DNA of 64,000 nucleotides from positions 9,982,001-10,046,000 of the forward strand of contig NC_083422.1 in the NCBI RefSeq assembly GCF_020745735.1. The letters run 5' to 3'. The translations under genes and the position numbers were made by a program. Shown here in pieces: positions 1 to 64,000 of the stretch; the first letter of the stretch is position 1, and the number at the start of each line of letters is the position of its first letter. Source of the stretch: Hemiscyllium ocellatum. Taxonomy: Eukaryota. The notes under the pieces were generated by a model that worked only from the letters and a program-made list of their open reading frames with translations, ran no database searches and was not told where the DNA came from.

Positions 1-667
1 TAAAGCTATCCCAGCTCAACACAACTTTGCAAGAAATTCTTCACAGCTCCCTTTGGACCCTTTTGACAGGAAAGGAACTAATTCAAATTTAAAGCATTTT
101 GTCATTAATTAAAGCAATTTAAGGCAAACATTAAAGAGAACTTTCAATTTGTAAAATGGAGCAAAGCTTCATAATACATGGACATTTCACCATAGGCTTG
201 TAGTTAATCCTGAAAACTTCAATAATTCCACATTCTCTGCGGTACAGAGAGAGTGTTAAAGCAGGATCCTGTTGGCCAGGACAGGTGGGTACACACTAGG
301 CTGCATTTCTATGTGAACAGGTATGGTGAATTATTCAGAACGGTGAACTCGCCAAGATTCTCCCCACCAAACAGGTAGATTGACTGGTTATTCGTCTCAC
401 TTGCTATCTATGAAACCTCCCTGGGCACTACTTGCTTTTGCATATGCCCATGGTCAACTGTTTCCAATGCGATTGTTTAGATGCAAAGAACTTCTGCTTT
501 AAAACAAAGGGTGCAAAAGGCAGAAATTACACCACATTTTTAAAAAATCCGCATCTTACATAAGAAGAGCTGGGAAGTGGGTTTAGGCTGGCTAGCACTC
601 TGCTGATCATGGATACAATGGGCTGAATAGCCTCCCTCCATGCCGTAGATTTTCAATTTATGTTCTA

Positions 668-2400
668 ACAATTATAGGCCAATGATGATCCAAAGGGTTT
701 TGTGTCTGGCTTTGAAAGGGAAGTCGATAAAGGATGGGGAATTATAGACCAGTGAGCTTAACCTTTGTAGTGGGGAAGATGGTTGAGTCTATTATAAAGG
801 AAGAAATAGCAGTACACCTCAAAATACGTTGTCCCATTGTACAGACGTAGCATGGATTCATGAAGGGCAGGTCATGCTTCACAAATCTTTTGGAATTCTA
901 TGAAGGCATTTCAAGCAAGGTGGACAACAGGGACCCAGTGGATGTGGTGTACCTAGATTTCCAAAAGGTCTATTGACAAGGTGCCGCGCATGAGGCTGCT
1001 GTATAAGATAAGGATGCATGGTGTTGGGGTGGAGTATTAGCGTGGCTAGAGGATTGATTGACTGACAGGAAGCAAAGAGTGGGGATAAATGAGTGCTAGT
1101 TTGGCTGACAATCAGTGACTTGTGGTGTGCCTCAGGGGGTGGTGGTGGGACCATAATTATTTACAATTTATGATTAGATTAGATTACTTAGTGTGGAAAC
1201 AGGCCCTTCGGGCCAACAAGTCCACACCGAACTGCCAAAGTGTAACCCACCCAGACCCATTCTCCTACATTTACCCCTAACAATAAGGGCAATTTAGCAT
1301 GGCCAATGTTTTGGATTGTGGGAGGAAACTGGAGTACCCGGATGAAACCCACGCAGACACGGGGAGAATGTGCAAACTCCACACAGAGAGTCGCCTGAGG
1401 CGGGAATTGAACCCGGGTCTCTGGCGCTGTGAGGCAGCAGTGCTAACCACTGTGCCACCATGCCGCCCACTTTTTGGAGTTGGGGACCATGTGTACAATG
1501 TCAAAGTTTGCCAATGAGTGGCAGAGCAAAGTGTGCGGAGACTGTGAAACTTTGCAGAGGAACATAAATACATTGAGTGAGTGGGCAAAGGTCCGGCAGA
1601 TGGAATACAATGTTAGTAAATGTGAAGTCATCCATTTTAGTAGGTGTAACAGCAAAATACATTATTACTCGAATGGTAAAACGTTGAAGCATGCTGATTT
1701 GCAGAGGGACCTGGGTGTCCTTGTGCCTGAATCATAGAAGGTTGATCTGCAGGTACAACAAGTAATTAGGAAAGCAAATGGAATTTTGTCCTTCACTGCT
1801 AAAGGGGTTGAGGGAGGTTATGTTACAGCTGTACAAGGTGCTGGTGAGGCCATACCTGGAGTACTGTGTGCAGTTTTGGTCTCCTTACTTAAGAAAGGAC
1901 TGGCACTGGAGGGGGTGCAGAGGAGGTTCACTGGGTTGATTCTGCAGTTGAGGGGGTTGGCTTATGAGGAGAGGCTGAGTAGACTGGGATTATATTCATT
2001 GGAATTCAGAAGAATGAGGGGGGATCTCACAGAAACATATACAATTATGAAGGGAATCAATAAAATAAAAATAGAGAGGATGTTTCCACTGGTGGGTGAG
2101 ACTAGGACAAGATTAGAGGAAGCAGGTTTAGAATTGAACTGAGAAGAAACTTCTTCACCCAGAGGGTTGATAATCTGTGAAATTCCTTGCTCAGGGAAGT
2201 AGTCAATGCTACTTGAGTAATCGCTTTTAAAGCTAAGGCAGATACATTTTTGAAAACTAAAGGAATGAAGGGATATGGTGAAAACGTGGGTAAGTGGAGC
2301 CGAGTCCACGATAAGATTAGCCACGATCCTATTGAGTGGCAGAGCAGGCTTGAAGGGCCGGGCGGCCTACTCCTCCTCCTAGTTCTTATGTTATATGTTC
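668..2400 (+). mobile_element. CR1-type LINE, decayed ORF2 RT region and 3' end, interrupted by an HE1 SINE at 1172-1470
   Basis: Decayed CR1 RT motifs ([55 protein letters not shown]) and a 3' tail 'cctactcctcctcctagttcttatgtt'. Confidence 0.9.
1172..1470 (-). mobile_element. HE1-type V-SINE (tRNA-derived) with an internal deletion
   Basis: Minus strand reads GGCGGCATGGTGGCACAGTGGTTAGCACTGCTGCCTCACAGCGCCAGAGACCCGGGTTCAATTCCC (A/B boxes), then the V-domain and a (TAATC)n tail. Confidence 0.92.
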
Positions 2401-2749
2401 CTATCCCATTGGTGAACTAAAGCTATCCCAGACTGTGAATAAACATGCCCTGTATTGTCGTGATGACTAAAGTGCTGAGTAATGCCAAGGAGCTGCCCGT
2501 TGGTTGGGTTCTAACCTTTGAAATAGACGTACAGCAACACGAATGGTTGTGAAGCTAAGGCCAAGGGCTCAGCTGCCTGGAGAGGCAAGCTGGGCTTCCA
2601 CAGAGCATGTTTTACAAAGGTACCTTATGCAAGGACCTGGATTAGACACTTGTTAACATGTAGGTTTGATTTGCAGCACTGAATACCTTCAAAACATAAA
2701 ATGGCCACAGCACAGGAGGAGGCAATCCAACCTGTCCGGAGTGTGCTGG

Positions 2750-2868
2750 CCCTGTGAAGGAGTAATACTCCTGGTACCCCTCACTGCCCCTGTGAAGGAG
2801 TAATGCACCTGGTACCCCTCACTGCCCCTGTGAAGGAGTAATGCACCTGGTACCCCTCACTGCCCCTG
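2750..2868. repeat. 38-bp minisatellite, 3 copies
   Basis: ccctgtgaaggagtaatgcacctggtacccctcactgc starts at 2750, 2788 and 2826; the first copy has 2 substitutions. Confidence 0.95.
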
Positions 2869-3784
2869 CAACCTCTTCCTTTTCAGGTAATGACCCAAAT
2901 CGCTTCTAAATCTGACCTTCACTCAGGAAACAAACCCAGCCCGTGGCAGTGAAAGGACATCTCATAATCCTACACTGGTTATTCCCACACATCAAACCCA
3001 AATGCTGAGCAATTTACATTTGCATAGCATCTTTTAGAAAGACATTCCCCAATAGCTGATAGTCAATACAGCCAATGAGGAAACTCATGCGTGGGGTGAT
3101 TGCAATTGCCAAGAGAAGAGTCTAACAAAGACTATCGTATACGTTTCAACTTCGATGTCTGCCTTGATTGGACAGCAGAGAGTTCAACTCTCTCAAAACA
3201 ATACAGGCTAAACAACTGGCTAACCAAAAACCAACAAAGAATGCATACATGTTTTCTTTCTCCAAATTAACTAGTCTGTGTGTTAATGAACTGTGTAAAA
3301 ACAAGTTGAGTTCTGAGTCCCAAGATTCTAATTTGGGCCAAATTCTTTTGGTTCAGATTCATTTAACATCACTTTCTCCCAACATGTGTTCAAAACCTGA
3401 CTAAACAAGTCAACTGAAGAGAACATCCTGTTCACATCAAGATCTTTGTTCATTCATTCGATTTTTCAACAATACACAGACTTAATTAGATGGGGGAAGA
3501 GTTGTCTCCTTGATCTCAATAATAAATTGACTTGTGCGAAGTCCCTTTATCACCCTGAAGCCACTAACCCAATTATTTTCATAGGAATCAGTTAGGACGT
3601 TGGGAAGGAACATTGATACGGGAGACTATTCAGCCTTTCAATCTCTCCTGTTCAATTAGATCATGGCTGATTCAACTTGCAACTTCATTTACTCACCTTG
3701 TTTCGTATCCTCAAGACCCCAAGCAAGAATAAGTCCATCAATCTCAATTTTGACGTTTGTGATGACCCACTGCCTCACCAGTAG

Positions 3785-3813
3785 TTTTTTTTTTGGGGGG
3801 GGGGGGGGGGGGG
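3785..3813. repeat. poly(T)-poly(G) homopolymer tract
   Basis: A T run followed directly by a long G run. Confidence 0.9.
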
Positions 3814-4039
3814 CGGAGCTCGAGATGTCCATGATTCTTTGTGAATGGTTTCTGACAACAGCCCCAGCCATAGTTTTCAGGATTCCCTCCCTTGGTCTGG
3901 ACTACGTTGCAACAGAAAAAGTTGCTCTCCATTGAGTTTACCATCTGAAATCATCTTAAATACTTCACTGAGACCATCCTTTACATTTCTATTTTCAAAA
4001 GGTATACAACCTGTGATCATAACTTAAACAATCAGGCTC

Positions 4040-4797
4040 CTTTTTAAGCACAGCATCACTTTCTAAACTCGAGGTAAATCAGGGCAGGACCCTTAATGGT
4101 AAGGTCCAGGGGAGTATTGCTGAACAAAGAGACCTTGGAGTCCAGGTTCATAGTTCCATGAAAGTGGAGTCACAGGTAGATAGGATAGTGAAGGCGGCAT
4201 TTTGTATTCTTGATCAGTGCATTGAGTATAGTAGTTGGGGAGGTCATGTTGCAGCTGTACAGAACATTGGTTATGTCACTTTTGGAATATTGCGTTCAAT
4301 TCTGGTCTCCCTGCTTTAAGAAGGGTGTTGTGAAAAGGGTTCAGAAAAGGTTTACAAGGATGTTGCCAGGGTTGGAAGATTTGAGCTATAGGGAGAGGTT
4401 GAATAGGCTGGAGCATCAGAGGCTGAGGGATTATCTTATAGATATTTATAAAACCATGAGGGGCATGAATAAGGTAAATAGACAATGTCTTTTCCCTGCG
4501 GTGGTGTGAGTCCATATCTCATAGGATTAGGGTGAGAGAGGAAAGATTCAAAAGGGACCGAAGGGGCAACTTTTTCCACACAGAGGATGGTGATTGTATG
4601 GAATGAGCTGCCAGAGGAAGTGGTAGAGGCTGGTACAATTACAATATTTAAAAGGCATGTGAATGGGTACAGGAATAGGAAGGTTTAGAGGGATATGGGC
4701 CAAATGCCTACAAATTTGACTAAATTTATTTAGGATATCTGGTTGTCATGGATAAGTTGGACCAAAGGGTCTGTTTCCATGCTGTACATTTCTATGA
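4040..4797 (+). mobile_element. CR1/HER1-like LINE 3' fragment
   Basis: [44 protein letters not shown]; 3' tail ggaccaaagggtctgtttccatgctgtac. Confidence 0.9.
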
Positions 4798-4957
4798 TCA
4801 AGTGCAATCCAAGGTTTACCCTGAAGAAAATATAGAATAAATAGTGCAATGTAAATCTAAAATCTAGTCGATATACAGTAATTATTTGTTTTTCCTCATC
4901 AAGTCTCAGTGTGGCATCTGCGATTGCCCATTCTTTACCAGTGTCCTGAAATCTGGA

Positions 4958-5365
4958 TTATAGAATCATACAGCACAGAAACAGACCCTTCGGTCCAACC
5001 AGCCAATGCCAACCATAATCCCAGAAATAAACTAGGCCTATATCCCTCCAAACATTTCTTATTCATGTACTTATCCAAATATCTTTAAAATGTTGTAACT
5101 GTACCTGTATCCACCACTTCCTCAGGAAGTTCATTCCACACATGAACCATTCCGTGTAAAAAAAATTGCCCCTCATGTCTTTTTAAAATCTTTCTTCACT
5201 CACCTTCAAAATATGCTCTTGAAATCCCAACCCTAGGGAAAATCATCTGTTATTCACTTTATCTATACCCTCATGATTTTATAAACATCTACAAAGGTCA
5301 CCTCTTAGCCTCCTATGCTTCTGATAAAAAAGGCAGCCCATCCAGCCTCTCCTAATAACTCAAAC
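4958..5365 (-). mobile_element. CR1/HER1-like LINE 3' fragment
   Basis: Reverse complement of the same 3' end (tacagcacagaaacagacccttcggtccaac...). It lies tail-to-tail with the 4040-4797 copy. Confidence 0.85.
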
Positions 5366-6649
5366 CCCCCACTATAGTTTGAAACTGCTAGTTGCAGGTG
5401 AATGGCTGAGAGGTAGGCCCAATCCTCAGGCAGTTGATATAAATGAGTCCTTAAAAATTGCTATCAGTTGATCTTTCAGCTCAATATCATTTTGCACAGT
5501 AATTCTCCCTCTATGAACCTCACTGCTTAGCAAATTAAACACCCAATGGAACTTGGAACTCGGGAATGCCTCATGTAAGGAATGGGATCGAGACAATTGT
5601 TCCATTACATCAAGCTCCTGAAATCGCCTGTGGAATTCCTCTGCTAACGTCCACTGCTAACTTATGATGCTGTAAAGAAGAATATTTTGGGTACATTTGA
5701 ATTAGTTCCAGAAACTTACAGACAATATTTCAAACGTTAAGAAAACAGATTGACAAATGCCTACAGAATTTGAAAGGGTTAAGCAAAGTAAATTTGACAG
5801 ATGGATTTGAGCATTGGGAGTATCGACGGTTGCATTGGATGGAAGGTTGGCTTGAATGATGGAGTGGGCTGTGTTCCCAACTCTCTGTTGTTTCTTACAG
5901 AGGGACACATCATTGATTAAATCCTGCCAATATGAGCACATTCCGAAATGTGGCCTCTACCTTCGCATCCATTCCATCCCCAATCCAAAACATTACATTC
6001 AATCTTGTGCTCACATTTTTGTTCATTTTCTCTTGTTTGAAACCTTGTTATATGCCATGTGTAAGGTATTCAGAGACATGCTCTTGTCTACCAGGTTAAT
6101 TAACATTTCAAAAAAAATAATCCAACCGTACTTATAAGTGTAACTTTCCCATTACACTCACTGGCTCTCTCTGATCAGTTTTTAGTTGTTCAGTCAGTTT
6201 GTAACAGATTTTGTTAGCAGATAGCAACAAGGACGTTGAGCAACAGGGGACTTAATAAAAGCATTGCCCATTTAAATCGGCCAGCTGCTGAATGCACAAA
6301 TTAAAATATATTGAAAATATAGTCTTCTTTAAAAAAAACCCAAAAGCAGACTAGTAGCCAAAGTATGCCTGTGATGTGGCAGTGTGTAACAATTCTTTGG
6401 AATTATAGCAATTCATGTGATTTAGTTGCTATTTTTTCAGTTTCAAGTAACTTTGCTTTTTAAACATTCCAATAACCCACAAACAGTTGTCCAAAGAATG
6501 AGAAAGAAGCTTCAATGGATTTGTTGGAAATATTAGGTTCCAGCAATAGTTGCTCACTCAAATAGTTGTCTGATGGAACACAGACTTTCCATGGGACATG
6601 AATAGTGTTGGCAAGGATGCAGTGTGCTCCCCCTCAACAGAGTGGCTTT

Positions 6650-6810
6650 CTTGAGGCCTTTCAGAGGGGCATTCAAGAGTTACCTCAATTGTTGTGGGTC
6701 AGGAGTCACATGTGGGCCAGACCAGCTGAGGACAGCAGATTTCCTTCCCTAAAGGATATGAGTGAACCAGATGGGTTTTTATGACAATATATTGTAGTTC
6801 CACAGCACTA
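6650..6810 (-). mobile_element. Fragment of the second tRNA-SINE family (same as 52058-52670)
   Basis: Reverse complement matches aaaaacccatctggttcact..cctttagggaaggaaatctgc..tggtctggcc in the 52.5 kb copy. Confidence 0.7.
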
Positions 6811-7099
6811 CACTGAGATTACTGACGATGAACCTGTGTGCTGAGAGGGACCTGGCCTTCAGTTTTCTCATTCAGTGACAATGCTGTCAAACTATTCTCC
6901 CCCCTCCTCGCCAAATCCCCTTGCTGGGGAAGAGGAATTGCAGATGAATCCTCAATGCTGCCACTTTGGCAGTATGTTTCAAACCACTTCGCTGCCTGGA
7001 TTCCCTGCCTGCTGCCAGTGTGTGAATGGCTGAACAAATCCAAAGGTTTTCAAACCATTATTTTTCATCTTCACAATCGCAACAGGTCCTACTGTGAAC

Positions 7100-8150
7100 T
7101 TCAGCTTTATGCTGCATAGCATTCAGGTGCTAAAGCAGTCCATGTCCTAATGCATCAATACCTGGACAATAAGCAGAGTTAGGGGAGAAAGTGGCAGGTA
7201 ACATTTGCACCACACAAATGCCAGGCTATGACCAGAGCAGCATTGAATCCCTATAGTGTGGAAGCAGGCCATTCAGTCCTTTGAGTCCACACTGACCCTT
7301 TGAAAAGCATCCTCCCCAAACCCTTTCCCCAACCCTCTCCCTGTAACCCTGCATTTCCCATGGCTAATGCACCTAACCTGAACATTTCTTCACATTACGA
7401 GCAATTTAGCATAGCCAATCTACCGAACCATCTTCAATAAGAAACAATCTAGCCACCTTCCCTCGACATTCAATGACATTACCATCACTGAACCCTCGTC
7501 ACTATCAAGATCCTGGGAATTACCATTGTCAGAAACTCGCTGGACACACACCATAAACACAGAGGCTAGAAGCTCAGGTTAGACGCTGGGAATATCTCAG
7601 TGAGTAACTCACCTCCTAACTCCCCAACGCCTGTCTAGCATCTATTAGACACAAATTAGGAGTGTGATGAAATACTCCTGACTTGCCTGGATGGATACAA
7701 CTCCAACAACACTCAAGACACTTAATATATCTAGGACAAAGCAACCCATCTTGATTAACTCCACATACATAAACATGAAGTCACTCCACCACCGAGGCTC
7801 AGTACATAGCTATCTCATACATACTCAGTGCTACTATCTACAAAACACAAAGAACTGTGGATGCTGGAAATCGGAAGCAAGCACTGAAACTGTTGGAGAA
7901 ACTCAGCAGGTCTGACAGCATCTGTGTAGAAAAAGCAGAGTTAATGTTTCCGGTTGGGATTGTTCACTCTGCTTTACCTGCCAGACCAGCTGAGTTTCTC
8001 CAGCAATTTTTGGTTTTGTGGTTATCTGCTTAAATTCACCAAAGATCCTCAGACAATTCCTTTGAAACCCACAACCAATACCAGTAAGGCAAGGATAGCA
8101 GATGCATGGGAACACCACCACCTGCAACTTCCCCTCCAAGCCTCTCACAG
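7100..8150 (+). mobile_element. L2/CR1-group LINE fragment with nested partial HE1 (about 7245-7430, minus) and a PLE hairpin (7840-8020)
   Basis: Similar to 61310-61990 (gtaactcacctcct.., aggagtgtgatg.aatactc, ccttgcctggatg). Confidence 0.65.
7840..8020. mobile_element. Decayed PLE pLTR-derived inverted mini-element (family B)
   Basis: tggagaaactcagcaggtctg ... ccagaccagctgagtttctcca inverted arms; related to 48003-48138. Confidence 0.65.
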
Positions 8151-8344
8151 CCCTTGTTTTGCCATTACTACTTCAACTCTGCCCACATACATTTGTGCCA
8201 CATCCCCCGATATCCTGACCTAACAGCTATCTATTGCTCTCAGTCTTGACAGTTTTAATCGTCCCCCAACATCGACAGCATTCTGCGAGACAGAAAGACA
8301 GATTTTGATTACTTTGGGCGAGTGAAAACGTGTTCTGATTTTAA

Positions 8345-8658
8345 GATTAGATTAGATTACTTACTGTGTGGAAACAGGCCCTTCGGCCCAACAAGTCCAC
8401 ACCAACCCGCCAAGGCATATACCACCCAGACCCATACTCCTACATTTACCCCTTCACCTAACACTATGGGCAATTTAGCATGGCCAATTCACCTAACCTG
8501 CACATTTTTGGATTGTGGGAGGAAACCGGAGCACCCGGAGGAAACCCACGCAGACACGGGGAGAATGTTCAAATTCCACACAGACAGTTGCCTGGAGGTG
8601 GGAATTGAACCCGGGTCTCTAGCACTGTGAGGCAGCAGTGCTAACCACTGTGCCGCCC
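8345..8658 (-). mobile_element. HE1-type V-SINE, near full length
   Basis: tRNA head, V-domain and (TAATC)n tail on the minus strand. Confidence 0.92.
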
Positions 8659-9057
8659 TCGGAGAATCCAGAACAGTGCTCATGGTACTGGAATTGTCTG
8701 GTAATTACAGACTCAGTCTCACTGTAAATAAGATAAGAGACAAATTCAGTCATTTTGTAAAAAATCTGAGCAATTAAATGGCCGTACACAACAATGCTGC
8801 TTGAAATAAAAGCTGCTCAGACAAAAAGTACATGAAATCTGTTGCCCAAAACGTCCAAGATAATTGATGCTGCAATTGTGAAAGTGTTGGTGACATCAGG
8901 GCTTCTACTGATCAGAAAATTACTAATTTAGATCAGTCAACGTAAAAACAATTGAGCCATACTCCTCCACGGGGATTGTAGCTGAACTGATGTTTGTGGT
9001 CTGTTAATGAAGAGAATTTACCCTGGAGTGAAAAAGATAGAATAATGTGGTAAGTAG

Positions 9058-9365
9058 GAGACAGTAAGGACCGCAGATGCTGGAGGTCAGAGTCAATAAA
9101 CGTGAAGCTGGAAGAGCACACCAGGTCAGACAGCATCCAAGGAGCAGGGAAGTCAGGGTTTCAAGCAGACTGCAGCGGGGGAGGGAAGCCCAGAAGTAAA
9201 TAGAGGGAGGGGGTGGGGCTGGGGAAGGGTAGATGGAACGGTGATAGGTGGATGCAGGCTGGGGGTTAGTGATACTGGTCAGTGGGAAGGGTGCAGCAGA
9301 CAGGTGAGTAGGAAGATGAACAGGTTAATACAGGTCAAGGAGCGAAGAGGAGGGGTGGGGCTAGA
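9058..9365 (-). mobile_element. PLE family A 3' end (pLTR plus purine/pyrimidine-skewed 3' UTR)
   Basis: aggaccgcagatgctggaggtcagagtc..gctggaagagcacaccaggtcagacagcatccaaggagcagg; G-rich segment similar to 44380-44530. Confidence 0.7.
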
Positions 9366-10551
9366 TATGAATTGTGAATTTATCATTCTGATAAAGTTCC
9401 CAGTGAATTGTAAGATTTCCATTTTCCACTTGCCAGCAAATTATCACTAAAGTTACAAGAAACAAGCTGGATAATAGAGACACGCTGACAGTGGTGAGGT
9501 GGTGGTTGTGGCTGGGGGAGGGGTTGGCGCTAGTGAGAATTGGGCGGGGTGGGGTGGGGAAGGTAAGGGTGGAACCAGGCAAGGGTGTGAAAGTGTTCAT
9601 GACTCAGTAAATTTCCACATGCAGACACCATCTAACAACTGATGATTGGACTCCCACAGCCATTTTACTGCATCATCAGTGAACTTTTTTGTTAGCTCAG
9701 GTAGCGCTATTTCCCCATGATAGTAACTTACTGATTTCTCGAGGCACTATGTCACACTGCAGAATGCAGATGGTCTCATCCAAACAACTGAGCTTGAGCT
9801 ACGATAGATGATAGTCAGCTTGAAGCTTCAAGTTGGTTAGTTCAGCATCTATGTCACATGACACAAGGACCTCTTGGTAATGAGTGAAAAATACACTGAG
9901 CAACGTGCAACACAATCAGGTATTTGTCTCAGTGTCCAATGTAAAACATAGCAACTTAGATATAACCTGATTTACATGGATGATTAAACTTAAAGAGTTT
10001 GCTATTTGTACAGTACAGCTCGCTAACATGCAATGTCAACTAATTAACAAGGTTTTATATAGATCAGAGCAACCCAGAACATTGAGACAATTTTCTTTCT
10101 TCCTCTTGGCTCCAATGCTTGCTGCAGTGCAGTCTCCTGGACTATTACATTATCTCCAGTGTCTTATCACAATACCTCAAGCTTCTTTGTTAACACATAA
10201 CACAGGCAGTCCATTTCATCATGAGGAACAACACAAATCTACCCCAACACTGTGCTCCCCCTACACTCTCTAAACACCTCATTTTCAGCTGGAATTGATC
10301 AGTAATCACCCGCAAAAAAAGACTTGACCACTTATGATGACGCACTACCTACATGTGCCAATTCTGTGAATTCCAGAGGGCTTGTTCACTCACTGAACCA
10401 CTGGGGATCTGAGGTGATACTGTGTTTAAAGTGAAAACAATCATCCCAAAACTGCTTTAGTGTAACATCACGGGCAACTGTTTCAACACATTCAGCTTTT
10501 TTCGGCTCTTCAGGAAAGTACAATCAGGAGTGGGTCACCTTGATCCTTCAG

Positions 10552-10662
10552 GGCAAAAGTGAGGACTGCAGATGCTGGAAACCAGAGTTTAGATCAGAGT
10601 GGTGCTAATATTTCCTGCTCCTCGGATGCTGCCTGACCTGCTGTGCTTTTCCAGTGCCACTC
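10552..10662. mobile_element. PLE family A inverted mini-insertion (no ribozyme core)
   Basis: Minus-strand tail plus a plus-strand pLTR piece; TSD tcacct[t/a]gatccttcag at 10535-10551 and 10663-10679. Confidence 0.8.
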
Positions 10663-13600
10663 TCACCTAGATCCTTCAGCCAATCCTGGATTATTGGTCA
10701 CAATTTACTGTATGATCTTTTTTATGACAAGTACTGTTACATTTGGAACAGTTTGGTGAACAAAGTAAACAGGAGAAAAGAAAATGTGTCTGTAGGTGAG
10801 AGGCTTTGGTAGGTGGGTCTTGAACCCAGACCTAATTCAGGGGTTGGGACATTACTATTGCATCCCAAGAGTCCTTGCGAGGCCTTAGGAATGCAGCAGC
10901 AAATGTGACCACAAACAGCAGTAAGATAATAACTGTTTTGAGAGATGTTCATTCAGGATTAGCTGCTTCACAGCACGCTGGGGATGATTCCAATCCTAGT
11001 CATTGCATAGAACCATTTTACACACACCCAAATGGTAACTTTAGTCTCAGGTTAACACCCATCCAAAAGACAGCATTTCAGACAGTGCAGCACTCCCTGA
11101 AGTACTTCAGCAGAGTGTCAGCCTATTGTAGGTGCTCAAGGCTCTTGAATGGGATTTGAACCCAGAACAGCCTTCGCAACGTAAGTGGCGACTTGTAAAC
11201 TTTGAGTACATGTGCCAACAAAGCTAATTCAATTCAATTCTGATGCAGAGGTGAGGTTTGCTCATTACTTTCAGTAACACAACTGCCCGAACATCGCATA
11301 CATGAACACGTTGGAAACGTTAAACCAGTCAAAACCGCACAAAAGACACTATTATTACTAATTCTTGTGTGGCATGGTGGCAGTGGCCCTACCCCTGGAC
11401 CAGGTACAAAGCCCACCTGTTCCAGAGGTGTGTAAAAATATCTCCAAACGGGTTGATGGAAAAATAGCTTTAAAAAGATGAATTATTATAATAAATATTG
11501 ATTTATTATTTGTTAAAGTCACCTGTTCCCAGCAGAAACAGGAAGCTCATTTTCACAGCAACTCTCACTCAGCCACTGCCCAACGTAAACTGTTCAATGT
11601 GACCCTGATTTTACTCAGAACAATTCTATTGGTCAGAAAGTGCTGTGAAGTCCATAAATTGATTCTGCTCTTCCAGATGGAACTACAGTACAATCCTGAA
11701 TTCTTTGACCCAAGGGTCTTTTTCGGGATTTCTCCTCGTTTCAACATCGGGGCAGTTTTGTATGAACTGCAGCAATAAGCAGTCACTTCATCGAGGCAGC
11801 CCATCTAAACCAGGCAGAAACTACTGGCTTCACCCAATTCTCCAGCAAGGCTTTAGCTTTATCTTAAAATTGTAGAATAAAAGCCCCAAAATTCCCCATG
11901 ATAAACCCGAAGCAGTCACTGCTAACTAGTGAGCTCTGTAACTGGCAGAATGCCTTCTGCATCAAGTATACTCCAACTCAATATCTTCTCCTCAGTCAGG
12001 TCGCAGTACATCCAGACAGCACCTGAGCATAAGGGACAGGGGAGATACAGAAACCAGAGTCAAGCAATGTATTTGGTCCTTGACGGTAAACCATCTACCC
12101 ACTCAGACTCACTCAGGTGCAGGATGTGATGCACTACTTTGTCAAACAGCAATGCAAAATCAGAGTGAACTCACAGTCAAGTTAACACATAACATGAACG
12201 TTTCTGCCATTTAACGATTCATAAAACAGGTTGTAAATTTGTTGTTTACCCTAACTACCAGCAACCAATTCCATCCCCATTACTCCAAGTTACAGCATCC
12301 ATCCTATTTACTGATATGTGGGACATAAGAAATAGGGGCTATTCTGCCATTTAAATCAACTTGGCCATTCAAATGAGATTATGGCTGACCTTCCGCTTCA
12401 CTAATCCTGTATTCTTTTTATGTTTTTGATTTGCAGAAATAGTCATTGGTTAAGCCTCCACTGCCCTCTGGACAGAGAATTCTGAAGATTCACCACCCTC
12501 CTTGTGAAGAAACGACTCCCTCTCCCAGCTTGAAATAACTTAGCACCCTCTCCAGCCCCAAGGATCCCTAAGATATCCCCAAATGCTTTCCCAGTGAACT
12601 GGAAGTGCAGTCATTGTTGTAACATGGAAGAACACAGTCATCAATTTGCATCCTGCAAAGGCTGACAAATGTCAATGGGATAATGACGAGGTCACCAATT
12701 TTAACTTGACTAGGACATCGGGAGAACATTCTCTCTTTTGTAATACCTTGAGATTTTCTAAACCAAGGGAGTCTGTTTAAAGTCTCATTGGAAAAGATGG
12801 TTCCTCAAACAGTGGAGCATTCCTCACTGCAGACATGTATGGTGCATACGTTCTAGGTATTAAGGGACATTGGGAAAAAGGACGGGAGAGTGGTGTTGAG
12901 GTAGGTGAGCAGTCATGATCTAGAATGGCAGAACTGATTTGAGGGACTGAGTAGCATACTTTTGCTCCTCAGTTAATCCCAAGTTTAAAAGACTTGAATA
13001 TTAGATCCAGCCATGTGGAGGGGGTCAAGAGAACTGAATGGAATTACGTGAAGAAAGCAAATAGCAATCCCCATGTAAGGTTGAATCCTCTCAAGGCTAC
13101 TTAGTGGCAGAATGAGAGTCAACAGAGTTCTATCTCCCTGCTACCTGTCTAGTTCTCTTTGCTTCTGTACCTTACACATTGATCTATTATAGTCCTTCCT
13201 ACTTGTATGAATACACACAAGCCCAAATTGGGACAAAATTGTGAATGAGAAAAGCAAAAAAGGTCAAAGAGTTGGTTCCTTAATATGATTGGCTTGTACT
13301 TATGACTGATACCAGGGAAGACAAAGTTGAGAATTAAACTGCATTGTTTTTCCAACTGACCTAATTACGCATGTGAAATGGAGGATTCACATCGAACTGT
13401 GCCAAGGATTCCATCTCAATTCCTGCAGCAATCACAGAATAACACCAATATTATCATGCTGTTGTTATGTCAGAGACAAGGCCAGATTGTTATAACTTAC
13501 TCTGACATTTACAGGAATCAGCAGACGGTGAATCCCCATCCACACTGACACAGCTAGAAGCTCTTTCTCCCTGGAACAAAGCATCGGGCCTGTCGGGGTG

Positions 13601-13859
13601 GGACATGTGAACCCAAACTGCCCCTTCAGATCCTGACAAATCGCAGCTTCTTGGGAGATCAGATCAGTTTCCAACACAATTGTGTCATGTCAATAATTTA
13701 GTGGAAGCAATAGGGAATAATTCTGAGCAAAAGAGAAGATACTTCATTTAGGATACAAAGAAAAGGGTTATAATAATATTCATGGGCAAGTGTTTACCTG
13801 AGAGATGTGCCTTTATAATATATTTCCAAGAGCACAATTAGTAGGCAGCTTTTAGAATA

Positions 13860-13945
13860 TGGAATTAGCTTTATTGTCACATGTACTCATATGAGTACAG
13901 TGAAAAGTGAACAAGTCGCCACTGATGGTGCCACCTTATGTGTAA
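13860..13945 (-). mobile_element. Very short Rex/Babar-related non-autonomous element
   Basis: Minus strand tggcgacttgttcacttttcactgtactcatatgagtacatgtgacaataaagctaattc; related copy at 11182-11240 (+). Confidence 0.55.
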
Positions 13946-14207
13946 AGGTACCTAGGTACAGATTGTTAACTACAAATTCTTAGGGGAAAAAAATTGGAAA
14001 AATAAAGAGATGAGAAGTTCAGAATAACTGTTCTTCCAACCCAGTCTGTGCCGGCACCTAGTTGATGCAGTGATTGAGGTGGAATCCTGCTTGAAACAGT
14101 TCTATGGAAAACACTGTCAGTCAGAATAAAAACAGTGCAAGTCAATTCTCAACTCTGTCACCCCTAGTAATGAGCGTGAGAACAATGCAATACAGTGTTT
14201 TTTTTTT

Positions 14208-14507
14208 AGATTACTTACAGTGTGGAAACAGGCCCTTCGGCCCAACAAGTCCACACCGACCCGCCGAAGCGCAACCCACCCATACCCCGACATTATCCCT
14301 TACCCCTCACCACTATGGGCAATTTAGAATGGCCAATTCACCTGACCCGCACATCTTTGGACTGTGGGAGGAAACCGGAGCACCCGGAGGAAACCCACGC
14401 AGACACGGGGAGAACGTGCAAACTCCACACAGTCAGTCGCCTGAGTCGGGAATTGAACCCGGGTCTCCAGGCGCTGTGAGGCAGCAGTGCTAACCACTGT
14501 GCCACAG
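14208..14507 (-). mobile_element. HE1-type V-SINE (young)
   Basis: Near-consensus head, V-domain and tail. Confidence 0.92.
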
Positions 14508-14629
14508 TGATAGGATCAACTCTTCAATCTTTCTTGCCCTTCTTCATGGGTAATCGTGAGCCAGCACTGGTGAACTTATGCATTTGAGTTTGGGGGTAGG
14601 TGTAACAGAGCAACAGAAACCTTAGGGTA

Positions 14630-15025
14630 TGTCAGTGATGGTTCAGTTAGTAGCATTCTCACTCTTGTCAGAAGGTATGTGTTCAAGATTTTGAAAATCA
14701 AAGCCAAAGCTGACATCAAGGAGGGACGTTGTGCTCTACCTCCGACAGGAGTCTTTCAGATCTGTATGGGTGGATGGTACATATTACTACTTTAAAAAGA
14801 GGGGCAGTAGGGGAACCAAATGTCGAGACAAATATTTCTCCCTCAATCAATGTCACCAAACCAGCTCTGGCCATAATCACAATGGGAGCTTGCTGGGTGT
14901 ACACTGGCACCCGTGTTTCCCACGTTTCAACAACGACTACACTTCAAAAAGTACTTCATACACCGGAAAGCATTTTGGGAGTTGCTGAAAGCATGAAAAG
15001 GTGCTACATAAATGCAAGTTTTTTT
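14630..15025 (+). mobile_element. Deu-domain SINE (SacSINE1/AmnSINE1-like), old
   Basis: 3' part gactacacttcaaaaagtacttcat..aaagcattttggga..ctgaaagcatgaaaaggtgctacataaatgcaagt; decayed tRNA-like head. Confidence 0.7.
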
Positions 15026-16529
15026 CCCAGTGAGAAAGAGCATAGGTGACAGAATGAGTGTGCAACACAGTGACAGAGTACAGAGGGTAGGATGAGGGAG
15101 GAAAGAAACAGAAAACAAAAACACAGAAAGGCATCTTGAAGAGCACAAAAAGAAGCAAGAACAAAAAAGTACCTGATAAAGGAGAAGTTTAAATGTAAAC
15201 ACTAATCCATATCTGCCCTCCATGGCTCCAACACTGCAATGATATAAATCACTTTGAGAGGAGATAGCTGCTACATAAATGCAGGTTTATTTTTACACAA
15301 GGCTGAGAACAGCTTTACTTGTAGATCCCTTTGACAAAGTGTTGGCCATCCGCCCTAATCGCTCCTTTCGCGGGCTCACTACCATAGCATGTCCTGTGAT
15401 ACGCTGGTGAAGCACTTTGGGATGTTTTATCTTGCTGAAGGTGCTACTGAGAAGCAAGTTGTTGTTATATGCTGCTTGTGCGAAAGCAAGAAAGGCAGGA
15501 TTGAAGTGGAACGGTGGAGGGATGTGAACACAATTTTATTAGAACACTGCCATGCTGGACCGACCGTCTTATCAACAATCGCAGATCTTGGTGCAGGTTT
15601 CATTCTGCTATTTGTTACGGTGCGATGCTGAAACTAATGAAGCATGAGGAAAATGGAGGACAGAGTGTTGCTGTAGCCTCGGGGCATCCAGATCCTCTGG
15701 CTTTGTCGGCTACTTGGGTGTGTTTCATAGAACCTTTGGGGGCCACTCATAACATACCAATTAATTTTCATCTGCATCAAGCTGCCAATACCAACAGATC
15801 TTGGTGTTCTCATTTAAGATTTTGCACTGGTTTCCAAACACATAAAATTCAAACCAGCACTGGCCAACAAATCTAAGGACAAACAGAACTGAACTGCCCA
15901 AGCTCTGAGTGGCACATTGTCAGGGGTCAGGCACCAGAAATAGCCCAGGGGTTGCAGTGTGGTCGCCGCCCTTGTGGCCATCTCAATACCACACAGTTCA
16001 GGTCTGGGTAAAGCACTCATGGCTCCTGCCCAAGACACAGCCTGCGTTCGCAGCCCTGAAAAACACTTTCCCTTCATTCTGCAGGTAATAAGCAGTCCCT
16101 TCAGAAAGCTTGGCAATTTCAGTTTGAAAGCAGGAGGTAGCTTGCCCACACAAAGGGTCATAGAAATCCAGAACTCCATTCCCTACCAGACAGGAGTTCA
16201 GAACAGTAGCAGCCCCCAAAGAGTTATGATGACCGACTGCATAAGCTTTGCTTACCACCCACAAAAAAACCACATCTGGGAGCAGGGCATGGCATCTGGG
16301 GTTGGAATGACTGCTCATGTGGATGTTAAGAACCTGGACCTATTCCAAAAGCAATTTATCAAATTCCACATTGGCTCGTGACTTCAGTATCTCTGTTGCT
16401 ATTCTACTTGGTCCCAGCTCACTCGATGGTCTATTCACTCCAGCTCAGAGGCTCGCAGCGTGGATACAGCATAGAGGGGTGGTCCATTCAGCCTGCCATG
16501 CCTGTGCTAGCCCGCTGAAGGAGTGAAGT

Positions 16530-17020
16530 TGGGTGCCACTCTCTGGGGGATGAAAAGATTGAAAGGATTCTGCAGGATAGACCAGCGGTTTCCTCAACTG
16601 GAGTCACAGAAACAACAACTTGAGTTGGGCAAAAGAAACTCCCCTTTGGAAGGGGAAGGGGCGATCCAATCCAAGTCTTCAAGATGTTAAGAGGAAAAGA
16701 CAGGGTAGGTGGACATAAGCTATTTCCACTGGTTGAGGATTCTCAAACTTGGGAGCATGCTCTGAGTTTTAGTTCCAGACTGTCCAGCAGAGATGTTACA
16801 AAGCAGTTCTACGCACAAAGGTTAGATGATGTTTGGAGCACTCTTCTATAAATGACTGTGGATGCTGGATCATTTTAAACCGGAGATAGAAACATTTTTG
16901 TTAAGCCATAGTAGGAAAGGATATGGGCCAATATGGAGTTCGGCCACAGATCAGCCATGATCTCATTGAGTGGTGGAACAGGCTCGAAGGGCTGATTGGC
17001 CCACTGCTGTTTCTATATTT
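16530..17020 (+). mobile_element. Old CR1 3' fragment
   Basis: ..aaggggcgatccaatccaagtcttcaagatg..; tail gggctgattggcccactgctgtttctat. Confidence 0.7.
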
Positions 17021-18049
17021 AACTTTAGCACTGTGCAAGCAGTGGGGAGCAGTCAATCGTCCTGTTGGATTTCCTGTTCTGACCACCACACTTTTGAACA
17101 GATGAGTGGTCTTTGGAGAGGTATGGAGCAGATTTACCGGCATAGCTCTCAGAAGGAGGCACTTTAGCGATAAAGGTGGGTTGGGGAAGCTGTCTAAAAT
17201 ACATAGCCACAGATTTAAGGTGTTGGGTGAAACTAGCAAGTGTGGCCACTCCTCCTATGTGGTATCACCAATTAATCTTGCTCAATACTCACAATAACCA
17301 AGTCATGATATAGAGGCACAGCATAAAGAAAGCAGCAGTCTGAGCACTGACCCATGGAAATACAACAGCCTACCACTCTCTGCACTGAAAAAGAACCATT
17401 TAACCACGGCTCATTGTTTTCTCTCTTTTAGCCTTTTATTTATAAATGAAGTTGACGCCACTGGTAAATCAGTTTTATTTAACAGCTTTTGATGTGGTGC
17501 CATTTAATGCCTAGAAAGCTTTAGAAAACACAAGTAGAAGAGCCATAGAGATCTATAAAAGTCAGTGAATTATAATTTTAAAGGGACTGTATTTCCTAGC
17601 ACCCTGTCTGCTATTGACAGATCCCAGCATAACAAGTGCAATTCAGTATATTCACCTTAGATTTCCACAGTATTTCATTTCCAAGTTAACTTACATTGGT
17701 AAACAAATTGCTGAGTGATAATTTCTAAAGGAGTATTTGTACAATATGTGTTCTACAATAGGGGTGTGAATGAGGCACTCACAGCTTTTAAATCCAGTAA
17801 CACCTCGTGGTTAGTTAAACAGCAGCACAACACTTAAATCCACATTAACAGAAGCTTAATGGTCAGTATCCCATTCTTCCAACAGATTTTGACAGATGAA
17901 TTACAAATTTGACAAATAGCTCTTATTGGCTAAATACAAAGCAGTTTTCCATTAGCACTGACAAATTGATGCTCAGTAACATAAGGGTGTATTCAAGAGA
18001 GGAAACAGAGAAACTAATTATTCTGGTCTAGGTAGATACGGAATTCATG

Positions 18050-18288
18050 ATCAGAGTGGTACTGGAAAAGCACCACTCTGATCTAAACTCTGGTTTCAGC
18101 ATCTGCAGTCCTCACTTTTGACTTATTTATTTTAACCTTACTGCGAATCCTCTTGCAAGGATGCCTACCTTGAAGAAGTTCTCCTCTCTCCACAAGAATC
18201 TCAGTAAATCTCTCTCACTGCAACCCCCAGGTCAAATGCTTTTCCAGCACCACTCTGGTTTCCAGCATTTGCAGTCCTCACTTTTGCC
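18050..18288. mobile_element. PLE family A rearranged mini-insertion (short inverted arm plus two tandem pLTR ends)
   Basis: TSD tagata[c/t]ggaat[t/g]catg at 18033-18049 and 18289-18305; cagcatctgcagtcctcacttttg occurs twice (second copy with one substitution). Confidence 0.8.
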
Positions 18289-18399
18289 TAGATATGGAAT
18301 GCATGTATGCTTCCCTCAAGTGAAGTGGAATAGGCCTGACTGAGTGTTTGATTGCTACTAGTTTCAGTAAATTGAACAAACAAAAACCACCACAAAAAT

Positions 18400-19600
18400 C
18401 ACTCTCCTCATTTCTGGTTTAAAGATTACCAGTTCCAACCTCATTTCCAACTAATCAACGTGTTCCTAGCATCTGGCTTGATCCCCAACTGATGGCTTCC
18501 CTTTACTGCTACCCACCATTATTAAAACCACCACTTGCTCTAACTCACATCTCCCACCAACTTCCCTAGACCACCTCTTCTCCTTCCATCTTCTCCAACC
18601 ACCATCTCATTTCCAATGGTCAATTCTTCCCCCAAGTCTTTGAATGCATCTATGTCTTGACTAAACTTCCCATCTCTTCAAAGCTCCTTAAATCAAGCTT
18701 TCACAAAGCAGTTGCTGGAAATTACACCGGTCAAGCATATCCTGAGTGAAGAGTGCTGCTCTATTGTCATGCACACCGTCTCCAGAGTTTCTATGTAGTC
18801 AACCACTTCACCTTCCTTCAACATTTTCCCCCCACATCACATCCCCAGAAACACTTTCTCCTCTTTTAGATTAGATTAGATTACTTATAGTGTGAAAACA
18901 GGCCCTTCGGCCCAACAAGTCCACACCGACCCGCCGAAGCGCAACCCACCCATACCCCTACATTTACCCCTTACCTAACACTACGGGCAATTTAGCATGG
19001 CCAATTCACCTGACCCGCACATCTTTGGACTGTGGGAGGAAACTGGAGCACCCGGAGGAAACCCACACAGACACAGGAAGAACGTGCAAACTCCACACAG
19101 TCGCCTGAGGTGGGAATTGAACCCAGGTCTCTGGCGCCGTGAGGCAGCAGTGCTAACCACTGTGCCACGTGCCGCCCACATTACCAGACCTTTCCATCCT
19201 TGACTCTGTCCTTTATCAGTTACGCACAGCTTTCAGTAACATCTGAAGTTACTTGACACAATGCTGCTCTAACACTAACTGCTCCACCAACTCAGGGGCA
19301 GGAGTAAGCAACAGGAAAAACCCAAACCTGTTCCAGCTCAATGTCAACAAAAACCAAGTCCTCTCTGACTCCAATATATTTTCTGTGCGCATGCCATGTC
19401 CTCAGCCCCTGTCACCTCTAGGCACAATATCTTGGTGCACTATTCAAATACAGCTCCCCAATGACATCAACAAGGTAGTTAATTGAAAGCAATTCATGTT
19501 CCCTGCCGGTCGAAAGAAAATAAACATGACATGTGTGAGCCCAGCAAGATGCTGGTAAGGGACAGATCGATTTCTGTAACCACGGCCAGGTTTGAATACA
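18400..19600 (+). mobile_element. Ancient L2-like LINE remnant interrupted by an HE1 SINE
   Basis: C/T-rich sequence with decayed L2-like RT segments. Confidence 0.45.
18868..19180 (-). mobile_element. HE1-type V-SINE (young, full length)
   Basis: Near-identical to 44534-44890. Confidence 0.93.
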
Positions 19601-19884
19601 TCTATGCACTGCTCTGCTGCCAGTGTTTAACACAATGATTCAGGTAGGGAAAGACATTGCTAGATTTACAACAGATTTAAACTATAGTTTAATGCAAACA
19701 CCAGTTTACAAGCTTTTCTTCTGGATGCTCTCTCCAGCCAGGAGATAATCCTCAGAGGAAGTAACTCAGCTTTTGGTATCTTCTAACCAACCCGTTTAGT
19801 GTTCTTAATTAATCACCTCTGGAGCAGGTAGGAGTTGAACAGAAGCCTCCTTGTTCAGAGACATGGATGCTACCACTGTACCAC

Positions 19885-21255
19885 AAGTAGATAGGTCTAC
19901 TAAAGAGGAGACCATATTGGATTTGGTGTTTGGCAACGAAACAGGTCAGGTGTCAGATCTCTCTGTGGGAGAGCATTTCGGTGACAGTGATCTGACCTTT
20001 ACTATAGTCGTGGAGAGGGATGGGGATAGATGGTGTGGGAAAGAATTTAATTCGGGGGAATTACAGTGCTATTAGGCAAGAACAGTGGAGCATAAATTGG
20101 GAACAGATATTCTCAGAGGCATGCATGACAGAAATGTGGAGGAAATTTAGGGAGCACTTGCTGCAAGTTTTGGACAGGTTTGTCCCACTGAGGCAAGGAA
20201 GGGATGATAGGGTGAAGAAACCTTGGATGGCAAGAGATGTGGAACATCTAGTCAAGAGAAAGGAAGCTTACTTCAGATTGAGGAGGCAAGGACCAGACAG
20301 GGCTCTAGAGGGTTACAAGGAAGGAACTGAAGAATGGACTTAGGAGAGCTGGAAGTGGGTGTGAAAAAGCCTTGACATGTAGGCTAAAGGAAAGCCCCAA
20401 GGTGAACTAGACTTATGTAAGGAACAAGAAGTTGGCCAGAATGAGGGTAGGGCCAGTCGCCTGAGGTAAGTGTTTTAAATGGTTAGACTCACCTTCCCAG
20501 AAGTCCTTTGCTCCTCCTTCGCACCTCTCAGCATTGTGGAGGAACAGAGGGATCTGGGTGTGCAAGTACATAGATCCCTCAAAGTTGCCACTCAAGGGGA
20601 TAAGGTTGTTCAGAAAGCATATGGTATTTTGGTTTTCATTAACAGGGGCATCGAGTTTAAGAGCCGCAAGGTTTTGCTATAGCTCTATAATTCCCTGGTG
20701 AGACCACACTTGGAATATTGTGTCCAGTTCTGGTCGCCCTACTGTAGGAAAGATACAAAGGCTTTGGAGAGGGTGCAAAGAAGATTTACCAGGATGCTGC
20801 CTGGCCTGGAGGGCTTGCCTAATGAAGAGAGGTTGACTAAACTCAGGCTTTTCTCTCTGGAGAAAAGGAGGAAGAGAGGAGACCTGATCGAGGTGTACAA
20901 AATAATGAGAGGAATAGATAGAGTCAATAGCCAGAGACTTATCCCCAGGACAGGATTAACTGGTGCAAGGAGTCATAGTTTGAAGATATTAGGAGGGAGG
21001 TATAAAGGAGATGTCAGAGGTAGGTTCTTTACGCAGAGAGTTGTGAATGCATGGAATGTGTTGTCTGCTGTGGTGGTGGAAGCAGAGTCATTGGGACATT
21101 TAAGCAACTGCTGGACATGCACATGGATAGCAGTGAGTTGAGGGGAGCGTAGGTTAAGTTACCATATTTTACATTAGGATTAATCCTCGGCACAACATTG
21201 TGGGCTGAAGGGCCTGTTCTGTGCTGTACTCTTCTATGTTCTATGACTCTATGAT
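19885..21255 (+). mobile_element. CR1 LINE pieces: end of the endonuclease/tether region (19885-20460) joined to the RT C-terminus and 3' UTR (20535-21255)
   Basis: ILDLVFGNE..GEHFGDSD; PWMARDV; [38 protein letters not shown]; tail ctatgttctatgactctatg. Confidence 0.9.
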
Positions 21256-21485
21256 GCTATAATTCTCTGCTACCATGTTTTACACACTGATATCTGTATA
21301 CTGAATCAGGCAATAGATGATAGCCTGTGGTTTTAAGTATAATTGTTGAACTACAAGTTTCACTTCCAACATCTACCCTCCCCTTCTGGATTCTCTCTCA
21401 ATCCAGAAGCAAACTCTGTTGTTTCGGGGGAGAAAAAGCTCTTCAGTGCAAACTTCAATGAGCACTGCCTGCTCTCAATTAACTC

Positions 21486-21680
21486 AGATAGAGACAAAAT
21501 AAACTGCAAATGCTGATCCAAGGAGGCTGAAAGAACACAGCAAGCCAGGCAGTATCAGATGGTGGAGAAGTCAATATTTTGGGTATAATTTTGAAGAAGG
21601 GTTACACCCGAAATGTTGACTTCTCCACCTCCTGATGCAGCCTGGCTTGCGGTGTTCTCCCAGCCTCCTGTTGGTTTACA
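21486..21680. mobile_element. PLE family D inverted mini-element with decayed hammerhead motif
   Basis: Arms aggaggctg..aacacagcaagccaggc..ggtggagaagtcaa / ttgacttctccacc..gcctggcttgc..cagcctcct; perfect TSD ctcaattaactc at 21474-21485 and 21681-21692; tgaagaagggttacacccgaaatgtt. Confidence 0.85.
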
Positions 21681-22949
21681 CTCAATTAACTCTGAAGCTG
21701 GTTTACTTTTGATGGGACCAAAATGTTGACATTGTCAAGTGAGATGGATCCAACGTGAAATTATAGCTTCCAAAATGGGAATCGCAGAAGTTAAGACTAT
21801 AACAGTCCACCTTGTGGGAGTGGCTCTACCTCTCTGAGCCAAGTCCAGGGTTCAAATGGTACCCGCTCCAGATGTGCATCATAACATCGCTGAACATGTT
21901 GATTAAAAATATCTGAATCATTCCATAGAGATAGGGAGCACAAATATCCAATACAGTAAGGTACATTTCATCCAGTATCTCATAAACTAGAATATTCCTC
22001 TATCCTGACATCCGAACACAGTCTGACAAACTTGCGATACGATAGTGGCAGAGGTGCTGGGAAAGGCACTGTTTACAGAACTGCTTGAGGCTTGGTTCTT
22101 GGTAAGTATAGAGCAGTTTCATGTAGAACACAGAACATAACAGCGCAGTACAGGCCCTTCAGCCCTCGATGTTGTGCCGACCCGTCATACCAATCTGATG
22201 CCCATCTAACCTACACTATTCCATGTACGTCTATATGTCTAAGATTACTGTGACATACATGAGCTTAAAGTGATATGGCAATGTCACAGCCCTATGGAGA
22301 AAATGAACAAGCAGGAACCATTGACATCCAGCACATGACACAAGGATAGAGAGGGATTCTTTCCATTAAATTAATCTTCGTTTCACAATGGAGAGGCACT
22401 TTGATCATTTCTTGGCAATGCTGGTCATGACTGAATGCTGGAACATGCATTGTGTCTCCTCACTAAGCAGCATGTTAAAATGACTGGCATAATCCAGTCC
22501 CAGTATGTACTTTACAATAATTCGAACACAGCAAGCCAAGTGTCATTGTCTATTCTGGAGGTCAGTGCCACCACAGCCACTGTGAAAGATCACTTCTCTC
22601 CTGATGGCAAGAAACCATTTTCCCCGAGAGGGTACACAGCAATTCTGTATTCTGCAAAATAATGCTCTGCTCAAGGAAGTCTCTGCCAAAACAAACTCAA
22701 TATCTCCTGCTGCAAACTTCATTGTTCCACAAATGACTGAACCTTTCTCTCAGCAATTGAATTACTCCTCAAAAGTCAATTACCTTTCTTTGACTTTGCT
22801 CCAATCTTCAGTTTTGATGGCCAGGCTATTTGCGTGTTTGTTTCCTCCATAATCTGTTAAAACACAGGAAAGAGAATGAGAGCCTTATTTAAATGGCTAG
22901 AACACACGATCTGTCACAGTCTAATACTGAACCAGCTCAATTCATCAAC

Positions 22950-23300
22950 TGCACGGTGGCTCAGTGGTTAGCACTGCTGCCTCACAGCATCAAGGACCCC
23001 GGTTCGATTCCTGCCTCAGGCATCTGTCTGTGTGGAGTTTGCACATTCTCCCAGTGTCTGCGTGGGCTTCCAGCGGGTGCTCCGGTTTCCTCCCACAATG
23101 CAAAGATGTGCAGGTTAGGTGAATTAACCAAGTTAAATTGCCCATTGTGTTCAGGAATGTGTAGATTAGGTGCATTAGTCAGTGGTTAAACCTAGTGGGG
23201 TAGGATAACGGGTCTGGATGGGCTACTCTTCGGAGGGTCAGTGTGGACTTGTTGGGCCAAAGGGTCTCTTTCCACACTGTAGGGATTCTATTTTCTATAG
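22950..23300 (+). mobile_element. HE1-type V-SINE (older subfamily)
   Basis: gcacggtggctcagtggttagcactgctgcctcacagc.. with tail ctgtagggattctattttctat. Confidence 0.9.
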
Positions 23301-23919
23301 ATTCCCCCCTCGCAGACAAGAATCAGGATGACCTTGCTGGTTATTTGATGATCAGCCAGAATCTCAAACAATGACAAGGAGAGATATTTGGAAATTAGAA
23401 TGTCTCAAATGCCAACAGCATCTGAGAGGCTGGTGATTTAGGGAGGGAATTTCAAAACTTAGTACAAGTGGAAGAGTTGGGAATGTACGAGAGGTCAGCA
23501 CACAGGAGCACAGCATTCTCAGAGTTACAGAGCAGAGGAGGGGTGAAGCCATTTGAATAAGAGCATTCGAATGTGTGCGGAATATGGGAGCATGAGTCAA
23601 TCGCAGCAAGGTTTAGCCAATCACACTGCTGGTTGTAATGGCTCATTTTTGGCACATCCTAAAGCAAAAGTAGATTGTTAAAATTTGAGAAATAATTTGT
23701 AATCTCAAGTAAATATTTCGCATTAACAATGTTGCCCACAGAAAGCGATGCTAAAGCTGCAGTCCAAATTCAGAGTTTATGCCTCAGCCAACTTTGGAGA
23801 GAGGCAGTGAGAGGTGGAGGTCGCTTCTTAATGCTTCTGGTATTAAAAAGGCATGGGGTCAAACTCCAGCCACAAACTCTCAAGTCCTCGAAACCGCTTG
23901 GAAATTGTTCACACACATC

Positions 23920-24125
23920 AAGAGGGAGGGGGAAAGACAGAGTGAGGGAGAGTGAGGGAAAGAGAGAGAGAGAATGAGGGAGAGAGAGAGAGAGAGAGCG
24001 AGGGAGAGAGCGAGGGAGAGAGAGAGCGAGGGAGGAAAAGAGAGGGAGAGAGAGCAAGAAAGAAGGGAGGGAGAGAGGAGAGTGGGTTAGAGAGCTGGAA
24101 GTAAGTAGGAGCTGAGAGAGAGTGT
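23920..24125. repeat. GA-rich low-complexity / (GA)n microsatellite
   Basis: Polypurine tract seen directly. Confidence 0.95.
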
Positions 24126-24129
24126 CATT

Positions 24130-25500
24130 GGGCACAGAAAGAGCCCCTTTCGCCCAACTTGTCCTTGCCGACCAAGTTGCTTAAACTAACATAGTCCCAT
24201 TTGCCTGCACTTGGCCCTTATCCCTCTAAACATTTTTTACCCATGTATCTGTCCAAATATCTCTTAAATTGTATCTGGCTCTACCACTTCCTCTGGCAGC
24301 TTGTTCCACACATAAATCACCTTCTGCATGAAAAAGATCCCCCTCAGGTCAGTTTAAAATCTTTCCCTCTCACCTTAAACCTAGGCCTTTTAGTTTTGGA
24401 CTCCCACACCCTGAGAACAAGAACTTTGCTATTCGCCATATCCATGCCCCTTATGATTTTATGAACCTCTATGAGGTCACCCCTCAGCCTCCTACACTCC
24501 AGGGAAAAAGAAGTCTCAGTCTATCCATGCTCTCCTTATAACTCAAATCCTCTAGTTTTGGTAATGTCCTTAAAAGTCCTTGCTGCAGCCTTACCAGTTT
24601 AACAACATCCTTCCTATAGCAATACTCCAAATGTGGCCTTACCAATGTCTTATACAGCTCTACTATGATAACTCAACTTTGATACACAATGCTCTAACTT
24701 ATTAAGGCAAGCACGCCAAACACCTTCTTCACTATCCTGTCTATCTGTGACTCCACTTTCAAGGAATTATGTACACACACCCCTAGGTCTCGATATTCGA
24801 CAACACTACCCAGGGCCCTGCTATTAACTGTCTAAGTCTTGCCCTGGTTTGTCTTAGCAAAATGCAATACCTCACATTTATCCAAATTAAACTCCAGCTG
24901 CCATTACCCAGCCCACATTGATCCAGTTGATCAAGATCCCACTGTACTCTTAGATAACCTTCTTTAATGTCCAATTTACCACCAATTTTGGTGTCATCCA
25001 CATACTTACTAAGCACGTCTCCTATATTCTCATCCAAATTGTTTATATGAATGACAAAAGGTGGACTCAGCATGATCCTTGCAGCATACCACTAGTCACA
25101 GGCCTGAACAACAACTCTCTACTACCATCCTCTGTCACCTACCATCAGGCCAATCTTGTGTCCAATTGGCTAGCTCTCCCTAGATCCCATATGAAACAAT
25201 CTACTACGTGAAATCTTCTTGAAGGCCTAGCTAAAGTCATGGAGACAATGGCTACCACTCTGCCTTCATCTATCTACTTGGTCACCTCTTCAAAAAACTC
25301 TACCAAATTTGTGAGACACGATTTCCCTTGCACAAAGCCATGCTGGCTATCCCTAATCAGTTTTTGCCTTTCCAAATGCATGTAGCTCCTGTCTCTCAGA
25401 ATCTACATTCACCTCCCCCCAACCCCGGCACCAACTTAGCCACCACTGACATCAGGCTCACTGCTCTGTGGGTCCCTGGCTTTTCCTTTCTTAAATAATT
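24130..25500 (-). mobile_element. CR1 LINE, decayed RT and 3' end
   Basis: Minus strand shows INNLDENIGDVLSKYVDDTKIGG (RT DD motif) and KEKPGTHRAVSLMSVVAK. Confidence 0.9.
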
Positions 25501-25509
25501 GCACAGACT

Positions 25510-25700
25510 GTGAAAGAGAGCATGTGTGTGCATGTGTGTGTGAGAGAGTATGAGAGAGAGAGAGAGAGAGAGAGAGTGTGTGTGTGTGTGAGAGAGAGAG
25601 AGAGTGCAAGTATATGTGTGAGAGTGAGTATGTCGGTGTGTGAGCGAGCAAGTGAGTGAGTATGAAAGAGAGAGAGACAGAGAGAGTGAGAGCACTCAGA
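25510..25700. repeat. Compound (GT)n/(GA)n microsatellite
   Basis: Seen directly. Confidence 0.95.
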
Positions 25701-26149
25701 CTGTTCAGGAAGTGGATATAATTCCTCCTCCATGTTGAATAACAATTTTGTAGCAGTGCTGAGTGGTCCATGCTCTCATACATTCTAACATCACCACCAG
25801 TGAACGAACAGGCTACTTACACAACCAGGTTTGAGGCCTGACTGTTTGGTTGGGTGCCATAATAACCACCACATTCCTCATAATAACACATGATCCTGAG
25901 ACTACAGAAAGGGCAAAGGAAACTGGAGTGATTACAGTTGCAATACTACACCTCAGAAACTGAGGTTTTGATTGGCCAAAAGCCTGGAAATTGCAAATGA
26001 ACTTCTGTCAAGAGCATGACAAAATGATGATGAAAAAGGGAGTGGAGTTGAGAAAGGGGTGAAACATAGGTTTGGAGGTTCTGCCATAAAAAGAGATTCA
26101 TTTATCTTTTGATATTCTGTTCTAACAAGCAACATCCACCTAAAATAAT

Positions 26150-26570
26150 GACCAAAATAAGGAGGAGCAGATTGAGGACTGAGTTGAGGAGGAACTTCTT
26201 CCCTCAAAAGGTTGTGAATCCACGGAATTCCCTGGCCAGTGAAACAGGTGAGGCTCCCTCGTTATATCTTTTTAAGGCAAAGGTAAATAGGTTTTTGAAC
26301 AGTAAATGAATTAAGAGTTATGGCGAGCGGGTGAGTAAGTGGAGCTGAGTCCACTAAACGATTGCTGGACATGCACATGGACAGCAGTGAATTGAGGGGT
26401 GCATAGGTTAGGCTATTTTATTTTAGATTAGGAATAATCCTCGGCGCAACATCGTGGGCCGAAGGGCCTGTTGTGTGTCGTACGTTTCTATGTAAGATCA
26501 TCAGCCATGTTTTACTGAATGGTCTGAGAGGCTAGATGGCCTATTCCTGCTCCTATTTCTTATGTTCTGC
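26150..26570 (+). mobile_element. CR1 3' fragment with a second CR1 3' tail (about 26363-26492) nested in it
   Basis: LRTELRRNFFPQKVVNP; the nested piece matches 21109-21240. Confidence 0.8.
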
Positions 26571-27403
26571 CTTTACTCAAATCAGTCGCTGCTCAGCCTA
26601 ACACCTTCTGGTTTCAATATCCCAGTTAATTGATGAAAGCTCAGCTAATTTCTTGCAATCAGCCATCCATGTGGCAAAGTGTTAACAATCCTATTGAACC
26701 CTGTTCTTCCATTACTTGCAAGGTTCCTGCCAAAAGCAATGCCAAGGAGGAGGTTACAGTAACAGAGGGAGTTCCTCAAACAGCCAGCGCCACTATTATG
26801 GAATTCTCCCTGTCTGACCACAGGTAATCAGAACAGTCAGCAGAAAGACAGGGGCACAGAGCCCCACCAGGCTAATTACTGAGAGGAAGGAAAATGACTG
26901 TGCGTTGTTGGGCCAGGAGGCGAAAGAACAGGCAAAGGGGAAGGGCCGAGAAGGGGTTTGGTTGCAGGAGAGAAAAGGTGGATGGTGAGAATGTGGCGGG
27001 AGGGGGGCGCGGGGGCAAGTGACAAAAAGGGAGGGAGACAGAGATAGAAAGAAAGAGCAAAAGGTTAAAGGGGAGGGAGAGGAAGGAGACGAGGAGGAGC
27101 AAACAAGATCAGGAAAGAAGAGCAAAAATTGGGGAAATGAAACAAATAGAGTGTGGAGATAGAGGGTGAGAAAATGAAGTAAAGGAGACAGGGAACTGAA
27201 TTAGTTCAAAACAATTAAATCAATTTGAAGTTGGGGTCATGACCTGTTGGGTCAATTAGGCTCAGGTGGCTTGAAGATGCACATTTGAAACTAAAGTCCT
27301 AATCTAAACTTTGGAATAATATGTAACAAATTCATATTGAGTCTTCCCTGTCAGCTGGAGTTGTATTTTATAGAAACTCATTTGACTGTCTCTCAAAGTT
27401 CAG

Positions 27404-27618
27404 AGTCAAAACGTGGGGGGGCAGGAAAAGCACAGCAAATCAGGCAGCATCCGAGGAGCAGGAGGGTCTACGTTTCAAGCATAAGCTCTTCATCTTCCCG
27501 ATGAAGGGCTTATGCCCGAAACATCAACTCTCCTGCTCCTCGGATGCTGCCTGACCTGCTGTGCTTTTCCAGTGCCATATGTTTTGACTCTGATCTCCAG
27601 CATCTGCAGTGCTCACTT
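27404..27618. mobile_element. PLE family A palindromic mini-element
   Basis: Inverted arms of about 90 bp meeting at cttcatc-ttccc-gatgaag; 3' tail; TSD tctctc[a/c]aagttcag at 27389-27403 and 27619-27633. Confidence 0.88.
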
Positions 27619-27714
27619 TCTCTCCAAGTTCAGTATAAATTATTACACAGTATCCCTGGATATACCTTTAAAACCAGCTAAAGCTACTCAATAGGTGGAT
27701 TGGCCATGCTAAAT

Positions 27715-28030
27715 AGATTAGATTAGATTACCTACAGTGTGGAAACAGGCCCTTCGGAAACCAGTCCACACCAACCCTCCGAAGAGTAACCCACCCAGAC
27801 CCATTCCCTTTGACTAATGCACCAAACACGATGGACAATTTTCAGCATGGCCAATTCACCTGACCTGCACATCTTTGGATTGTGGGAGGAAACCGGAGCA
27901 CCCTAAGGAAACCCACGCAGACACAGGGAGAATATGCAAATTCCACATAGACAGTCACCTGAGGCTGGAATCGAACCTGGGTCCCTGGTGCTGTGAGGCA
28001 GAAGCGCTAACCACTGAGCCACCGTGCAGC
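27715..28030 (-). mobile_element. HE1-type V-SINE nested in a partial plus-strand HE1 (27692-27713 and 28031-28180)
   Basis: The plus copy ..gattggccatgctaaat|..|cccataatgtccaggg.. is split by the full minus copy. Confidence 0.88.
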
Positions 28031-30159
28031 CCCATAATGTCCAGGGAAATGTAGGTTAGTAATGGGAAATGCAGGGTTACAGGGATTGCGGGTGGAGATG
28101 GGTCTGGGCAGAATGCTGTTTGGAAGGTCGGTGTGGACTTGATGGGCTGAATGGCCTGTTGCCGCACTGTACAGATTCTGTGATCTTGTCTACCATGTCC
28201 CACTTCCCCATTATAAATTCTCCTGACTCTGCCTGTAATAGACCCACATTTCTTTCAGCCAGAGTTTGTTTTTTTAGCATACCTATAGAAGCTTTCACAG
28301 TCCAGTTTTATGTTTTCTTTTTGAGATTACATTAATATTCTATTCTCTCATCAGTTTCTTGGCCCTCTTCTGTGCTTTCTCAAACCTCCCAATCCTCCAA
28401 TATGCTGCTGTTTCTATCGACTTTTCTTTCAATCTTGGACAATCTTGAACAGTCTTAGTTGGCAAAGCTTGAGTAACATTTATTGAATTTTTTACACCTT
28501 TAAAGAAATGTATTCTTGCTGTAAGTCATGTACTGGTTCATTAAAGACTGGCTATTGTCATGTCTTTTAATGCATTTTCCCATTGCACATCAGCTAATCT
28601 GTGCCTCAAGTCTTCATAATTTCCCTTATTCGCATTAAACCTGCAGAGACAGAAACAGTTTTCCACCCACTTTCATCTCCCTTAACACCCACCTCTCTCT
28701 CATTCTAGAAGGAAAGCAGCCCTCAGTAGAGTTGAGAGAGGGTGGTGGACTACTGGTTATTCAGGTCCTCACCCCTTATGACTCTGGCTGCTCCAAGTGG
28801 CTCACTGACCATGACCAAGTCCCTGGACTGGTATCAGAGACTGCCCATAACTAACTGCCAGGAACCCATGAGTGAAGATTGATTAGACTGTGTCCTGCTA
28901 ACAACTATTGACAAGCTTCCTGGCTTTGTGTCTGCTTTCAACAGCAAGGTAACGCAGAAGCAATAAGAGTCGATTGCTCTGACTGAGCAAACAACGTGAC
29001 AAAGGCTACAAGCATCCGGGCAGGTTCAGAGTGAGTGCTACGTCAGCGAGTGACAAGCCTGGCCCAGTCCATGAGCTGGGTCTGTATCCCTGAGTGCACA
29101 ATGTTGTTGCTGCAGCATTACAGAGAGAGTTGAACATGTGGCACCAAAGTGCAAGAGTGTCCTCTCAGGGGACTGGAGGTGTGCCATTGAAGGTTCTTAG
29201 CTGCTGGCACACAGCAGATGTCAAAGTCTCTGGTCTTGGGGTGGGGGAGGGGGGAAAGAGTGCATCCTGTGTGGAGATGGAACATGCCCTGAGATAGACG
29301 CCCAGGGTCCAACATGGAGCTCATTTAGAGCAAGCTGAATTGGCCAGGTACCTGTCCTGGTTTCCACATTAGGTTTTCTCAACATCCGGTTCGTTTGGTA
29401 ATACAGGAAGGCGAATATTAACGAGACAAGTCGGACCTTCAATACCACATTTAACAACCACCAATCCCCTTTAACTGGTAACTCATCACTGCCTAGAGAG
29501 AAGCTCACCACGCCTCTTGGGAAAAGCAATGAAGATGGAGCAGGATGTGATAGGCCTCACCAGAAATCTTGTCACAACTCCTAACATAGCCCACATCACT
29601 CAAACCTTTTACATTATGCTCTTGGCAATTTTAATACTTCAAACCTTATTTCTTCAGAAGAAATAAAGGCTAGTTGGCACGTTTTAATTGTTTGGTTTGA
29701 ATAAAACTCAGATTGAAGAGTCAAGCACATCCAAATATCTACTGTCGCATCTTTTACACGCGAGGGAATTCAAACATTCTCTTCACATTCCTCTCATAAT
29801 CCATTCAACAAAAAGAATATGTTAGCTGATAGAAATAAAATAAAACGCCACATTGTAATCATTAGAAGAAGAAAGCGCTTAAGTACAATGTTGGCGAAAG
29901 GGGCCTGACTGGAGTTTGCAATCCGTCAGTCTTTGTCAGTGGTTCTTTTGTAATTCCTGCACAGGTACGAGAGACTGGGACATTAATCCTGTGGCTTTAC
30001 TCTCATCACTACCTCCTTATAAAGGATCCCTAATATATGAACACAATATTACAATTGGTACACATTGCCCAGTACACACACGTGGAATTCTAAATCACAT
30101 ATTTCTCAGTGTTTTTTCTAAATTAATAATAAATGTCATTTATCATCCCAAATCAATTC

Positions 30160-30440
30160 CGTATTTTTAACAAATTGTTTATGGGATGCAGGTGTTGCTG
30201 GTTGGACCAGTATTTATTGCCTGCCGAATTATCCCTGGAGGTAGTGGCTTGCTGCCTTCTTGAAGTCTTTGGGGTTACACAGACACCCACAGTGCTGTTA
30301 AGGAACAGTGTTTGAGGACTGAGACCCAGCAACAGTTCTAAGTCAGGATGATGTGGGGCTCAGCAGATGGTGATGCCTCTCCAGATTCTAGAAACTCTAT
30401 CAATATCCTGAACAGGGGCATCTGGAAAGTTTTAGCAAAC
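30160..30440 (-). mobile_element. L2-group LINE 3' end
   Basis: Reverse complement resembles 61870-61990 (gcaataaatactggtcca.., catccc). Confidence 0.55.
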
Positions 30441-30795
30441 AAGCACTGGAAACCAGATGGGTGCAAACCAATGAATATTTCTTGTGTGCACAGAGGCCTC
30501 CGTTAGAACTTTATTCCCTCAGGGTCCACGTCCATCTGATCTGACATCACCGATATTAACCCTTTATTCTACAAAAATCAGCTATAAACTGTTAGGATTT
30601 GTTATCATCCCAGTCACAAGGCTCATGAAATAAATCACTTCAGCAACTCATGTCTTAGCTCACAAGTAGTGACCAAGTAGTAACTATCTTCATGGAAGGC
30701 AGCAGCTTTAATTAGAATGGCTCAAGACCAGGCATGCATTGGAAAGTTTCCTTGCAGTGTGACAATGACGTAGCTTTAATAGGATAGTTCATCCT

Positions 30796-30937
30796 NNNNN
30801 NNNNNNNNNNNNNNNNNNNNNNNNNNNNNNNNNNNNNNNNNNNNNNNNNNNNNNNNNNNNNNNNNNNNNNNNNNNNNNNNNNNNNNNNNNNNNNNNNNNN
30901 NNNNNNNNNNNNNNNNNNNNNNNNNNNNNNNNNNNNN
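30796..30937. other. Assembly gap (N run)
   Basis: Run of n characters. Confidence 1.
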
Positions 30938-31513
30938 GAGAGTGAAAGAGAGGTGCCAAGCTGACTCCTGAAGATGACCTGAGTAAATAGCTCAGGACAT
31001 CTTGGGTTTTTTTTAAAAAATAACCTGAAAGAATGTGGCCAGCTCTGACCGTTCCAGCTTTCTGGGTTTCAGTTTCTTCGGTAACATCTGAAGCTACTGG
31101 GGTCTCAACAGAGTTAGAAGCTTCAGTGAATGTCTCCTAGCTGCTACTCTCTCTGAATTTTCCCTTGATGGTTTTTCCATCCCTGGATTGGAGAACAGCC
31201 TGCAAGAACCTGTGCCTGAATTTTCCTTATTTGCCAAGGGGTGTGTTGATGGGATGTTACTATTATGGAACAGTTTATTAGCAATAGCTACTGTATCTAT
31301 TATTCTGTTAAGTTTTCCAATAGTTAAGTTATTCTAAATTCCTCTTTCTTCAGTTGTATTTTAACTACAGTGTTTTGCTTAACATCAAGTAGATTAACCA
31401 GCCACACTGCACCTGGAACAAGCACTTTAACATAGGAAAACGTTAGGCTACCTTCTTAAAATATTAAGAGGAGATCTGGTCTGGTCTGGTCTGGTCCAGT
31501 CAGGTCCATAACA
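30938..31513 (+). mobile_element. LTR-like element 3' part (5' end hidden in or before the gap)
   Basis: Ends ..ggtctggtccagtcaggtccataaCA; shares motifs with 57033-57739 (ggggtgt.t.atggg..tgtt, taagtta, ggtctggc..tccataa). Confidence 0.55.
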
Positions 31514-31714
31514 AAAGAAAGTGACTAAAAGCTTAATGTTACCATTATATTCATATGCAACATCTACAGGGAACAAGATTTGACTAAGTGCTCCAGAATC
31601 GGTGATTTTCAATTTTACAGCAATTAATGTCACTGCAATGGTAAACCGGTAGACTTTAGTCTTACTTTCCAAACAGTCCGATTGGTTAGTTGTGATGGAT
31701 TCCAAGTAAGACAC

Positions 31715-32605
31715 CAAAACTGGAGGTCCAGTGGACAGCGAAGGAGGTTACCTCAGAGTACAATGGGATCTTGATCAGATGGGCCAATGGGCTGAGAAGT
31801 GGCAGATGGAGTTTAATTTAGATAAATGCGAGGTGCTGCATTTTGGAAAACCAACTCAGGGAAGGGCTTATACACTTAATGTAAGGTCCTGGGAATGTTG
31901 GTGACCAAATAGATCTTGCAGTGCACATTCATAGCTCCTTGAAAGTAGAGTTGCAGGTAGACAGGACAGTGAAATATACATTTGGTATGCTTTCCTTTAT
32001 TGGATAGAGTACTGAGTACAGGAGTTGGGAGGTCATGTTGTGGCTGTACAGGACATTGGTTCTGCCACTTTTGGGATATTGTGTGCAATTCTGGTTTCCT
32101 TCCTATCAGAAAGATGTTGTGAAACTTGAAAGGGTTCAGAACAGATTTACAAGGATGTTGCCAGGGTTGGAGGAGTTGAGATCTAGGGGAGGTTGAATAG
32201 GCTGGGGCTGTTTTTCCTGGAGCGTCAGAAGCTATGGGCTAGATAAACCTATAGAGGTTTATAAAATCATGAGGGGCATGGACAGGGTACATAGACAATG
32301 GTCTTTTCCCTGGGGTGGAGGAGTCCAAAACTAGAGAGCATAGGTTTATGGTGAGAGGGGAAAATTTTAAAAGGGTCCTAAGGGGCAACTTTTTCACACA
32401 GAGGTTGTTGTGTGTATGAAATGGGCTGCCAGAGGAAGTGGTGGAGACTGATACAATTAGAACATTTAAAAGGCATCTGGGTGGGTATATGGATAGGGAG
32501 GGTTTAGAGGGATATGGGCCAGGTGATGGAAAACGGGACTAGATTAGGTCTGGATATCTGGTTGGACTGAAGGGTCTGTTTCTATGCTGTACATGTCTAT
32601 GACTC
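31715..32605 (+). mobile_element. CR1/HER1-like LINE 3' about 900 bp
   Basis: TKTGG..LQWDLDQMGQWAEKWQMEFNLDKCEVLH; tail atgtctatgactcta. Confidence 0.92.
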
Positions 32606-32729
32606 TAATGATTAATATTTACTGCCTTCAGTATTTTGAAAACTGCAGAGGACAAGTATTAAGGTTTGAAGTACTATCTGCACAAGACACTGATGGCGGC
32701 ATCCATTTTCCACTTTTTCTGGTCTTTTA

Positions 32730-33045
32730 GGGGCGATATGGTGGCTCAGTGGTTAGCACTGCTGCCTCACAGCACCAGGGACCCGGGTTCAATCCCAGCC
32801 TTGGGCGATTGTCTGTGTGGAATTTGTACATTCTCCCCGTGTCTGCGTGGGTTTCCTCCAGGTGCTCCGGTTTCCCTCCCACAGTCCAAAGATGTGCAGG
32901 TCAGGGTGAACTGACCTTGGTAAATTGCCCGTAGTGTTAGATGCATTAGTCAGAGTGAAATGGGTTTGGGTGGGTTACCCTTCGGCAGGTCGGAGTGGAC
33001 TTGTTGGGCCAAAGGGCCTATTTACACACTGTAGGGAATCTAATC
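32730..33045 (+). mobile_element. HE1-type V-SINE
   Basis: Head, V-domain and tail present. Confidence 0.9.
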
Positions 33046-33579
33046 CACACCACCACCAATTTTTTAAATCTTCAGACATTTTAATTATCAAACAAAATTA
33101 GATGCTGAGGAATATAAAAAAGGAAGAAGTCGCCAAAAATCTGGACCGAGAGATAGAAAAATCTGTTTGTTACTAGATATGGATCGTAAACCAGCATCTA
33201 ACCTGTCCATTTGGGAATGATACAGATCGTTTGATGAACTTTTTGGCGGATTTGAACTTTGTTTTGAAGTGAAACTTTTACTGATATTTAAATATTACTT
33301 TACATGACTCCCATGCTGACCTCAGTTTCGAGTTTCCAGTTTACCATCTCCCTCTCGTGAAGGGAGTGCCAAGCGCGAGCATCATCAGCAGCAGCCTCTT
33401 TGGTTGGTGACACAAGTTGCGGCTCACTGAACTTAACAGCAGCAGCACGATCTGTGAATCCAATCATTTAACCAAGAACTTGGCCTCCTTCACATTCTAC
33501 ACCACTTGCCTAAAAAAATAAACCCCCACCAAATTAAAATAATACACAACAATCTGAAATGGACAATGCTAGATTCCTA

Positions 33580-33890
33580 ACGTTCTCCTCCATCAAGCAG
33601 AAGATACAAAAGTTTGAAAAAACACACACACAGCACCCACCTCCCCCACCCTCCGAAAGGTTCAACAACAGCCTCTTCCCTGCCGTTATTAGACAGCTGA
33701 ATGGACTCTCTAACTTGAGATGATGTTGATCTTGCTTTGTGCATCTCCTATGTAGTTGTAATCTTGTGTGCTTTGCTTTAGGTACTTTATGATCTGTACG
33801 CCTTTGTTTGCTATGATCTGCCTGTACTGCTCGCAAAACTAAGCTTTTCACTGTACTTAGGCACATGTGGCTGCAATAAATCAATTCAAA
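33580..33890 (+). mobile_element. Rex1/Babar-type LINE 3' end
   Basis: PSSRRYKSLK..RFNNSLFPAVIRQLN; tail ttttcactgtacttaggcacatgtg..aataaatcaattcaa. Confidence 0.75.
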
Positions 33891-35422
33891 CTTAGCAACT
33901 GTAACATGTTTATTACCATCACTGTTATTGCTATTAGACGACTAAACAGGCTTTGATGACCGAGCTTTTCTGTGTGGCCTTGTGTCAAATTTTGTTCAAT
34001 GAAATGATCCTGTGGAGTATTTCACCTCTAACTCTTGGAAGTTGACTGTAGACAGCATTAAGTAATATAACCTCAACTGAGTTACCCTCTTTATCAAATG
34101 GGCACTTTTGTGACATTTCACTAGCAGTTGTTGACATTTCACTAGCAGAACAGCGAAGGTGTACAAACTCTCGTAGCTGGGAGTGCGCCTAAGTCTAAGC
34201 AGCTGATGGCATTCAGTTCCTGAACAGCTTACATCTAAATCAAATGCTCTGTACAATCCAATTCTGAAAGCTTTGTTGGCCTAAGATTATTAATGGCAAA
34301 TCCATACAAGCAGCACCATTTGCATAGGGCATGAAAATCCCCTGTGCAAATCTTTGCTGTGTCTGCTTGCTTTTTAACTTGGAATGCAGCAGAGCTAGTT
34401 TGCACTAACTTGTTGACTAATGGAAGCATGCAGTAATGCTGACACTTTCAGTGAATGCAATGAGAAATACACACCGTGTTTCCAAATTAATAATACTTCA
34501 AAATAGATTCAATAGATCTTCCTAGACAAAACACCTACTCTAACAAATGTTATAAACCATACAACCACACAATTAATAATGACTTAACACAGTCTTGTAC
34601 CAATTGCCTGCAATGTGAGTAAACATTGCAATTCGTAATAACATTTTTTTTATATTAAGTGCATCCCATTAAGCTCAAAAAATCAGCAAGTACCACTGTT
34701 GCATTTTTATAGGACCGTACCAAACACCAGATTGTACTATTTTCATTTTGCAATGCATGATCATATATTGAAATCATTTTGTTGGAAGATGAGGACTTGG
34801 CCAGTGAATGTTTGTATTTAAACAATGCATGACAAGTGAGGTTATCCAATATTCAATTACTTTCAGCCTTCAACTCTGAATATGACGACAAACAGATAAA
34901 TATTTTTTCAGCTGGAGTTAATGAAGCACACATTCAGACATACATGGCAACATACACACGCTGATATACACATCTGGATTCTTTCTTAACTCAGCTTTAT
35001 GCATCAAAATTAATCTGACATCTAATACACACATTAGCAGCATTAATATCAAATTGGACACACTATGCTATCATTCAAAGTAAATAATTTAGATTCACTC
35101 CAGCACTCGCCTGCTTCTTGAGTATTAATTCCATATAAATCAACTGCCCTTCCTTGCAGTTTTAATTTCTAGGAAGTTGAGCTACATTGCTCAATGTAGC
35201 TTATACTATTTGGTAATTTCACAAGATTATACAAGTACCCTGCCATCATAACTTTATACATTATCAATCAACTCACCCTTAAGAGTCAAATTTAATCTGC
35301 CAACATAATGATGTGATCAATTCACATTGGCTTCAATTCTTTATCTGGAGCAGATCTTTCATTTCAGCTCTGGTGCTGTTAAGGAATGGGGTGTCATCCA
35401 TCTTTGAAGGCACTGCAGACCA

Positions 35423-35845
35423 GCAGTAACCTGGACCAATCCAAGGAGGGCAATAATTATAAATAGTTTCCAATTGCACACTGATTTCAGAGATGATGTG
35501 GAGGTGTCAGGATTGGACTGGAGTTGTCAAAGTCAGAAGTCACATAGCACCAGGTTATAGTCCAACAGGTTTATTTGAAATCACAAGCTTTCAAAGCGCT
35601 GCACCTTCATCACAAGAAGTGATTTCACCGGATGAAGGAGCAGCGCTCCAAAAGCCTGTGATTTCAAATAGACCTGTTGGACTATAACCTGGTGCTGTGT
35701 GACTTCTGACTCTGTCCACTCCAGTCCAATCCTGGCACCTCCACATCATCTCTGTAATCAGTGTGCCATTGGAAACTATTTATAACTATTGCCCTCCTTG
35801 GACCGTTCCAATTTACTGCAATATAACCTGTTGTGTGACTTCTGA
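35423..35845. mobile_element. PLE family C palindromic element (arms about 190 bp) with decayed hammerheads
   Basis: 35423-35611 is the reverse complement of 35631-35819; core tcac-cggatga-a-ggagc-agc-gctcc-aaaagcct-gtga. Confidence 0.8.
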
Positions 35846-35929
35846 ACAAAACTAAATTACAAATCTCTCTCCCTAAGAATCCACTGCTCCCTGTATGCAG
35901 TTGCCATAAGAGATGTCAGTCTTTTGCTG

Positions 35930-36190
35930 TGCCTAAGACTTCTGTATTGTACTGAGGGAGTGCAGCACTGTTGCTGTCTTTCCAATGAGACATTAATTTC
36001 AGACACCTTCCCAGGTGCATGCAAGAGACCGTCATGACATTTGTCAAAGACATTCAGGATGTTCCCAGCTGTGTGCAAGCTGACCGATGTGCCTCACAAC
36101 AATGATTATATTTTACAAGCATTTCATTCACTGTGAAGTACATTGGTAGATCCTGAAGTCCTCCAAGGCATTATATAAACACAAATTCCA
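35930..36190 (+). mobile_element. Deu-domain SINE fragment
   Basis: gtactgagggagtgcagcactgtt..tgtctttc..atgagacattaa; tail gtgaagtacattggtagatcctgaagtc..ggcattatataaacacaa. Confidence 0.65.
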
Positions 36191-36432
36191 AAAGATGCCA
36201 TCTGACAATGGAGTGACAATGATTGTTCAGCTACAATGTGGATCAGACACTTCCCACAGCATTTCCAAACAATAAATATTGATCTATATCATTTATAAAT
36301 TTAAATATTACATTATTTATTGCACTATGACACATCACACAGTGGTCTCAAATCTACCATCAGCCGTGTTATACGGTACACGGACCTCAGAGCGAAGAGC
36401 AGGATTGATGGACCACAGTCTCTACTCCACAT

Positions 36433-36710
36433 ACGGCACAGTGGCTCAGTGATTAGCACTGCTGCCTCACAGCGCCAGGGACCCAGGTTTGAATCCACGC
36501 TCGGGTGACTACCTGTGTGGTGTTTACACATTCTCCCTGTGCCTGCATGGTTTCCTCCAGTTTTGTCCCACAGTCCAAAGATGTGTAGGTTAGGTGGTTT
36601 AGTCATGGGAAATGCAGGGTTACAGGATGTGGTAGAGGCTTGGGTCTGGGTGAGATGCTCTTTGGAGTCTCTGCACCGAATGGCCTGCTTCCACACTGCA
36701 GGGATTCTGT
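36433..36710 (+). mobile_element. HE1-type V-SINE (diverged)
   Basis: Head ggcacagtggctcagtgattagcactgctgcc; tail ctgcagggattctg. Confidence 0.85.
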
Positions 36711-37014
36711 CAAAACACCTCTTTATTATGCAATGACAAGTTCAGTGCTTTCTCATCCAAGATCTCTGTACTGTAATGCATTTTGTAAACTGGTACAAGA
36801 ATAACTTATTTTTTACTTGAAATCACCCACAGACTGCTTCTAACCTGTGGTCATTATCCCTTCCAGGAGATTACTGTGCTCAGTGTATGTGGAAATAAAG
36901 TTATAATTGGGAATTTAAGTCAACCAAACACCCAGGAAATTAAAGTCTGGTTGAAGATTTGTAGCTCGGGTGTCCGTTGTTGTGGTTCTGTTCGCCGAGC
37001 TGGAAGTTTTTGCT

Positions 37015-37054
37015 GCAAACGTTTCGTTCCCTGGCTAGGGAACATCATCAGTGC
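37015..37054 (-). ncRNA. Minimal type I hammerhead ribozyme motif in the pLTR
   Basis: GCA-CUGAUGA-U-GUUCCCU-AGCC-AGGGAAC-GAAAC-GUU-UGC. Confidence 0.8.
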
Positions 37055-38037
37055 TATTGGAGCCTCCTGTGAAGCGCTGCTTTGATGTTTCTTCCGGTAT
37101 TTATAGTGGTTTGTTCTTGCCGCTTCCGGGTGTCAGTTTCAGCTGTAGTAGTTTGTATGTGGGGTCCAGGTCGATGTGTCTGTTGATGAATGTTCTTGCC
37201 GCTTCCGGGTGTCAGTTTCAGCTGTAGTGGTTTGTATATGGGGTCCAGGTCTATGTGTCTGTTAATGGAGTTTGTGGATGAATGCCATGCCTCTAGGAAT
37301 TCCCTGGCTGTTCTCTGTCTGGCTTGTCCTATGATGGTAGTGTTTTCCCAGTCAAATTCATGTTCCTGGTTGTCTGAGTGTATGGCTACTAGGGATAGCT
37401 GGTCGTGTCGTTTTGTGGCTAGCTGATGTTCATGGATGCGGATTGTTAGCTGTCTTCCTGTTTGTCCTATATAGTGTTTTGTGCAATCCTTGCATGGTAT
37501 TTTGTAAACTACGTTAGTTTGGCTCGTGCTGGCTATTGGGTCCTTTATTCCAGTGAGTTGTTGTCTGAGTGTGGAAGTTGGCTTGTGTGCTGTTATGAGT
37601 CCTAAGGGTCGCAGTAGTCTGGCTGTCAGTTCTGAGACGCTCCTGACGTATGGTAGTGTGGCTAGTCCTTTTGGTTGTGGCATGTCCTCGTTCCGTGGTC
37701 TATCTCTTAGGCATCTGGTGATGAAGTTGCGTGGGTATCCGTTTTTGGCGAATACCTTGTATAGGTGTTCCTCTTCCTCTTTTCGCAGTTCTGGTGTACT
37801 GCAGTGTGTTGTGGCTCTTTTGAATAGTGTCCTGATGCAGCTTCGTTTGTGTGTGTTGGGGTGGTTACTTTCATAGTTTAGGACTTGGTCTGTGTGTGTT
37901 GGTTTCCTGTGTACCCTTGTGGTGAATTCTCCGTTGGGTGTTCTCTCTACTAACACGTCTAGGAATGGGAGTTGGCTATCCTTTTCCTCTTCTCTCGTGA
38001 ATCGTATTCCTGTGAGTGTGGCGTTGATGATGAACAC
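37054..38037 (-). CDS. Truncated PLE polyprotein: RT thumb/C-terminus plus GIY-YIG endonuclease (open frame; the start is a junction artefact)
   Basis: IRFTREEE..LPFLDV..VHRKPTHTDQVLNYESNHP; NGYP; NVVYKIPCKDCTKHYIGQTGRQLTIRIHEH (GIY-YIG); REFLEAWH..NSINR. Confidence 0.85.
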   Translation of the reverse strand: MFIINATLTGIRFTREEEKDSQLPFLDVLVERTPNGEFTTRVHRKPTHTDQVLNYESNHPNTHKRSCIRTLFKRATTHCSTPELRKEEEEHLYKVFAKNGYPRNFITRCLRDRPRNEDMPQPKGLATLPYVRSVSELTARLLRPLGLITAHKPTSTLRQQLTGIKDPIASTSQTNVVYKIPCKDCTKHYIGQTGRQLTIRIHEHQLATKRHDQLSLVAIHSDNQEHEFDWENTTIIGQARQRTAREFLEAWHSSTNSINRHIDLDPIYKPLQLKLTPGSGKNIHQQTHRPGPHIQTTTAETDTRKRQEQTTINTGRNIKAALHRRLQ

Positions 38038-39020
38038 ACCGAATCATCAACGCCACACTCACAGGAATACGATTCACGAGAGAAGAGGAAAAGGATAGCC
38101 AACTCCCATTCCTAGACGTGTTAGTAGAGAGAACACCCAACAGAGAATTCACCACAAGGGTACACAGGAAACCAACACACACAGACCAAGTCCTAAACTA
38201 TGAAAGTAACCACCCCAACACACACAAACGAAGCTGCATCAGGACACTATTCAAAAGAGCCACAACACACTGCAGTACACCAGAACTGCGAAAAGAGGAA
38301 GAGGAACACCTATACAAGGTATTCGCCAAAAACGGATATCCACGCAACTTCATCACCAGATGCCTAAGAGATAGACCACGGAACGAGGACATGCCACAAC
38401 CAAAAGGACTAGCCACACTACCATACGTCAGGAGCGTCTCAGAACTGACAGCCTGACTACTGCGACCCTTAGGACTCATAACAGCACACAAGTCAACTTC
38501 CACACTCAGACAACAACTCACTAGAATAAAGGACCCAATAGCCAGCACGAGCCAAACTAACGTAGTTTACAAAATACCATGCAAGGACTGCACAAAACAC
38601 TATATAGGACAAACAGGAAGACAGCTAACAATCCGCATCCATGAACATCAGCTAGCCACAAAACGACACGACCAGCTATCCCTAGTAGCCATACACTCAG
38701 ACAACCAGGAACATGAATTTGACTGGGAAAACACTACCATCATAGGACAAGCCAGACAGAGAACAGCCAGGGAATTCCTAGAGGCATGGCATTCATCCAC
38801 AAACTCCATTAACAGACACATAGACCTGGACCCCATATACAAACCACTACAGCTGAAACTGACACCCGGAAGCGGCAAGAACATTCATCAACAGACACAT
38901 CGACCTGGACCCCACATACAAACTACTACAGCTGAAACTGACACCTGGAAGCGGCAAGAACAAACCACTATAAATACCAGAAGAAACATCAAAGCAGCGC
39001 TTCACAGGAGGCTCCAATAG
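38034..39020 (+). pseudogene. Mirror copy of the PLE RT-thumb/GIY-YIG frame with a premature stop
   Basis: Same peptide as the left arm; AGA>TGA at 38454. Confidence 0.9.
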
Positions 39021-39059
39021 CACTGATGATGTTCCCTAGCCAGGGAACGAAACGTTTGC
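39020..39059 (+). ncRNA. Minimal type I hammerhead ribozyme motif in the pLTR
   Basis: Stem I gca/tgc, core CTGATGA at 39023-39029, 7-bp stem II, GAAAC-GTT with palindromic AAACGTTT. Confidence 0.8.
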
Positions 39060-39429
39060 AGCAAAAACTTCCAGCTCGGCGAACAGAACCACAACCCAGG
39101 AAATTAGCAAGTGGTTCAGAGTCCAAGCTAACAAACATAATGTAGGTGATTTCGCAACCAATGGATCAGGGAAAGAGAGATTATATCATCACATGGTAGG
39201 CAATAAACACTGGGGAGGAGCTAAAACTTTGGAAACAAGCTAATATGGTGATGTTTCCAAAATGATGGCCAGCACTGTCTGGGAAATTGTGGATCCGATA
39301 GATTTACAACAATATATTGCAAAAAAAATGGATTTCCATTTCCAAAAAAAATGGATTTCACACACGGAATACTTACATAGAAAAGGACCAAAGTGCATTC
39401 ATAAAATCTTTTTCTACCCTGGCAGTCAC

Positions 39430-40040
39430 GTCACAGAGTCATAGAGATGTACAGCACGGAAACAGACCCTTCGGTCCAAACCGTCCAGATATCCCAACTC
39501 AATCTAGTCCCACCTGGCAGCACCCAGCCCATATCCCTCCAAACCCTTCCTAGTCATATATCCATCCAAATACCTCTTAAATGTTGCAATTGTACCAGCC
39601 TCCACCACTCCCTCTGGCAGCTCATTCCATACACGTACCACCCTCTGTGTGAAAAAAGTTGCCCCATACGTCTCTTTAATATCTTTCCCCTCTCACCCTA
39701 AACCTATGCCCTCTCGTTCTGGACTTCCCAACCCAGGGAAAAGACTTTGTCTATTTATCCTATCCATGCCCCTCATAATTTTGTAAACATCTATAAGGTC
39801 ACCCCTCAGCCTCTGACGCTCCAGGGAAAACAGCCCCAGCCTGTTCAGCCACTCCCTGTAACTCAAATCCTCCAACCCTGGCAACATCCTTGTAAATCTT
39901 TTCTGAAGCCTTTCAAGTTTCACAACATATTTCCGATAGGAAGGAGATTAGAATTGCATGCAATATTCCAATAGTGGCCTAACCAATGTCCTGTACAGCT
40001 GCAACATGACCTCCCAACTCCTGTACTCAATACTCTGACC
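39430..40040 (-). mobile_element. CR1/HER1-like LINE 3' fragment
   Basis: KLERLQKRFTRMLPGLEDLSYREWLNRLGLFSLERQRLRGDL on the minus strand. Confidence 0.92.
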
Positions 40041-40672
40041 AACAAATGAAAGCATATCAACTTGATGGAATATAAATGGAATTCTCAAGGAATCTGACAT
40101 AGTCCTCCTAGAATAGCTGTAATTTATGCTTAAAGCATTGAATAAAGCCTGATGATATATATAATATCTAAATCTTATATGAAAGGTTGACTAAAGGATT
40201 GAAGGCAGCCCATTGTAATGAAAAGGAGTTATATTGAGCTGTGGAAAGGGATAGCCCTAATATCATTGTTGAGACTGTGCCTGAATTGAACTTAATTTAA
40301 CATTATGATTTCAGAAGCTCAACATAAACTGGTCACATAGACACGAGGAGATGAGCTACTACAAGATGGGTGGCAAACAGGGAGAGGTTTAGTTCTTTTT
40401 TGAAGAAAACTATCAGAAATAATGAGTGCTTTCCCTGTGAAGGAGATGAAAGACAGAAATAGATAACAACTAATATACTTCCCCTTCATGGATAGAAGGG
40501 AACTGAATTAGAGGTGAAGTAGACAGCCTGACATAAATAACCTTTTCCCCATGATTATTTAGAAATATAGAAAATAGAAGCAGGAGTAGGCCATTTGGCC
40601 CCTTGAGCTTGCTCCAACATTTAAAACAATCGTGGCTGATCATCCAAATCAACAGCCTGTTCCCCTCCATAT

Positions 40673-41185
40673 CCTCTAGGAATTCTTTGGCTGTTCTCTG
40701 TCTGGCTTGTCCTATAATAGTAGTGTTGTCCCAGTCGAATTCATGTTGCTTGTCATCTGCGTGTGTGGCTACTAAGGATAGCTGGTCATGTCGTTTCGTG
40801 GCTAGTTGGTGTTCATGGATGCGGATTGTTAGCTGTCTTCCTGTTTGTCCTGTGTAGTGTTTTGTGCAGTCCTTGCATGGGATTTTGTACACTAGGGAAT
40901 TCCTAAAGGCATGGCACTCATCACTGATTCAATCAATAAGCACATTGACCTGGACCCAATATACCGGCCACTGCAGCGGACAGCTGGGACTGACAACCGG
41001 AAGCGGCAGGTACAAATCACTATAAATGCCGGAGGAAACAACACAGAGGCGCTTCACAGGAGGCTCCCAAGCAATGAAGATGTCACCTAGACAGGGGACG
41101 AAACATCTGTAACACAAATTCCCAGCTCGGTGAACAGAACCACAACAACGAGCACCCGAGCTACAAATCTTCTCCCAAACTTTGA
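40673..41185. mobile_element. Second Poseidon-type PLE fragment with 5' inversion
   Basis: Minus 40673-40894 encodes VYKIPCKDCTKHYTGQTGRQ..KEFLE; plus 40895-41185 continues from EFLKAWH to the pLTR, with a decayed hammerhead at 41071-41110. Confidence 0.9.
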
Positions 41186-42012
41186 GTTTGTGGAATCTTG
41201 GAAAATGACCATTAATGGATCCACGGTTTCTATGTCCGTTTCATTACATACTCTGCATGTATATTATTGGGCCCTGGGGATTTATTGGCCTTTAATTCCA
41301 TTAAATTTCCTTCACAATATTTCTCTACGATATTGATTTCCTTCAGTTCCAACACTGTCACTAGTTTTCTGGTATGTGTTTGTGTCCTGCTTTATGAATG
41401 CAGAACCAAAATACATATTTAGTCGGTCAGCCTTATCTTTATTCCCCGTTCTGAATGATGCCACGTCTGACTGTAAGGGTAAGGCAGTGGTCTCCAACAA
41501 TCTTTTTCTCTTTGTGCATTGATATTTGAATTATGCTCAGCATATTTAAATTTTTAAGCCATAAATATGCCATGGATCATACCGCAAGATTTTCAACATC
41601 GTCTTTTGCTTGTTTACTCCAAACAGAAACGAAAGCAGCATCAGGGTATGGAAACAGCGACTTTGGCTGCCAATTCATGGACCTGGCATAACAGCAAGAA
41701 GTGGACTGGAATTCATATCCTCCACATGCAATATTCTCATTTGGAAAGTCGACGAAAGAGGAAATCCAACTGCTCAGCCCAGAGGAGCTGAAGCTGCCAA
41801 GAAGCTGTTAAGTAATAACTGATCCCTTCTGGCCCGATCAAGGTTCTGCTATTTGGAAGTAATAAATTGGCATCTTGCTGTGCGTATTTGGTTTTGCATA
41901 TTGTCTCACCTGTGAAAAAGTGTATCTGCAGCCTGCACATGCCCCTCACTATGGCCCCACGGGGGCCTAATTTTGTACTGCGTTATGACTGGACTCCTCA
42001 AAGGCTGGAGGT

Positions 42013-42955
42013 TCATAGAATCCCTACAATGTGGAAGCAGGTCATTCAGCCCATTGAGTCCCAAGGGGTGGCACAGTGGCTGAGTGGTCAGCACTGTTGC
42101 CTCACAGCACCAGGGACCCAGGTTCGATTCCAGCCTCGGGTGACTGTCTGTGTGGAGTCTGCACGTTCTCCCCGTGTCTGCGTGGGTTTCCTCCGACAGT
42201 TCAAAGATGTGCAGGTTAGGTAAATTGGCCATGCCAAATTGCCCACAGCGCTCAGGGATGTGTAGGTGATGTGCATTAGCCAGGAGTAAATGTAAAGTAA
42301 TAGGATAGGAGAATGGGTTTGGGTAGGATACTCTTCGTTGGGTCGTTGGGCTTGTTGAGCTGAAGGACCTGTTTCCACACTAGGGATTCTATGTATCCAC
42401 ACCACCCTGCTGTAGGGCATCCCACCCAGACCCATTGCCGCTATCCTATCTCCATAACCCTGTATTGTCCATGGCTAATCCATCTAGCCCATACATCCCT
42501 GAACACTATGGCCATTTTAGCATGGTCAATTACCTAACCTGCACACAGAGTCATACAGCAGAGAAACAAATCCTTCAGTCCAACCAGTCCATACTGACCA
42601 TAATCCCAAACTAAACTAGTCTCACCAGCCTACGCTTGGCCCATATCCCTCTAAACATTTCCTTTCATGTACTTACCCAAATGTCTTTGAAACGTGGTAA
42701 CTGTACCCGCATCCACCACTTCCTCGAAGTTCATTCAACCCATGAACCACTTTTGCCCTTCATGTCTATTTTAAATCTTACTCCTTTCACCATAAAAATT
42801 TGCCTCCGTCTTGAAATCCCTACCCAGGGCAAGACATCGGCTATTCATGTGTAGGTCACCTTTGGGCTGTGGGAGGAAGCCAGAGGAAACCCACACAGAG
42901 AATGTGCAAACTCCACACAGACAGTCATCTGAGACTGGGATCGAACCTGGGTCCT
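42013..42955 (-). mobile_element. Old HE1 SINE (minus) split by a plus-strand HE1 (42066-42390) and a minus-strand CR1 3' end (42546-42860)
   Basis: Pieces 42013-42063, 42395-42545 and 42860-42955 join into one collinear HE1. Confidence 0.8.
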
Positions 42956-44273
42956 TCCACACCTCTTCCTTTGTGTCCCCTCAGACACTCACTCTCAAAA
43001 GACTCGATCAAACTCTTCAAATCATCTTAGTCCTCAGTTTTGTTTGAATAGAATGGCAGGAGAAGGTGCTCTGATCTCCGTATGTCCTATTTCTCATGTT
43101 CTTGAGAATGCCACTCTGTCCAAATTTGTTATCCGCCATCTTGGGCGATGAGAGAAACTGCAACAGCATTAAAGACACCACTGAGGAGGCAGCTCACTCT
43201 AATCAGTGTCTCTCTGTCGAATCTGGGTTCACAAACACAAATTCTGTGGTTCTGGCTAATGAGGAGCTGTAACAGACTCTGGAATCTCCATTCTGTGGGC
43301 AAATGGGGGTGGGGTGGGGTGGGGAAGCAACCTGTCAGAGTCAGACCCAACTTAGTCTTCACTGTAAATGAAGAGAGAGTGGTTCAAAGTTCATCGGAGC
43401 ATGAAATTGTCTTGGAAAGCAGTGTTCACCTTTATCAACTCAGTAGGTTGTTGGATGGGACAGTGTCAGTTCACGTTGGGGGAAAAAGCATGAACAATTT
43501 TTTTTAAAAAGGCAGCATGATTGTGAAGCAGTGTTGTCCCATCATAGTCTCTGCTTTGAATAGTTATCACGGGAAAATTCATAGTTCACTCAGGATCGCT
43601 GAGCAATCAGGCTAATTAAACTGCAAACAAGAACAAGTTACCATCAGGGGAGAAGTGGACACTTGACAATATGAACTCCCCAAAGTTCCCATCATTCCCT
43701 TCGTCACTGCTTCTTCTCCCAACAATTAGCCTTGTTGAGAATTTTCAAGAACTCGACTTTTTTAAAAATAATAAACAGAACATTTGGCGACTAAAGCTAA
43801 GAATTAGGGATATGACGCATCCATTGGAGTCTGGAATATCAGTAATGTGTGTTAATCGCCCAGTACTGGCATCATTCAATGTTGGTGTACACATCACAGC
43901 AATCAGCTGAAATGCGAGATTCAGTGTTTCCCAGTTCAGCAACGCTGCCTGCCACAAGTAACACTCTTTTTTCTGAAATACAGACCTCTCCATCACTGGT
44001 GACAATACATCCACCAAGTGCATCACTGATTGGGTGCCAAATCCAGGAACAGACCAAACATTTTATGTTGATATAGACCCATTTGCAGCTTCATAAAAGC
44101 CCCAGACGACTTGCATTTATTTAGCTCCTTTAACATACTAAAACACCGAAAGATGTATCACAGGGAAGCTACCCAACATTTAAAAGGCATCTAAGTGTGT
44201 ACATGAAAAGGAAGGATTCAGAGGGATATGGGCAAAATGCTGGTAAATGGGACTAGATTAATTTAAGATATCT

Positions 44274-45135
44274 AGATTAGAGTGGTGCTAAAAAAGCACA
44301 GTAGGTCAGGCAGCATCCAAGGAGCAGGAGAATCAATGTTTCAGGCAAAAATCCTTCATCAGGAATGAGGTGGAAATATAAATGGGAGGGAGGTGGGGCT
44401 GGGGAGAAGGTAGCCAAGAGTACAATAGGTGGATGGGAGTGGGGATGGAGGTGATAGGCCAGAGAGGAGGGTGGAATGGATATGTGGGAAGGGAGATTGG
44501 CAGGTAGGACAGGTCATGGGGATGGTGCTGAGCTTTTTTTTTTAGATTAGATTAGATTAGATTAGATTAGATTTACAGTGTGGAAACAGGCCCTTCGGCC
44601 CAACAAGTCCACACCGACCCGCCGAAGCGCAACCCACCCATACCCCTACATTTACCCCTTACCTAACACTACGGGCAATTTAGCATGGCCAATTCACCTG
44701 ACCCGCACATCTTTGGACTGTGGGAGGAAACCGGAGCTCCCGGAGGAAACCCACGCAGACACGGGGAGAACGTGCAAACTCCACACAGTCAGTCGCCTGA
44801 GGCGGGAATTGAACCCAGGTCCCTGGCGCTGTGAGGCAGCAGTGCTAACCACTGTGCCACCGTGCTGCCCGTACTGCCCGTGCTGCCCGAGCTGGCAGGT
44901 TGGAACTGGGGTAAGGTAGGCGGAGAGGAAATGAGGAAACTGGTGAAGTCCACATTGATGCCCTGGGGTTGAAATGTTCCGAGGCAGAAGATAAGGCGTT
45001 CTCATTCCTGATGATGGACTTTTGCCCGAAACATCAATTTTCCTGCTCCTCGGATGCTGCCTGACCTGCTGTGCTTTTCCAGCTCCACACTAATCTAGGC
45101 GCTGATCTCCAGCATCTGGAGTCCTCACTTTCGCC
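44274..45135 (-). mobile_element. PLE family A (Neptune-like) 3' fragment with inverted pLTRs
   Basis: TSD taattta[a/g]gatatct at 44259-44273 and 45136-45150; minus 44941-45001 encodes ERLIFCLGTFQPQGINVDFT (GIY-YIG C-terminal PxGxN motif); decayed hammerheads in both arms. Confidence 0.88.
44534..44890 (-). mobile_element. HE1-type V-SINE (very young) nested in the PLE
   Basis: Consensus-like; long (TAATC)n plus A tail; short TSD gagct. Confidence 0.95.
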
Positions 45136-45245
45136 TAATTTAGGATATCTGATTGGCATGGACAAGTTGGACCGAAGGGTCTGATGCGTTGCTCTATAAC
45201 TCTATGACTCCCTGTAACACAAGAAAATACCTGAAGATGTATACC

Positions 45246-45463
45246 GAGAGTGCGGTGCTGGAAAAGCACAGCAGGTCAGGCAGTATCCGAGGAGCAGGAG
45301 AATTGATGTTTCGGGCATTAGTCCTTCATCATTCATTCCTGATGAAGGACTTATGCCCGAAATGTTGGTTCTCCTGCTCCTCAGATGCTGCCTGGCCTGC
45401 TGTGCTTTTCCAGCACCACACACTCAACTCTGATCTCTAGCATCTGCAGTCTTCACTTTCACC
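45246..45463. mobile_element. PLE family A palindromic mini-element
   Basis: Arms meet at ccttcatc-attcattcct-gatgaagg; tail ..gcatctgcagtcttcactttc. Confidence 0.85.
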
Positions 45464-45569
45464 CAAAAGTGTATGACAGGGAAGCTCCCAAACAGGGGAT
45501 ATTAGAAAAAGTAAAGGAGTGTTTTAAAGGAGGAGAGAGATAGATAAAGGGAACAGCTTAAGCCTCAGT

Positions 45570-45862
45570 GGAGTGGCACAGTGACTCAGTGGTTTGCACT
45601 GCTGCCTCACATGCACCAGGGCCACAGGTTCGATTCCTGCCTCGGGTGACTGTCTGTGTGGAGTTTGTGCATTCTCCCTGTGTTTGCGTGGGTTTCCTCT
45701 GGGTGCTCCAGTTTCCTCCCACAATCCCATAGTGTTAGTTGCATTAGTCAGGTATAAGTATGGGGTAGGGGAATGGGTCTGGGTGGGTTGCTCTTTGGAG
45801 GGTCATGTGGACTTGTTGGGCCAGAAGGCCTGTTCCTATACTGTAGGCAATCTAATCTAATC
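45570..45862 (+). mobile_element. HE1-type V-SINE with internal deletion
   Basis: Head, partial V-domain and tail aatctaatctaatc. Confidence 0.88.
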
Positions 45863-47580
45863 AAGCCTAAGGCAAGCAACCTCTGGCTTCTCGGAAACAC
45901 CAATGGGCGTACGTTAACCTAAAATGTATGGTCACTTCCTGGGTTCGGTACCCAGCCCACCAAATAACCTGGTGGATATACAGTCACCAGCATTGATAAA
46001 GCATCCAAAAGGTGGAATGATTAAATGCTCAGAGGTCAGAACTGGAGCAGAGCAGAGAATCTGGAAGATACATTTAGTCTGTCTTTCTGACAGTGTTGTT
46101 TGAGACACAGGTATTGGCCAGAGCACCGATGCAGTGTTGGAGCGCTGTTGCTACATGGTGCTAAAGAGCCACTAATAAAATGACACAAACTCCGTGGAAT
46201 AATGAGGCTTCCAGCAGCCTCGATGGTTCTTTACCAGCATCCCCTCCCAACCCACTGCCCCACCCTTCCTCCCACCAATTGAAAAGGGCTCGGTGAAGGT
46301 GCCAGGATTACGAGCCTCCAGAGATTCAAACACACAAATGAAAAAGAGTTAGAGCTTCCTCCAACTAAATCTCTCACCCATATCATAATCACCTGGTGTC
46401 TCACTTTCCCCGAGTCCCACTTCGAATGATGTCATAAAAAAGTATTTACATTCCCACCTTGGGGTTGCTTTTGTTGCAAAATAAAAAAAAAGCTGCAAAA
46501 TAATCAGAAAAATACCGAACATTTTAAGTCTAAGTGGCTATTTTATTCCAATCTGAGTAGAGAGAGGCTCAAGTTACAGAGTAAATTACAGACTTCATTT
46601 CCAAAAATGGTGTGAAAAGAATATTTAGACGATGGCAAAACAAAGACCCTTTTAAACCTGGCAGGGAGGTAAAGGTTTGGTCATGCGTCAAGTAATTTGA
46701 TGGGAAGACATGGAAATTCCTGCATCTCACCTTTCCCATCCTTTTCATCTTCCAGCTGAGGATACAGAACATCAGTTTCATCTGAATGTTAATTTGACGC
46801 AAAATCCCAGTAAATCACAAGACATCAAGGTTTTTCACAACCTAATGACACTTGCTAATCTTCCTCCGATTGCATTAGACACAGAGGACATTAGATTTGT
46901 GCATGAAATTGGCCACATCCAATGTACAATTCCCAACTACAAATTCAAATCCCCCTCAAACTAATTCCTCGCCCCCCCCTTGCTTCATTTATTCCAGATT
47001 TGACTTTTATTTTAATTTTAAAAAAAAATCTGAGAGCTGCAGCGGTTCAAGAAGTCCGCTCACCTTTCTCAAGGACAGTTACGGATGGTTAATAAATGCT
47101 GGCTTGTCAGTAAGGTTCATGTCCCATGAAAGAATTTTAAAATTAAAAAAAATAATAAAAACAACTTGCTTCATCATTCTTATGTAGGACTATTACAAGT
47201 AAATATATAAAAGAGGGTAAATGGTTTTGTAGGAGGCCAGATTTCATTTGACCTGACTTGATTTCCAATGTGAAATTGCTTAAGAGTTTCATTAATATGG
47301 AGGACTCCTGTAGGAATGCTTAGAGCTGGTTTCAGTTCCCCATAGTACATGAGACAACAGGTTAATTTTAATGTCGGACTGGGAAATTGAGTGATCTTCA
47401 ACCTCTCTCAGTTTTATTTGTTTTTCCAAATTGCGGCTCATTCTTAAACAGCAGGAAGCTGCAACACTGGTAACTCAGTCTGCTCCAACTTGATCCAAGT
47501 GCAGAAGAAGAAACAGAGACAATGGGGGAGAGAAAGAGAGAGTGAATGAGACAGAGACAGACACAGAGAGAGTGCGCGAG

Positions 47581-47712
47581 AGAGATAGGTAGAGAGATAG
47601 GTAGAGAGATAGGTAGAGAGATAGGTAGAGAGATAGGTAGAGAGATAGGTAGAGAGATAGGTAGAGAGATAGGTAGAGAGATAGGTAGAGAGATAGGTAG
47701 AGAGATAGGTAG
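47581..47712. repeat. 12-bp tandem repeat (AGAGATAGGTAG)x11 within a GA-rich tract
   Basis: Perfect array; source of the REIG/LSTY ORFs. Confidence 0.97.
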
Positions 47713-48002
47713 AGAGAGAGAGGTGCAGATACACAGGGAGATGCAGAATAAGAGAGAGAGAGAAAAACAGAACGAGAGAATGGAAGCAAGGGAGACGGTG
47801 ATCGGTGACAGTCAAAGATGGAAAGGCAAAGCTGAAAAGAGAAATAAATGCAACACAAAGCTCTGAGCAGGGTACATCTGAAAACAGATTTCAGCAGCAG
47901 ACACCGTGATTTCCATATCCAGTCTTTCACATAGATACTCAGGGCCAGTAGATCAATGTTCAACACATTAATGTTAACAGCACATTCAAACAATTCCAGT
48001 AT

Positions 48003-48138
48003 GTTCTGAGGAAGGGTCGGTTGACCCAAAATTAACTATGATTTCCCTCCACAGATGCTTGCCAAACCTGCTGAGCTTTTCAAGCAATTTCATGTTTTTG
48101 TTTCTGATTCCCAGCATCCGCAGTTCTTTCGATATTTA
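48003..48138 (+). mobile_element. PLE family B solo pLTR with decayed hammerhead
   Basis: gtt-ctgagga-a-gggtc-ggtt-gaccc-aaaatt-aac ... acctgctgagcttttc..cagcatccgcagttcttt. Confidence 0.7.
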
Positions 48139-49064
48139 ACAGAATTCCAACGTTTTGCAAAACATCCTTGTAAACCTTTTCCAAACCCTTTCAAGTGTCA
48201 CAACAGAATTTAACATGACATTCTCGAAGTGCCCTCAATGTCCTGTGCAGCCGCAACTTGATGTCCCAACTCCTAAACGCAACGTGCTGACTAATGCTAC
48301 AGGATTTCTCAGACAACTCTTCCTCTCCTGCATTTCAGTTGCAATTTGGAGAGAACTCAACTTCTGACTGTCCATAATCAAGGCCATCGTGAGCTAGTCT
48401 TTTCGGACCTTGCACCCCCACCCATCACTTCTGGGTCAATATAGTCCCTGCTCTGCTGTTTCTATCTCATCTCCACTTCTCTCTATCTCCTCTACATCTG
48501 TAAATGCTGCATCCCATATCCCGACCATTCAGCACTCCTTTCCACAACACGATACGAGACATCAATTCCATCTCTAACCTCCAGCTATGTCTAAACTCAA
48601 ACAAATCTTCCCAAAATAGGCATGATGGACACAGTTCACTGTCCACGTTCAGATCCTTTCTGCCCTCAGAACCAAAGCAATACTTTGCTCATGTTGGGCT
48701 GCTGGACAATTCCATCAGGAATTTCCTTCAGGAAGAAGAGAGAGATTCCAGATACGTGCTTCAAAAAGGAGACACTCGCAGAGCTCAGGCAAGAGTAGAT
48801 CGGTGGGAGAGTGGGTCAAATTGGTCAGCTCTTTTAGAGTAGGGTGGAACTGGTCCCATCAGTCAAACAAAAGGTCAAAATCAGAACTGAAATTGGAAAG
48901 CAAAGCAGGAATTTTAACGGGAGAGCGGGATGGACGACCTACAAACTCCATTGCGATAAATAGCAAGCTCGTGTTGTGAAAGATCATCCTAGTGAAGCAA
49001 TGGGAAAAGGTTAAAGACAAATTGGACTTACTCACTCGAGGGCTTGTCTCATGAGAAGCGGTCA

Positions 49065-49490
49065 AGGGATCTGGGCCTGTACTCGATGGAGTTTAGAAAG
49101 ATGGGGCAGGGGATCTGATTGAAAAACTTACAGGATACTGAGGGGCCTGGATAGAGTGGAAGTGGAGAAGATGTTTCCACTAGTAGGAGAGACTAGGACT
49201 CCAGGGCACCGCCTCAGAGTGAAGGGATGCCCCTTTGGAACTGAGCTGAGGAGGAATTTCTTCAGCCAAAGGGTGTTGATTCTGTGGAACCCATTGCCGC
49301 AGCAGGTGTGGAGGCCTGGTCATCGAGTGTATTTAAGACAAAGATAGATAGGTTCTTGATTAGTAAGGGATGAAGGTTAACAGGGAAAAGTCAGGAGGAT
49401 GGGGTTGAGAAACATATCAGCCATGATCGAATGTAGAGCAAACACAATGGGCTGAATGGCCTAATTCTGCTGCACTATCTTATGGAGTTG
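49065..49490 (+). mobile_element. CR1 3' fragment
   Basis: MFPLVGETRTPGHRLRVKG..LRRNFFSQRVLILWNPLP. Confidence 0.88.
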
Positions 49491-50364
49491 AGATAACTTG
49501 ATGGAATGGAGTGATTTCGAGATGATTAAAGCATGCAACAGATCTTCTCTATTGACCCAACAAGGGGCATTAAATTCAGGTCTGAATTCAGACATTTGAG
49601 GGTTCTCCCCATAATGAACAGTTGGAAATGGCAAACTTTCACTTCCAAAAAAAGCAGCTGATGCCAGGTCAATTGAAAATGTGAAAGCCGATCAAATGAT
49701 TCTCGTCAAGTGAGAATTTTGAGAGTTATGGTGATCTGGTGGGTAAAAGGAGTGAAACTACAGATCAGATGTGATCTGGGTGAACAATTCCATGAGCTGA
49801 ATGAGCCTCTTGCTCCTACATTCTAATGAAAACGGAAACAACAAATAGTGATGAAGGCAAAAGGACACAATAGAAACCAACACAAGGTTAAGGGAATAGA
49901 AGAGGGCTGAAGTAAATTTTTAAATATTCCAACAAATTATAGCACCACAAACAGCCCCCTCCTGATCACCTCCAAATCCTCGAGCACACTTCCCAGCTCA
50001 GATTTCCAGCGCTCACAATATTGTCTTTAACTCTGAAATGGATGGTCCAATAGGAACAATAAATTAGAAGCAGAAGCCCTGCCAAAGCATTCCTGTGTGT
50101 GTGTTTTTTTAGTGAGAAGCTATACTGAATTATCCAGCAGCCTGACACAGAGCTACGATCATTTCCAAATTGTACTACGGTGAAGAATCCACTGTTGGAA
50201 ATCAAATCCGAGTTATGTAACCAACTCTGCTGTTGGCCAAAGGGCCGAGTGTAGATCCAAGGATACTGAGAGATATTTTCTTGTAACAGAGAGAGTACAA
50301 AGTCATTCATTTCACTGAGCCACGTCTACAATCAGTACTGCATGAATTAATGCATCTATCTCAG

Positions 50365-50668
50365 TGGCACGGTGGCACAGTGGTTAGCACTGCTGCCTCA
50401 CAGCACCAGAGACCTGGGTTCAATTCCCACCTCAGGTGACTGACTGTGTGGAGTTTGCATGTTCTCCCAGTGTCTGCGTGGGTTTGCTCCGGTTTCCTCC
50501 CACAGTCCAAAGATGTGCAGGTCAGGTGAATTGACCATGCTAAAATTGCCCATAGTGTTAGGTAAGGGGTAAATGTAGGGGTATGGGTGGGTTGCCCTTT
50601 GGCAGGTTGGTGTGGACTTGTTGGGCCGAAGGGCCTGTTTCCACACTGTAAGTAATCTAATCTAATCA
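50365..50668 (+). mobile_element. HE1-type V-SINE
   Basis: Consensus-like with tail taatctaatctaatc. Confidence 0.93.
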
Positions 50669-50789
50669 GCAACTGACCATGCTTGTAAATTTCAGTTGCC
50701 AAAACGCTGCTGCCTATGTTCTATCCAAGGCATCAAACTCAGCCATTGCTGCTGTGATATACATCCACTGTTGAGGCAGCAATGCCTCT

Positions 50790-51070
50790 CTTTTATTAAC
50801 ACTTAACCTTGCTTTCCAAGGTCTCATCCTTCTCCATCCAAATAACCTCTTCCAACCCACAATCCTCAGAGATATCAGTGCTCCTCCAATTCCAGCCTCG
50901 TGTACCTCCTGGATTTCAATCATTTTAACCATTGGCGATTTGGGCCTCTGGAATTCCCTCCCTTGGCCTCTCCCTCCTTCCCATAAAATGCTCCTTAAGA
51001 CCAACATCTTGTGGTTAAATAGCCCTATGTGACTTGTTGTTGAATTGCCTGTACACACAGTGTCTGGAGA
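50790..51070 (+). mobile_element. L2 LINE 3' fragment (old)
   Basis: ctctggaattccctccct..ctccttaagaccaacatctt, typical of an L2 end. Confidence 0.55.
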
Positions 51071-51096
51071 TACTTTACTGGGGTCAGGATCACTTT

Positions 51097-51360
51097 AGGA
51101 GAAAGTGAGGACTGCAGATGCCGGAGATCAGAGCTGAAAATGTGTTGCTAGAAAAGCGCAGCAGGTCAGGCAGCATCCAAGGAGCAGGAGAGTCGATGTT
51201 TCGGGCATGAGCCCTTCTGCAGGAATGAAGAAAGGTGTGCCAAGCAGGCTAAGATAAAAGGTAGGGAGGAGGGCACGGAAATCCTTGTAGAAGGAGGAAG
51301 AGACCTTCTTCAAGGAAGGCATCCTTGCAAGAGGATTTGCCGTAGGTATCTTAGCCTGCT
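51097..51360 (-). mobile_element. PLE family A rearranged fragment
   Basis: pLTR (gaggactgcagatgccggagatcagag..gtttcgggcatgagcccttc), then a segment matching the reverse complement of 18138-18200, and a 14-bp inverted piece agcaggctaagata/tatcttagcctgct. Confidence 0.75.
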
Positions 51361-51493
51361 TTGTGACTGAATTGACAAAGTCAGAAGTTCTTTTCTTCAG
51401 TGACTTTCAGCACATTCATCGCTCTGTCTCTACTTGAAAATAGCTCAACACCACATCTGCTGCTATGAATCTTTTCTCCCTTCGTAAATGTGA

Positions 51494-51812
51494 GCGGCAC
51501 GGTGGCACAGTGGTTAGCACTGCTGCCCCACAGCGCCAGAGACCCGGGTTCAATTCCTGCCTCAGGTGACTGACAGTGTGGAGTTTGCACGTTCTCCCTG
51601 TGTCTGCGTGGGTCCCCTCCGGGTGCTCCGGTTTCCTCCCACAATCCAAAGATGTGTGGGTCAGGTGAATTGGCCATGCTAAATTGCCCGTAGTGTTAGG
51701 TAAGGGGTAAACGCAAGGGTACAGCTGGGTTGCGCTTCAGCGGGTCAGTGTGGACTTGTTGGGCCGAAGCGCCTGTTTCCACACTGAAAGTAATCTTATC
51801 TAATCTAATCTA
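51494..51812 (+). mobile_element. HE1-type V-SINE
   Basis: Consensus-like. Confidence 0.93.
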
Positions 51813-52164
51813 AAAAGCTCAACTGAATAAACACTTCAGCAGATATCTCGCCAGGGAGCTTACCCAGTCACTTAGCTGGAGTCACATGATTTCTTGGAGT
51901 TCCTGCTTTGCCAAAAGGAATTGAGGTTCTAACTCATCAGATAGAAAACACCCCCACAGAACTTAAAAAGAAGCCATTTATCTCTACGTTAGAGCCCATG
52001 TCCCAAATTAGAACATATCATAAACCTTTACCATAGCATGGAAAACATGGCAGGAAATGAGGAGGCAATGGCCTAGTGGTATTATCGCCAGACTGTTAAT
52101 CCAGAGTTGAAAATGCGTTGCTGGTTAAAGCACAGCAGGTCAGGCAGCATCCAAGGAATAGGAA

Positions 52165-62654: not shown

Positions 62655-64000
62655 TCTTGAAAAGTGTCCATATTACAGTGGAGATGGTGTTGAGCATCTT
62701 AAAACACAAAGATGGATAAATCCTTGGGATTAGAGTTGGTGTACCTTAGAATTCTGTGGGAAGCTAGGGAAGTGATAGCTGGGCCCTTGCTGAGATGTTT
62801 GTATCATCGATAGTCACAGGTGAGGTGCTGGAAGACTGGAGGTTGCTTAATGCGGTGCCATTATTTAAGAAAGGTGGTAAGGAAAAGCCAGGGCACTATA
62901 GACCAGTGAGCCTGACATCAGTGGTGGGCAGTGTTTTTGGAGGGGATTCTGAGGGACAGGGTTTACATGTATTTGGAAAGGGAAGGACTGATTAGGGATA
63001 GTCAAAATGTCTTTGTGCATGGGAAAGCATGTCTCACAACACAATTGAGTTTTTTGAATAAGTGACAAACATGATTGATAAAGAGAGAGCAGTGGATGTT
63101 GTCTATGTGGACTTCGGTAAGGGATTCGACAAGGTTCCACATGGTAAGCTGGCTAACAGTGTGAGATCACATGGAATACAGGGAGAACTAGCTGCTTGAA
63201 TACAAAATTGGCTCAAAGACAGGAGACAGAGGGTGGTGGTGGAGGGTTGCTTTTCAGACTGTAGGCCTGTAAACAGTGGAGTGCCACAAGGATGGGTGCT
63301 GGGTCCACTGCTTCTTGTCATTTTTATAATTGATTTGGATGTGAGCATAGGAGGCATAATGAGTAAGCTTGCAGATGATACCAGCGATGGTGGTGTAGTG
63401 GACAAGGGCAACAGGACCTTGATTCGATGGGCCAATGGAGTGGCAGATGGAATTTGAATCAGAGCAGGTCATATACACTTAGCGGGAAAGTCCTGGGGGG
63501 TGTTGCTGAACAAAGGCATCTTGGAATGCAGGTTCATAGTTCCTTGGAAGTGGAGTCACATAGACTTGCTGGCGAAGGCAGCGTCTAGTATACTTTCCTT
63601 TATTGGTCAGAGTATTGAGTACAGGAGTTGGGAGGTCACGTTGTGGCTGTACAGGACGTTGGTTAGGCCACTTTTGGAATATTGTTGTTCAATTCTGGTC
63701 TCCATGCTATAGGAAGGGTGTTTTTAAACTTGAAAAGATTCAGAAAAGATTTACAAGGATGTACCAGGGTCGGAAGGATTGAGCTAAAAGGAGAGGCTGA
63801 ACAGGCTGTGTCTGTTTTCCCTGGAGTGGCAGAGGCTGATGGGTGACATTGTAAACATTTATAAAATCAAGAGGGGCAAGGATAGGGCAAATAAACAAAG
63901 TCTTTTCCCCAGGGTAAGGGATTCCAAAACTAGAGGGCATAGGTTTAAGGTGAGAGGGGAACGATTTAAAAGGGACCTAAGGGGCAACATTTGCACACAG
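62655..64000 (+). mobile_element. CR1 LINE ORF2 RT region, decayed, runs off the window
   Basis: EDWRLLNAVPLFKKGGKEKPGHYRPVSLTSVVG; SGVPQGWVLGPLL..SKLADDT; LYRTLVRPLLEY. Confidence 0.95.

Follow-up and report, generated by a model that had tools for sequence, protein, structure and literature searches.

A 5′-truncated Penelope-like element inserted as two head-to-head copies within a single 13-bp target site duplication in a shark genome

Inverted, 5′-truncated copies and a tail of 30 to 40 bp at one end belong to the textbook features of Penelope-like elements (PLEs) (PMC8557442, PMC3846280), and the restriction of that tail to one end only is likewise a published feature (PMC8557442, PMC11167929). 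Here we describe such an insertion in a 64,000-nt stretch of shark DNA, referred to below as the window. The locus agrees with canonical EN+ PLE insertions (Evgen'ev & Arkhipova 2005; Arkhipova 2006; PMC3846280; PMC8557442) in its strong 5′ truncation, its head-to-head inverted copy, one short target site duplication (TSD) round the whole unit, a 30- to 40-bp tail at one end and an AT-containing target, as well as in a hammerhead-like motif in the terminal repeat, with repeat and tail encoding the first residues of the ORF. It differs in that neither a full-length copy nor a direct pLTR lies between the inverted parts: whereas the canonical insertions have short inverted pLTRs flanking the ORF, the two partners at the shark locus are truncated at almost the same point, and the outcome is a near-perfect 2.15-kb palindrome. 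This palindromic layout is an already documented integration scar of the PLE class, and it recurs in the window.

Biochemical data are at hand for PAc, the Poseidon element of Anolis carolinensis (Frangieh et al. 2024, PMC11167929). In vitro, the PLE protein of Anolis cuts both DNA strands and extends them, prefers ATT targets, and starts reverse transcription at two adjacent internal sites, which are AC-rich and lie ~110 nt into the ORF, the interval between them being the tail (PMC11167929). The organization of the shark element resembles that of PAc/Poseidon, since in both the hammerhead overlaps the ORF start (in the shark element, the ATG lies inside the motif), and the two ends of the element at our locus were found 70 and 106 nt past the ATG, in AC-rich sequence, one per strand. 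What sets the two apart is the nature of the evidence, biochemistry in the lizard versus a genomic scar alone in the shark, and the joining of cDNAs has not been reconstituted in vitro.

For L1, the twin-priming model of Ostertag and Kazazian from 2001 reportedly has both 3′ ends of the target strands prime cDNA in one event, leaving an inversion within one TSD; the second primer is said to anneal internally, so that each cDNA copies a different part of the RNA, with an inversion rather than a duplication as the result. The shark palindrome would share with this scheme the dual 3′-end priming in one event, and it shares the inverted structure inside one TSD, but both of its arms derive from one and the same 1053-nt stretch of the 3′ end region, and in this respect it does not look L1-type. 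An older PLE copy in the window (40666 to 41176) does, with one segment on the minus strand (40673 to 40894), a second on the plus strand (40894 to 41176) and a tail at 41147 to 41176; a TSD search at this older copy (40.7 to 41.2 kb) found none.

The palindrome is an inverted repeat of two 1053-nt arms, at 36979 to 38031 (minus strand) and 38043 to 39095 (plus strand), which are 99% complementary (99.2%) and separated by 11 nt (GAACACACCGA, 38032 to 38042, plus strand). Each arm carries the same 5′-truncated PLE, comprising the RT C-terminal region, a linker, a putative GIY-YIG endonuclease and a short 3′ region. The unit is bracketed by an exact 13-bp repeat, ACCCAGGAAATTA, at 36930 to 36942 and 39094 to 39106, the initial AC of the right TSD copy being equally assignable to the last two letters of the arm. 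Next to the left TSD stands a 36-nt PLE tail (36943 to 36978, minus strand) that extends the left copy alone at its 3′ end, in keeping with the one-sided tail of PLEs, while the right copy, with its proximal 3′ end, has no counterpart. Chance cannot account for an inverted repeat of 1 kb at 99.2% together with an exact flanking repeat of 13 bp. A sequence-only reading of this DNA had described 1053-bp arms with 11 unpaired nucleotides, one 13-bp TSD and a tail of 36 nt confined to the left, and we recovered all of them. Within the C-terminal coding region, both arms contain a 79-bp tandem duplication (left, 37112 to 37267, minus strand; right, 38807 to 38962, plus strand), which must therefore already have been in the source element; it is absent from some other genomic copies, where contig joints skip 80 to 87 nt.

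The protein encoded by the arms is 79 to 86% identical to uncharacterized proteins of orectolobiform sharks (carpet and bamboo sharks; hemiscylliid, zebra and whale shark) and ~50% identical to flatworm PLE proteins. These shark homologues carry PF00078 and PF26215, and in the alignment the arms start directly after their YVDD motif, as the remainder of a PLE-type RT ORF; the RT core is missing from the arms because of the 5′ truncation. When the three arm translations were searched against Pfam, no match was obtained at E ≤ 0.01, and GIY-YIG alone appeared at E ≤ 10 (PF01541, E 0.06, 14.1 bits versus a cut-off of 22.6). A GIY-YIG-like motif is visible in the arm protein (VVYKIPC..C..HYIGQTGR...R..EH), PF01541 is precomputed on some of its homologues, and the arm C terminus is very probably, as judged from its sequence, a GIY-YIG domain with a Pfam score below the family threshold. 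The head-to-head Penelope RT-thumb/GIY-YIG identity proposed earlier is supported, in the form of a pair of PLE RT C-terminus/probable GIY-YIG segments with close shark homologues. No name for this shark PLE family was found in the sources searched. The locus itself is a dead, non-functional 5′-truncated PLE fragment.

Both copies also contain a minimal hammerhead-like motif (left, 37021 to 37051, minus strand; right, 39023 to 39053, plus strand), consisting of CTGATGA, an unpaired T, a 7-bp helix II and GAAAC, the last of which is followed by a palindromic ACGT. In the minimal hammerhead ribozymes of PLEs, helix II is long and a base at its 5′ end is left unpaired (PMC4209133), a description that the candidate motif fits, and its placement appears to be in a terminal repeat, as in PLEs. 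The pattern search gave 10 matches versus 0.43 expected, and the 7-bp helix II hairpin is present in the MFE fold; an Rfam scan of 35 to 41 kb in E-value mode returned no hammerhead call. The CTGATGA box holds the ATG of the element's N-terminal frame, and the open frame that begins there (MMFPSQGTK...ELQIFNQT) is extended by the 36-nt tail. This tail is derived from the element, as the older PLE copy has a homologous tail after its own 3′ end.

Two asymmetries between the arms bear on how they were made. The central 11 nt read T-H-R in the frame of the right arm, where the shark homologues have TH[W/Q]IINAT, so the spacer belongs to the right copy as its 5′-most letters and has no partner in the left copy; its left-arm reading (GVF) matches nothing in the homologue alignment. 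The earlier claim that the spacer continues the right arm's own frame and contains no foreign insert is thereby borne out. Since the tail is found only on the left arm and the 11 central nucleotides only on the right, neither arm was copied from the other, and the structure requires two separate RNA-templated cDNAs, for which a single shared RNA template is plausible. With considerable confidence, we regard the locus as one insertion of a 5′-truncated PLE, in which two head-to-head copies were laid down in a single 13-bp TSD, probably via priming on both strands and joining of the cDNAs.

In this mechanism, the PLE endonuclease would nick the two target strands 13 bp apart, and reverse transcription of the element's RNA would be primed from each 3′-OH. 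On the top strand, the primer (…AAATTA-3′) would begin at the distal start site and give rise to the left copy with its 36-nt tail; on the bottom strand, the primer would use the proximal start site, with an AC overlap of 2 nt, to yield the tail-less right copy. Both cDNAs would then extend over ~1.06 kb and end at almost one position (q1 in the right copy and q12 in the left copy), which is most simply taken as the 5′ end of a truncated RNA template; their 3′ ends would be fused to each other with no filler between them, probably through an end-to-end template jump, one cDNA acting as second-strand template for its partner. What we infer from the scar is priming on both strands, a template boundary common to the two cDNAs and the end-to-end jump; in particular, only a shared template boundary would explain two independently primed cDNAs that stop no more than 11 nt apart. 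Synchronous polymerization as the cause of the arm symmetry is disfavored, because the spacers measure 8 to 19 nt in all five palindromes of the window, at every arm length from 86 to 1053 nt.

Arkhipova et al. 2013 favored self-priming for PLE palindromic junctions (PMC3846280), whereby a cDNA or an antisense transcript folds back at its 3′ end and is copied into the second arm, and this published hypothesis gives a natural account of the arm symmetry and of the small spacers of the five window palindromes. In the 52.1-kb and 45.2-kb mini-palindromes, the tail and the extra central nucleotides are on the same arm, as self-priming predicts. At the main locus, however, the right arm is contiguous with the loop and has no tail, while the left arm, the would-be fold-back copy, has 36 nt of the element that are absent from its supposed template, whereas a fold-back copy would be expected instead to run into the primer and flank DNA. 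Self-priming with the left arm made first is excluded, since the loop continues the right arm in the sense direction; tail and loop orientation thus led us to reject snap-back in either order at this locus. The 59.0-kb mini-palindrome is equally discordant, its tail and central nucleotides being arranged as at the main locus, and on balance we judge self-priming unlikely. The window holds five further inverted PLE insertions, four of them palindromes and one of the inversion type. We also considered a rule by which the extra central nucleotides are always on the tail-less arm and rejected it, as it fits two of four palindromes and fails for the other two. Elsewhere in the window, a run of N occupies 30796 to 30937.

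Compatible with dual-strand priming, but decidedly improbable, is an added function as a hairpin-RNA locus, acting as a source of endo-siRNA or piRNA against the PLE family or as an ADAR substrate. Read-through transcription would yield ~1 kb of near-perfect dsRNA, and inverted PLE halves in rotifers show small-RNA polarity switches (PMC3846280). Yet among the runs holding the locus none is on record as RNA, no promoter, host transcription unit or host gene context was identified, and Pfam gave no match on seven other ORFs of the window. Rfam miRNA matches were all below the gathering score (mir-1294, 64.6 versus 90; mir-2008, 52.2 versus 93; mir-308, 34.7 versus 60), and those to mir-1294 and mir-308 fell on both strands at the palindrome centre, as expected of any perfect hairpin. 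A microRNA or hairpin RNA gene receives no support from these Rfam matches, which reflect a generic perfect-hairpin effect. The pattern of the arm differences described below is neutral as well, and the locus could only potentially extrude a cruciform, form dsRNA, give rise to endo-siRNA or serve as an ADAR substrate.

The empty site, which the sequence-only reading had proposed as a check, was found in organism B, a related shark species. A 631-nt contig of organism B passes from 36678–36929 directly to 39094–39456; it skips exactly 2164 nt, that is, the insertion plus one TSD copy, and carries a single copy of the TSD. A single-TSD empty site in a related species indicates a single genuine insertion rather than a fold-back of the assembly, and together with the single TSD at the occupied site it supports the earlier claim that both arms arrived in one event. 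In organism A, the shark carrying the insertion, contigs cover the left junction from flank through TSD to tail (36682 to 36964) and the right junction from arm end through TSD to flank (39070 to 39459), with 0 differences; these are short-read contigs from two studies, and they reach 22 to 24 nt into the element, less than the 31-letter bridging rule. The presence/absence comparison covers organisms A and B, organism C having no depth on the unique flanks. Many contigs contain joints from 36708 to 39430–39437, a hint that the high-copy repeats on the flanks lie next to each other at other places in the genome.

It is very hard to credit that the second arm was produced by a mis-join or by a long read that was chimeric and palindromic. 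Assemblies are known to have difficulty with tandem and inverted PLE structures (PMC8557442), and none of the contigs listed spans the palindrome centre, so that arm length and the 11-nt centre are read from the assembly itself; against such an artefact stand the two outer junctions in organism A, with the 3′ ends of the element facing outward, the unique flanks running on at both sides, the perfect TSD and exact empty site, the CpG and transition bias of the eight arm differences, and tail and spacer asymmetries that fit PLE biology. Equally far-fetched is an origin in two events, by insertion of a second PLE beside the first in opposite orientation or by later inverted duplication at the DNA level, for although the PLE endonuclease is able to target PLE sequence (PMC11167929), one TSD brackets everything and none lies inside, both arms are missing together in organism B, the symmetry of the arms holds to within 11 nt, and duplication at the DNA level would have carried the tail or flanking DNA along.

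Base-by-base comparison revealed exactly eight mismatches between the arms (right-arm positions 38142, 38339, 38454, 38493, 38523, 38588, 38946 and 38979); all of these positions had been listed before, as a minimum, and they prove to be the full set. As had been noted, the differences are mostly transitions (seven, with one transversion at 38454), arm divergence stays below 1% (0.76%), and the right arm has acquired a stop, an in-frame TGA at 38454 to 38456 (plus strand) where the left copy has AGA and the homologues have R. Three of the eight are in CpG context, and six are non-synonymous, the stop included, versus two synonymous, while the left-copy reading frame (38031 to 37057) is intact and open for 328 codons. 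In the mechanism set out above, these differences would have arisen after the insertion, by neutral decay. The arm divergence is 0.16 (~1/6) of the 4.9% divergence between the flanks of organisms A and B, which supports an insertion that is young relative to the split of the two species.

Dating by arm divergence is akin to that by LTR pairs in that two sequences identical at insertion diverge neutrally, and K/2µ dates the event; it differs in that identity of the palindrome arms at time zero needs the same or an identical RNA to have been copied in two independent RT passes. The LTR-like dating suggested earlier thus holds insofar as arm divergence is a usable clock, with arm-to-arm gene conversion and CpG hypermutability as its limits; since palindrome arms are prone to such conversion, the age obtained is a minimum.

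For the genome, the insertion is of little consequence, being one more dead PLE fragment among many in the shark genome. As a specimen, the locus is unusually clean: its arms are long, its TSD is perfect, a related species has the empty site, and two asymmetries are informative. It also serves as a dated presence/absence marker for a pair of related shark species, and it exemplifies a palindrome with 1-kb arms and an 11-nt spacer that has persisted long enough for eight substitutions. The two asymmetries speak against simple self-priming and favor priming on both strands; this agrees with the Anolis PLE biochemistry. A more far-reaching reading, which we put forward tentatively as a possibility, is that the locus, together with others like it, constitutes in vivo evidence for target-primed reverse transcription by the PLE ribonucleoprotein on both strands in one event, with two enzymes using one RNA or identical RNAs with the same 5′ boundary and the cDNAs fused by an end-to-end jump. 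If this is true, the origin of PLE inverted repeats would be settled, in favor of dual priming over self-priming.

Base-by-base comparison of the two halves of the palindrome confirmed the inverted repeat described in the sequence-only reading, with arms at 36979-38031 (minus-strand copy) and 38043-39095 (plus-strand copy), each 1053 nt long and 99% complementary, and 11 nt (GAACACACCGA) between them. Exactly eight positions differed between the arms, all of which had been named before (38142, 38339, 38454, 38493, 38523, 38588, 38946, and 38979), and most are transitions, as noted then (seven, plus one transversion at 38454); three of the eight lie in a CpG context, with the TG or CA form on the right arm in each case. 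The 13-bp target-site duplication (TSD), ACCCAGGAAATTA, was likewise present at both 36930-36942 and 39094-39106, the first two letters of its right copy (AC) being equally assignable to the end of the right arm, and the 36-nt tail at the left (36943-36978) had no counterpart at the right end. The left copy retains a reading frame open for 328 codons (38040 to 37057, minus strand), and the stop reported in the right arm is a TGA at 38454-38456 versus AGA in the left copy. These features (arms, TSD, tail, and frames) cannot be due to chance.

Pfam gave no match to the arm translations at E <= 0.01, and only a sub-threshold GIY-YIG match was obtained (E 0.06). A word-indexed protein search with the arms returned 191 matches, from which the identity of the family was unambiguous: the best were uncharacterised proteins of Hemiscyllium ocellatum, Chiloscyllium punctatum, Stegostoma tigrinum, and Rhincodon typus (79-86% identity), with PF00078 (RVT_1) and PF26215 on many of the best shark matches, and the next-ranked were flatworm Penelope-type proteins (~50% identity). 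These matches point to an orectolobiform (carpet or bamboo) shark as the most probable host. In alignment A1 with the longer shark proteins, the arms start directly after their ...YVDDTFVIIKNTEIEN segment and continue through the VVYKIPCKDCTKHYIGQTGR...EH block up to the C terminus. Thus, the arms comprise the C-terminal region of the reverse transcriptase (RT), the linker, and very probably the GIY-YIG endonuclease, as had been read from the sequence. Both arms also carry a 79-bp tandem duplication in the C-terminal coding region (37112-37267 and 38807-38962); each unit is 7 nt shorter relative to an older copy in the window and to shark homologues, so the net gain of 72 nt leaves the frame intact, and the duplication is absent from some other copies in the genome, where joints skip 80-87 nt. 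Stretches 60-85% identical to the Penelope-like element (PLE) ORF occur in P0035 (a MAP3K7 isoform of C. punctatum) and P0038 (a ZSWIM7 isoform of S. tigrinum); these stretches probably reflect exonisation of PLE fragments or their inclusion in gene models.

Among the sequencing runs listed, eight contained half or more of the window's words, and all eight (from three samples and two studies) were of organism A, the shark whose contigs match the locus; organism B, a related shark, and organism C had about a quarter of the words. None of the runs containing the window's words is recorded as RNA. Contigs of organisms A (sets X1 and X5), B (X10), and C (X12) were compared with the window at 88% likeness. 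A 631-nt contig of organism B (X10 record 10) placed its letters 31-281 on 36678-36929 and its letters 282-628 directly on 39094-39456. Because this contig joins both flanks directly, organism B has an uninterrupted, empty site with one TSD copy, missing exactly 2164 nt (the 2151-nt insertion plus the 13-nt TSD). Such a single-TSD empty allele had been named as a check in the sequence-only reading, and the empty orthologous site supported its claim of one insertion.

In organism A, X1 record 2 corresponds to 36682-36964 (flank, TSD, and 22 nt of tail), X1 record 5 to 39070-39459 (24 nt of arm, TSD, and flank), and X5 record 26 to the same right junction (39070-39458), each with 0 differences. 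Since copies of this PLE family are extremely numerous (summed depth 10^5-10^6), these contigs end 22-24 nt inside the element, short of the 31-letter bridging rule, and provide junction support, not formal bridges; their depth (24-41 versus 26-36 for the unique flanks) gave no hint of heterozygosity. Among the contigs shown (X1, X5, X10, and X12), none crosses the palindrome centre, and the interior is given by the assembly only. However, two outward-facing PLE 3' ends lie within one TSD and are jointly absent from organism B, an observation that is independent of the assembly and makes a fold-back assembly artefact very unlikely. These data supported a single-event head-to-head PLE insertion. 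No host gene or promoter was found around the locus.

The flanks at 36323-36745 and 39425-40100 are very high-copy repeats (summed contig depth of 10^6-10^7 in organisms A and B), and the start of the left one resembles a tRNA-derived SINE (GGCACAGTGGCTCAGTG…). Position 36708 is joined directly to 39430-39437 in many contigs, a hint that these two repeats lie next to each other at other genomic sites, and the unique DNA holding the PLE may itself lie inside an older repeat. Positions 30796-30937 are 142 N, either a gap or masked sequence.

Downstream of the coding part, each copy carries a hammerhead-like motif (39023-39053, plus strand, in the right copy; 37021-37051, minus strand, in the left) made up of CTGATGA, an unpaired T, a 7-bp helix II, and GAAAC, followed by palindromic ACGT. 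Rfam did not call a hammerhead motif on the locus. The motif has the architecture of published minimal PLE hammerheads, which have a long helix II, an unpaired base 5' of it, and no real helix III, and given this last feature are presumed to act as dimers (PMC4209133). The ATG inside CTGATGA opens a frame (MMFPSQGTKRLQQKLPARRTEPQQRTPELQIFNQT) that remains open through the final letter of the tail, so that the terminal region and tail carry the start of an open frame, as in rotifer PLEs, in which the ORF's first 12-22 residues come from the pLTR and tail (PMC3846280). Reverse transcription of the Anolis element PAc begins ~110 nt into the ORF (PMC11167929); in the shark insertion, the distance from the ATG is 70 nt for the proximal 3' end and 106 nt for the distal one (with the tail), both in AC-rich surroundings. 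In the older copy, the same ...GAACAGAACCACAAC is also followed by a homologous tail (41147-41176), which indicated that the 36-nt tail is element sequence and not filler.

As proposed in the sequence-only reading, the 11 central nt belong to the right arm, encoding T-H-R where homologues have TH[W/Q]IINAT, and their reading from the left arm, GVF, had no homologue match. The left arm alone thus has the tail and the right arm alone the central nucleotides, and since both are element-derived, neither arm could have been made simply by copying the other. In a snap-back with the right-arm cDNA made first, copying would have proceeded past the proximal end into primer and flank DNA, not into the tail; with the left-arm cDNA first, the loop should be contiguous in antisense with that arm, which is not what is observed. 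Since both simple snap-back orders are excluded, two RNA-templated cDNAs would be the remaining option, and dual-strand target-primed reverse transcription is the most likely mechanism. The first cDNA would have been primed by the top-strand 3'-OH after ...GGAAATTA from the distal start site, hence including the tail, and the second by the bottom-strand 3'-OH at the opposite edge of the 13-bp stagger, beginning at the proximal start site with a 2-nt AC overlap; the two would then have been joined 3' end to 3' end with no filler. Dual priming by itself gives no explanation for cDNA ends that coincide within 11 nt. In the simplest reading, the template would have been a truncated RNA, either one molecule or two identical ones, whose 5' end stopped both cDNAs, and one cDNA may then have jumped end to end onto the other. 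The earlier view that both arms came from one RNA is plausible. The inferred dual priming and the distal and proximal starts match PAc in vitro, where both strands are cleaved and extended (Frangieh et al. 2024, PMC11167929), two adjacent start sites are separated by the tail interval, and ATT-containing targets are preferred (PMC11167929). Cruciform extrusion and roles as a source of dsRNA or siRNA or as an ADAR substrate, raised in the sequence-only reading, are hypothetical. Rfam matches to miRNAs at the palindrome centre were below threshold and, for the most part, present on both strands, as any perfect hairpin would produce.

The inverted PLE layout is common in the window, with four further palindromes and one non-palindromic inversion. 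Three mini-palindromes belong to a second hammerhead-bearing PLE family (core CTGATGAAGGGCTTATGCCCGAAAC), two of them with clear TSDs of 14-15 bp: 52102-52200/52217-52315 (arms 99 nt, 97%; spacer 16 nt; TSD CTGTTAATCCAGAG; ~35-nt tail on the right only), 59048-59135/59144-59231 (arms 88 nt, 94%; spacer 8 nt; TSD GTGGTGATTTAATTG; ~35-nt tail on the left only), and 45246-45331/45340-45425 (arms 86 nt, 87%; spacer 8 nt; ~35-nt tail on the right). The repeated CTGATGAAT in the 52.2-kb centre suggests that the RT slipped as it reached the end of its template. More single ends of this family lie at 44272-44369 (minus), 45001-45098 (plus), and 57522-57593 (minus); the first two face outward, 631 nt apart, and may be an asymmetric head-to-head insertion. 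The fourth palindrome, 1.1 kb left of the focal locus (35423-35611/35631-35819; arms 189 nt, 90% complementary; spacer 19 nt), has a degenerate hammerhead-like centre (…CCTTCATCA / GGATGAAGGAGCAGCGCTCCAAAAGC…), gave only a sub-threshold mir-5365 match in Rfam, and probably represents an older insertion, also head to head, from a third PLE-like family.

The older copy (40666-41176; 78-90% identical to the focal PLE, with no palindrome or spacer) consists of rc(q532..q753) at 40673-40894 (q, element position), followed directly by sense q738 to the end plus the homologous tail at 40894-41176, with a 16-nt overlap between the two parts and no recognisable TSD around it. This is an inversion of the L1 'twin priming' type, which implies priming on both strands.

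Palindromic PLE junctions were read as self-priming by Arkhipova et al. 2013 (PMC3846280). In the small sample of the focal locus plus the three second-family palindromes, the tail and the extra central nucleotides share an arm at 52.1 and 45.2 kb and occupy different arms at the focal locus and 59.0 kb, a two-to-two split predicted by independent priming and not by strict self-priming. Spacers are 8-19 nt in all five palindromes whatever the arm length (86-1053 nt), a constancy that favours a shared template boundary over independent truncation at random points.

Across 615 aligned sites of the unique flanks, organisms A and B showed 29 differences (K = 0.049); arm divergence (8/1053, K = 0.0076), proposed earlier as a clock, is 0.16 of this value. 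Under a clock, the insertion would be about one-sixth as old as the A-B split or, very roughly, 4-8 My old if substitutions are assumed to accumulate at 0.5-1 x 10^-9 per site per year, a slow rate for vertebrates; this would be a minimum if arm-to-arm gene conversion took place. Since six of the eight arm differences are non-synonymous (one a stop) and two synonymous, and three are at CpG, they look like neutral decay after insertion. Of the six changes polarisable against shark homologues, the right arm carries the derived state in five and the left arm in one, a split that is not significantly uneven (p = 0.22). The higher CpG observed/expected ratio of the arms (0.51 versus 0.28 for the window) fits a young insert.

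Hallmarks of endonuclease-bearing PLEs include frequent 5' truncation, an inverted 5'-truncated copy making inverted repeats, a one-ended 30-40 bp tail, hammerheads in terminal repeats, and a short TSD around the whole unit (PMC8557442, PMC3846280, PMC4209133). The locus is therefore a long, clean example of an already known kind of PLE insertion, of low novelty, and its use is mainly as a well-resolved natural specimen for how PLE inverted repeats form.
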